IMG/VR virus record: IMGVR_UViG_2565956710_000003
Location: 1-46,613 of that record
Length of the DNA: 46,613 bases
Source of the DNA: a virus
Lineage: Duplodnaviria; Heunggongvirae; Uroviricota; Caudoviricetes
Reading direction: 5' to 3' (one strand)
Below, one piece after another: positions 1 through 46,613 of the stretch. Position 1 is the first letter of the stretch; every line of letters begins with the position of its first letter. Made by a program: the position numbers and the translations under genes. The notes below the pieces were generated by a model. That model worked only from the letters and a program-made list of their open reading frames with translations. It made no database searches and was not told the origin of the DNA.

Positions 1-1284
1 CTACTTCTTCGCCTCTGCAACCACTTTGCTACCCACGCCGCGGTTATTGTATTCCCACATGCGGTTGTAGTTAGTGTCATTCAGATTGCGCTGTACTTCG
101 TCGTTATCATCAACGCTGCCGGTGTTACCCGCAAATGGACGATTAGAGATCACCGCATCAGCCCACGGTTTGGCTGTGTTAAAACCTTCGTTGATGGCGC
201 TATCACGGATCACTACCTGACCGTTGGTATTGGCATCAACATCCAGCGAGCGGCCCAGTTGCGCCACGCCATCACCGGAAGCATTGAAACGGCTGTTTAC
301 GGCGAGGAAACCGTAGTAAATGTTGGACAGCGTAGCCGGTGCAAACACATACGCTTCTTGCTGGGTACGGGAGTTCACCACGCGGAATTCGGTGTTATCG
401 AACACCACTGCGCCGCGACCAGAAACGATATCCACATCCCCTTCAATATAGCTGTTGGTCACCAGCGTACGCGGCTGACGATTCGTTTCCAGACGGTTCT
501 GCACACCGCTGTTGGTGACAAAGAAGGTGTTCTGACGACCGAGAATGTTGACGTTATTGATCTGCACTTTGTCGCCATCAGTACGCAGTGCCACCGCCGG
601 ATGGTTACCCGCATCTACGCTATCGCCCAGCGTGTTTTCGATGGTCAGGTTTTGCAGTTGCAGGCCATTGTTTTGTGACCAGAAGACCGCAGAGCAGAGA
701 ACACCGATACTGTCGCTGCGTTTACTCTGGCAGCTATCGTACATATACCACGCCGGTTTACCTGGCATATATTTGCCGCGCGGGTTGACGTCGTGACGCC
801 AGTCGGCAGGGCTCATGCCACCATCAAGGGAAAGCCCAATCTTCACATCAATCGGTTTTTCACCCGTACCGTACAGAGTAATTCCACCCGGAGCGGCAGG
901 GACATACACCGTTCCCTGATACTCACCAGGCATCACGGCAATATACTGGCGCTTGTTGGTACGCTTGATAATTGCCGCATCTACCGCCGCCTGAATCGTG
1001 GTATGCGTTACACCTTGAGTACCCGCCGGGCCGACAACAAAGTCAGGTTGCGCAGGCAGGGTAATCGGGGAAGGATTCCACGCTGCCGCACCTGGTGTCA
1101 GGGATGCAAAATAGTGTTGAGCATCGAAATTCTGCGCTTCTTTTGCCGACAGAATCGGGCGCGAAGAGGTACCAGGCGCGGTTTGATCAGAAGGACGTTG
1201 ATCGGGCGGTGTTGAGCTACAGGCGGTCAGCGTCACGCCAAAAGCCAATGCCAGCGCCAGACGGGAAACTGAAAATGTGTTCAC
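1..1284 (-). CDS. ybhC: Host YbhC-like lipoprotein (pectinesterase-fold family)
   Basis: 427-aa ORF with an N-terminal lipoprotein signal (LTAC lipobox); lies immediately left of a lambda-type attB core, as ybhC does in E. coli. Confidence 0.8.
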   Translation of the reverse strand: MNTFSVSRLALALAFGVTLTACSSTPPDQRPSDQTAPGTSSRPILSAKEAQNFDAQHYFASLTPGAAAWNPSPITLPAQPDFVVGPAGTQGVTHTTIQAAVDAAIIKRTNKRQYIAVMPGEYQGTVYVPAAPGGITLYGTGEKPIDVKIGLSLDGGMSPADWRHDVNPRGKYMPGKPAWYMYDSCQSKRSDSIGVLCSAVFWSQNNGLQLQNLTIENTLGDSVDAGNHPAVALRTDGDKVQINNVNILGRQNTFFVTNSGVQNRLETNRQPRTLVTNSYIEGDVDIVSGRGAVVFDNTEFRVVNSRTQQEAYVFAPATLSNIYYGFLAVNSRFNASGDGVAQLGRSLDVDANTNGQVVIRDSAINEGFNTAKPWADAVISNRPFAGNTGSVDDNDEVQRNLNDTNYNRMWEYNNRGVGSKVVAEAKK

Positions 1285-1330
1285 AGGTTGCTCCGGGCTA
1301 TGAAATAGAAAAATGAATCCGTTGAAGCCT

Positions 1331-1345
1331 GCTTTTTTATACTAA
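1331..1345. other. attL core (B-O-P'), followed by the lambda P' arm (about 1346-1430)
   Basis: Core GCTTTTTTATACTAA followed by GTTGGCATTATAAAAAAGCATTGCTTATCAATTTGTTGCAACGAACAGGTCACTATCAGTCAAAATAAAATCATTATTTG, matching the lambda P' arm as I recall it. Confidence 0.9.
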
Positions 1346-1418
1346 GTTGGCATTATAAAAAAGCATTGCTTATCAATTTGTTGCAACGAACAGGTCACTA
1401 TCAGTCAAAATAAAATCA

Positions 1419-2489
1419 TTATTTGATTTCAATTTTGTCCCACTCCCTGCCTCTGTCATCACGATACTGTGATGCCATGGTGTCCGACTTATGCCCGAGA
1501 AGATGTTGAGCAAACTTATCGCTTATCTGCTTCTCATAGAGTCTTGCAGACAAACTGCGCAACTCGTGAAAGGTAGGCGGATCCCCTTCGAAGGAAAGAC
1601 CTGATGCTTTTCGTGCGCGCATAAAATACCTTGATACTGTGCCGGATGAAAGCGGTTCACGACGAGTAGATGCAATTATGGTTTCTCCGCCAAGAATCTC
1701 TTTGCATTTATCAAGTGTTTCCTTCATTGATATCCCGAGAGCATCAACATGCAATGTTGTAGGGATGGCAATTTTTACACCTGTTTTGCTTTGCTCGACA
1801 TAAAGATATCCATCTACGATATCAGACCACTTCATTTCGCATAAATCACCAACTCGCTGCCCGGTAACAACAGCCAGTTCCATTGCAAGTCTGAGCCAAC
1901 ATGGTGATGATTCTGCTGCTTGATAAATTTTCAGGTATTCGTCAGCCGTAAGTCTTGATCTCCTTACCTCTGATTTTGCAGCGCGAGTGGCAGCGACCGG
2001 GTTTATTGTTATATGGCCTTCAGCTATTGCCTCTCGGAATGCATCGCTCAGTGTTGATCTGATTAACTTGGCTGACGCCGCCTTGCCCTCGTCTATGTAT
2101 CCATTGAGCATTGCCGCAATTTCTTTTGTAGTGATGTCTTCAAGTGGAGCATCAGGCAGCCCCCTCCTTATTGCTTTAATTTTGCTCATATAATTTATGA
2201 GTGTCTTCTGCTTGATTCCTCTGCTGGCGAGGATTTTTTCGTAGCGATCAAGCCATGAATGTAACGTAACAGAATTATCACTGTTGATTCTCGCTGTCAG
2301 AGGCTTGTGTTTGTGTCCTGAAAATAACTCAATGTTGGCCTGTATTGCTTCAGTGATTGCTATCCTCCTGTCTCGGCCTAATCCAAACTCTTTACCCGTC
2401 CTTGGGTCCCTGTAGCAGTAATATCCATTGTTTCTTATATAAAGATTAGGGGGTAAATCCCGGCGCTCATGACTTCGCCTTCTTCCCAT
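1419..2489 (-). CDS. int: Lambda-type tyrosine integrase
   Basis: 356-aa ORF beginning MGRRRSHERRDLPPNLYIRNNGYYCYRDPRTGKEF, essentially lambda Int; adjacent to attL. Confidence 0.95.
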   Translation of the reverse strand: MGRRRSHERRDLPPNLYIRNNGYYCYRDPRTGKEFGLGRDRRIAITEAIQANIELFSGHKHKPLTARINSDNSVTLHSWLDRYEKILASRGIKQKTLINYMSKIKAIRRGLPDAPLEDITTKEIAAMLNGYIDEGKAASAKLIRSTLSDAFREAIAEGHITINPVAATRAAKSEVRRSRLTADEYLKIYQAAESSPCWLRLAMELAVVTGQRVGDLCEMKWSDIVDGYLYVEQSKTGVKIAIPTTLHVDALGISMKETLDKCKEILGGETIIASTRREPLSSGTVSRYFMRARKASGLSFEGDPPTFHELRSLSARLYEKQISDKFAQHLLGHKSDTMASQYRDDRGREWDKIEIK

Positions 2490-2685
2490 TTTTGATCCTC
2501 TTCAAAAGGCTACCTGTTACTGGTCGATTTAAGTCAACCTTTACCGCTGATTCGTGGAACAAATACTCTCTTCCGTCCTTAACCGGTGGTGGGAATATCC
2601 TGCACTCGCGTACCCATCGACGAACTGTTTCAAGGCTTCTTGGGCGTCGCTGGCGTGCGTTCCACTCCTGAAGTGTCAAGTACAT
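2467..2685 (-). CDS. xis: Excisionase
   Basis: 72-aa ORF MYLTLQEWNARQRRPRSLETVRRWVRECRIFPPP, lambda Xis; overlaps the int start as in lambda. Confidence 0.95.
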   Translation of the reverse strand: MYLTLQEWNARQRRPRSLETVRRWVRECRIFPPPVKDGREYLFHESAVKVDLNRPVTGSLLKRIKNGKKAKS

Positions 2686-2790
2686 CGCAAAGTCTCCGCA
2701 ATTACACGCAAGAAAAGCCGCATTGATGCGGCGATGGTAGGTCTGGATATCTTGAGAAATGAACAGGCCTCATCGAGTGTGAGGCTGTGG

Positions 2791-3135
2791 TTAGTCCTTG
2801 CGTAGCTCGCTGATTCTTCTGTAAGTCTCTGGTGCTTTGTTTCCGTGTATCTTCATTTCAGACTTCAACAGAGCAACGAGAGAATCCCATTCGTTGAGGA
2901 TGCCTTTGAATGCCGGAACGCGCTTTGCAACCTTGTCGAATGAATCTCTGATTTCTGGAATCTGCTCAACAAGTGCAACGCATCGCCGAAAGTCTGCTGC
3001 GTCATGGGGAGCGCCGAAGTGATGACCATAGATATTCTTTTTCAGGCCACATGCGATTGAGGCAAGAGTTGCGCTACTGATTCCGACATCGCCAGTTGAT
3101 TGCCATTTCAAAACCTTCATAGCCAAATCTGACAT
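2791..3135 (-). CDS. Hypothetical protein (early-left accessory region)
   Basis: 114-aa ORF with a GGAGA Shine-Dalgarno 6 nt upstream of the ATG; same strand as the pL operon. Confidence 0.55.
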   Translation of the reverse strand: MSDLAMKVLKWQSTGDVGISSATLASIACGLKKNIYGHHFGAPHDAADFRRCVALVEQIPEIRDSFDKVAKRVPAFKGILNEWDSLVALLKSEMKIHGNKAPETYRRISELRKD

Positions 3136-3207
3136 TTCTTGTCTCCATAAAACAAAACCCGCCGTAGCGAGTTCAGATAAAAGAAATCCCCGCGAGTGCG
3201 AGGATTA

Positions 3208-3492
3208 TCATTCATTGCCGATATTTACCTTTATCGCGTATACCTTTACCGGTTTATCGCCGAAGTGGGGATGCGTGATTGTCTTGATTTCATATCCGTC
3301 ATAAGGGACGTCAATTCTGCGGCTGGAATCGTCGCGCTTCGGGTATCCCTTTGTGATAATCAGGCGGTCATACTCGCGTAACATAATTCGCTTATTCCAG
3401 TAGTCATTACACAGGCGATACTCTTCCGTTTTCTCTCCACGAATCATGGCATCGAAGTATTCACCTTTGACGGCAAGTTGCAGGTTAGTCAC
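3208..3492 (-). CDS. Hypothetical protein
   Basis: 94-aa ORF with a GTG start preceded by AGGAGG at 6-nt spacing; the longer ATG-start ORF would overlap the upstream gene by 46 nt. Confidence 0.5.
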   Translation of the reverse strand: MTNLQLAVKGEYFDAMIRGEKTEEYRLCNDYWNKRIMLREYDRLIITKGYPKRDDSSRRIDVPYDGYEIKTITHPHFGDKPVKVYAIKVNIGNE

Positions 3493-4228
3493 GGTTAACC
3501 TCCTGCGGCGGTTTTGCTGCAAAATGCGCAATACCTTTATCCCAGATGGATTTTATGGTCGTCCACGTGACTGGTACTTTAATTTCAATCCGCCCGCTAC
3601 CGTCACAGGTATCGCAATCATCATCGCCAAAGCATTCCGGGCAGCTTATAAACGTAGTTTCTGAAAATTCACCGGATAGCACACCCTTAGCGCCGTTCTC
3701 AGCGGTTAGTTTCTTCGGCACTATAACCCAACCATCCGGAGTTACCGGAGAGTTGCCACCGGGAATATTTTCCGGAATATTTTGTTGTGCGTTTTGTGGT
3801 TGTTCGGATTTACCATGAAGCATGGCGGCGCGGCAGGCGTTCCAGCCAGCTGTTCGCCCAAGCGCGTAAACTTCAGATGGCTCAAGATAATCAATGTCAT
3901 GCCCGTCCTCATCGTCGTTCTCAGGTAATGCAGCAGGTACTACCGGTACTGGCGGGGCGGTGTAAAGTGGAATAGCTTCTGTCTTGCACCCATCCCCCTT
4001 GCCGGGTGATAGTGGCGCAAGACACACCCGCCACGGGCCAATCTGCACACCGTCAAAAAGACTAGTAAGCCGCCATTTCCACGCTACAGGCTCTGCTTCC
4101 AGCGATGCCAGAGCAATTCGTGCCAGTTCTTCCGCTTCTTCTGCTGGCAGTACAACGTTGCTACCAGGTCCGTATGTTTCGCGCCACCGCTTGATTGTCA
4201 GTAGTCGCTCTTTGGTTATAGTGGTCAT
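3485..4228 (-). CDS. Hypothetical protein with C-terminal Cys-rich cluster (CPECFGDDDCDTCDGSG)
   Basis: 247-aa ORF in the pL operon orientation. Confidence 0.55.
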   Translation of the reverse strand: MTTITKERLLTIKRWRETYGPGSNVVLPAEEAEELARIALASLEAEPVAWKWRLTSLFDGVQIGPWRVCLAPLSPGKGDGCKTEAIPLYTAPPVPVVPAALPENDDEDGHDIDYLEPSEVYALGRTAGWNACRAAMLHGKSEQPQNAQQNIPENIPGGNSPVTPDGWVIVPKKLTAENGAKGVLSGEFSETTFISCPECFGDDDCDTCDGSGRIEIKVPVTWTTIKSIWDKGIAHFAAKPPQEVNRD

Positions 4229-4434
4229 TTGTTAACCCTCAAAACTTTATGCCCGGGCGCAAAAGCACGTGTTTTGTCTTTGCTTATTCGCCAGCCATCC
4301 TTACGCGCCTCTTTTGCACAACCAGCCCATGACGTACCGATATACTCTCCGAAGTCTGGCACTTGATATACACCTTCCGTACACTGGCGGCAGTCACAAT
4401 AGAGATGCATGGTGTAACTTGCGGCAATAGCCAT
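4225..4434 (-). CDS. Hypothetical small Cys-rich protein
   Basis: 69-aa ORF (MAIAASYTMHLYCDCRQC...) with an AGGAG Shine-Dalgarno 6 nt upstream; stop overlaps the start of the next gene. Confidence 0.45.
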   Translation of the reverse strand: MAIAASYTMHLYCDCRQCTEGVYQVPDFGEYIGTSWAGCAKEARKDGWRISKDKTRAFAPGHKVLRVNK

Positions 4435-4796
4435 ATCACTCTCCTTTAGTACGCAAGTGGTTTTTCCAGCGGTTTTGCGCCGCGCTGGGCTTTTTGCAAA
4501 AACCACAATCCATCATCCCGTAATGTTTCATTAACCCCATCCGTCGGTTGCTGAGTCTCACCCACTGCCAGACGCCAGGAGCGTTTCTACGAACTAACAG
4601 AATCTTTGCTTTACGGTTTTTCATCGTTTTGCTCTCCCGCGTCTCTTTGCTGCTCGTCGTGCCGATGCAATACCGGTATGGCGGCGCTTTGGTGCCGGGA
4701 TGATGTTGTCAGCCATCAGGACATGTGGCTTTGCAATTAGCGCAGAAGCCCAAAAACGAGTCGGGTACGGTAACAAGCCGATACATGCCACACGCA

Positions 4797-5555
4797 TTAC
4801 TCACCTCCTTTGATGCGAATGCCAGCGGTGCGGGAATCATTCCATCGCTTTACTTCTTCACGAATTACGTCAATGCATTCTTTCGAATCCATTAGGTAAT
4901 CTTCATCAAAAAGACGTTCCTGTTCGTTTTCTATCGCAACAATGATTGCTTCAACTAACTTTTGTGCCTGAGAATCACTTTCTAACTCTGCTATGCGCTT
5001 CTCTGCGGCTTCCAGCGCTGCAACCAATTCGTCTACAGTTCCGGCAGCTTGCAGTGCGTAATCGGTAATAGCCATCTCATGATCAATTTCAGTACCGTTC
5101 TCATTCGTTGAGGTGATAGCAAAATAATCAGAGTCGATTTCGTTATCAGCTAAGTGGCGTAGCGTATCGGCAACAAGCTGGCCGTTTTCGATTAGCAGCC
5201 CCCCAACCGTTAGCGCAATATCCTCGTTCTCCTGGTCGCGGCGTTTGATATATTGCTGGTTTCTTTCCCGTTCATCCAGCAGCGCCAGCACGGTAGCTGG
5301 ATTGGCTGCGGCGATGAATTCAGCATTGGCCTGCTGTTCTATTTGGAAATCTTCATCGAAACCGCTTTCAGGATGCGCTCCTTCAATTCTGCAAATGGGA
5401 AGATATCCAGCAGCCTCGCGATGAATTAGTGCATCATCACCATCAAATCGGCCCTCTCCATATTCGAGCAACCACTCGCCACACGTTGCTTTTTCTGCCT
5501 TAGCACGCAGTGCCTGATAGTCAATCTTGCTCACTGGTTGCCTCCTTTGCGCCAC
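4797..5555 (-). CDS. Hypothetical acidic protein
   Basis: 252-aa ORF in the pL operon orientation. Confidence 0.55.
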
Positions 5556-5694
5556 ATCGCATTCAGATATTTGTTTTGATTCACTGACGGAAAAGAATTT
5601 CTCTTAAGTAATTCCTCTCTCGATGGCATTGGCTTTACGCGTTGGCGAATAATCATTTCTGCCGGAAGAATGCCGGGATTGTATGCAAGTCCTC

Positions 5695-5985
5695 TCATGA
5701 TTTACTCTCCATGAACTGGTCAATAGCCATGCTAAGTGACACACCTAAAGTCTCGATATGCTGCTGAATATCCTGTAGCGTCTGCACCTGAGATAACAGG
5801 ATTTCACGGTTGCATAACTCTTTAACCAGATGCTCAAACTTGCTGTAATAACCGATACGGCTTAGTGTTTCTTTCCCTGCATTATCACCTTCTTTGATAA
5901 TTCCTCTTTCGCTAAGAATCAGGTCGTGTTTGGTTCCGGTAATAACGTATTTTCCGAGGTCGATGTTTAGCTTCATTGTTTTCAT
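5695..5985 (-). CDS. Hypothetical protein
   Basis: 96-aa ORF starting [10 protein letters not shown] with a GAGGAA Shine-Dalgarno upstream; the longer 146-aa reading would overlap the upstream gene. Confidence 0.45.
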
Positions 5986-5995
5986 TGTTAATTCC

Positions 5996-6289
5996 TCAGT
6001 CATTACTGATAGCGCCATAGCGTGAGCGGTAATTACGCAGGCGCGGGTCAATTTCAGGGAAGTGGGTATATGTGGCTTTGCGGAATGGTCGGATTGATGT
6101 CTGGTAAATTCGCTCGTGTTCTTCTTTCTCTGCAAGCCATATACAATGGCGAAATTCCTTTTCCTCTTTCGTTTCCTGCGGTAGAGACATTATCCGGTCG
6201 TAGTTTTTTCTGAATTTATCCAGCACCTCCGATACGGAATTGCCGGAACAGCGGCGCGGGTCATCCGCACCATACAGAGGTGCTGGCAT
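5996..6289 (-). CDS. Hypothetical protein
   Basis: 97-aa ORF in the pL operon orientation. Confidence 0.5.
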   Translation of the reverse strand: MPAPLYGADDPRRCSGNSVSEVLDKFRKNYDRIMSLPQETKEEKEFRHCIWLAEKEEHERIYQTSIRPFRKATYTHFPEIDPRLRNYRSRYGAISND

Positions 6290-6312
6290 AATGGAATCCT
6301 TATATTGCTAAT

Positions 6313-6696
6313 TTAGAAGGGAATTGAATCGTCGTATTCAGGATGATTTTGATGATTGCTACTTTGCTGCTGTTGGCTGTTTCCTGAAGTTGCAAATCCA
6401 ATCTTTGCATTCAGTAATTCAAGAGTGATTGATTGACCATTTTGCCCCTGATAAACATCGACCCTGATGTTTTCTCCGGTAATTTCCACAATGCCTCCTT
6501 CAACCAGAACGCTACGGTAGTAATCCGCTTGCGCTCCCGGCTTGGCAAATACAACGGCGCTGTAGTTTGTCCATTCTTTCTTTTTTGTCTGGCGGTCGTA
6601 ATACTGAACGCCAGCACGGATATTGAATCCGATATTTTCACCTGCCTGAAACTCTCTTGCAGGCTTGTTTAGTCTTACAGTAATCGAATGTGCCAT
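6313..6696 (-). CDS. ssb: Phage single-stranded DNA-binding protein
   Basis: 127-aa protein from MAHSITVRLNK with a Gln-rich linker and an acidic C-terminal tail ending DDSIPF, typical of SSB. Confidence 0.8.
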   Translation of the reverse strand: MAHSITVRLNKPAREFQAGENIGFNIRAGVQYYDRQTKKKEWTNYSAVVFAKPGAQADYYRSVLVEGGIVEITGENIRVDVYQGQNGQSITLELLNAKIGFATSGNSQQQQSSNHQNHPEYDDSIPF

Positions 6697-7301
6697 TAAG
6701 CAACTGCTCCTTCTAATTCGTCTCGTCTGATGTTGTAAACGTCCTGCGCTTTGTGCTGCTCCGGTGTACCTTCGAGCATCTTCCACGCTTTGGCGAACGC
6801 CTGTTTAAGCTCTTCTACGGTGTTTTTCTGCATTGCTGCGTCAGTGAATGCTTTTAGAACCTGTTCAGGTGTAGGTGATGGTTTTGATTGCTTTACTGCT
6901 GCGTTCTGCTGATGTTTATGCTCGTCTGTATCTGCATCTTTCGCATCATCTATTCCGAACAAACCATTAAGGCAATACTTGCGCGCATAAGAGCTTGTAG
7001 CTCCCGTAACTTGTGCAGAATCCATTCCTTTCTTGCTTTCTTCCTCTCTTGCGAGAGCGGTTGCCGTATGGCGGTTTTCACCATCGGTAATAGTTGCCGT
7101 GGCTTTCACGTAATACCGATCACCAATCAACACAACTTCATCGCTGATTGATAAAAACAGGCCATTCAGTAACGGCTTAACGCCCTCAAGAATGTCTTCG
7201 CAGCTTCTGTATTTATATTTACCGAATGAGTTGTACTGATTTTTTGGCGCGTTCAGATTCTCCTGAATAGCTGCCAGTCTTGCGTAAAATTCTTTGCTCA
7301 T
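6696..7301 (-). CDS. erf: Erf-family single-strand annealing recombinase
   Basis: Begins MSKEFYARLAAIQENLNAPKNQYNSFGKYKYRSCEDILEGVKPLL, matching P22 Erf as I recall it; stop overlaps the ssb start (TAATG). Confidence 0.85.
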   Translation of the reverse strand: MSKEFYARLAAIQENLNAPKNQYNSFGKYKYRSCEDILEGVKPLLNGLFLSISDEVVLIGDRYYVKATATITDGENRHTATALAREEESKKGMDSAQVTGATSSYARKYCLNGLFGIDDAKDADTDEHKHQQNAAVKQSKPSPTPEQVLKAFTDAAMQKNTVEELKQAFAKAWKMLEGTPEQHKAQDVYNIRRDELEGAVA

Positions 7302-7311
7302 ATGTTTGTTC

Positions 7312-7482
7312 TCAGAATGGACATGGCCCAAGGAAATAACGCTGATTTAATACTTCAGTCTTTGCCGCATTTAAAAATACGCGAACACCTTCACGATCTC
7401 CCTTCTGGCGATACATTAACGCCTGCTGCGTGTACATGCGTCTCTGTAACTTGCTCTCCTTCACGGTGGTTGCAAGTGACAT
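7312..7482 (-). CDS. Small hypothetical protein (Arf-like position between kil and erf)
   Basis: 56-aa ORF MSLATTVKESKLQRRMYTQQ... with AAGGAG 6 nt upstream of the ATG. Confidence 0.45.
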   Translation of the reverse strand: MSLATTVKESKLQRRMYTQQALMYRQKGDREGVRVFLNAAKTEVLNQRYFLGPCPF

Positions 7483-7557
7483 GAATATCTCCTTCGTTAC
7501 CGATTAATTCTTTCATCTGACGAATGAATTCTTCGTCTGACCAGTTATCTGTAAAAC

Positions 7558-7710
7558 TCATTTCCTGCGATACCACGGAAGGTTGATAGCTGATTTCATC
7601 GCTTTATTTGCTTCAAGCCACATTTTGAAATCACCAATAAATCTGGCTATTACTGCTTTGTTTTGTGCTGCACGAAGCATCTGGTGATTGATGGTTATTT
7701 CATTGCGCAT
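7558..7710 (-). CDS. kil: Kil-like host-killing protein
   Basis: 50-aa ORF containing ARFIGDFKMWLEA, resembling the lambda Kil FIGDEKMFREA segment (recalled); located just downstream of cIII as in lambda. Confidence 0.5.
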   Translation of the reverse strand: MRNEITINHQMLRAAQNKAVIARFIGDFKMWLEANKAMKSAINLPWYRRK

Positions 7711-7829
7711 AACGCCTCCAGTTGTTTCTTTGCTGCTCTGATTAATTGTTTAACTCGGCGTGATAATTCAGATTCGAGCGGGTAGAAAGCGGACATGACG
7801 CCGCTACCCGCGAGCTGAAAGTGCATCAT
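7695..7829 (-). CDS. cIII: CIII-like FtsH inhibitor
   Basis: 44-aa ORF MMHFQLAGSGVMSAFYPLESELSRRVKQLI aligning with the lambda CIII core (AG...P.ES.L.R); AAGGAG Shine-Dalgarno 6 nt upstream. Confidence 0.6.
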   Translation of the reverse strand: MMHFQLAGSGVMSAFYPLESELSRRVKQLIRAAKKQLEALCAMK

Positions 7830-7893
7830 GGGTAACTCCTTATATTTGATTGCATAACGAAAACGCCTCTCGTGAAGCGTTATTGGTATGCAT

Positions 7894-7919
7894 ATAAAAA
7901 AGCCCTCACACTGGAGGGC
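7894..7919 (-). terminator. Rho-independent terminator (tL1-like) upstream of cIII
   Basis: Hairpin GCCCTC-ACACTG-GAGGGC followed on the minus strand by a T-run. Confidence 0.5.
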
Positions 7920-8042
7920 AAAGAAGATTTCCAATAATCAGAACAAGTCGGCTCCTGTTTAGTTACGAGCGACATTGCTCCGTGTATTCACTCGTTGGAA
8001 TGAATACACAGTGCAGTGTTTATTAGTATGCCTGTCTTTTAA

Positions 8043-8940
<898 letters not shown>

Positions 8941-9138
8941 CTGGATTCTCCTGTCAGTTAGCTTTGGTGATTGGATGGCCGGCGCTGAACCCCGGCTTAC
9001 TGGTTAGAGCGCCCGCACTACCAGTGACGCTGTCTTGAGGCGCAGATTGGTTACTGCTTGCCATGAGCGCTGTTTATACATTGGTCGAGCATCAGCCTGC
9101 TCATTCATCCAATCCCAAAGCCTTCTGCTTTGAATGCT

Positions 9139-9169
9139 ACCCTTCTTCAGGGCTTAATTTTTAAGAGCG
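9139..9169 (-). promoter_or_regulatory. nutL (boxB hairpin and boxA)
   Basis: Plus strand ACCCTTCTTCAGGGC (boxB, reverse complement) and TTAAGAGCG (boxA CGCTCTTAA reverse complement), upstream of N. Confidence 0.8.
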
Positions 9170-9201
9170 TCACCTTCATGGTGGTCAGTGCGTCCTGCTG
9201 A

Positions 9202-9272
9202 TGTGCTTAGTATCACCGCCAGTGGTATTTGTGTCAACACCGCCAGAGATAATTTATCACCGCAGATGGTTA
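9202..9272 (-). promoter_or_regulatory. pL promoter with oL1-oL2-oL3 operators
   Basis: Reverse complement of TTGACA (9233-9238) and GATACT (9209-9214); three 17-bp TATCACCGC-type operator sites. Confidence 0.85.
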
Positions 9273-9428
9273 TCTGTATGTTTTTTATATAGATTTATTT
9301 TTTGCAGGGTTGTGTGGATTGGGAAGGTGATCGAGAGATCTGAATTGCGATGTTTAGTGAGTTGTATCTATTAATTTTCAAATAAATACAATTGGTTATG
9401 TGTTATTGGGTGAAGGGGATCGTGAGGC

Positions 9429-9454
9429 AAAGAAAACCCGGCGCTGAGGCCGGG
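9429..9454 (-). terminator. Rho-independent terminator after the rex-slot gene (tImm-like)
   Basis: Hairpin CCCGGC-GCTGAG-GCCGGG followed on the minus strand by TTTTCT. Confidence 0.6.
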
Positions 9455-9463
9455 GCAATAAAG

Positions 9464-10399
9464 TTATTCTGCGTCAATATCTTCTACGGTTAGTAGAGGG
9501 TGTACCTTATCAAGCAATTGGATGAAATCTTCATAAGTATCGCTTGCTTGCATGAGTGTTGTTACCCCTGTAAGTCTCTTTTGAAGAAGACCATATCCAG
9601 TTCCCTCTGATAGAAACTGATGCATTTTTGCACCTGCCTTTTTTGCTTTTGCTCTTTCTTCCTTTAGCGCATTTCTTAGCTCTGGTGCCATGCGGTCATA
9701 AGTTATGTTATTCACAAGATGACCAAAGTATTGCGGTCTCCGCATGTTTGCTTTGAATGGGACTCCTCTGAGTCTACATAACTCCTCAAAGAATTCTGGC
9801 GGATATGTGCTTACCCATGGTCGCATTTCTTTAGCGATGAATTGCTCAAGGAGTTTTGCCAGTTCATCGCGCTCTCGTTCTTTTTGGTATCCAGTCGCTT
9901 CATCAACGAGCGCAACGGCGCCAACTCTGGCTAGAGCTTTATAGAGCGCTTTGGCTTTTGCAGCTGTATTCAAGTGATGCTTTTGTCGTAGGGCTCCATC
10001 CCTCTCAGCATCTGTCCATGCCTCGCAAAGCGCTGGTAGCATAGTAACGTCAATGCCATAAGCGACACCTGCACCTGATGTATTTTTATATACAATTGGT
10101 TCTGCTAGCGCTTCTCTTAGTTCATCAGAAATATATGGCTGAAGCTCATTTGCTTGGAGAACATATGGTAATTGACCTGGCTTCCCATTTGGTACCCATC
10201 TTGGCATTTTTGAGCCAACAGATACACCGAATGTTTCTGCCAATCCATTTGCACCTTGCATTGAAACCACTCTGCGACCATCAGGCAAAACAGCACAAGA
10301 AACACCTGTCGCCATTAATCCTGTGTGAGTTGGCTTTGGAGCTGATCTAACGATTGCTGACATTGCTGCTGCTTTTTGAGCTCGTTTTTTAGTATCCAT
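9464..10399 (-). CDS. Uncharacterised 311-aa protein occupying the lambda rexAB position
   Basis: ATG-start ORF (MDTKKRAQKAAAMSAIV...) between cI and pL, same strand as cI; own AT-rich upstream region; no similarity to RexA/RexB that I can recognise. Confidence 0.7.
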   Translation of the reverse strand: MDTKKRAQKAAAMSAIVRSAPKPTHTGLMATGVSCAVLPDGRRVVSMQGANGLAETFGVSVGSKMPRWVPNGKPGQLPYVLQANELQPYISDELREALAEPIVYKNTSGAGVAYGIDVTMLPALCEAWTDAERDGALRQKHHLNTAAKAKALYKALARVGAVALVDEATGYQKERERDELAKLLEQFIAKEMRPWVSTYPPEFFEELCRLRGVPFKANMRRPQYFGHLVNNITYDRMAPELRNALKEERAKAKKAGAKMHQFLSEGTGYGLLQKRLTGVTTLMQASDTYEDFIQLLDKVHPLLTVEDIDAE

Positions 10400-10610
10400 A
10401 AATCCCCCATATGCTTGGTTATGGTGATGATAGCTTATTTCAAATAAGCAGGGCAATGGTAGCTAAATCATTAATTAGCTACAAAATGCATCATTTTTAT
10501 TTATCTCATTGATATGTATATATTTATCGATAAAATATTTTTAGCTGTTCTGTGATTAAGCTAAATATTAATGCTAATTAATGCGTTAGCACAATGTGTG
10601 GATCACTACC

Positions 10611-10639
10611 AATAAAAAAGGCCGCACTTCTGTGCGACC
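10611..10639 (-). terminator. Rho-independent terminator immediately downstream of cI
   Basis: Hairpin GGTCGCAC-AGAA-GTGCGGCC followed on the minus strand by TTTTTTAT, starting 5 nt after the cI stop. Confidence 0.55.
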
Positions 10640-10644
10640 TTTCA

Positions 10645-11361
<717 letters not shown>

Positions 11362-11369
11362 TTAAATCT

Positions 11370-11445
11370 ATCACCGCAAGGGATAAATATCTAACACCGT
11401 GCGTGTTGACTATTTTACCTCTAGCGGTGATAATAGTTGCATGTA
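11370..11445. promoter_or_regulatory. oR3-oR2-oR1 operators with divergent pRM and pR
   Basis: TATCACCGCAAGGGATA, TAACACCGTGCGTGTTG and TACCTCTAGCGGTGATA between cI and cro; TTGACT -35 at 11405-11410. Confidence 0.85.
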
Positions 11446-11449
11446 CTAA

Positions 11450-11659
<210 letters not shown>

Positions 11660-11777
11660 ATAACCCCGCTCTTACACATCCCAGCCCTGAAAAAGGGCAT
11701 CCAATTAAACCACACCTATGGTGTATGCATTTATTTGCATACCTTCAATCAATTGTTATCTAAGGAAATACTTACAT

Positions 11778-12071
11778 ATGGTTCGTGCAAACAAACGCAA
11801 CGAGGCTCTAAGAATCGAGAGTGCGTTGCTTAACAAAATCGCAATGCTTGGAACTGAGAAGACAGCGGAAGCTGTGGGAGTTGATAAGTCGCAGATCAGC
11901 AGGTGGAAGAGGGACTGGATTCCAAAGTTCTCAATGCTGCTTGCTGTTCTTGAATGGGGTGTCGTTGACGACGACATGGCTCGATTGGCACGACAAGTTG
12001 CTTCGATTCTCACCAATAAAAAACGCCCGGCGGCAACCGAGCGTTCTGAACAAATCCAGATGGAATTCTGA
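11778..12071 (+). CDS. cII: CII transcriptional activator
   Basis: 97-aa ORF MVRANKRNEALRIESALLNKIAMLGTEKTAEAVGVDKSQISRWKRDWIPKFSMLLAVLEWGV, lambda CII. Confidence 0.95.
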   Translation: MVRANKRNEALRIESALLNKIAMLGTEKTAEAVGVDKSQISRWKRDWIPKFSMLLAVLEWGVVDDDMARLARQVASILTNKKRPAATERSEQIQMEF

Positions 12072-12103
12072 GGGAATTACTGGATCAATCCACAGGAGTA
12101 ATT

Positions 12104-12265
12104 ATGACAAAACGTCGTAAGAAATACCAGGAAAAAGAAGAGATTCGACACCCTGATTCACCTGAGGGATTAGTGGTAGCCGCAGCAAATAACAGGGCGT
12201 TCGCAGATCGCCTTGTTGGTGTTTACAGACTAGCAAAAGCAGGAGTGAAACATGGGCGTCGTTAA
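12104..12265 (+). CDS. Small basic hypothetical protein between cII and the initiator gene
   Basis: 53-aa ORF MTKRRKKYQEKEE... with AGGAG 5 nt upstream; below the length cut-off of the ORF track. Confidence 0.35.
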   Translation: MTKRRKKYQEKEEIRHPDSPEGLVVAAANNRAFADRLVGVYRLAKAGVKHGRR

Positions 12266-12314
12266 GTTAGCTGATTACAGGCATAACCCTGTACAACATC
12301 AGGAGGCATCCAGT

Positions 12315-13131
12315 ATGGGGTATGTCTCTATACACCGCCAGTTTATGGACAGCAGGCTCTATAAGGACTCTCAGGCAGTACATCTTTGGCTTCACTTAAT
12401 CCTCAAGGCTAATCACGAATCTACTGTCGTCAATACGGATATCGGTCCGATAACTGTTGATCGCGGTCAGATGATAACTGGACGCCCGTCGCTGGTCAGA
12501 GAAACATTCATCCCAGACAACAAAGTTCGGAGCTTATTACGGACTTTTGAGTCGAAAGGGATGCTTAATATTTGCTCGATGGGGAAGAAATTTAGCCTGT
12601 TTACAATCGTTAAATATGACGATTTTCAGGCAAAAAATTGTCCAACGGTTGTCCAACGGTTGTCCAACGCAAACACCAGTAATGGCGCGCCTCTCAGCGG
12701 AGATTGTCCAACGGTTGTCCAACGGTTGTCCATAAACAATAATATAAATAATATCTCTAATACTGACGTATTAGAGAGTGCCACAGCAGACAAAAAGTCT
12801 GACAAGAAAAAACCTTCCGTCAGCTGTCAGGATGTTGTCGATGCTTACCACGAAATCCTTCCTGAAGCGCCAAGAATCCGCGCACTGAATGACAAGCGTA
12901 AAAACCAGATCCGAACGTTCTGGCGCAAAGCCGGAGTGATAACCCGACAGCTTGACGGGCATGGTTTCACGATGCAGGACTGGAGAAATTATTTGAGCTA
13001 CGTAGGCGAAAATTGCCGATGGATGTTCGAAGAGCGCCCAAACCATCAACGCGGAACCGTCTGGCACAAAAAGGGATTTGATTTCCTGCTTAACGATAAT
13101 ACCTACCTGAAAGTTCGTGAGGGTGAACACG

Positions 13132-13142
<11 letters not shown>
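12315..13142 (+). CDS. Replication initiator (O-like, with internal origin iterons)
   Basis: ORF carrying two clusters of TTGTCCAACGG iterons and an AT-rich stretch; start chosen at the ATG with AGGAGG 8 nt upstream (an alternative start is at 12252). Confidence 0.7.
12638..12733. repeat. Origin iterons: two clusters of 11-bp TTGTCCAACGG repeats, followed by an AT-rich unwinding-like stretch
   Basis: Tandem units at 12638-12670 and 12704-12733 separated by 33 bp; AT-rich run 12733-12760 immediately after. Confidence 0.75.
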
Positions 13143-16527
<3,385 letters not shown>

Positions 16528-16602
16528 TGACCATCTACATCACTGAGCTTGTAACAGGCCTGCTGGTAATCGCAGGCCTTTTTATTTGGGGGAGAGTAAA
16601 TC

Positions 16603-16809
16603 GTGGCTGAGTTAATTTTCTCTGCATTGAGGCTTCTCGGTGCTATGTGGATGGTGGCGACGTTCATTGTGGTTGCTGGCTGTTTTGTCCGGTTGGTAGG
16701 CGAAGGTAAAGACCTGGGGAATATGCTTTTAGGTAGCATTTTCCTGTGGGGGATTATCGGTGTTATGCCTGTTGTCGTAGCAAAAATAGCGTGGCGTTTT
16801 GTGAGTTGA
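16603..16809 (+). CDS. Small hydrophobic (membrane) protein
   Basis: 68-aa ORF with two predicted hydrophobic helices. Confidence 0.4.
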   Translation: MAELIFSALRLLGAMWMVATFIVVAGCFVRLVGEGKDLGNMLLGSIFLWGIIGVMPVVVAKIAWRFVS

Positions 16810-16826
16810 ACTGAGGGTAAGTATCG

Positions 16827-17141
16827 ATGGACGAATCAAGAAAGCAGTTTGAAGAAAGTTGGTTGCGACGTGGAGGCGAATCCTCAGACCTTATCCGTTA
16901 CCCTGAAAATCACCATGAAATTGGCAGTGGTGATATTGGTGGTCAATACGTGATGGACGATGTTCAAGGCCACTGGCAAACGTGGCAGGCATCGAGAGCA
17001 GCTATTGAAATTGAGCTGCAAAAGCCAAAGAAAGGCCCACTTCCCGGTGATTATCACATTGGCTATGACTCAGGTGCAGAATCACAATACGAAAGCGATG
17101 TAGAGGCCATCCGCACTGCTGGAGTCAAAGTGAAGGAGTGA
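16827..17141 (+). CDS. Hypothetical nin-region protein
   Basis: 104-aa ORF on the rightward operon strand. Confidence 0.5.
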   Translation: MDESRKQFEESWLRRGGESSDLIRYPENHHEIGSGDIGGQYVMDDVQGHWQTWQASRAAIEIELQKPKKGPLPGDYHIGYDSGAESQYESDVEAIRTAGVKVKE

Positions 17142-17143
17142 GT

Positions 17144-17308
17144 ATGAGCGCATACGAAGAAATCATGTTAGCCCTGCGATTCTTTTTCGGTGTGGAGGAA
17201 GATGAAAACGTAAATGAGATTATCGGGCAAGACCATGACCCGATAGGGACTATTGCAGCTGCACTTGACGATTACAGGAGCGTAAATGGTGAGGAAACTA
17301 ACGTTTGA
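17144..17308 (+). CDS. Small hypothetical acidic protein
   Basis: 54-aa ORF with AAGGAG 5 nt upstream of the ATG; overlaps the ninB start. Confidence 0.4.
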   Translation: MSAYEEIMLALRFFFGVEEDENVNEIIGQDHDPIGTIAAALDDYRSVNGEETNV

Positions 17309-17729
17309 ACTAAGAAGCCCCATTCATCAGCAGAACGCCATTCAAGCTATCCAGCAAATCCTTCCAGACCCAACCAAACCAATTGTAGTAACCATTCAGG
17401 AACGCAACCGCAGCTTAGACCAGAATCGAAAGCTTTGGGCTTGCCTTGGTGACGTCTCTCGTCAGGTTGAATGGCATGGTCGCTGGCTGGATGCAGAAAG
17501 CTGGAAGTGTGTGTTTACCGCAGCATTAAAGCAGCAGGATGTTGTTCCTAACCTTGCCGGGAATGGCTTTGTGGTAATAGGCCAGTCAACCAGCAGGATG
17601 CGTGTAAGCGAATTTGCGGAGCTATTAGAGCTTATACAGGCATTCGGTACAGAGCGTGGCGTTAAGTGGTCAGACGAAGCGCGACTGGCTCTGGAGTGGA
17701 AAGCGCGATGGGGAGACCGGGCAGCATGA
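17286..17729 (+). CDS. ninB: NinB (recombination protein, Orf-family)
   Basis: 147-aa ORF ...[53 protein letters not shown]..., near-identical to lambda NinB. Confidence 0.9.
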
Positions 17730-17899
17730 TGCGATGTTATCGGTGCGGTGAATGCAAAGAAGATAACCGCTTCCGACCAAATCAACCTTACTGGAATCGA
17801 TGGTGTCTCCGGTGTGAAAGAACACCAACAGGGGTGTTACCACTACCGCAGGAAAAGGAGGATGTGTGGCGAGACAGCGACGAAGTATCACCGACATAA
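17726..17899 (+). CDS. Small Cys-rich (zinc-ribbon) nin-region protein
   Basis: 57-aa [19 protein letters not shown]...CLRCERTP; ATG overlaps the ninB stop (ATGA). Confidence 0.4.
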
Positions 17900-18042
17900 T
17901 CTGTGAAAACTGCAAATACCTTCCAACGAAACGCTCCAGAAATAAACGCAAGCCAATCCCAAAAGAATCTGACGTAAAAACCTTCAACTACACGGCTCAC
18001 CTGTGGGATATCCGGTGGCTAAGACATCGTGCGAGGAAATGA
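17866..18042 (+). CDS. Possible small basic protein (GTG start), uncertain
   Basis: 58-aa alternative-frame ORF with AAAAGGAGGA upstream; its stop overlaps the methyltransferase ATG; overlaps the previous small ORF. Confidence 0.25.
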
Positions 18043-18989
18043 CGATGACTGCGTATTACAACGAAATAGATCCGTATGCAGCGCAATGGCTGCGTAACTT
18101 AATTGACGCTGGAGAAATTGCCCCCGGTTATGTAGATGAAAGGAGTATTGAAGATGTCACACCAGGTGATTTGCGAGGATTTACCCAGCACCACTTTTTT
18201 GCAGGAATCGGAGTTTGGAGCTATGCACTTAGAAAAGCAGGATGGCCAGACAACAAGAGTATCTGGACAGGAAGTTGCCCATGCCAACCTTTCAGCTCGG
18301 CAGGCAAAGGAAAAGGGGTTGATGACGAGCGGCACTTATGGCCGGCATTCTTCTGGCTTATTGAAAAATGCAATCCTGGCATCGTTATTGGCGAACAGGT
18401 TGCAAGCGCAGACGGCCTCGCTTGGCTCGACCTTGTACAAACTGACTTGGAAGGTGCGAACTACACCTCTGCAGGTACCGATATTTGCGCTGCGGGCTTC
18501 GGTTCTCCGCACATCAGGCAGCGATTGTATTGGGTGGCCTACTCCAACGACAAATATCAACTTTCAGCCAGAAACGCGCAGGGGAATTCAGAACCTATCT
18601 GGATGCGTGAGACTAGCGGGATGGCAAACTCCTTTAGCGAACGATGCAACAGGTTCAACGCATTGCTACAGCGGAAAAGACAAGAGCGGAACCCCAAGAA
18701 TCTGCTTGAAACTTCCAGGGACGGTGAAGCCATGTACTCATTACCGGTTAACGGCTTCTGGAGAGATGCAGACTGGCTTTACTGTAGAGATGAAAAATAT
18801 CGTCCAGTTAGACCCGGCTCATTCCCGATGGTTAATGGCATTGCCAAAAGCTTGGGACGAGGCAAGTCCACACTGGGAGGAATGGCAAAGCGCAATCAAG
18901 ATCAGCGAATTATTGGATATGGAAACGCAATCAATGCAGAAGTAGCAACGGCATTCGTGAAAGTTTGTATGGAGGTTGTTAATGCTTAG
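18039..18989 (+). CDS. DNA cytosine-5 methyltransferase-like protein (orphan)
   Basis: 316-aa ORF with a PCQ catalytic motif ([12 protein letters not shown]) and a motif I-like FFAGIG segment; no adjacent restriction endonuclease gene. Confidence 0.6.
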
Positions 18990-19158
18990 CCTATCCCAAT
19001 CCCTTCAATACCAGAAAGAAAGCGTCGAGCGAGCTTTAACGTGCGCTAACTGCGGTCAGAAACTGCATGTGCTGGAAGTTCACGTGTGTGAGCACTGCTG
19101 CGCAGAACTGATGAGCGATCCGAATAGCTCAATGTACGAGGAAGAAGACGATGAATGA
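18982..19158 (+). CDS. ninF: NinF-like small zinc-binding protein
   Basis: 58-aa [50 protein letters not shown] with GGAGG 6 nt upstream. Confidence 0.7.
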   Translation: MLSLSQSLQYQKESVERALTCANCGQKLHVLEVHVCEHCCAELMSDPNSSMYEEEDDE

Positions 19159-19873
19159 GTTAATAAATGGCAATGCCATCAAAATGACAAGCATTGAAAT
19201 CGCTGAGTTGGTGGGTAAGCGTCATGACAATGTGAAACGTACCATCGAAACGCTGGCTAAAAATGGTGTTATCCGGCTTCCTCAAATTGAGGATTGTGGA
19301 AGAATCAATGGGTTAGGCTTAAATCAAAGTTTTTGTGTGTATGTATTCGAAGGCGAACAAGGAAAGCGAGACAGTATTGTCGTTGTAGCCCAGTTGTCGC
19401 CGGAATTCACCGCTCGTCTTGTTGACCGTTGGCGAGAGCTTGAAGAAACTGCGGTTAATATCCCCAAAACGCTACCAGAAGCGTTGCGCCTTGCTGCTGA
19501 TCTTGCTGAGCAGAAAATGCAACTGGAAAACCAGCTCGCAATTGCCGCACCTAAAGTTGAGTTTGCCGATCGAGTTGGCGAGGCCAGCGGAATTTTGATT
19601 GGAAACTTTGCAAAGGTTGTCGGTATTGGTCCAAACAAACTGTTTGCGTGGATGCGTGATCACAAAATCCTTATTGCTTCAGGTTCCCGGCGCAATGTGC
19701 CAATGCAGGAATATATGGATCGCGGCTATTTCACAGTGAAAGAAACAGCGGTCAACACAAATCACGGAATACAGATATCGTTCACCACAAAAATCACCGG
19801 GCGTGGTCAACAGTGGCTGACCAGAAAGCTGCTCGATAACGGAATGCTGAAAGTAACAGGGGAGGCTGCTTAA
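19151..19873 (+). CDS. Rha/antirepressor-type regulatory protein (nin region)
   Basis: 240-aa ORF with an N-terminal Rha-like segment (MTSIEIAELVGKRHDNVKRTIETL) and a C-terminal KilA-C/ANT-like region. Confidence 0.6.
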   Translation: MNELINGNAIKMTSIEIAELVGKRHDNVKRTIETLAKNGVIRLPQIEDCGRINGLGLNQSFCVYVFEGEQGKRDSIVVVAQLSPEFTARLVDRWRELEETAVNIPKTLPEALRLAADLAEQKMQLENQLAIAAPKVEFADRVGEASGILIGNFAKVVGIGPNKLFAWMRDHKILIASGSRRNVPMQEYMDRGYFTVKETAVNTNHGIQISFTTKITGRGQQWLTRKLLDNGMLKVTGEAA

Positions 19874-20163
19874 TGGCTAACCTACGCAAAGAAGCGCGCG
19901 GCAGAGAATGCCAGGTACGTATTTACGGCGTATGCAATGGCAACCCTGAAACTACAGTTCTGGCACATTACCGGATGGCTGGAATTTGCGGAACGGGAAT
20001 GAAGCCTGACGACCTGATCGGTGCATGGGCTTGTAGTGACTGCCACGCGGAGATCGACCGACGCACCCGGATTCTCGACAACAAAGACGCCAGACTTTAC
20101 CACCTCGAAGGCGTGATCAGGACGCAGGCGATACTGCTGAAGGAGGGGAAGATTAAGTCATGA
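19873..20163 (+). CDS. YbcO-like small Cys/His-rich protein (putative nuclease family)
   Basis: 96-aa ORF immediately upstream of rusA, as ybcO is in the DLP12 nin region; Cys and His residues consistent with metal binding. Confidence 0.5.
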   Translation: MANLRKEARGRECQVRIYGVCNGNPETTVLAHYRMAGICGTGMKPDDLIGAWACSDCHAEIDRRTRILDNKDARLYHLEGVIRTQAILLKEGKIKS

Positions 20164-20522
20164 ACGAATATCAGTTTGTGCTTCCATACCCGCCGTCGGT
20201 GAATACCTACTGGCGAAGACGGGGAAGCCAATACTACATCAGCGATAAAGGCCAGAAATACCGAAAAGACGTTCAGCAAATCATCCGGCAACTCAAGTTA
20301 GACATTTTCACCAAATCACGACTCCGCATCAAAGTCATCGCAGACGTTCCAGACTCCCGCCGCCGCGACCTCGATAACATCCTGAAAGGTTTACTCGACT
20401 CCCTTATCCACGCCGGATTTGCGGAAGACGACGAGCAATTCGATGACATTCGCGTAATTCGTGGTGTGAAAGTACCAGGCGGACGGCTTGGAATAAAAAT
20501 CACCGAACTGGAGAACGTATGA
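20160..20522 (+). CDS. rusA: Holliday junction resolvase RusA
   Basis: 120-aa ORF with the RusA-characteristic PDSRRRDLDN and GFAEDD segments. Confidence 0.9.
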   Translation: MNEYQFVLPYPPSVNTYWRRRGSQYYISDKGQKYRKDVQQIIRQLKLDIFTKSRLRIKVIADVPDSRRRDLDNILKGLLDSLIHAGFAEDDEQFDDIRVIRGVKVPGGRLGIKITELENV

Positions 20523-20707
20523 ACGCCACAATTCAAACGATACCAGAGCTTCTTATCCAGACACGAGGAAATCAGACCGAAGTGGCGAGGATTCTTTCCT
20601 GCGCAAGAGGAACAGTGCTCAAGTACAACCGAGACAGCAAAGGCGAGCGTCACGTAATAGTTAACGGCGTCCTGATGGTCAAACAGGGCAAGAGGGGAAG
20701 ACCATGA
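20519..20707 (+). CDS. ninH: NinH-like DNA-binding protein
   Basis: 62-aa ORF ...IPELLIQTRGNQTEVARILSCARGTVLKY... immediately upstream of Q. Confidence 0.7.
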   Translation: MNATIQTIPELLIQTRGNQTEVARILSCARGTVLKYNRDSKGERHVIVNGVLMVKQGKRGRP

Positions 20708-21327
20708 GACTCGAAAGCGTAGCTAAATTTCATTCGCCAAAAAGCCCGATGATGAGCGACTCACCACGGGCCACGGCTTCTGACTCTCTTTCCGGTACTG
20801 ATGTGATGGCTGCTATGGGGATGGCACAATCACAGGCCGGATTCGGGATGGCTGCATTTTGCGGTAAGCACGAACTCAGCCAGAACGACAAACAAAAGGC
20901 TATCAACTATCTGATGCAATTTGCACACAAGGTATCGGGGAAATACCGTGGTGTGGCAAAGCTCGAAGGAAATACTAAGGCAAAGGTACTGCAAGTGCTC
21001 GCAACATTCGCTTATGCGGATTATTGCCGTAGTGCCGCGACGCCGGGCGCAAGATGCAGAGATTGCCACGGTACAGGCCGTGCGGTTGATATATCAAAAA
21101 CAGAGCAGTTGGGGAGAGTTGTTGAGAAAGAGTGCGGAAGATGCAAAGGTGTCGGCTATTCAAGGATGCCAGCAAGCGCAGCATATCGCGCTGTGACGAT
21201 GCTAATCCCAAACCTTACCCAACCCACCTGGTCACGCACTGTTAAGCCGCTGTATGACGCTTTGGTGGTGCAATGCCACAAAGAAGAGTCAATCGCAGAC
21301 AACATTTTGAATGCGGTCACACGTTAG
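20704..21327 (+). CDS. Q: Late gene antiterminator Q
   Basis: 207-aa ORF MRLESVAKFHSPKSPMMSDSPRATASDSLSGTDVMAAMGMAQSQAGFGMAAFCGKHELSQ..., near-identical to lambda Q. Confidence 0.95.
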   Translation: MRLESVAKFHSPKSPMMSDSPRATASDSLSGTDVMAAMGMAQSQAGFGMAAFCGKHELSQNDKQKAINYLMQFAHKVSGKYRGVAKLEGNTKAKVLQVLATFAYADYCRSAATPGARCRDCHGTGRAVDISKTEQLGRVVEKECGRCKGVGYSRMPASAAYRAVTMLIPNLTQPTWSRTVKPLYDALVVQCHKEESIADNILNAVTR

Positions 21328-21369
21328 CGGCATGATTGCCACGGATGGCAACATCTTTACGGCATGATA

Positions 21370-21398
21370 TTGACTTTTTGAATAAAGTTGGGTAAATT
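21370..21398 (+). promoter_or_regulatory. Late promoter pR' (with qut region downstream)
   Basis: TTGACT, 17-bp spacer, TAAATT; positioned about 45-70 nt after the Q stop as in lambda. Confidence 0.75.
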
Positions 21399-21610
21399 TG
21401 ACCCAACGATGGATAAATGCACTCGTTAAATAAAGCCCTGAGTTAATAGCTCGGGGCTTTTTGCGTTTTAAGCACGGCCTTTCTGAAAGCACATCAAACC
21501 AAATACCAGACAGACAAAAATAATCACCTTATCCGCTGTGGCTACGGTGCGGTGTGCTTTGCATAAAAGAAAACCAGCGCAATGGCTGGCTTCGTGAAAG
21601 CGGGTGGCAA

Positions 21611-21640
21611 GAGGTTGCGCTAACAACCTCCTGCCGTTTT
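21611..21640 (+). terminator. tR'-like terminator ending the short late leader (6S-type) transcript
   Basis: Hairpin GAGGTTG-CGCTAA-CAACCTC followed by CTGCCGTTTT, roughly 200 nt downstream of pR'. Confidence 0.5.
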
Positions 21641-21760
21641 GCCCGTGCATATCGGTCACGAACAAATCTGATTACTAAACACAGTAGCCTGGATTTGTTC
21701 TATCAGTAATCGACCTTATTCCTAATTAAATAGAGCAAATCCCCTTATTGGGGGTAAGAC

Positions 21761-22084
21761 ATGAAGATGCCAGAAAAACATGACCTGTTAGCCGCCATTC
21801 TCGCGGCAAAGGAACAAGGCATCGGGGCAATCCTTGCGTTTGCAATGGCGTACCTTCGCGGCAGATATAATGGCGGTGCGTTTACAAAAACAGTAATCGA
21901 CGCAACGATGTGCGCCATTATCGCCTGGTTCATTCGTGACCTTCTCGACTTCGCCGGACTAAGTAGCAATCTCGCTTATATAACGAGCGTGTTCATCGGC
22001 TACATCGGTACTGACTCGATTGGTTCGCTTATCAAACGCTTCGCTGCTAAAAAAGCCGGAGTAGAAGATGGTGGAAATCAATAA
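21761..22084 (+). CDS. S: Holin S (dual-start motif MKM)
   Basis: 107-aa [61 protein letters not shown], lambda S. Confidence 0.95.
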
Positions 22085-22544
22085 TCAACGTAAGGCGTTC
22101 CTCGATATGCTGGCGTGGTCGGAGGGAACTGATAACGGACGTCAGAAAACCAGAAATCATGGTTATGACGTCATTGTAGGCGGAGAGCTATTTACCGATT
22201 ACTCCGATCACCCTCGCAAACTTGTCACGCTAAACCCCAGACTCAAATCAACAGCAGCAGGGCGTTACCAGCTTCTTTCCCGTTGGTGGGATGCTTACCG
22301 TAAACAGCTTGGTTTGAAAGACTTCTCCCCCAAAAGCCAGGACGCAGTGGCATTACAGCAGATTAAAGAGCGTGGTGCTTTACCGATGATTGATCGCGGT
22401 GATATCCGTCAGGCAATCGACCGTTGCAGCAATATCTGGGCTTCACTGCCGGGCGCTGGTTATGGTCAGTTCGAGCATAAGGCTGACAGCCTGATTGCAA
22501 AATTCAAAGAAGCTGGCGGAACGCTCAGAGAGAGTGAGGTATGA
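22068..22544 (+). CDS. R: Endolysin R (lytic transglycosylase)
   Basis: 158-aa [56 protein letters not shown], lambda R. Confidence 0.95.
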
Positions 22545-22978
22545 GCAGAATAACCGCGATTATCTCCGCTCTGGTTATCTGCATCATCGTCTGCCTGTTA
22601 TGGGCTGTTAATCATTACCGTGATAACGCCATCGCCTACAAAGAACAGCGCGACAAAGCCACGTACATCATCGCTGACATGCAGAAGCGTCAACGTGATG
22701 TAGCAGAACTCGACGCCAGATACACAAAGGAGCTTGCTGATGCTAACGCGACTATCGAAAGTCTCCGTGCTGATGTTTCTGCTGGTCGTAAGCGCCTGCA
22801 AGTCGCCGCCACCTGTGCAAAGTCAACGACCGGAGCCAGCAGCATGGGCGATGGAGAAAGCCCAAGACTTACAGCAGATGCTGAACTCAATTATTACCGT
22901 CTCCGAAGTGGAATCGACAAGATAACCGCGCAGGTTAACTACCTGCAGGAGTACATCAGGACTCAGTGCCTGAAATAA
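22541..22978 (+). CDS. Rz: Spanin inner-membrane subunit Rz
   Basis: 145-aa ORF with an N-terminal transmembrane segment [30 protein letters not shown] and a coiled-coil periplasmic domain. Confidence 0.9.
22734..22925 (+). CDS. Rz1: Spanin outer-membrane lipoprotein Rz1 (embedded in the +1 frame of Rz)
   Basis: Embedded ORF with lipobox LLVVSAC and a Pro-rich mature segment [13 protein letters not shown]. Confidence 0.7.
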
Positions 22979-23009
22979 TTTTTTTGCAAATCACAAAGTC
23001 CATTTAATG

Positions 23010-23034
23010 AGCCTCGCGATGCGGGGCTTTTTTT
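23010..23034 (+). terminator. Rho-independent terminator after the lysis cassette
   Basis: Hairpin AGCCTCGC-GAT-GCGGGGCT followed by TTTTTTT. Confidence 0.7.
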
Positions 23035-23183
23035 ACATCTGAATTTCACAGCGCATCTCACGCGCATATTACATCACCCGAGCCTTTCAGAAAGTTGAGC
23101 CTGAGAACTGCCGTATATGGTGGCGACCATCTCGGGGCGGCTTTTCTGTGAGACAGGCTCACTTTCTAAAAGGTAAAGACGCT

Positions 23184-23702
23184 ATGAATCATCAATTGGC
23201 TAATCTCGATTTCCGGGACATGGTGGTTGTTTCTGGTGACCGCGTGATCACAACCTCCCGCAAGGTAGCAGCTTACTTCGACAAGCAGCATCACCACATC
23301 ATTCAGAAAATCGAAAAGCTAGACTGTTCGGATGAATTTCTAACCAGCAACTTTTCGCGGGTTACCTATGAACACAAGGGTAATCAGTATGTTGAATATG
23401 AAATTTCCAAAGACGGCGCGATGTACATCATCATGTCGTTTACCGGCAAAAAAGCTGCCGCCATCAAAGAGGCGTTTATCAAAGCATTTAATTGGATGCG
23501 TGACAGGCTGATGGAGATGGCTCACTCATACCAAAGAGAGCACAACGAGTTAATGCTGGAGTTCATGAAGGAAAAGGATGTTGCCAGTATGTCAGGACGC
23601 TTGCTGAACCGCTGGGGCAGGATCAAAAAACCGCAACTCATAGCAAGAATCGAAAGGCTTGAGCAGCAGGCGCAAATATCGATCCCCGGACTGCCAAAGT
23701 GA
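23184..23702 (+). CDS. Rha-family phage regulatory protein
   Basis: About 172 aa from MNHQLANLDF; the segment RVITTSRKVAAYFDKQHHHIIQKIEKL...YIIMSFTGKKAAAIKEAFIKAFNWM is typical of the Rha family. Confidence 0.6.
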   Translation: MNHQLANLDFRDMVVVSGDRVITTSRKVAAYFDKQHHHIIQKIEKLDCSDEFLTSNFSRVTYEHKGNQYVEYEISKDGAMYIIMSFTGKKAAAIKEAFIKAFNWMRDRLMEMAHSYQREHNELMLEFMKEKDVASMSGRLLNRWGRIKKPQLIARIERLEQQAQISIPGLPK

Positions 23703-23998
23703 CCATTCCAAAGCCCATCTACGGGTGGGCTTGATAATGAAACCGGAGTTAATTTCTGGTCACCAATTAACGGCAGTACCACGTAGCAACCCAAGCCAGT
23801 AAGTGGGGGAAATAACACTGGCAGCCACTGAAAGATGAACATCCTGCCTTATGGCAAAAAAGATTCTTTGTGGTGGCGGACTGATGGAAAGACATCGGTT
23901 ATTGCAGAGACCATTCAATGAGTGGTCTCGACAATGGCTTATACCCTGCACGGGATAACTTAACTGATATCCCTTTTAACGGATAAACGGAGCCAACA

Positions 23999-24241
23999 AT
24001 GGCAGAGATTATTCCCATGACTGAAGAACAGAAATTCCAGTTAGAGATTTACAAACTGGTCATGAACCAGAACGCAGCCGCAGAGGAAGCATTTCAATTC
24101 ATTGGTACTGACGAACTGAAGCTTGAGCTATTCAAAATTCACTTCCAGTCAGGCGGCGCTAATTCAGATATCACGACCCGCACTATCGAAGCGGTGCGTA
24201 AATCGAAGGAAGCGTTAGACCTGTTCACTACCGGAGCATAA
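23999..24241 (+). CDS. Small hypothetical protein upstream of terS
   Basis: 80-aa ORF in the late operon orientation. Confidence 0.4.
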   Translation: MAEIIPMTEEQKFQLEIYKLVMNQNAAAEEAFQFIGTDELKLELFKIHFQSGGANSDITTRTIEAVRKSKEALDLFTTGA

Positions 24242-24320
24242 ACATGGCAACTCAAGGTTTCGACAACCCATCCAAATTCCGCGATGAATGGGATAAGCAA
24301 GCAGAAGGGAAATAATCAAT

Positions 24321-24746
24321 ATGGCGACTGAGAAAAAGAATGTCGGTCGCCCTTCGGATTACCTGCCGGAGGTGGCTGATGATATCTGTGCGCTGCTTGC
24401 CTCCGGGGAAAGTCTGGTTAAGGTTTGCAAGCGCCCCGGCATGCCAGCAAAGGCTACTGTATTTCGCTGGCTGTCAGAGCATGACGAATTTAGAGACAAG
24501 TACGCGAAGGCAACTGAGGCGCGAGCTGATTCTATTTTCGAAGAGATATTCGAAATTGCTGACACTGCGATTCCAGATGCTGCTGAGGTGGCAAAGGCAA
24601 GACTTCGCGTTGATACCCGCAAATGGGCGCTGGCCAGAATGAATCCCCGTAAGTATGGCGACAAGGTAACTAACGAGCTTGTCGGTAAAGACGGCGGTGC
24701 AATCCAGATTGAAACATCACCGATGAGTACTCTATTCGGAAAATGA
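24321..24746 (+). CDS. Terminase small subunit (P22/Sf6-type)
   Basis: 141-aa ORF immediately upstream of, and overlapping, the large terminase. Confidence 0.7.
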   Translation: MATEKKNVGRPSDYLPEVADDICALLASGESLVKVCKRPGMPAKATVFRWLSEHDEFRDKYAKATEARADSIFEEIFEIADTAIPDAAEVAKARLRVDTRKWALARMNPRKYGDKVTNELVGKDGGAIQIETSPMSTLFGK

Positions 24747-26155
24747 CCTCGATTAATCCTATCTTTGAACCGTTCATTGAGGCGCATCGCTACAAAGTCG
24801 CCAAAGGCGGTCGAGGTAGCGGTAAGTCATGGGCAATTGCGAGGCTGCTTGTTGAAGCGGCGCGCCGGCAGCCTGTGCGTATTCTCTGCGCTCGTGAACT
24901 GCAAAACAGTATCAGCGATTCGGTAATCCGGTTGCTTGAAGACACCATAGAGCGGGAAGGGTATTCGGCTGAGTTTGAAATTCAGCGTTCAATGATTCGT
25001 CATCTCGGAACGAATGCTGAATTCATGTTCTACGGCATAAAAAACAACCCGACGAAGATTAAATCGCTCGAAGGTATTGATATCTGCTGGGTGGAGGAAG
25101 CGGAAGCGGTAACGAAGGAATCATGGGATATCCTGATACCAACCATCCGCAAGCCGTTTTCCGAAATATGGGTGAGTTTCAACCCTAAGAACATCCTCGA
25201 CGATACCTATCAGCGATTCGTTGTAAATCCTCCCGATGATATTTGCCTGCTGACGGTGAACTACACCGACAATCCGCACTTTCCTGAAGTTCTCCGTCTG
25301 GAGATGGAAGAGTGTAAACGCAGAAATCCGACACTGTATCGTCACATCTGGCTTGGTGAGCCAGTAAGCGCAAGTGATATGGCAATCATCAAACGTGAAT
25401 GGCTTGAAGCCGCAACCGATGCGCACAAGAAACTCGGATGGAAAGCGAAAGGCGCTGTTGTCTCTGCGCATGATCCATCAGATACAGGGCCAGATGCTAA
25501 AGGTTATGCATCGCGTCACGGTTCGGTAGTTAAGCGCATTGCCGAAGGTCTGCTGATGGACATCAACGAGGGGGCTGACTGGGCTACTTCGCAGGCGATT
25601 GAAGACGGTGCTGACCACTACTTGTGGGATGGTGATGGTGTCGGTGCAGGGCTACGCAGACAGACAACGGAAGCGTTCTCCGGTAAGAAAATCACCGCCA
25701 CGATGTTCAAGGGCAGCGAATCGCCATTCGATGAAGATGCACCATATCAGGCCGGAGCATGGGCTGATGAAGTCGTGCAGGGCGACAACGTTCGCACTAT
25801 TGGCGATGTGTTCCGCAATAAGCGAGCGCAATTTTATTACGCGCTGGCTGACAGGCTGTATCTGACATATCGGGCGGTTGTCCACGGTGAGTATGCAGAC
25901 CCCGACGACATGCTGAGTTTCGACAAAGAAGCGATAGGCGAGAAGATGCTGGAGAAGCTGTTTGCAGAACTGACGCAGATTCAGCGCAAATTCAATAACA
26001 ACGGGAAGCTGGAGCTAATGACTAAGGTCGAAATGAAGCAGAAGCTCGGTATTCCATCTCCTAACCTGGCTGATGCGCTGATGATGTGTATGCATTGCCC
26101 GGCATTGGTCCGCGAAGAAACAGAAATATACGTTCCCTCATCCTCCGGTTGGTAA
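24743..26155 (+). CDS. Terminase large subunit
   Basis: 470-aa ORF with Walker A AKGGRGSGKSWA and a C-terminal nuclease-type domain. Confidence 0.9.
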   Translation: MTSINPIFEPFIEAHRYKVAKGGRGSGKSWAIARLLVEAARRQPVRILCARELQNSISDSVIRLLEDTIEREGYSAEFEIQRSMIRHLGTNAEFMFYGIKNNPTKIKSLEGIDICWVEEAEAVTKESWDILIPTIRKPFSEIWVSFNPKNILDDTYQRFVVNPPDDICLLTVNYTDNPHFPEVLRLEMEECKRRNPTLYRHIWLGEPVSASDMAIIKREWLEAATDAHKKLGWKAKGAVVSAHDPSDTGPDAKGYASRHGSVVKRIAEGLLMDINEGADWATSQAIEDGADHYLWDGDGVGAGLRRQTTEAFSGKKITATMFKGSESPFDEDAPYQAGAWADEVVQGDNVRTIGDVFRNKRAQFYYALADRLYLTYRAVVHGEYADPDDMLSFDKEAIGEKMLEKLFAELTQIQRKFNNNGKLELMTKVEMKQKLGIPSPNLADALMMCMHCPALVREETEIYVPSSSGW

Positions 26156-26157
26156 AC

Positions 26158-28284
26158 ATGGCAGAGACATTAGAGAAAAAACATGAGCGGATCATGCTCA
26201 GGTTTGACCGCGCCTATTCTCCACAGCAGGAAGTGCGCGAAAAGTGCATTGAAGCTACGAGGTTTGTTCGTGTCCCCGGAGGTCAATGGGAAGGAGCAAC
26301 GGCGGCTGGGACTAAGCTTGATGAGCAGTTCGAGAAGTATCCTAAGTTTGAAATCAATAAGGTGGCAACTGAACTTAACCGCATCATTGCAGAATACCGC
26401 AATAACAGAATCACCGTTAAGTTTCGTCCTGGTGACAGAGAGGCAAGCGAAGAGTTAGCCAATAAATTAAATGGTCTGTTCCGTGCTGACTACGAAGAAA
26501 CTGATGGCGGTGAGGCTTGCGATAATGCATTTGACGACGCTGCTACTGGTGGTTTCGGTTGCTTCCGTTTGACGTCGATGCTGGTCAATGAATACGACCC
26601 CATGGACGATCGTCAGCGTATTGCTATTGAACCAATATACGACCCGTCGCGCTCTGTGTGGTTTGACCCTGACGCTAAGAAGTACGACAAATCTGACGCG
26701 TTGTGGGCGTTCTGCATGTATTCGTTGTCACCTGAAAAATATGAGGCTGAATACGGAAAGAAACCTCCTGCTTCTCTGGATGTAACGTCTATGACCAGTT
26801 GGGAATATGACTGGTTTGATGCAGATGTTATTTACATAGCGAAGTATTACGAAGTTCGTAAAGAGTCTGTTGACGTTATCAGTTATCAACATCCAATCAC
26901 TGGAGAGATTGCAACATACGACAGTGATCAGGTTGAAGATATTGAAGATGAACTGGCAATAGCTGGATTTCATGAAGTGGCAAGGCGCTCAGTGAAGCGC
27001 CGTCGTGTGTATGTATCCGTAGTGGATGGTGATGGTTTCCTTGAGAAACCTCGACGTATTCCTGGTGAACATATCCCCCTCATCCCGGTTTATGGAAAAC
27101 GCTGGTTCATTGATGACATTGAGCGTGTCGAAGGGCACATTGCAAAAGCAATGGATCCACAGCGTTTGTACAACCTTCAGGTTTCAATGCTGGCTGATAC
27201 TGCAGCGCAAGACCCCGGTCAGATCCCTATAGTTGGCATGGAGCAAATTCGTGGACTTGAGAAGCACTGGGAGGCTCGCAACAAGAAACGTCCAGCGTTC
27301 TTGCCGTTGCGCGAAGTGAGAGATAAATCTGGCAACATTATCGCTGGAGCTACCCCAGCAGGATATACACAGCCTGCGGTTATGAATCAGGCATTGGCTG
27401 CATTACTACAGCAAACCAGCGCAGATATTCAGGAGGTTACAGGCGGCAGTCAGGCCATGCAGCAGATGCCAAGTAATATTGCTCAGGAAACGGTTAACAA
27501 CTTGATGAACAGAGCAGATATGGCTTCGTTTATCTATCTGGACAATATGGCGAAAAGTCTTAAACGCGCTGGTGAAGTATGGCTGTCAATGGCGCGTGAA
27601 GTGTACGGTTCAGAACGTGAAGTGCGCATCGTTAACGAAGATGGAAGTGATGATATCGCTGTCCTGAGCGCACAGGTTGTTGACAGGCAAACAGGGGCTG
27701 TTGTTGCGTTAAATGACCTTTCTGTCGGTCGATACGATGTGACGGTTGATGTTGGACCAAGCTACACAGCACGACGTGATGCAACGGTTTCTGTACTGAC
27801 AAATGTCCTTAGCTCTATGCTTCCAACAGACCCAATGCGCCCGGCAATTCAGGGTATTATTCTGGACAATATCGATGGCGAAGGCCTTGATGACTTCAAA
27901 GAGTACAACCGAAACCAACTGCTGATATCTGGTATTGCAAAACCACGCAATGAGAAAGAGCAGCAGATTGTTCAACAGGCGCAAATGGCAGCACAAAGCC
28001 TGCCAAATCCTGAAATGGTTCTCGCTCAGGCGCAAATGGTAGCAGCGCAGGCAGAAGCGCAAAAAGCAACTAACGAAACCGCTCAAACTCAAATCAAAGC
28101 ATTTACTGCCCAGCAGGATGCGATGGAGAGCCAGGCAAACACTGTCTATAAACTGGCTCAAGCCAGAAACATCGATGACAAAGCAGTGATGGAGGCAATA
28201 CGCCTTCTGAAAGATGTCGCCGAGTCACAACAACAGCAATTCCAGTCACCACCACAGTCACCGGCAGACTTAATGCCGAGTTAA
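26158..28284 (+). CDS. Portal protein (P22 gp1-like)
   Basis: 708-aa protein from MAETLEKKHERIMLRF; large size and position after terL; Gln-rich C-terminal region. Confidence 0.85.
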   Translation: MAETLEKKHERIMLRFDRAYSPQQEVREKCIEATRFVRVPGGQWEGATAAGTKLDEQFEKYPKFEINKVATELNRIIAEYRNNRITVKFRPGDREASEELANKLNGLFRADYEETDGGEACDNAFDDAATGGFGCFRLTSMLVNEYDPMDDRQRIAIEPIYDPSRSVWFDPDAKKYDKSDALWAFCMYSLSPEKYEAEYGKKPPASLDVTSMTSWEYDWFDADVIYIAKYYEVRKESVDVISYQHPITGEIATYDSDQVEDIEDELAIAGFHEVARRSVKRRRVYVSVVDGDGFLEKPRRIPGEHIPLIPVYGKRWFIDDIERVEGHIAKAMDPQRLYNLQVSMLADTAAQDPGQIPIVGMEQIRGLEKHWEARNKKRPAFLPLREVRDKSGNIIAGATPAGYTQPAVMNQALAALLQQTSADIQEVTGGSQAMQQMPSNIAQETVNNLMNRADMASFIYLDNMAKSLKRAGEVWLSMAREVYGSEREVRIVNEDGSDDIAVLSAQVVDRQTGAVVALNDLSVGRYDVTVDVGPSYTARRDATVSVLTNVLSSMLPTDPMRPAIQGIILDNIDGEGLDDFKEYNRNQLLISGIAKPRNEKEQQIVQQAQMAAQSLPNPEMVLAQAQMVAAQAEAQKATNETAQTQIKAFTAQQDAMESQANTVYKLAQARNIDDKAVMEAIRLLKDVAESQQQQFQSPPQSPADLMPS

Positions 28285-28297
28285 CCAGGAGTAATCA

Positions 28298-29182
28298 ATG
28301 GAAAACGAACTGATCATCGACGGTCAGGTTATTGACCTGTCTGAAACACAGGAAAATGCAGAAGAAACCATCATCCAAACAGAGTCACAGCCTGAGAATG
28401 AAAGCCAGGATGACAACGGAAAAGAGATGGCAACTGATCCTGAAAAAACCGAAGAGACACCAGAAGATTACGCCTTGCGTATTGGTGATGAAGAAATTCA
28501 GCTTAACGCTGACGATGATGATCACATTGACGGGCAACCTGCACCGCAATGGGTGAAAGATCTTCGCAAAGGCTTCAAAGAAACACAGAAAGAAAACCGT
28601 GAGTTGCGCCGCCAGCTTGAGGAAGCATTAGCCAAGCCTGCGGAACATCAGCAACCACAACCAGACGCTATTCCACCAAAACCGACTCTTGAGTCGTGTG
28701 ATTATGACGAACAGGCGTTTGAACAGGCATTGACTGATTGGCATGAGAAAAAAGGCCGTGTCGAACAGCAGCAGCAACAAAAAATACGTCAGCAACAGGA
28801 ATACCAACAGCGTTTCCAGCAAAGGGTAGAAGCGCATAAACAACGGGCAGCCAAACTTCCTGTGAAAGATTATCAGGAAATGGAGGCCATTGTTCTTAGT
28901 GAGCTACCACCAATTCAGCAGGAAATCATCATTCACTGTGCAGACGAAGGCTCTGAACTACTCGCCTATGGATTAGGTAAGAGCCAGCAATTACGCCAGC
29001 GTGTAGCCGCTGAGACAGATCCAATTCGCGCAGCATTCCTCTTGGGGCAGATTAGCAAACAGGTAAGCCTTGCTCCAAAACCAAAGAAAGCCATCAAGCC
29101 AGAGCCGGAAGTACGCGGTGGCGGTGCTGATGCGAAACAAGACGAATTCAACAAATTATGCCCCGGCGCAAAAATCGAATAA
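28298..29182 (+). CDS. Scaffolding protein
   Basis: 294-aa highly charged, Gln/Glu-rich helical protein between portal and coat (P22 gp8 position). Confidence 0.8.
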   Translation: MENELIIDGQVIDLSETQENAEETIIQTESQPENESQDDNGKEMATDPEKTEETPEDYALRIGDEEIQLNADDDDHIDGQPAPQWVKDLRKGFKETQKENRELRRQLEEALAKPAEHQQPQPDAIPPKPTLESCDYDEQAFEQALTDWHEKKGRVEQQQQQKIRQQQEYQQRFQQRVEAHKQRAAKLPVKDYQEMEAIVLSELPPIQQEIIIHCADEGSELLAYGLGKSQQLRQRVAAETDPIRAAFLLGQISKQVSLAPKPKKAIKPEPEVRGGGADAKQDEFNKLCPGAKIE

Positions 29183-29193
29183 GGAAAAGATAA

Positions 29194-30465
29194 ATGCCTA
29201 ACAATCTCGACAGTAACGTCAGTCAAATCGTTCTGAAAAAATTCCTTCCGGGTTTTATGTCAGATTTAGTTCTGGCGAAAACCGTAGACCGTCAGTTGCT
29301 GGCAGGTGAAATCAACTCCAGCACTGGCGATAGCGTTAGCTTTAAACGTCCGCATCAATTCTCATCCCTCCGTACTCCCACTGGTGATATTTCAGGGCAA
29401 AATAAAAACAACCTGATCTCAGGTAAAGCTACGGGGCGTGTAGGTAACTACATAACTGTTGCTGTTGAATATCAGCAACTGGAGGAAGCGATCAAGCTTA
29501 ACCAACTGGAGGAAATTCTCGCGCCGGTTCGCCAGCGAATCGTTACCGACCTTGAAACAGAGCTTGCTCACTTCATGATGAATAACGGTGCGTTGTCACT
29601 TGGTAGCCCCAATACTCCAATCACCAAATGGTCTGATGTTGCGCAGACGGCATCTTTCCTGAAAGACCTCGGCGTTAATGAAGGTGAAAACTATGCTGTA
29701 ATGGATCCATGGTCTGCACAGCGACTTGCTGATGCGCAGACTGGTTTGCACGCTTCAGATCAATTGGTTCGTACTGCATGGGAGAATGCGCAAATCCCAA
29801 CCAATTTTGGCGGCATTCGCGCACTGATGTCTAATGGGCTTGCCTCTCGTACGCAGGGGGCATTTGGCGGAACACTGACAGTCAAAACACAGCCAACTGT
29901 TACCTATAACGCAGTTAAAGACTCATACCAGTTCACTGTAACATTGACCGGAGCGACAACCAGCGTTACAGGTTTCCTGAAAGCTGGTGATCAGGTTAAA
30001 TTCACCAATACCTACTGGCTGCAACAGCAGACCAAACAGGCGTTGTATAACGGAGCCACACCAATTAGCTTCACTGCAACGGTTACTGCTGATGCTGATT
30101 CAGACGGCAGTGGCGATGTGACGGTTACGCTTTCTGGTGTTCCGATTTATGACACTACAAACCCGCAGTACAACTCTGTAAGTCGTCAGGTAGCGGCAGG
30201 CGATGCCGTATCTGTAGTAGGCACTGCTAGCCAGACAATGAAGCCAAACCTGTTCTATAACAAGTTCTTCTGTGGACTTGGCTCTATTCCACTGCCGAAA
30301 CTGCACAGTATTGATTCTGCTGTTGCAACATATGAAGGTTTCTCCATCCGCGTACATAAATACGCAGATGGCGATGCCAACGTGCAAAAAATGCGCTTCG
30401 ACTTACTGCCTGCATATGTGTGCTTTAACCCTCACATGGGCGGTCAGTTCTTCGGTAATCCGTAA
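29194..30465 (+). CDS. Major coat protein (Sf6/P22-type)
   Basis: 423-aa ORF following the scaffold gene, followed by a strong terminator. Confidence 0.85.
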   Translation: MPNNLDSNVSQIVLKKFLPGFMSDLVLAKTVDRQLLAGEINSSTGDSVSFKRPHQFSSLRTPTGDISGQNKNNLISGKATGRVGNYITVAVEYQQLEEAIKLNQLEEILAPVRQRIVTDLETELAHFMMNNGALSLGSPNTPITKWSDVAQTASFLKDLGVNEGENYAVMDPWSAQRLADAQTGLHASDQLVRTAWENAQIPTNFGGIRALMSNGLASRTQGAFGGTLTVKTQPTVTYNAVKDSYQFTVTLTGATTSVTGFLKAGDQVKFTNTYWLQQQTKQALYNGATPISFTATVTADADSDGSGDVTVTLSGVPIYDTTNPQYNSVSRQVAAGDAVSVVGTASQTMKPNLFYNKFFCGLGSIPLPKLHSIDSAVATYEGFSIRVHKYADGDANVQKMRFDLLPAYVCFNPHMGGQFFGNP

Positions 30466-30469
30466 TAAC

Positions 30470-30496
30470 AAGGGGCTTACGCCCCTTTTATGTTTT
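30470..30496 (+). terminator. Rho-independent terminator after the coat gene
   Basis: Hairpin AAGGGGC-TTAC-GCCCCTT followed by TTTATGTTTT. Confidence 0.75.
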
Positions 30497-30507
30497 AAGG
30501 AAACAAT

Positions 30508-30693
30508 ATGGATCGCATGAGTGTATTCCTTGCCGCAGATAACGAATCCGGGCATGTACAGGCCGTTATCGCAGAAAAAGACTTCCAGTTTTTCGAAAAG
30601 TTGGGCTTTGTTGCCTCAGTTGATGAATTGAAACCGACCAGTAAGCGAGGTCGTAAGGCGGCGGACAATGGCAACAGTACTGACAAAGGGTGA
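30508..30693 (+). CDS. Small hypothetical virion-module protein
   Basis: 61-aa ORF between the coat and gp4-like genes. Confidence 0.4.
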   Translation: MDRMSVFLAADNESGHVQAVIAEKDFQFFEKLGFVASVDELKPTSKRGRKAADNGNSTDKG

Positions 30694-31150
30694 GATCGTC
30701 ATTTTTGCGCTTCGTAAGTTTGCTATTGCTTCTAATGCATCGCTTACTGATGTTGAGCCGCAATCAATTGAAGATGGTGTAAATGATCTGGAAGATATGA
30801 TGTCCGAGTGGATGATTAACCCCGGCGACATTGGTTACGCTTTCGCAACTGGAGATGAGCAGCCATTACCAGATGATGAGTCAGGTCTTCCAAGAAAATA
30901 CAAACACGCAGTAGGCTATCAGTTATTGCTGAGAATGCTATCTGATTACAGCCTTGAACCAACTCCGCAAGTTCTCAGTAACGCCCAACGCTCATATGAT
31001 GCCTTGATGACCGACACTCTGGTTGTTCCTTCAATGCGACGACGTGGAGATTTTCCTGTAGGGCAGGGTAATAAATATGACGTGTTCACATCTGACCGAT
31101 ATTATCCAGGCGATCTCCCTCTGATTGATGGCGATATCCCAAACGCATAG
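30668..31150 (+). CDS. Head-completion / tail accessory protein (P22 gp4-like)
   Basis: 160-aa ORF; N-terminus ...ALRKFAIASNASLTDVEPQS resembles P22 gp4 (recalled). Confidence 0.7.
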   Translation: MATVLTKGEIVIFALRKFAIASNASLTDVEPQSIEDGVNDLEDMMSEWMINPGDIGYAFATGDEQPLPDDESGLPRKYKHAVGYQLLLRMLSDYSLEPTPQVLSNAQRSYDALMTDTLVVPSMRRRGDFPVGQGNKYDVFTSDRYYPGDLPLIDGDIPNA

Positions 31151-31158
31151 GTGAATAA

Positions 31159-32577
31159 ATGCCTATTCAGCAACTTCCGCTTATGAAAGGTGTCGGCAAA
31201 GACTTTCGAAACGCCGACTATATCGACTATCTGCCAGTGAATATGCTGGCTACGCCCAAAGAAATACTCAACAGCAGCGGATATATTCGCTCATTCCCGG
31301 GCATTGCCAAACGCTCTGATGTGAACGGTGTATCGCGAGGCGTCGAGTACAACATGGCGCAGAGTGCTGTGTATCGCGTGTGTGGTGGGAAGCTGTACAA
31401 AGGAGAAAGTGAAGTCGGTGATGTTGCCGGAAGTGGTCGAGTATCAATGGCTCATGGTCGGACATCACAGGCGGTAGGTGTTAATGGTCAACTGGTCGAG
31501 TATCGCTATGATGGCACGGTTAAAACCGTCTCAAACTGGCCTACAGACAGTGGATTCACGCAGTATGAGTTAGGTTCGGTACGCGACATTACACGCTTAC
31601 GTGGCCGTTATGCGTGGTCAAAAGACGGTACTGATTCATGGTTTATCACTGACCTTGAAGACGAATCGCATCCTGACCGTTACAGCGCACAATATCGCGC
31701 AGAATCGCAGCCGGACGGTATCCTCGGCATCGGAACATGGCGAGACTTCATCGTCTGCTTTGGTTCATCGACGATTGAATATTTCTCCCTGACTGGTGCA
31801 ACCACCGTTGGTGCAGCTTTGTATGTCGCACAGCCATCACTGATGGTGCAGAAAGGCATCGCCGGGACTTACTGCAAAACGCCATTCGCTAATTCTTATG
31901 CGTTCATCAGCAATCCGGCAACAGGTGCGCCGTCTGTGTATATCATCGGCTCCGGTCAGGTGTCACCAATCGCCAGCGCGAGCATTGAGAAAATTCTCCG
32001 CTCCTACACTGCTGATGAACTGGCTGATGGCGTGATGGAATCGTTACGGTTTGATGCTCATGAGTTGCTGATTATTCACCTGCCGCGCCACGTCCTTGTG
32101 TACGACGCATCTTCAAGCGCCAATGGTCCGCAATGGTGTGTGCTGAAAACAGGCCTGTATGACGATGTGTACCGCGCTATCGACTTCATTTACGAAGGCA
32201 ATCAGATAACGTGCGGCGATAAGCTGGAATCGGTGACCGGGAAATTGCAGTTCGATATCAGCAGTCAGTATGGTCTTCAACAGGAACACTTGCTGTTTAC
32301 TCCACTGTTCAAAGCGGATAACGCCAGATGCTTCGACCTTGAGGTTGAATCGTCAACTGGCGTTGCGCAGTACGCTGACCGCCTGTTCCTCTCTGCTACC
32401 ACTGACGGCATAAATTACGGGCGTGAGCAGATGATTGAGCAGAATGAACCGTTCGTTTACGACAAGCGCGTTTTGTGGAAGCGAGTAGGGCGCATCAGGA
32501 AAAATGTCGGTTTCAAATTGCGCGTTATCACGAAGTCACCTGTCACTCTGTCTGGCTGCCAGATAAGGATTGAGTAA
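31159..32577 (+). CDS. Tail accessory protein (P22 gp10-like)
   Basis: 472-aa ORF in the gp10 position and of gp10 size. Confidence 0.7.
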
Positions 32578-33530
32578 TGGCTGATTCGAATCTCAATGAG
32601 CCGGTAATCATTCAGGCTACGCGGCTCGATACATCAGTCCTTCCGCGTAATATCTTCTCGCAGTCGTATCTGCTTTACGTTATCGCACAGGGCACTGATG
32701 TTGGTAACGTGGCTAACAAGGCCAACGAAGCAGGGAAGGGGGCTTATGATGCACAGGTGAAGAATGATGAGCAGGATGTCACCCTTGCAGACCATGAATC
32801 CAGAATTGAAGCTGCTGAAGCAACTCTCATCAATCATGAACATAGAATTGCAGCAGCGGAAAGCACTCTTGCAGATCATGAAACAAGGATTACGGCTGCT
32901 GAAACAGAGCTGGCTGATCACGAGACGCGAATTGCTGCCAATGAATCTGAGTTAGCAAACCATGATGCGCGCATAACTCAGAATACAACCGATATCGACG
33001 CACTTGATACCAGGCTCACAGCGGCAGAAGGAAGTATTTCGACGCTACAAAGCACAGTTGGTGATCACTCAACAAGAATATCTGCGCTTGAGTATGCCAC
33101 CACGCGCAAGAAATCAGAGGTTGTTTACTCAGGAGTATCGGTAACAATTCCGACAGCGCCGACCAACCTTGTTAGCCTGCTGAAAACGCTCACGCCGTCA
33201 TCCGGCACGTTGGCACCATTCTTCGACACCGTTAACAACAAGATGGTTGTGTTCAACGAGAACAAAACCCTGTTCTTCAAGCTGTCGATTGTCGGGACGT
33301 GGCCCAGCGGAACCTCCAACAGGTCAATGCAGCTAACATTTTCCGGTTCTGTACCTGACACACTGGTAAGCAGTCGTAACTCGGCGACAACAACCGACAA
33401 CATCCTGTTAGCTACGTTCTTCAGCGTGGATAAAGACGGCTTTCTTGCCACAAATGGCAGTACGTTAACCATTCAGTCAAATGGTGCGGCGTTTACTGCC
33501 ACAACTATCAAGATAATCGCGGAGCAGTAA
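32577..33530 (+). CDS. Tail needle (P22 gp26-like) with C-terminal knob domain
   Basis: 317-aa ORF with tandem heptad repeats (LADHETRI type) forming a trimeric coiled coil, plus a C-terminal globular extension. Confidence 0.75.
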
Positions 33531-33985
33531 TGATTCAGTTCAAACCAACGCGAAACATCGACCTGATCGAAGCAGTCGGAAATCACCCTGACATTATTGC
33601 CGGGAGCAACAACGGTGATGGATACGACTACAAACCTGATTGCCGTTACTTTGAGGTGAACGTGCACGGGCAGTTCGGCGGCATTGTTTACTATCAGGAG
33701 ATTCAGCCGCTGACATTCGATTGCCACGCCATGTACCTGCCAGAGGTTCGTGGATTCAGCAAGGAAATCGGGCTGGCGTTCTGGCGATACATTCTGACTA
33801 ACACCACCGTTCAGTGCGTCACATCGTTCGCTGCGCGCAAATTCCGCCACGGGCAGATGTACTGCGCAATGATTGGCCTTAAGCGTGTAGGAACCATCAA
33901 GAAATACTTCAAAGGCGTGGATGACGTGACTTTTTACAGCGCCACACGCGAAGAACTAATCGACTTCCTGAATCACGGGAGATAG
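33530..33985 (+). CDS. Virion assembly protein (P22 gp14-like position)
   Basis: 151-aa ORF between the needle and ejection-protein genes. Confidence 0.5.
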   Translation: MIQFKPTRNIDLIEAVGNHPDIIAGSNNGDGYDYKPDCRYFEVNVHGQFGGIVYYQEIQPLTFDCHAMYLPEVRGFSKEIGLAFWRYILTNTTVQCVTSFAARKFRHGQMYCAMIGLKRVGTIKKYFKGVDDVTFYSATREELIDFLNHGR

Positions 33986-33987
33986 CC

Positions 33988-34683
33988 ATGTTACATGCAT
34001 TTAAGCTGGGCAGAAAACTGCGCGGCGAGGAACCTTATTGCCCTGAAAAAGGCGGGAAAGGTGGCAGTTCTGATAAAAGCGCAAAGTATGCAGCAGAAGC
34101 TCAGAAGTATGCCGCAGACCTGCAAAATCAGCAGTTCAACACCATCATGAACAACCTGAAGCCGTTTACTCCTCTGGCTGATAAGTATGTCGGCAGCCTC
34201 GAGAACTTATCGTCTCTGGAAGGGCAAGGTCAGGCACTTAACCAGTATTACAACTCTCAGCAGTACAAAGATCTTGCTGGCCAGGCTCGCTATCAGAGTC
34301 TGGCGGCAGCGGAAGCAACAGGTGGATTGGGTTCCACTGCAACCGGTAATCAGTTAGCAACAATCGCACCAACGCTTGGTCAGCAATGGCTATCTGGTCA
34401 GATGAACAACTACCAGAATCTGGCAAATATTGGTCTTGGTGCGCTGCAAGGTCAGGCAAACGCCGGGCAGACATATGCCAACAACATGAGTCAGATTTCG
34501 CAGCAAAGTGCGGCTCTTGCAGCGGCAAATGCCAACAGACCATCAGCAATGCAATCTGCTATTGGCGGAGGTGCGTCTGGTGCTATTGCTGGGGCTGGAC
34601 TTGCGAAATTAATTGGTTCATCAACTCCGTGGGGGGCTGGTATCGGTGCTGGTATCGGTCTGCTTGGTTCACTGCTTTATTAA
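33988..34683 (+). CDS. Ejection protein (P22 gp7-like)
   Basis: 231-aa Gln/Ala/Gly-rich protein with a hydrophobic C-terminus; first of three ejection-protein genes by position. Confidence 0.6.
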   Translation: MLHAFKLGRKLRGEEPYCPEKGGKGGSSDKSAKYAAEAQKYAADLQNQQFNTIMNNLKPFTPLADKYVGSLENLSSLEGQGQALNQYYNSQQYKDLAGQARYQSLAAAEATGGLGSTATGNQLATIAPTLGQQWLSGQMNNYQNLANIGLGALQGQANAGQTYANNMSQISQQSAALAAANANRPSAMQSAIGGGASGAIAGAGLAKLIGSSTPWGAGIGAGIGLLGSLLY

Positions 34684-34693
34684 GGGGTAATCA

Positions 34694-36037
34694 ATGGCTA
34701 CGTGGCAACAGGGTATTAATTCTGGTGGTTTTCTGGCTGGCATTGGTGCGCAAAACGAGAATGCGCCAAAGGCAAGCGACATTAATGCAACGCTTGGTCT
34801 GATCCGCGAAAACAATGAACTTGCTCGCTCAGGTGTAAATAACGTTGGCCTGACCGCGTTACGTGGTCTGGCTGGAGTTGCTGATATTTACAATCAGGAA
34901 CAGCAACAGAAAGCTATTAGTGCGTTCAATAAGGTTCACGCTGATGCATGGGCTTCTGGTGATCCATCGGGACTATTTAAGTTTGCCCAGGAAAATCCAG
35001 CGTTTGTTGCGCAGGCACAACAGGCGTTTTCCGGTCTTAATGAGCAGCAACGCAACGATATGGGCGATTTAGCCATGAGGGCTAACGTCGCTCTTTCTCA
35101 GGGACCGGAAGCCTACAGTAAATTCATTACTGACAACAAGGACAGGTTAAATCGCGTGGGTGCTAATGCTGACTGGATGATTCAGACAGGTATCCAGAAT
35201 CCAGAGCAGCTATCACACATGCTGACTACTATGTCTCTCGGTGCGCTTGGACCAGAAAAGGCGTTTGCTGTTCAGGATAAGATGGTTGGTCGCCAACTTG
35301 AGAAAGGGCGATTGGATGAAAGCATCCGTCAGGCTGACATGGAGAATGCGAGAGGATGGGCAAATATCCAGAACGCTCAACTAGACAGGGCTCAGCGGGC
35401 ACAAATGCACTCAGATGAGATGGGATTGAAGCTAATGGAGCTGGGGCAAAAAGGTAAGCCGTCAGCAGACTTAATTAAGGGATTAAATTCTGACATTACC
35501 AATTTTGGCAAAAATTATAACTCTGTCAGAGCGGCGGCAAACTCTCTGCAAGCCCTTAGCAAGGTAAATACTGGCGCTGCCCAACTTGGGATTATCTTTA
35601 ATTACATGAAGTCTCTCGACCCTCAGTCAGTTGTTCGCGAAGGTGAACAGGTTCAGGTCATGCGCTCTGATGGCATATGGGGGCAGATAAAAGGATATGT
35701 AGACCAGCTTAATGCAGGGAATGGCTTGTCACAGGAAGCGAGGGATAACATTGTTAACGCAGCAAAAATTAACGCCAACGCTATGGGGCAGCAGTTTAAC
35801 CAGCAGGTAGACGAATATCTGGATACGTATGGAGATACTATTCCTCAGGGGCTGAAAAAAAGCTTAGGGAGAAGGAAGGCCAAGCTATTTGACGATGTCC
35901 CAGCGCAGCCTACACCACAAGGTGGTAATGGGCAGACAAAAGCTGCGCCAAGTGGGATATCAGAAGGCGCGACGGCAACGAACCCTAAAACTGGTCAGAA
36001 ACTCATTTACAGGAACGGACAATGGCAACCGATGTAG
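34694..36037 (+). CDS. Ejection protein (P22 gp20-like)
   Basis: 447-aa ORF, second of the three ejection-protein genes by position. Confidence 0.6.
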
Positions 36038-38145
36038 GTTTACCCGAAGGCTTTGTTCTCGATAATCAGCCTGATAACTCACAGCTTCCTGATGGTTTTG
36101 TGCTTGATGCCCAACCAGAACAGCAGCAATCACCTTTGGTTTCGCCAGAGGAAAATTCCAGACAGGAAAATGTTGTTAATAATGCTAACGGTTTCGACCG
36201 TTTTATGTATGGCGTTCTCAGTGGATTGATGGATGTTGGTAAAGGTGTTGGCCTGTTTCAGGATATGACACCAGAAGAGCAAGCCGCAATTCAGTCTCTA
36301 CAGCAGAAGTTAGCGGCAAAACCATCAACCGCACAAGATGTTGGTGAGTTTGTTGGACAAGCAGCGCCATTTGTTAGTGGTGGTGGGATTATTTCTCAGG
36401 TTCCGAAAGGGGCGGCAAGGCTGGCTGCCGCCGCAGGGCTTGGTGCTGGAGAAGGGGCTATTGTAGCCAATGGAACAAATAGCGATGTTGCTTCTGGAGC
36501 TGCTATTGGCGCTGTGGCTGGCCCTGTAGCAGAGATTGTTGGTCCAGCGCTTGGGAAGATTGCAGGAAAAATTAAAAATAGTGCCGGAGATATTTATCGC
36601 TCATCCGTAGGGATGGGTAGTAAATCATCTAAAGCAACGTTAAAGAAAGCTGCTGGCGCAATGGACAATAAATTTATCGGCGGGCAACGAGCTATTCAAG
36701 ATTTCGCCGATGAAGTTAATCCTGATTTTAACGCGATAAATGCTATTCGTGAGCTAGAACTGGAAAATTATGCCACTCCAGGCATGATCTCTAATAATCC
36801 TGCTGTCAGGGCTCTTGATAATGCAGTGGCAAGTCTCCCTGGAACAGAGATTAGTGAGGCGCATAAGCGTTTTATTACTGAATTAGGAAGAAAAGCTGAT
36901 GAAATGATAACTTCATTTGGGGGAAGCCTTGATAAGCAACTGGTTTCTGACAGGCTTGCAGATAATTTTGATAAAACCATTTCATCATTACAAAATCAGT
37001 CAGATAACATCTACAACAAAATTGCCGAAAAGGTTCCTGTAAGAGACCGGATTGAGGCAACTAATACATTGAATTTTTTAGAGGATTTTGCTGATGATAT
37101 AGGTGGAATTGATGAATTATCTCCAATAATGAAGCGGACATTGAACCGACTTGATCCAAACACCTTGCCAACGTATGGGCGTTTAGATCTCGCTAGAAAG
37201 CAGGTTGGGCAAGCTATTGGCAAAGGCTCTGGCCCATTCAAGGATGAAGAAACAGGTGTTCTTAAAAAGTTATATGCAGCTATAACAGATGACCAACAGG
37301 CTGTCGCAGAAAAATATGGCGCAGGGGAGTTATGGACGCTTGGTAAGGAGTTGGTAAAAAAACGAAAATCCATTGAAGATGATGCCGTAACCGTTTTGGG
37401 TAGAAAACTTCAGCAATCAGCAATTCCAAAAGTTGAAAGTGCCGTTGTTAATATGGCAAAAGGAAACGGTGGTGACTTTAGGCAATTAATGAAGTCAATT
37501 CCAAAGGATATGCGGCAGGAAGTTGCGCTCACTTCAATGAATAAAGCATTTACCAGCTATGCTAAATCACCAGGTCAGCAATTAGGGGTTGATGGATTTG
37601 TAAAATGGTATAACGGAATGTCACGCAATGGGGCCAATATGAAGGCTCTCCGTGATGCTATTGGCACAGATGCATCAAAGCGCCTTGATACGATTTATCA
37701 AGCAGCCAAGGCTATGAATAGACTCAATACTGGTAAGCAGTATGCTAGCAGCCTTGTGGATCAGCAAGTTAATAACTTTCTGAAAGAAAAGGGTAGTCTC
37801 GCAAAAATTTATGGAATAGCCTCAAAAGCTGCTGCGGCGGAAGGTATTACAAGCTTATCTGGTCTTCCTGGTGTAGGTGCAACAGGGGTGATAACGTCAG
37901 CATTGATGTCAGGGAAAACAAGCAGGATAAAGGCTGCTGATGCTCTACTGTCTTCTCCTGAGTTTAAATCAATGCTATTTCGCCTGCAAAACGCACCAGT
38001 AGACAGAGCAGAAGTGAGACGCGTAATAGAAAGGAAACTGATGCAATCTGGGGCATTTAAGAGATGGGAGAAAACCTTATCAACAGATGAAGCAAAAACC
38101 ATTGCCCGCACGGGGATTATTACATGGCTCGCTAGTGACAGTTAG
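36022..38145 (+). CDS. Ejection protein (P22 gp16-like)
   Basis: 707-aa ORF, last and largest of the ejection-protein genes. Confidence 0.6.
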
Positions 38146-38369
38146 TCAACTTTGGTTATTTTGCCTTCTTTTTCTTGATGAACTTTGCATCCATTATCTT
38201 TTGATAGCCAAACTAAAAACTTTAAAACCTTAAACACAAGTACGGCTACTGCAATGAAAGCACCAATTGCAATTATTGCTAGCGAAATTATTTGCATTGG
38301 TGCTTTTAATGCAGGGAAAATAGTGTAAATGATCGCGAAAACAGTAATTATGAGGAACCATCGCTTCAC
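38142..38369 (-). CDS. Small two-helix membrane protein (candidate exclusion-type accessory gene)
   Basis: 75-aa ORF with a GTG start preceded by AAGGAGG at 5-nt spacing; two hydrophobic segments; opposite strand to the virion operon. Confidence 0.45.
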   Translation of the reverse strand: MKRWFLIITVFAIIYTIFPALKAPMQIISLAIIAIGAFIAVAVLVFKVLKFLVWLSKDNGCKVHQEKEGKITKVD

Positions 38370-38399
38370 ACCAACCTCCTTAGTTTTGAGCAGGATACC

Positions 38400-38765
38400 A
38401 TGAAAAAAGTTAACATTGGAAACGTACCAAAAATGCTCGTTCCGCTCTTTGAGAGCGGTACAATTGTGTTTTGCAGAGACTTTCCAGAATGGCAACGCCT
38501 GCATCAAAAACTTGGCGTGGACGTGCAGGACTCGGATGCCAACGGAGCGTCTCATACAATGAGCAGCGAGAATGGTGTTTTGCATGTGATAGGTGTGTTC
38601 AATGGCAAACTATCTACTATTGCCCATGAGTGCGCTCACATGGCATTCGATATCTGCTCAAGGGTCGGCGTTGATGTTGAACCAGGAAGAGCCAACGAGA
38701 CTTACTGCTACTTAATGAGCAGGCTTGTTGAGTTCTGCGAGCGACATATCAAAAAGCCGGAGTGA
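38400..38765 (+). CDS. Small HExxH-motif protein (putative zinc metallopeptidase-like)
   Basis: 121-aa ORF containing IAHECAHMAFD with a downstream Glu; divergent from the membrane protein gene with only a 30-bp spacer. Confidence 0.5.
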   Translation: MKKVNIGNVPKMLVPLFESGTIVFCRDFPEWQRLHQKLGVDVQDSDANGASHTMSSENGVLHVIGVFNGKLSTIAHECAHMAFDICSRVGVDVEPGRANETYCYLMSRLVEFCERHIKKPE

Positions 38766-38778
38766 CCCGGCTTGATTA

Positions 38779-38958
38779 TTACTTTTTGCTGTCTGGAGTT
38801 CGCTTATCTAATACCCAGCCATGACCTGGCTTTGTTGTTGGCGGAAGCCTTTCGTTGTCCTTGACGGTGGCAAAATTGTCTTTCTTACCTCCGCGCGGGC
38901 CAACTTCTTGGTATATTCCGCCGTTTTTTCCTGTGTTTTCACCTGGTTTTTTCGCCAT
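38779..38958 (-). CDS. Small basic Gly-rich protein (conserved about 60-aa family, function unknown)
   Basis: 59-aa ORF MAKKPGENTGKNGGIYQEVGPRGGKKDNFATVKDNERLPPTTKPGHGWVLDKRTPDSKK with a GAGGT Shine-Dalgarno. Confidence 0.5.
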   Translation of the reverse strand: MAKKPGENTGKNGGIYQEVGPRGGKKDNFATVKDNERLPPTTKPGHGWVLDKRTPDSKK

Positions 38959-39044
38959 GATATACCTCAACATGCACCCGTTATTGGGCGATTAAATATT
39001 GATCTCATTTTATGAGTAGTCAATATGGTCCAAAAAAGGCAAAA

Positions 39045-39072
39045 ATTAACCCACCGTCAGGTGGTTTTTTTG
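39045..39072. terminator. Bidirectional rho-independent terminator
   Basis: Hairpin CCACC-GTCA-GGTGG flanked by an A-run upstream and TTTTTTT downstream; overlaps the 3' end of the Mnt-like gene. Confidence 0.6.
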
Positions 39073-39377
39073 TTTAGCAGTTCTCTCAACTTTTCGTTCT
39101 GCTCTCTGAACTTTTCCTGTATTTCTTTTTGCATGGCGATAACCTGGGCTTGAAGTTGAACTAGCGCATCAACATTTAGCGGAACCGAGACGCTGTTGAT
39201 TTTATCTGCTATTTCCCCGAGTGTATTTTCTGCATTCAAGGCATCTTCCAGTATCTGAACAATCTCTGAGTTCATTGATCTGCCGTTACGTTTGGCTCGT
39301 TCAGCTATAGCATCCCGCATTCCTGCAGGAAGCCTGATATTGAACCTATCCATTTCATGACTAGGGAACTTGCTCAT
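39057..39377 (-). CDS. mnt: Mnt-like ribbon-helix-helix repressor (copy 1)
   Basis: 106-aa ORF with RHH motif FNIRLPAGMRDAIAERAKRNGRSMNSEIVQILEDAL and a C-terminal coiled coil ending KKTT, as P22 Mnt does. Confidence 0.7.
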   Translation of the reverse strand: MSKFPSHEMDRFNIRLPAGMRDAIAERAKRNGRSMNSEIVQILEDALNAENTLGEIADKINSVSVPLNVDALVQLQAQVIAMQKEIQEKFREQNEKLRELLNKKTT

Positions 39378-39488
39378 ATGACCTCAACGTAAAGATGTTC
39401 GCTAAACAATAGCACCAACTTGACATCAAAATAAATGGTGTTAAATTGGTTCTAGAACCAAGTTGGTATCATTGTGGGAGGATTACTT
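39378..39488. promoter_or_regulatory. Divergent promoter/operator region between mnt and arc
   Basis: Palindrome GGTTCTAGAACC, flanking inverted repeat ACCAACTTG...CAAGTTGGT, and TTGACA-like hexamers. Confidence 0.6.
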
Positions 39489-39662
39489 ATGAAAGATGTG
39501 CTTTACACAGGTCGTAAAAGTCAAAGTTTCCAGCTTCGTTTGCCAGCGCGAATGAAGGAGGAGATTAGACGTGTTGCTGAAATGGATGGAATTTCTATCA
39601 ACTCTGCGATTGTGCAGCGACTGGCTAAAAGCCTGAGAGAGGAAAGAGCTAATGCCCAGTAA
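39489..39662 (+). CDS. arc: Arc-like ribbon-helix-helix repressor
   Basis: 57-aa ORF MKDVLYTGRKSQSFQLRLPARMKEEIRRVAEMDGISINSAIVQRLAKSL with GGAGG upstream. Confidence 0.7.
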   Translation: MKDVLYTGRKSQSFQLRLPARMKEEIRRVAEMDGISINSAIVQRLAKSLREERANAQ

Positions 39663-39751
39663 AAATAGTGAAGCCCGGCAGTGCGTGAACACAAACCGGG
39701 CCTCTATGTCAGTAACCGTATGCAAGGAAACTAACATGAATATTGTAGCAA
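39662..39751 (-). ncRNA. Candidate sar-like antisense RNA over the ant start region (speculative)
   Basis: Minus-strand TATAAT at 39758-39763; imperfect hairpin GCCCGG...CCGGGC (39673-39701) followed on the minus strand by TCACTATTTTT in the arc-ant spacer. Confidence 0.25.
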
Positions 39752-40362
39752 AATCAGATTATAACTTCCACGGAGTTGAATTGGTGCCCACCCGTGATAT
39801 GCATGGTGTTTGGTTTACATCATCTAATATTGCATCTGCACTTAAATACGCAAATAGTCGTGCAGTAACAATGATTTATAACAAGTATAGCGATGAGTTT
39901 AGCGCCGGAATGACTCAGGTACTCGAAGTGAGTACCTCAGGAAATTATCGCAAAAAAGTGCGAGTTTTCTCACTACGCGGTGCCCACCTAATCGCGATGT
40001 TTGCTCGCACTCCGGTAGCCAAAGAGTTCCGCCGCTGGGTGCTGGATATTTTGGATCGGCAGGCAGAATGCTCACCGATTGCAAAACAGTTTACTGACGA
40101 AGAACTGGTTAATCTCTGCTACTTACAATTGTGGATGGAGAAGAGTCAACAAATGTGCAAACACATCTACCCAGGAATGAAGCAAATTGGCTCTGAGCTT
40201 TCAGGAAGAATTTACGATATTGCATATGAGACTCGCTATATGTCAGAAGAAACCAAGAAATCACTTCTTCGTGAAATGAAGAATCTTGATACCAACAATT
40301 TTGTCGTAAAGAACGCTCAGCCAATGCTGACAAAACTGCGCGGCGAGGAATGGATTCATTGA
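39736..40362 (+). CDS. ant: Antirepressor with BRO-N domain
   Basis: About 208 aa from MNIVAKSD (AAGGA Shine-Dalgarno); N-terminal FHGVELVPTRDMHGVWFTSSNIASALKY is BRO-N-like; start uncertain (alternatives at 39652 and 39706). Confidence 0.6.
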   Translation: MNIVAKSDYNFHGVELVPTRDMHGVWFTSSNIASALKYANSRAVTMIYNKYSDEFSAGMTQVLEVSTSGNYRKKVRVFSLRGAHLIAMFARTPVAKEFRRWVLDILDRQAECSPIAKQFTDEELVNLCYLQLWMEKSQQMCKHIYPGMKQIGSELSGRIYDIAYETRYMSEETKKSLLREMKNLDTNNFVVKNAQPMLTKLRGEEWIH

Positions 40363-40384
40363 TTGGTGCGCCGGACGGCGCAAA

Positions 40385-40456
40385 AAGAAAACCGCCAGTG
40401 TGCTGCTGGCGGCCTATGTCACACCCTTACTACCACATAAGGAATGCCTAATGACT
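40385..40456 (-). ncRNA. Candidate sar-like antisense RNA over the start of the second antirepressor gene (speculative)
   Basis: Minus-strand GTGACA, 17-bp spacer, TACATT inside the first codons of the 40451 gene; hairpin CCGCCAG-TGTGCTG-CTGGCGG (40393-40413) followed on the minus strand by TTTTCTTTTT. Confidence 0.3.
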
Positions 40457-41176
40457 TTGAAGAATGTAGCAAACATCGGATCCGTTGTCACGGATAAAAC
40501 CATTGACAGCCAAAGTCTTCTGATGATGGTTAATGAAGCTCGCAAGTTATGTGGAGAGCCATCAGTACGTAACAACAAATTCATCGAGAAAATTGAGGAT
40601 GAATTGGAGGGCGAGACCTACACAAAAAGTGTAGGTCGGAAAAACGGGGCTGACATTGATGTTATCTCCATGACTATCAAGCAGGCGCTTCGTGTTGCTG
40701 CTCGCGAATCTAAAGCAGTTCGCCGAACACTTGTAGACAAACTTGAAAGTATGCAGGAAGCACACATTAAAAGCGGTAAATCAGCGAGTGGACTTGTTGA
40801 GTATCGTCAAGCGCGAACACTGAAAATGACGGTTGAAGCTGTTACCAATCTGTTCGATCTGATGCCAAATCTTGCGCCGGAGGCAAAGCAGACAGCGGCA
40901 GCAAGTATAATCAACCCGCTTGTTGGTTTTAATGCAATACCTCTTCCGGCAATAGAAGAGCATTACTACTCAGCAGGGGAGGTTGCAGAGCAGCTTGGAG
41001 TAACGGCCAACAAGATTGGTCGCATTGCTAACGCAAACAACCTCAAAACTGAGCAGTACGGGAAGTTCTTCCTGGATAAATCGGCGCATTCCAGCAAACA
41101 GGTAGAGGCGTTCCGCTACAATTCTGAAGGCGTTAAAGCACTACAACACCTGCTACATGGCTCAAATGTGGCGTAA
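40451..41176 (+). CDS. Second antirepressor-like protein (KilA-C/ANT-type C-terminal domain)
   Basis: 241-aa ORF with AAGGA 7 nt upstream; the C-terminal segment YSAGEVAEQLGVTANKIGRIANANNLKTEQYGKFFL is ANT-like. Confidence 0.55.
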   Translation: MTLKNVANIGSVVTDKTIDSQSLLMMVNEARKLCGEPSVRNNKFIEKIEDELEGETYTKSVGRKNGADIDVISMTIKQALRVAARESKAVRRTLVDKLESMQEAHIKSGKSASGLVEYRQARTLKMTVEAVTNLFDLMPNLAPEAKQTAAASIINPLVGFNAIPLPAIEEHYYSAGEVAEQLGVTANKIGRIANANNLKTEQYGKFFLDKSAHSSKQVEAFRYNSEGVKALQHLLHGSNVA

Positions 41177-41195
41177 CATTTTATAATGAAAACTA

Positions 41196-41219
41196 AACCC
41201 GCTTAATCGCGGGTTTTTT
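41196..41219. terminator. Bidirectional terminator between convergent genes
   Basis: Hairpin ACCCGC-TTAATC-GCGGGT followed by TTTTTTC. Confidence 0.65.
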
Positions 41220-41460
41220 CTTTCCTTAGAATTTCAGCCGCAACTTCTTTTACTCGTTCCGAGATTAATGAGGCCAGTCTCTCTTCTTCATCACGATACC
41301 CGCTTACAGGTGATGGTTTGGAGAGAGATTCTTCCATCGTAGCCACAATTTCGGAATTGATAGACCTGTTATTCATTTTTGCACGCTGCTTAATCTTAGC
41401 GTGCAACTCGTGCGTAAGCCTCAAGTGGAACTGCGCCTCATCGTATTTGCTGTACATCAT
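41203..41460 (-). CDS. mnt: Mnt-like ribbon-helix-helix repressor (copy 2)
   Basis: 85-aa protein from MMYSKYDEAQFHLRLTHELHAKIKQRAKMNNRSINSEIVATMEESLSKPSPVSGYRDEEERLA, closely resembling P22 Mnt (recalled). Confidence 0.7.
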   Translation of the reverse strand: MMYSKYDEAQFHLRLTHELHAKIKQRAKMNNRSINSEIVATMEESLSKPSPVSGYRDEEERLASLISERVKEVAAEILRKEKTRD

Positions 41461-41592
41461 CAATGCCTCACCAAATGGGTGGAATGGCATCGTAAAACCT
41501 ACTGTACAAATCAACAATCGTACCGTTTCGGTATGTAACAAACACTAGCCGTAGCCATGCTGCGGCGATTCCTTGTATCTGGAGCAAATTAA

Positions 41593-44298
41593 ATGACAGA
41601 CATTACAGCCAATGTTGTGGTAAGCATGCCATCGCAACTCTTCACTATGGCGCGTTCTTTTAAAGCTGTAGCTAATGGCAAAATTTATATCGGTAAAATT
41701 GACACTGACCCGGTAAATCCTGAAAACCAGATTCAAGTTTATGTAGAGAACGAAGATGGCTCTCACGTTCCTGTTACACAGCCAATCGTCATCAATGCCG
41801 CTGGGTATCCAGTATATAACGGACAGATTGCCAAATTCGTAACCGTGCAAGGCCATTCTATGGCTGTTTACGATGCTTATGGCACTCAGCAGTTTTATTT
41901 TCCAAATGTATTAAAATACGATCCAGATCAGTTTGGCCCAGACTTCAAAGAGCAGTTATCTCAATCAGGAGCATACATTAATGATGATTCAAAAGGTGAT
42001 GCATTAATTGGTGTAAGGCAGCCATTTACCGGGGCTGTAACTATAACTCAGCATGAAAACAATGCTCTTTTCTTAAATGTAAAACAATTTGGAGCAATTG
42101 GGGATGGGAAATATCATCCATTATCTGAGTGGTTTTCTTCAATTTCTGAAGCAAAATCCTTATATCCTTTTGTTGACTCATTATCTCAGTCAATAGACTG
42201 GGCCGCGTGGCAAGCTGCCCTTAACACAGGAAAGGTTATTTATGGTACTGATAATGCGTATGTAATAACGGATACGTTAACACCTGTTTCTGGTGGTGGG
42301 ATAATTTGTCTTGGTGTGGGCAAATGGGTCTCAGGATATACTGCAACATTTGCTCCTGATATTACCACAGGAACCACATTCCTGATGTACGGGGTAGGAA
42401 ATAAAAAATATACTGTAGATTGTGTTTCTAATATGGATGTTAGTGGTGGTGTGGTTTCTAATCCATCTTCCGAAGACCCGTATACAACAACGGCACCTGC
42501 GTCATCATATGATTTATTGGATTTTACTAACGGTGATGCTAATGGGGCTATAAGAGCCACGCTTAAACCATTCTCTGCCGCAATATTGATGCCTGAGACA
42601 GGATGTGTTCGCCTTGAGAACTTTCGTATTGTTCCATATTTCAATGGGCTGGATGGTTATAAAGACATTGCAAATACCGGTCTTGGCGATGAGTGGGATG
42701 TAGGTATTTGGTCACGTGCTTCTTTTGGCAATGAATACCGCAATTTGCAGGTGGTTGGATACTGGCGCAAGACGGCACTTTTAAAAACGAACATTCCTGT
42801 ATCTGGCACGCTGGCCGCTCAGGGCGAGGATGAAAACTATTATCACTGTAGATTCCAAGGATTCAAGGGTGTTTCGATCCGCGCCCATGATGTATTCCGA
42901 ATTACAGCGGTAACGTCCAGCACTATCGAAATCCCATGGTCAGCAAGCCACACCTTCGAAACGTCCGGGGTTTTAAGATCTGGAGGCAGGAATTTCACTT
43001 ATTCAGGATTATCCGTATCCGGTGATAAGTTAGTATTTACTGGAGTGTCTAACGCTTCTGAGGCAACAGTAGGTTCTACTATACGGCGAAATGACATAGA
43101 TAACTTTGGTATGGCGGGAACGCAATTTTTCGATTGCTACATTACCAGCCTGTATCACCACACACATCTGCTTGCCACATCGCAATACCTGTCTCAACCA
43201 TTCAGCCGACCATCAGAGTGTATGGAGGTTTCAGGGGAACCAGTTCGCGGTGTACAGGTACATGCAGGAACCATTCAGGGATGGGATGATGTTCTTATTC
43301 ATCTACATGACTGTGGAAATATGAACTTTTACAGTACATATTTCGAAAGCCAGCAAGCATATGTAACTATAAATGGTGGTAATGCTATTGGTTATGGAGC
43401 ACGTATGATAGCTTCCCGGCAATCAACAAGCTCATTACCATATGCAGCAGGGAATACTCGAGTGCTTAGAATGGTCGGGTGCTCTGAAGGCAATGGCGTT
43501 GACTGGGGGCCTGTATTTAACAACTATACAGGAGGAAGATATAATTCTGGAGACGGTGTATTTAACCCCCGCGATGCATTTATAGACCATAAATCTCTTC
43601 CTGAGCAGTCAGGAGGTGAGTCAAGACTCGTATCACAAAAAGGAAATGCCAGAGTAGTATGTGGTGTTGGTAAAACTGTACTGCTTGGACCAACGTCAGG
43701 AGATTGTAATTTACAGAGTAATACTGGAAGTTTAAATATTAGAAGTGGGATAAGAGTAAGAATCGGTCACGCTGATGGAACAGACTGGTGGTTGGCAGAT
43801 GCTAATAAAATAGCTCCTGTTGATGATAATGTTAAAGCTATTGGACAGCCATCAAACAGATGCTCTGTTATTTATGCAGGAACCGGGTCAATCAATACAT
43901 CAGATGAAACTCTTAAAACAAGATATGATATTCTTAATGCAGAGCGTGATGCCGCTATTGAAATAAAGTCAGTCATCTATAAATTTAAATTTAATGACTC
44001 AATTAATCACAAAGGAATTGAGTCGTCCAGGTATCATTTTGGCGTTGGCGCTCAAACCGTAGGGGATATTCTTAGAAAGCATGGTTTAAACCCTGAGCAA
44101 TATGCTTTTTGGTGTTACGATGAATGGCCTGACGTATGGGATGAAGAGGTGATAACTGAAGAGAGCACAGATCCTGATACAGGTGAGAAAATTTATTCTC
44201 AATATAAAACAGGAGATATGATTCTTGTTAAAAAAGCAGGAGGACGCTACGGAATTCGTTATGACGAATTGGCTATGTTTATATTAATGGCAATGTAG
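41593..44298 (+). CDS. Tailspike: P22-type head-binding domain, divergent receptor domain, C-terminal intramolecular chaperone
   Basis: 901-aa ORF; N-terminus [59 protein letters not shown] matches the P22 gp9 head-binding domain; C-terminus has an S74-type autoprocessing signature ([12 protein letters not shown]). Confidence 0.85.
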
Positions 44299-44316
44299 TT
44301 GCAATAAATGCAGTAT

Positions 44317-44348
44317 ATCCCGCATAAAAAATGCGGGATTGTTTTTAT
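44317..44348 (+). terminator. Rho-independent terminator after the tailspike gene
   Basis: Hairpin ATCCCGCAT-AAAAA-ATGCGGGAT followed by TGTTTTTAT. Confidence 0.75.
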
Positions 44349-44639
44349 CTGGTGTATTTATGAATTTTAAGTAAATTTTAGTATTGATTACTGCATCGCA
44401 GTTAAAGCCTCATTACCTATGAGGCAAAACTGAGACACACAAGGCTTTGCACTGGATTGCAAGGCTTTGTGCTATTCGATTGTGGTTGAGGCTGATCACT
44501 CTACCTTCTCATCAAGCCAATCCGCCCACCATTGCATCATTTCTCTGCGCTTATCGAGATACTGAGCATGGTTGTAAATTCAGCAAACGACGTAATGTGT
44601 TTGACAAAAAATTAGCGCAAGAAGACAAAAAGTCACCTT

Positions 44640-44807
44640 GCGCTAATGCTCTGTTACAGGTCACTAATACTATCTAAGTAGTTGATTCATAGTGACTGGA
44701 TATGTTGTGTTTTGCAGTATTATACAGTCTATTTTTTAAGCTAAATGTATTGTAAGAGATTGAGATTAATGATTTTTCCTGTTTCTGGTTCAGCTTTTTT
44801 ATACTAA
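44640..44807. other. attR (P arm with Int arm-type sites, plus core 44793-44807)
   Basis: CTGTTACAGGTCACTAATAC...AGTGACTGG arm-type sites resembling the lambda P arm; core GCTTTTTTATACTAA followed by the host B' sequence CTTGAGCGAAACGGGAAGG. Confidence 0.85.
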
Positions 44808-44897
44808 CTTGAGCGAAACGGGAAGGTAAAAAGACAAAAAGTTGTTTTTAATACCTTTAAGTGATACCAGATGGCATTGCGCCATCTGGCAGAGTGA

Positions 44898-45374
44898 TTA
44901 ACTAAACATCGCAGTAATCGAGGCACTCGCCAGAGAGTGAAAATGAACGTTAAACCCGACCATCGCGCCGCTGGCACCTTCATCGACATCAATACGTTCT
45001 ACATCCAGCGCGTGAACGGTAAAAATGTAGCGATGGGTTTCGCCTTTCGGCGGCGCTGCGCCATCGTACCCGGTTTTACCAAAGTCGGTACGCGTCTGCA
45101 AAACGCCGTCTGGCATAGCTACCAGACCAGAGCCAAACCCTTGCGGTAATACGCGGGTATCAGCGGGTAAATTAACAACTACCCAGTGCCACCAGCCGGA
45201 GCCGGTTGGCGCATCCGGGTCATAGCAGGTGACAACAAAACTTTTCGTTCCCACAGGAACATCATCCCACGCCAGATGCGGTGAAATATTATCGCCATCG
45301 TAACCCATGCCGTTAAAGACATGACGATGCGGCAGCTTATCGCCATCGCGCAGATCGTTACTGATGAGTTTCAT
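44898..45374 (-). CDS. ybhB: Host YbhB (PEBP/RKIP-family protein)
   Basis: 158-aa ORF with the conserved PEBP motif DPDAPTGSGWWHWVV; right flank of lambda attB. Confidence 0.85.
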   Translation of the reverse strand: MKLISNDLRDGDKLPHRHVFNGMGYDGDNISPHLAWDDVPVGTKSFVVTCYDPDAPTGSGWWHWVVVNLPADTRVLPQGFGSGLVAMPDGVLQTRTDFGKTGYDGAAPPKGETHRYIFTVHALDVERIDVDEGASGAMVGFNVHFHSLASASITAMFS

Positions 45375-45482
45375 TAGAATGCCTCCGGGAAACCTCGGCC
45401 TTCAGACCGGGGAGGAAAGGAGGCGGTTTTCCGACTAACTGTACTTTGCATAATCACATTTTCCTCTTTAGTATGTGAACAC

Positions 45483-46613
45483 ATGAAACGCGCATATAAA
45501 TACCGGTTTTACCCGACAACTGAGCAGGCTGAGCTTTTAGCTCAGACGTTTGGCTGTGTGCGCTTCGTCTACAATTCCATCCTTCGTTGGCGTACCGATG
45601 CGTACTACGAGCGAAAAGAAAAGATCGGTTATCTACAGGCCAACGCTCGCCTTACGGCGCTCAAAAAAGAGCCTGAATACATATGGCTGAATGATGTTTC
45701 CTGCGTTCCCCTCCAGCAGTCGTTGCGCCACCAACAAGCCGCCTTTGCTAACTTCTTTGCCGGACGAGCTGCATATCCGGCTTTCAAAAGCAAACGGCAC
45801 AAACAGGTGGCTGAGTTCACTGCCAGCGCGTTTAAACACCGTGACGGCGAGTTGTATATAGCAAAGAGCAAGTCGCCGCTGGATGTTCGCTGGAGTCGAG
45901 AATTACCATCTGCGCCGTCAACCGTTACCATTTCCAGAGATAGCGCTGGCAGGTACTTTGTTTCCTGCCTGTGTGAGTTTGAACCTGTATCAATGCCTGT
46001 TACCGCTAAAACGGTCGGCATTGATGTGGGCTTAAAAGATTTATTCGTCACCGATACCGGATTCAAAACCGACAATCCCCGCCACACCGCTAAATATGCG
46101 AAGCGATTAACGCTGCTACAGCGACGTTTAAGCAGGAAGCAAAAAGGCTCAAGAAACCGTATTAAAGCCCGCTTAAAGGTCGCCCGACTCCACGCGAAAA
46201 TCGCCGATTGCCGGATGGACAATCTGCACAAGTTGTCCCGCAAACTGATTAACGAAAACCAAGTTGTTTGCGTCGAATCCCTCAAGGTGAAAAACATGAT
46301 CCGCAACCCGAAGCTGTCTAAAGCAATAGCTGACGCAGGCTGGAGCGAACTTGTTCGCCAGCTCCAGTACAAAGGCAAATGGGCCGGGCGGTCAGTGGTC
46401 GCCATTGACCAGTATTTACCGTCCTCAAAATGCTGTAGTTGCTGCGGTTTCACCATGCAAAAAATGCCTCTTAATGTTCGTAAATGGCACTGCCCTGAAT
46501 GCGGCGCAGACCATGATCGCGACATTAACGCGGCACGTAATATTAAAGCTGCCGGGCTGGCAGTGTTAGCCCACGGAGAGCCTGTAAACCCTGAATCGCA
46601 GCACGCGGCTTAG
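45483..46613 (+). CDS. tnpB: IS200/IS605-family TnpB (OrfB; RNA-guided RuvC-like nuclease family)
   Basis: 376-aa ORF beginning MKRAYKYRFYPTTEQAELLAQTFGCVRFVYNSIL, with a RuvC-like core (VGIDVGLKDLFVTDTG) and a C-terminal zinc finger CCSCCGF...CPECG; no tnpA in the 108 bp upstream. Confidence 0.85.
   Translation: MKRAYKYRFYPTTEQAELLAQTFGCVRFVYNSILRWRTDAYYERKEKIGYLQANARLTALKKEPEYIWLNDVSCVPLQQSLRHQQAAFANFFAGRAAYPAFKSKRHKQVAEFTASAFKHRDGELYIAKSKSPLDVRWSRELPSAPSTVTISRDSAGRYFVSCLCEFEPVSMPVTAKTVGIDVGLKDLFVTDTGFKTDNPRHTAKYAKRLTLLQRRLSRKQKGSRNRIKARLKVARLHAKIADCRMDNLHKLSRKLINENQVVCVESLKVKNMIRNPKLSKAIADAGWSELVRQLQYKGKWAGRSVVAIDQYLPSSKCCSCCGFTMQKMPLNVRKWHCPECGADHDRDINAARNIKAAGLAVLAHGEPVNPESQHAA

Follow-up and report, generated by a model that had tools for sequence, protein, structure and literature searches.

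The window, i.e. the whole stretch of 46,613 nucleotides that was analysed, contains the lambda att core GCTTTTTTATACTAA at positions 1331–1345 and 44793–44807 (attR, plus strand), with no copy expected by chance. The two cores bracket and thereby define a prophage of about 43.4 kb (about 1346–44792) integrated at attB-lambda, which encodes a 901-aa tailspike-like protein (41593–44298). Beyond attR, the window overshoots by 1.8 kb into host DNA carrying two genes on opposite strands: ybhB (44898–45374, minus strand), an intact member of the kinase-inhibitor/PEBP family (NCBIfam PRK10257, 343 bits), and tnpB (45483–46613, plus strand), whose TAG stop codon forms the right edge of the window. 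Their start codons are exactly 108 bp apart, as given in the preliminary description. The mobile element to which tnpB belongs abuts the ybhB start codon, begins 568 bp from the attR core and is located between ybhB and bioA. Its position in the ybhB-bio interval beside the lambda attachment site had thus been recognized correctly, and two mobile elements do occupy adjacent positions. The significance attached to this neighbourhood does not hold: the element is present in 342 genomes whatever fills attB and target recognition of the two elements is unrelated, so that the adjacency is coincidental. Eighteen IMG/VR contigs (L165–L182) contain an identical tnpB, and each ends exactly 3 nt past the protein match, corresponding to the tnpB stop codon. 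The window therefore represents a prophage prediction that continued beyond attR as far as the end of a gene; ybhB and tnpB belong to the host and are systematically taken up as phage genes, a boundary artefact. In a CFT073 record (NZ_CP051263.1; L002, 1–3643), the lambda att site holds bla(TEM), a 5S rRNA fragment, msbA and araC, an insert that looks like an engineered integration cassette and not like a natural prophage.

The tnpB reading frame starts with ATG and encodes a protein of 376 aa. The Pfam families HTH_OrfB_IS605, OrfB_IS605 and Cas12f1-like_TNB all score far above their cut-offs, the NCBIfam model guided_TnpB matches with 369.5 bits (cut-off 100), and RefSeq labels the gene product ‘RNA-guided endonuclease InsQ/TnpB family protein’. 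Alignment with the structures of ISDra2 TnpB (pdb-codes: 8bf8, 8exa, 8h1j) extends from end to end (E 9e-75) and assigns the RuvC triad to Asp181 (46023–46025), Glu265 (46275–46277) and Asp347 (46521–46523), and the zinc-finger ligands to Cys318, Cys321, Cys337 and Cys340. The full-length TnpB with RuvC core and C-terminal zinc finger previously proposed is thus confirmed, with unmutated catalytic residues. Triad and cysteines are invariant across 101–104 aligned relatives, and the dN/dS ratio of tnpB relative to these is 0.09–0.12; TnpB is under purifying selection across the family (dN/dS about 0.1). Within the near-identical E. coli-type copies, the full 376-aa frame is kept in 36 of 40 sampled, the other four being of different lengths; the frameshifted or truncated tnpB of strain 33E is one of few such copies.

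Completion of the element required sequence past the right edge of the window, which was taken from strain K56-43-un (L001; window coordinate = L001 coordinate + 40699), the last 52 bp of the element being supplied by identical genomes. Comparison of the occupied locus with the empty K-12 site defines an element of 1291 bp (45375–46665). The empty site reads TTTCAT followed by GAACCCTCCTTTC (also shown as TTTCAT followed by GAACCCTCC), and the occupied site TTTCAT, TAGAATGCCTCC...(1291 bp)...GGGGAGCCGTCAA and GAGCCCTCCTTTC, or in short form TTTCAT, TAGAATG...GTCAA and GAGCCCTCC. Insertion occurred 3′ of TCAT and with zero target duplication, and the element terminates with TCAA. The TCAT target, also the putative TAM, lies directly 5′ of the left end (45371–45374, plus strand), and reads ATGA on the opposite strand, where its CAT (45372–45374) supplies the start codon of ybhB. 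The homology shared by 20 relatives in other Enterobacterales sets in directly behind xTCAT and breaks off directly behind GTCAA. In 39 independent relatives, the left end has xTCAT before it; a second subgroup of relatives carries TTTAT/TTAC as flank in its place.

Both ends contain subterminal imperfect hairpins. In the left end (108 bp, 45375–45482), at whose first base the homology among relatives starts, the predicted DNA fold consists of an inner hairpin (CCTCGG 45393–45398/CCGGGG 45407–45412) and an outer stem (GCCTCC 45381–45386/GGAGGC 45419–45424), all on the plus strand. The right end comprises the 52 bp from the tnpB stop codon to 46665, with the hairpin CCCCGTC/GGCGGGG and the terminal TCAA. 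Both left-end stems covary between the subgroups, and the right-end stem likewise covaries among relatives. Hairpin and element end are 18 nt apart in the left end and 9 nt apart in the right end, similar to the 19 and 10 nt of IS608. Extension to the right, as recommended in the preliminary description, yielded a canonical right end with conserved hairpin, and in addition a covarying RNA scaffold (see below).

Within these boundaries no open reading frame other than tnpB was found, and no tnpA on either side. The 108 bp of the left end, the 52 bp of the right end and the position of the bioA stop codon, which in full genomes is 110 bp from that of tnpB, leave no room for one; the earlier assignment as a solo tnpB of the IS200/IS605 family is borne out. 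Clustering of open reading frames likewise revealed no conserved neighbouring frame, and hence no tnpA, at any of 79 related loci. The element shows features of the IS1341 group: a TnpB without Y1 or serine transposase, subterminal hairpins, TCAT insertion without duplication and a conserved right-end motif. Moreover, each published descriptor of ISEc42 (E. coli, IS1341 group, no Y1, 376-aa TnpB, TCAT/TCAA, 1294–1295 bp, 165 copies in 164 genomes; PMC9956272 supplement) agrees with the element in length (1291 bp, or 1295 with TCAT), TnpB size, end motifs, host and roughly one copy per genome. Judged by these descriptors, the element is an intact ISEc42 (ISfinder; IS200/IS605 family, IS1341 group). 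ISEc42 has been in the literature since 2014 and was reported from B2-ST1193 UPEC genomes. A tnpA accompanies only about 25% of tnpB genes, whereas about 75% are solo (Meers et al. 2023). ISEc42 is hence a known object and a solo tnpB normal for the IS1341 group; with the element already named and catalogued, and solo tnpB genes common, the finding itself adds little.

The gene order ybhB-tnpB-bioA occurs in 342 of 5426 complete E. coli genomes, always as one chromosomal copy at the same locus, and 333 of these 342 copies are at least 99% identical. In the search for other copies suggested previously, and for an autonomous partner, the 108-bp left end as query recovered only the same locus, apart from weak 50-nt plasmid matches. 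Carriers include CFT073, Nissle derivatives, E2348/69, NRG857C and NC101, which we take to belong to phylogroup B2. The ybhB-bioA spacer is uninterrupted in 5077 E. coli genomes, K-12 among these.

An RNA of the omega type was looked for by aligning the 3′ part of tnpB and the right end of 20 relatives over 127 nt (46539–46665, plus strand). RNAalifold predicted 28 base pairs in six helices, stem 1 being formed by GCTGCC (46548–46553) and GGCAGT (46559–46564), and compensatory double changes support 22 of the 28 pairs. Pairing is retained in 95.5% of the cells versus 80.7% in column shuffles (0 of 500 as high), and falls to 37–50% when the partners are slid by 1–3 columns. In the last 26 codons of tnpB, dS is 2–4 fold lower (0.23–0.30) than elsewhere in the gene (0.46–0.98). 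This conserved 127-nt region is, judged by covariation, a putative omega-RNA scaffold of the kind expected. The window contains the first 75 nt of it (46539–46613), in the 3′ end of tnpB, which corrects the earlier view that the guide RNA would lie beyond the right edge of the window; this holds for the last 52 nt of the scaffold and for the guide. An Rfam scan of the whole element in E-value mode detected no omega-RNA family and only a chance snoRNA match (E 0.43), and single-sequence folding of left end, right end and scaffold gave energies no better than those of shuffles (z −0.5, −1.4 and −0.4, respectively), so that it is the covariation which carries the evidence for an RNA structure.

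The predicted guide corresponds to the flank in the bioA-ybhB spacer, GAGCCCTCCTTTCTTGTTTG. A natural empty allele, that of strain MRSN346647, consists of TCAT followed by 20 nt perfectly matching this guide; the empty alleles of K-12 and O157 deviate by one (position 3) and three mismatches, respectively. At the occupied locus, GTCAA and not the putative TAM stands before the sequence that matches the guide, which should therefore be immune.

The insertion separates ybhB from its own translation signals. ISEc42 sits between the old Shine-Dalgarno sequence AAGGAGGG and the ATG of ybhB, and AAGGAGGG is now found past the right end. On the minus strand, the segment 45381–45386 of the left-end outer stem reads GGAGGC and is placed 7 nt upstream of the ybhB ATG, an apparent replacement Shine-Dalgarno sequence from which ybhB may be translated. 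As the left end provides this new predicted ribosome-binding site (GGAGGC, 7 nt, ATG), the insertion need not silence ybhB, which is annotated as intact in the carrier genomes examined. In the opposite direction, the tnpB ATG lacks a Shine-Dalgarno sequence. A possible promoter TTGCAT-N17-TAGTAT (within 45437–45482), read by hand and below the scanner threshold, lies 8 nt 5′ of this ATG, which may point to a leaderless or near-leaderless tnpB mRNA; the promoter-like site is not above chance in the scan for promoters and terminators, which gave two sites versus 1.3 expected from shuffles. An overlapping, outward-oriented site facing ybhB, TTCACA-N18-GATTAT (with TG), was considered as a further promoter and is not claimed: it shows no excess over shuffles and is kept only among near-identical left ends.

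Contact between element and start codon is not a peculiarity of ybhB. From 221 collected loci, 39 independent TCAT-type sites were obtained by placing left and right ends with profile HMMs, and 34 of these abut the ATG of an outward-facing open reading frame of at least 100 aa or running off the contig (L004, L009–L012, L016–L018, L065, L066, L105, L110, L112, L113, L115, L119, L124, L127, L131, L183, L190, L208, L211, and others). The abutted ATGs appear to be genuine start codons, because the NCBIfam models for TrbC, TrbI, RfaQ-like and dehydrogenase neighbours align from profile positions 1–3; of 31 empty sites that were reconstructed, 27 contain no more than 25 open codons upstream. Of 1278 further TCAT sites within these flanks, 20.8% yield such an open reading frame (binomial test against this value: p 1e-18) and 6.1% resemble true starts. 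Under a null model of selection only, in which all non-coding and start-like TCAT sites are equally tolerated, 33% would be expected versus 87% observed (p 4e-12). Five of the 39 sites are exceptions, of which L062 resembles an insertion at a start codon followed by a nonsense mutation in the gene, and L186 is followed by a 12-aa frame overlapping the next ATG. The TTTAT/TTAC-type relatives show no start-codon association.

A left-end motif resembling a Shine-Dalgarno sequence (GGAGG-like), 6–8 nt upstream of the ATG and in place of the host ribosome-binding site, is found in 27 of the 34 start-codon cases. The TCAT-type elements of Zobellella/Pseudomonas possess a GCGCG stem without such a motif, yet abut start codons in five of six cases; the idea that the outer stem GGAGGC recognizes a target CCTCC is for this reason unsupported. 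The pattern may reflect either an extended target recognition or strong selection after insertion. That ISEc42-type elements with a TCAT target are start-codon-specific insertion sequences is a proposal that we put forward tentatively and with more doubt than conviction. Insertion, or survival of the inserted copy, would then be confined almost entirely to the ATGA with which a gene begins, the element being oriented away from this gene and mostly bringing a replacement Shine-Dalgarno sequence, as a dedicated ‘silent insertion’ strategy or by extended recognition of RBS and ATG. A literature search on associations of TnpB/IS605 elements with start codons or ribosome-binding sites, and on tnpB together with ybhB, gave nothing relevant. 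The start-codon pattern is the one unexpected point and may merit a separate look: an unrecognized extended target preference or a cost-minimizing design would bear on the persistence of TnpB without transposase, and on how annotation pipelines handle 5′ untranslated regions beside such elements.

For the locus as a whole, we consider it very probable that 45375–46665 is a complete, non-autonomous ISEc42, inserted once in trans at the TCAT before the ybhB ATG and since then inherited vertically as a single immobile copy, which combines a catalytically intact TnpB with an overlapping predicted omega-RNA, would home to the empty allele and may have provided ybhB with a new ribosome-binding site. 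The scenario would start with a Y1 transposase (TnpA) supplied in trans, which inserts ISEc42 once as single-stranded DNA 3′ of TCAT, between Shine-Dalgarno sequence and ATG of ybhB. At the map position of ybhB-bioA the top strand of ISEc42 is presumably the lagging-strand template, as predicted by the rule for IS608 and ISDra2. The event probably took place in an ancestor of the E. coli lineage to which CFT073, Nissle and E2348/69 belong and was followed by vertical inheritance of one immobile copy, the left end serving ybhB as the predicted source of its GGAGGC. The last 75 nt of tnpB and the 52-nt right end would be expressed and processed as omega-RNA scaffold, with the guide read from the adjoining bioA-ybhB spacer GAGCCCTCCTTTCTTGTTTG. 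If it behaves like its counterparts from ISDra2 and Geobacillus, the ribonucleoprotein should then cut the empty allele, in which TCAT as TAM precedes the matching sequence. Recombination at the cut allele could restore ISEc42 after excision or spread it upon meeting an empty allele, which corresponds to the homing model for TnpB (Meers et al. 2023). With a single copy in each genome, nothing points to recent mobility, and the nuclease may currently be without a task. Nevertheless, the locus is a natural example, in E. coli, of a predicted guide that matches without any mismatch an empty allele found in other strains of the species, so that the idea of homing or drive becomes testable in a model organism, with tractable strains such as Nissle or CFT073.

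The same single, transposase-free copy might also be a dead passenger in which expression or activity of TnpB and its RNA has been lost, and in which the reading frame survives merely for lack of time, the insertion being young compared with the rate of mutation. One copy at one site with at least 99% identity in 333 of 342 carriers, the lack of tnpA both here and at the 79 related loci, and the occasional frameshifted or truncated copies, such as that of strain 33E or the four of 40 with other lengths, fit this explanation. Nevertheless, we regard an inert relic as unlikely in view of the family-wide purifying selection (dN/dS 0.09–0.12), the invariant catalytic and zinc-binding residues, the covarying RNA structure, and the preservation of both ends and of the complete frame in 36 of 40 E. 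coli-type copies.

Fixation at one locus in a lineage without transposase, directly at the start of a gene and within the transcription unit bioA-ybhB, with a predicted guide antisense to the former 5′ untranslated region of ybhB, could alternatively be read as domestication, the host having recruited the protein-RNA pair as a TldR-like regulator of the ybhB/bioA region instead of a transposon service. TldR regulators are reportedly nuclease-dead, and loss of the RuvC residues and of the transposon ends distinguishes them, whereas ISEc42 keeps the triad and two canonical ends. Close relatives reside at dozens of unrelated loci, and the guide-matching DNA of the occupied locus, which follows GTCAA and not the putative TAM, should not be bound. 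Domestication is thus highly improbable, more so than the relic, and a complete ISEc42 with an intact TnpB/omega-RNA module persisting by vertical inheritance remains our preferred reading.

From published ISEc42, the element does not differ in any descriptor; the tnpB-only organization, the 376-aa TnpB, TCAT/TCAA, the length and about one copy per genome are common to both. A relative outside the locus is a tnpB-only element with 81% nucleotide and 86% amino acid identity (L004, plasmid pMB9880_2, 97 kb, 2891–4185; L006). The L004 type occurs on phage-plasmid-like replicons of about 97 kb with 43 E. coli plasmid matches, is surrounded by genes for ssb, lysozyme and a 6.8-kb N-6 DNA methylase and abuts the annotated start codon of a gene for a 339-aa protein of the NTP pyrophosphohydrolase family; the copy on pL9-1 is truncated and lies beside lnu(G). 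A solo tnpB of 62–67% identity is present in at least 13 copies in one Endozoicomonas MAG (OZ246962.1; L036, L037, L042, L045, L046, L049–L052, L063, L070, L075, L080), with an extra stem inside the RNA scaffold and flanks of the TTAC/TTAT type. This copy number points to recent mobilization in trans there, unlike the single immobile copy in E. coli.

With ISDra2 of Deinococcus radiodurans, ISEc42 shares the Asp-Glu-Asp triad, the zinc finger, subterminal hairpins and, as predicted here, an RNA scaffold that extends from the 3′ end of tnpB across the right end, with a guide taken from the flank. ISDra2 has its own tnpA and targets TTGAT. Its TnpB comprises 408 aa compared to 376 aa here, where only 52 bp follow the stop codon, the flank is TCAT and tnpA is missing. 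The ISGst2-type elements of Geobacillus stearothermophilus similarly consist of tnpB and omega-RNA only and are presumed to be mobilized in trans (Meers et al. 2023); their TAM equals the transposase target motif, and TTTAT and TTCAT are used there too. In contrast to the single-copy ISEc42, they are multi-copy and accompanied by autonomous partners. The closest parallel to a start-codon placement combined with a ribosome-binding site in the left end is offered by the IStrons, composed of a group I intron and an IS200/IS605 tnpB, which are likewise IS200/IS605-type elements with a device that makes the insertion phenotypically silent (PMC4227781). The device of the IStrons is RNA splicing within genes, whereas that of ISEc42 is apparently insertion immediately before a start codon together with the Shine-Dalgarno sequence of its left end.
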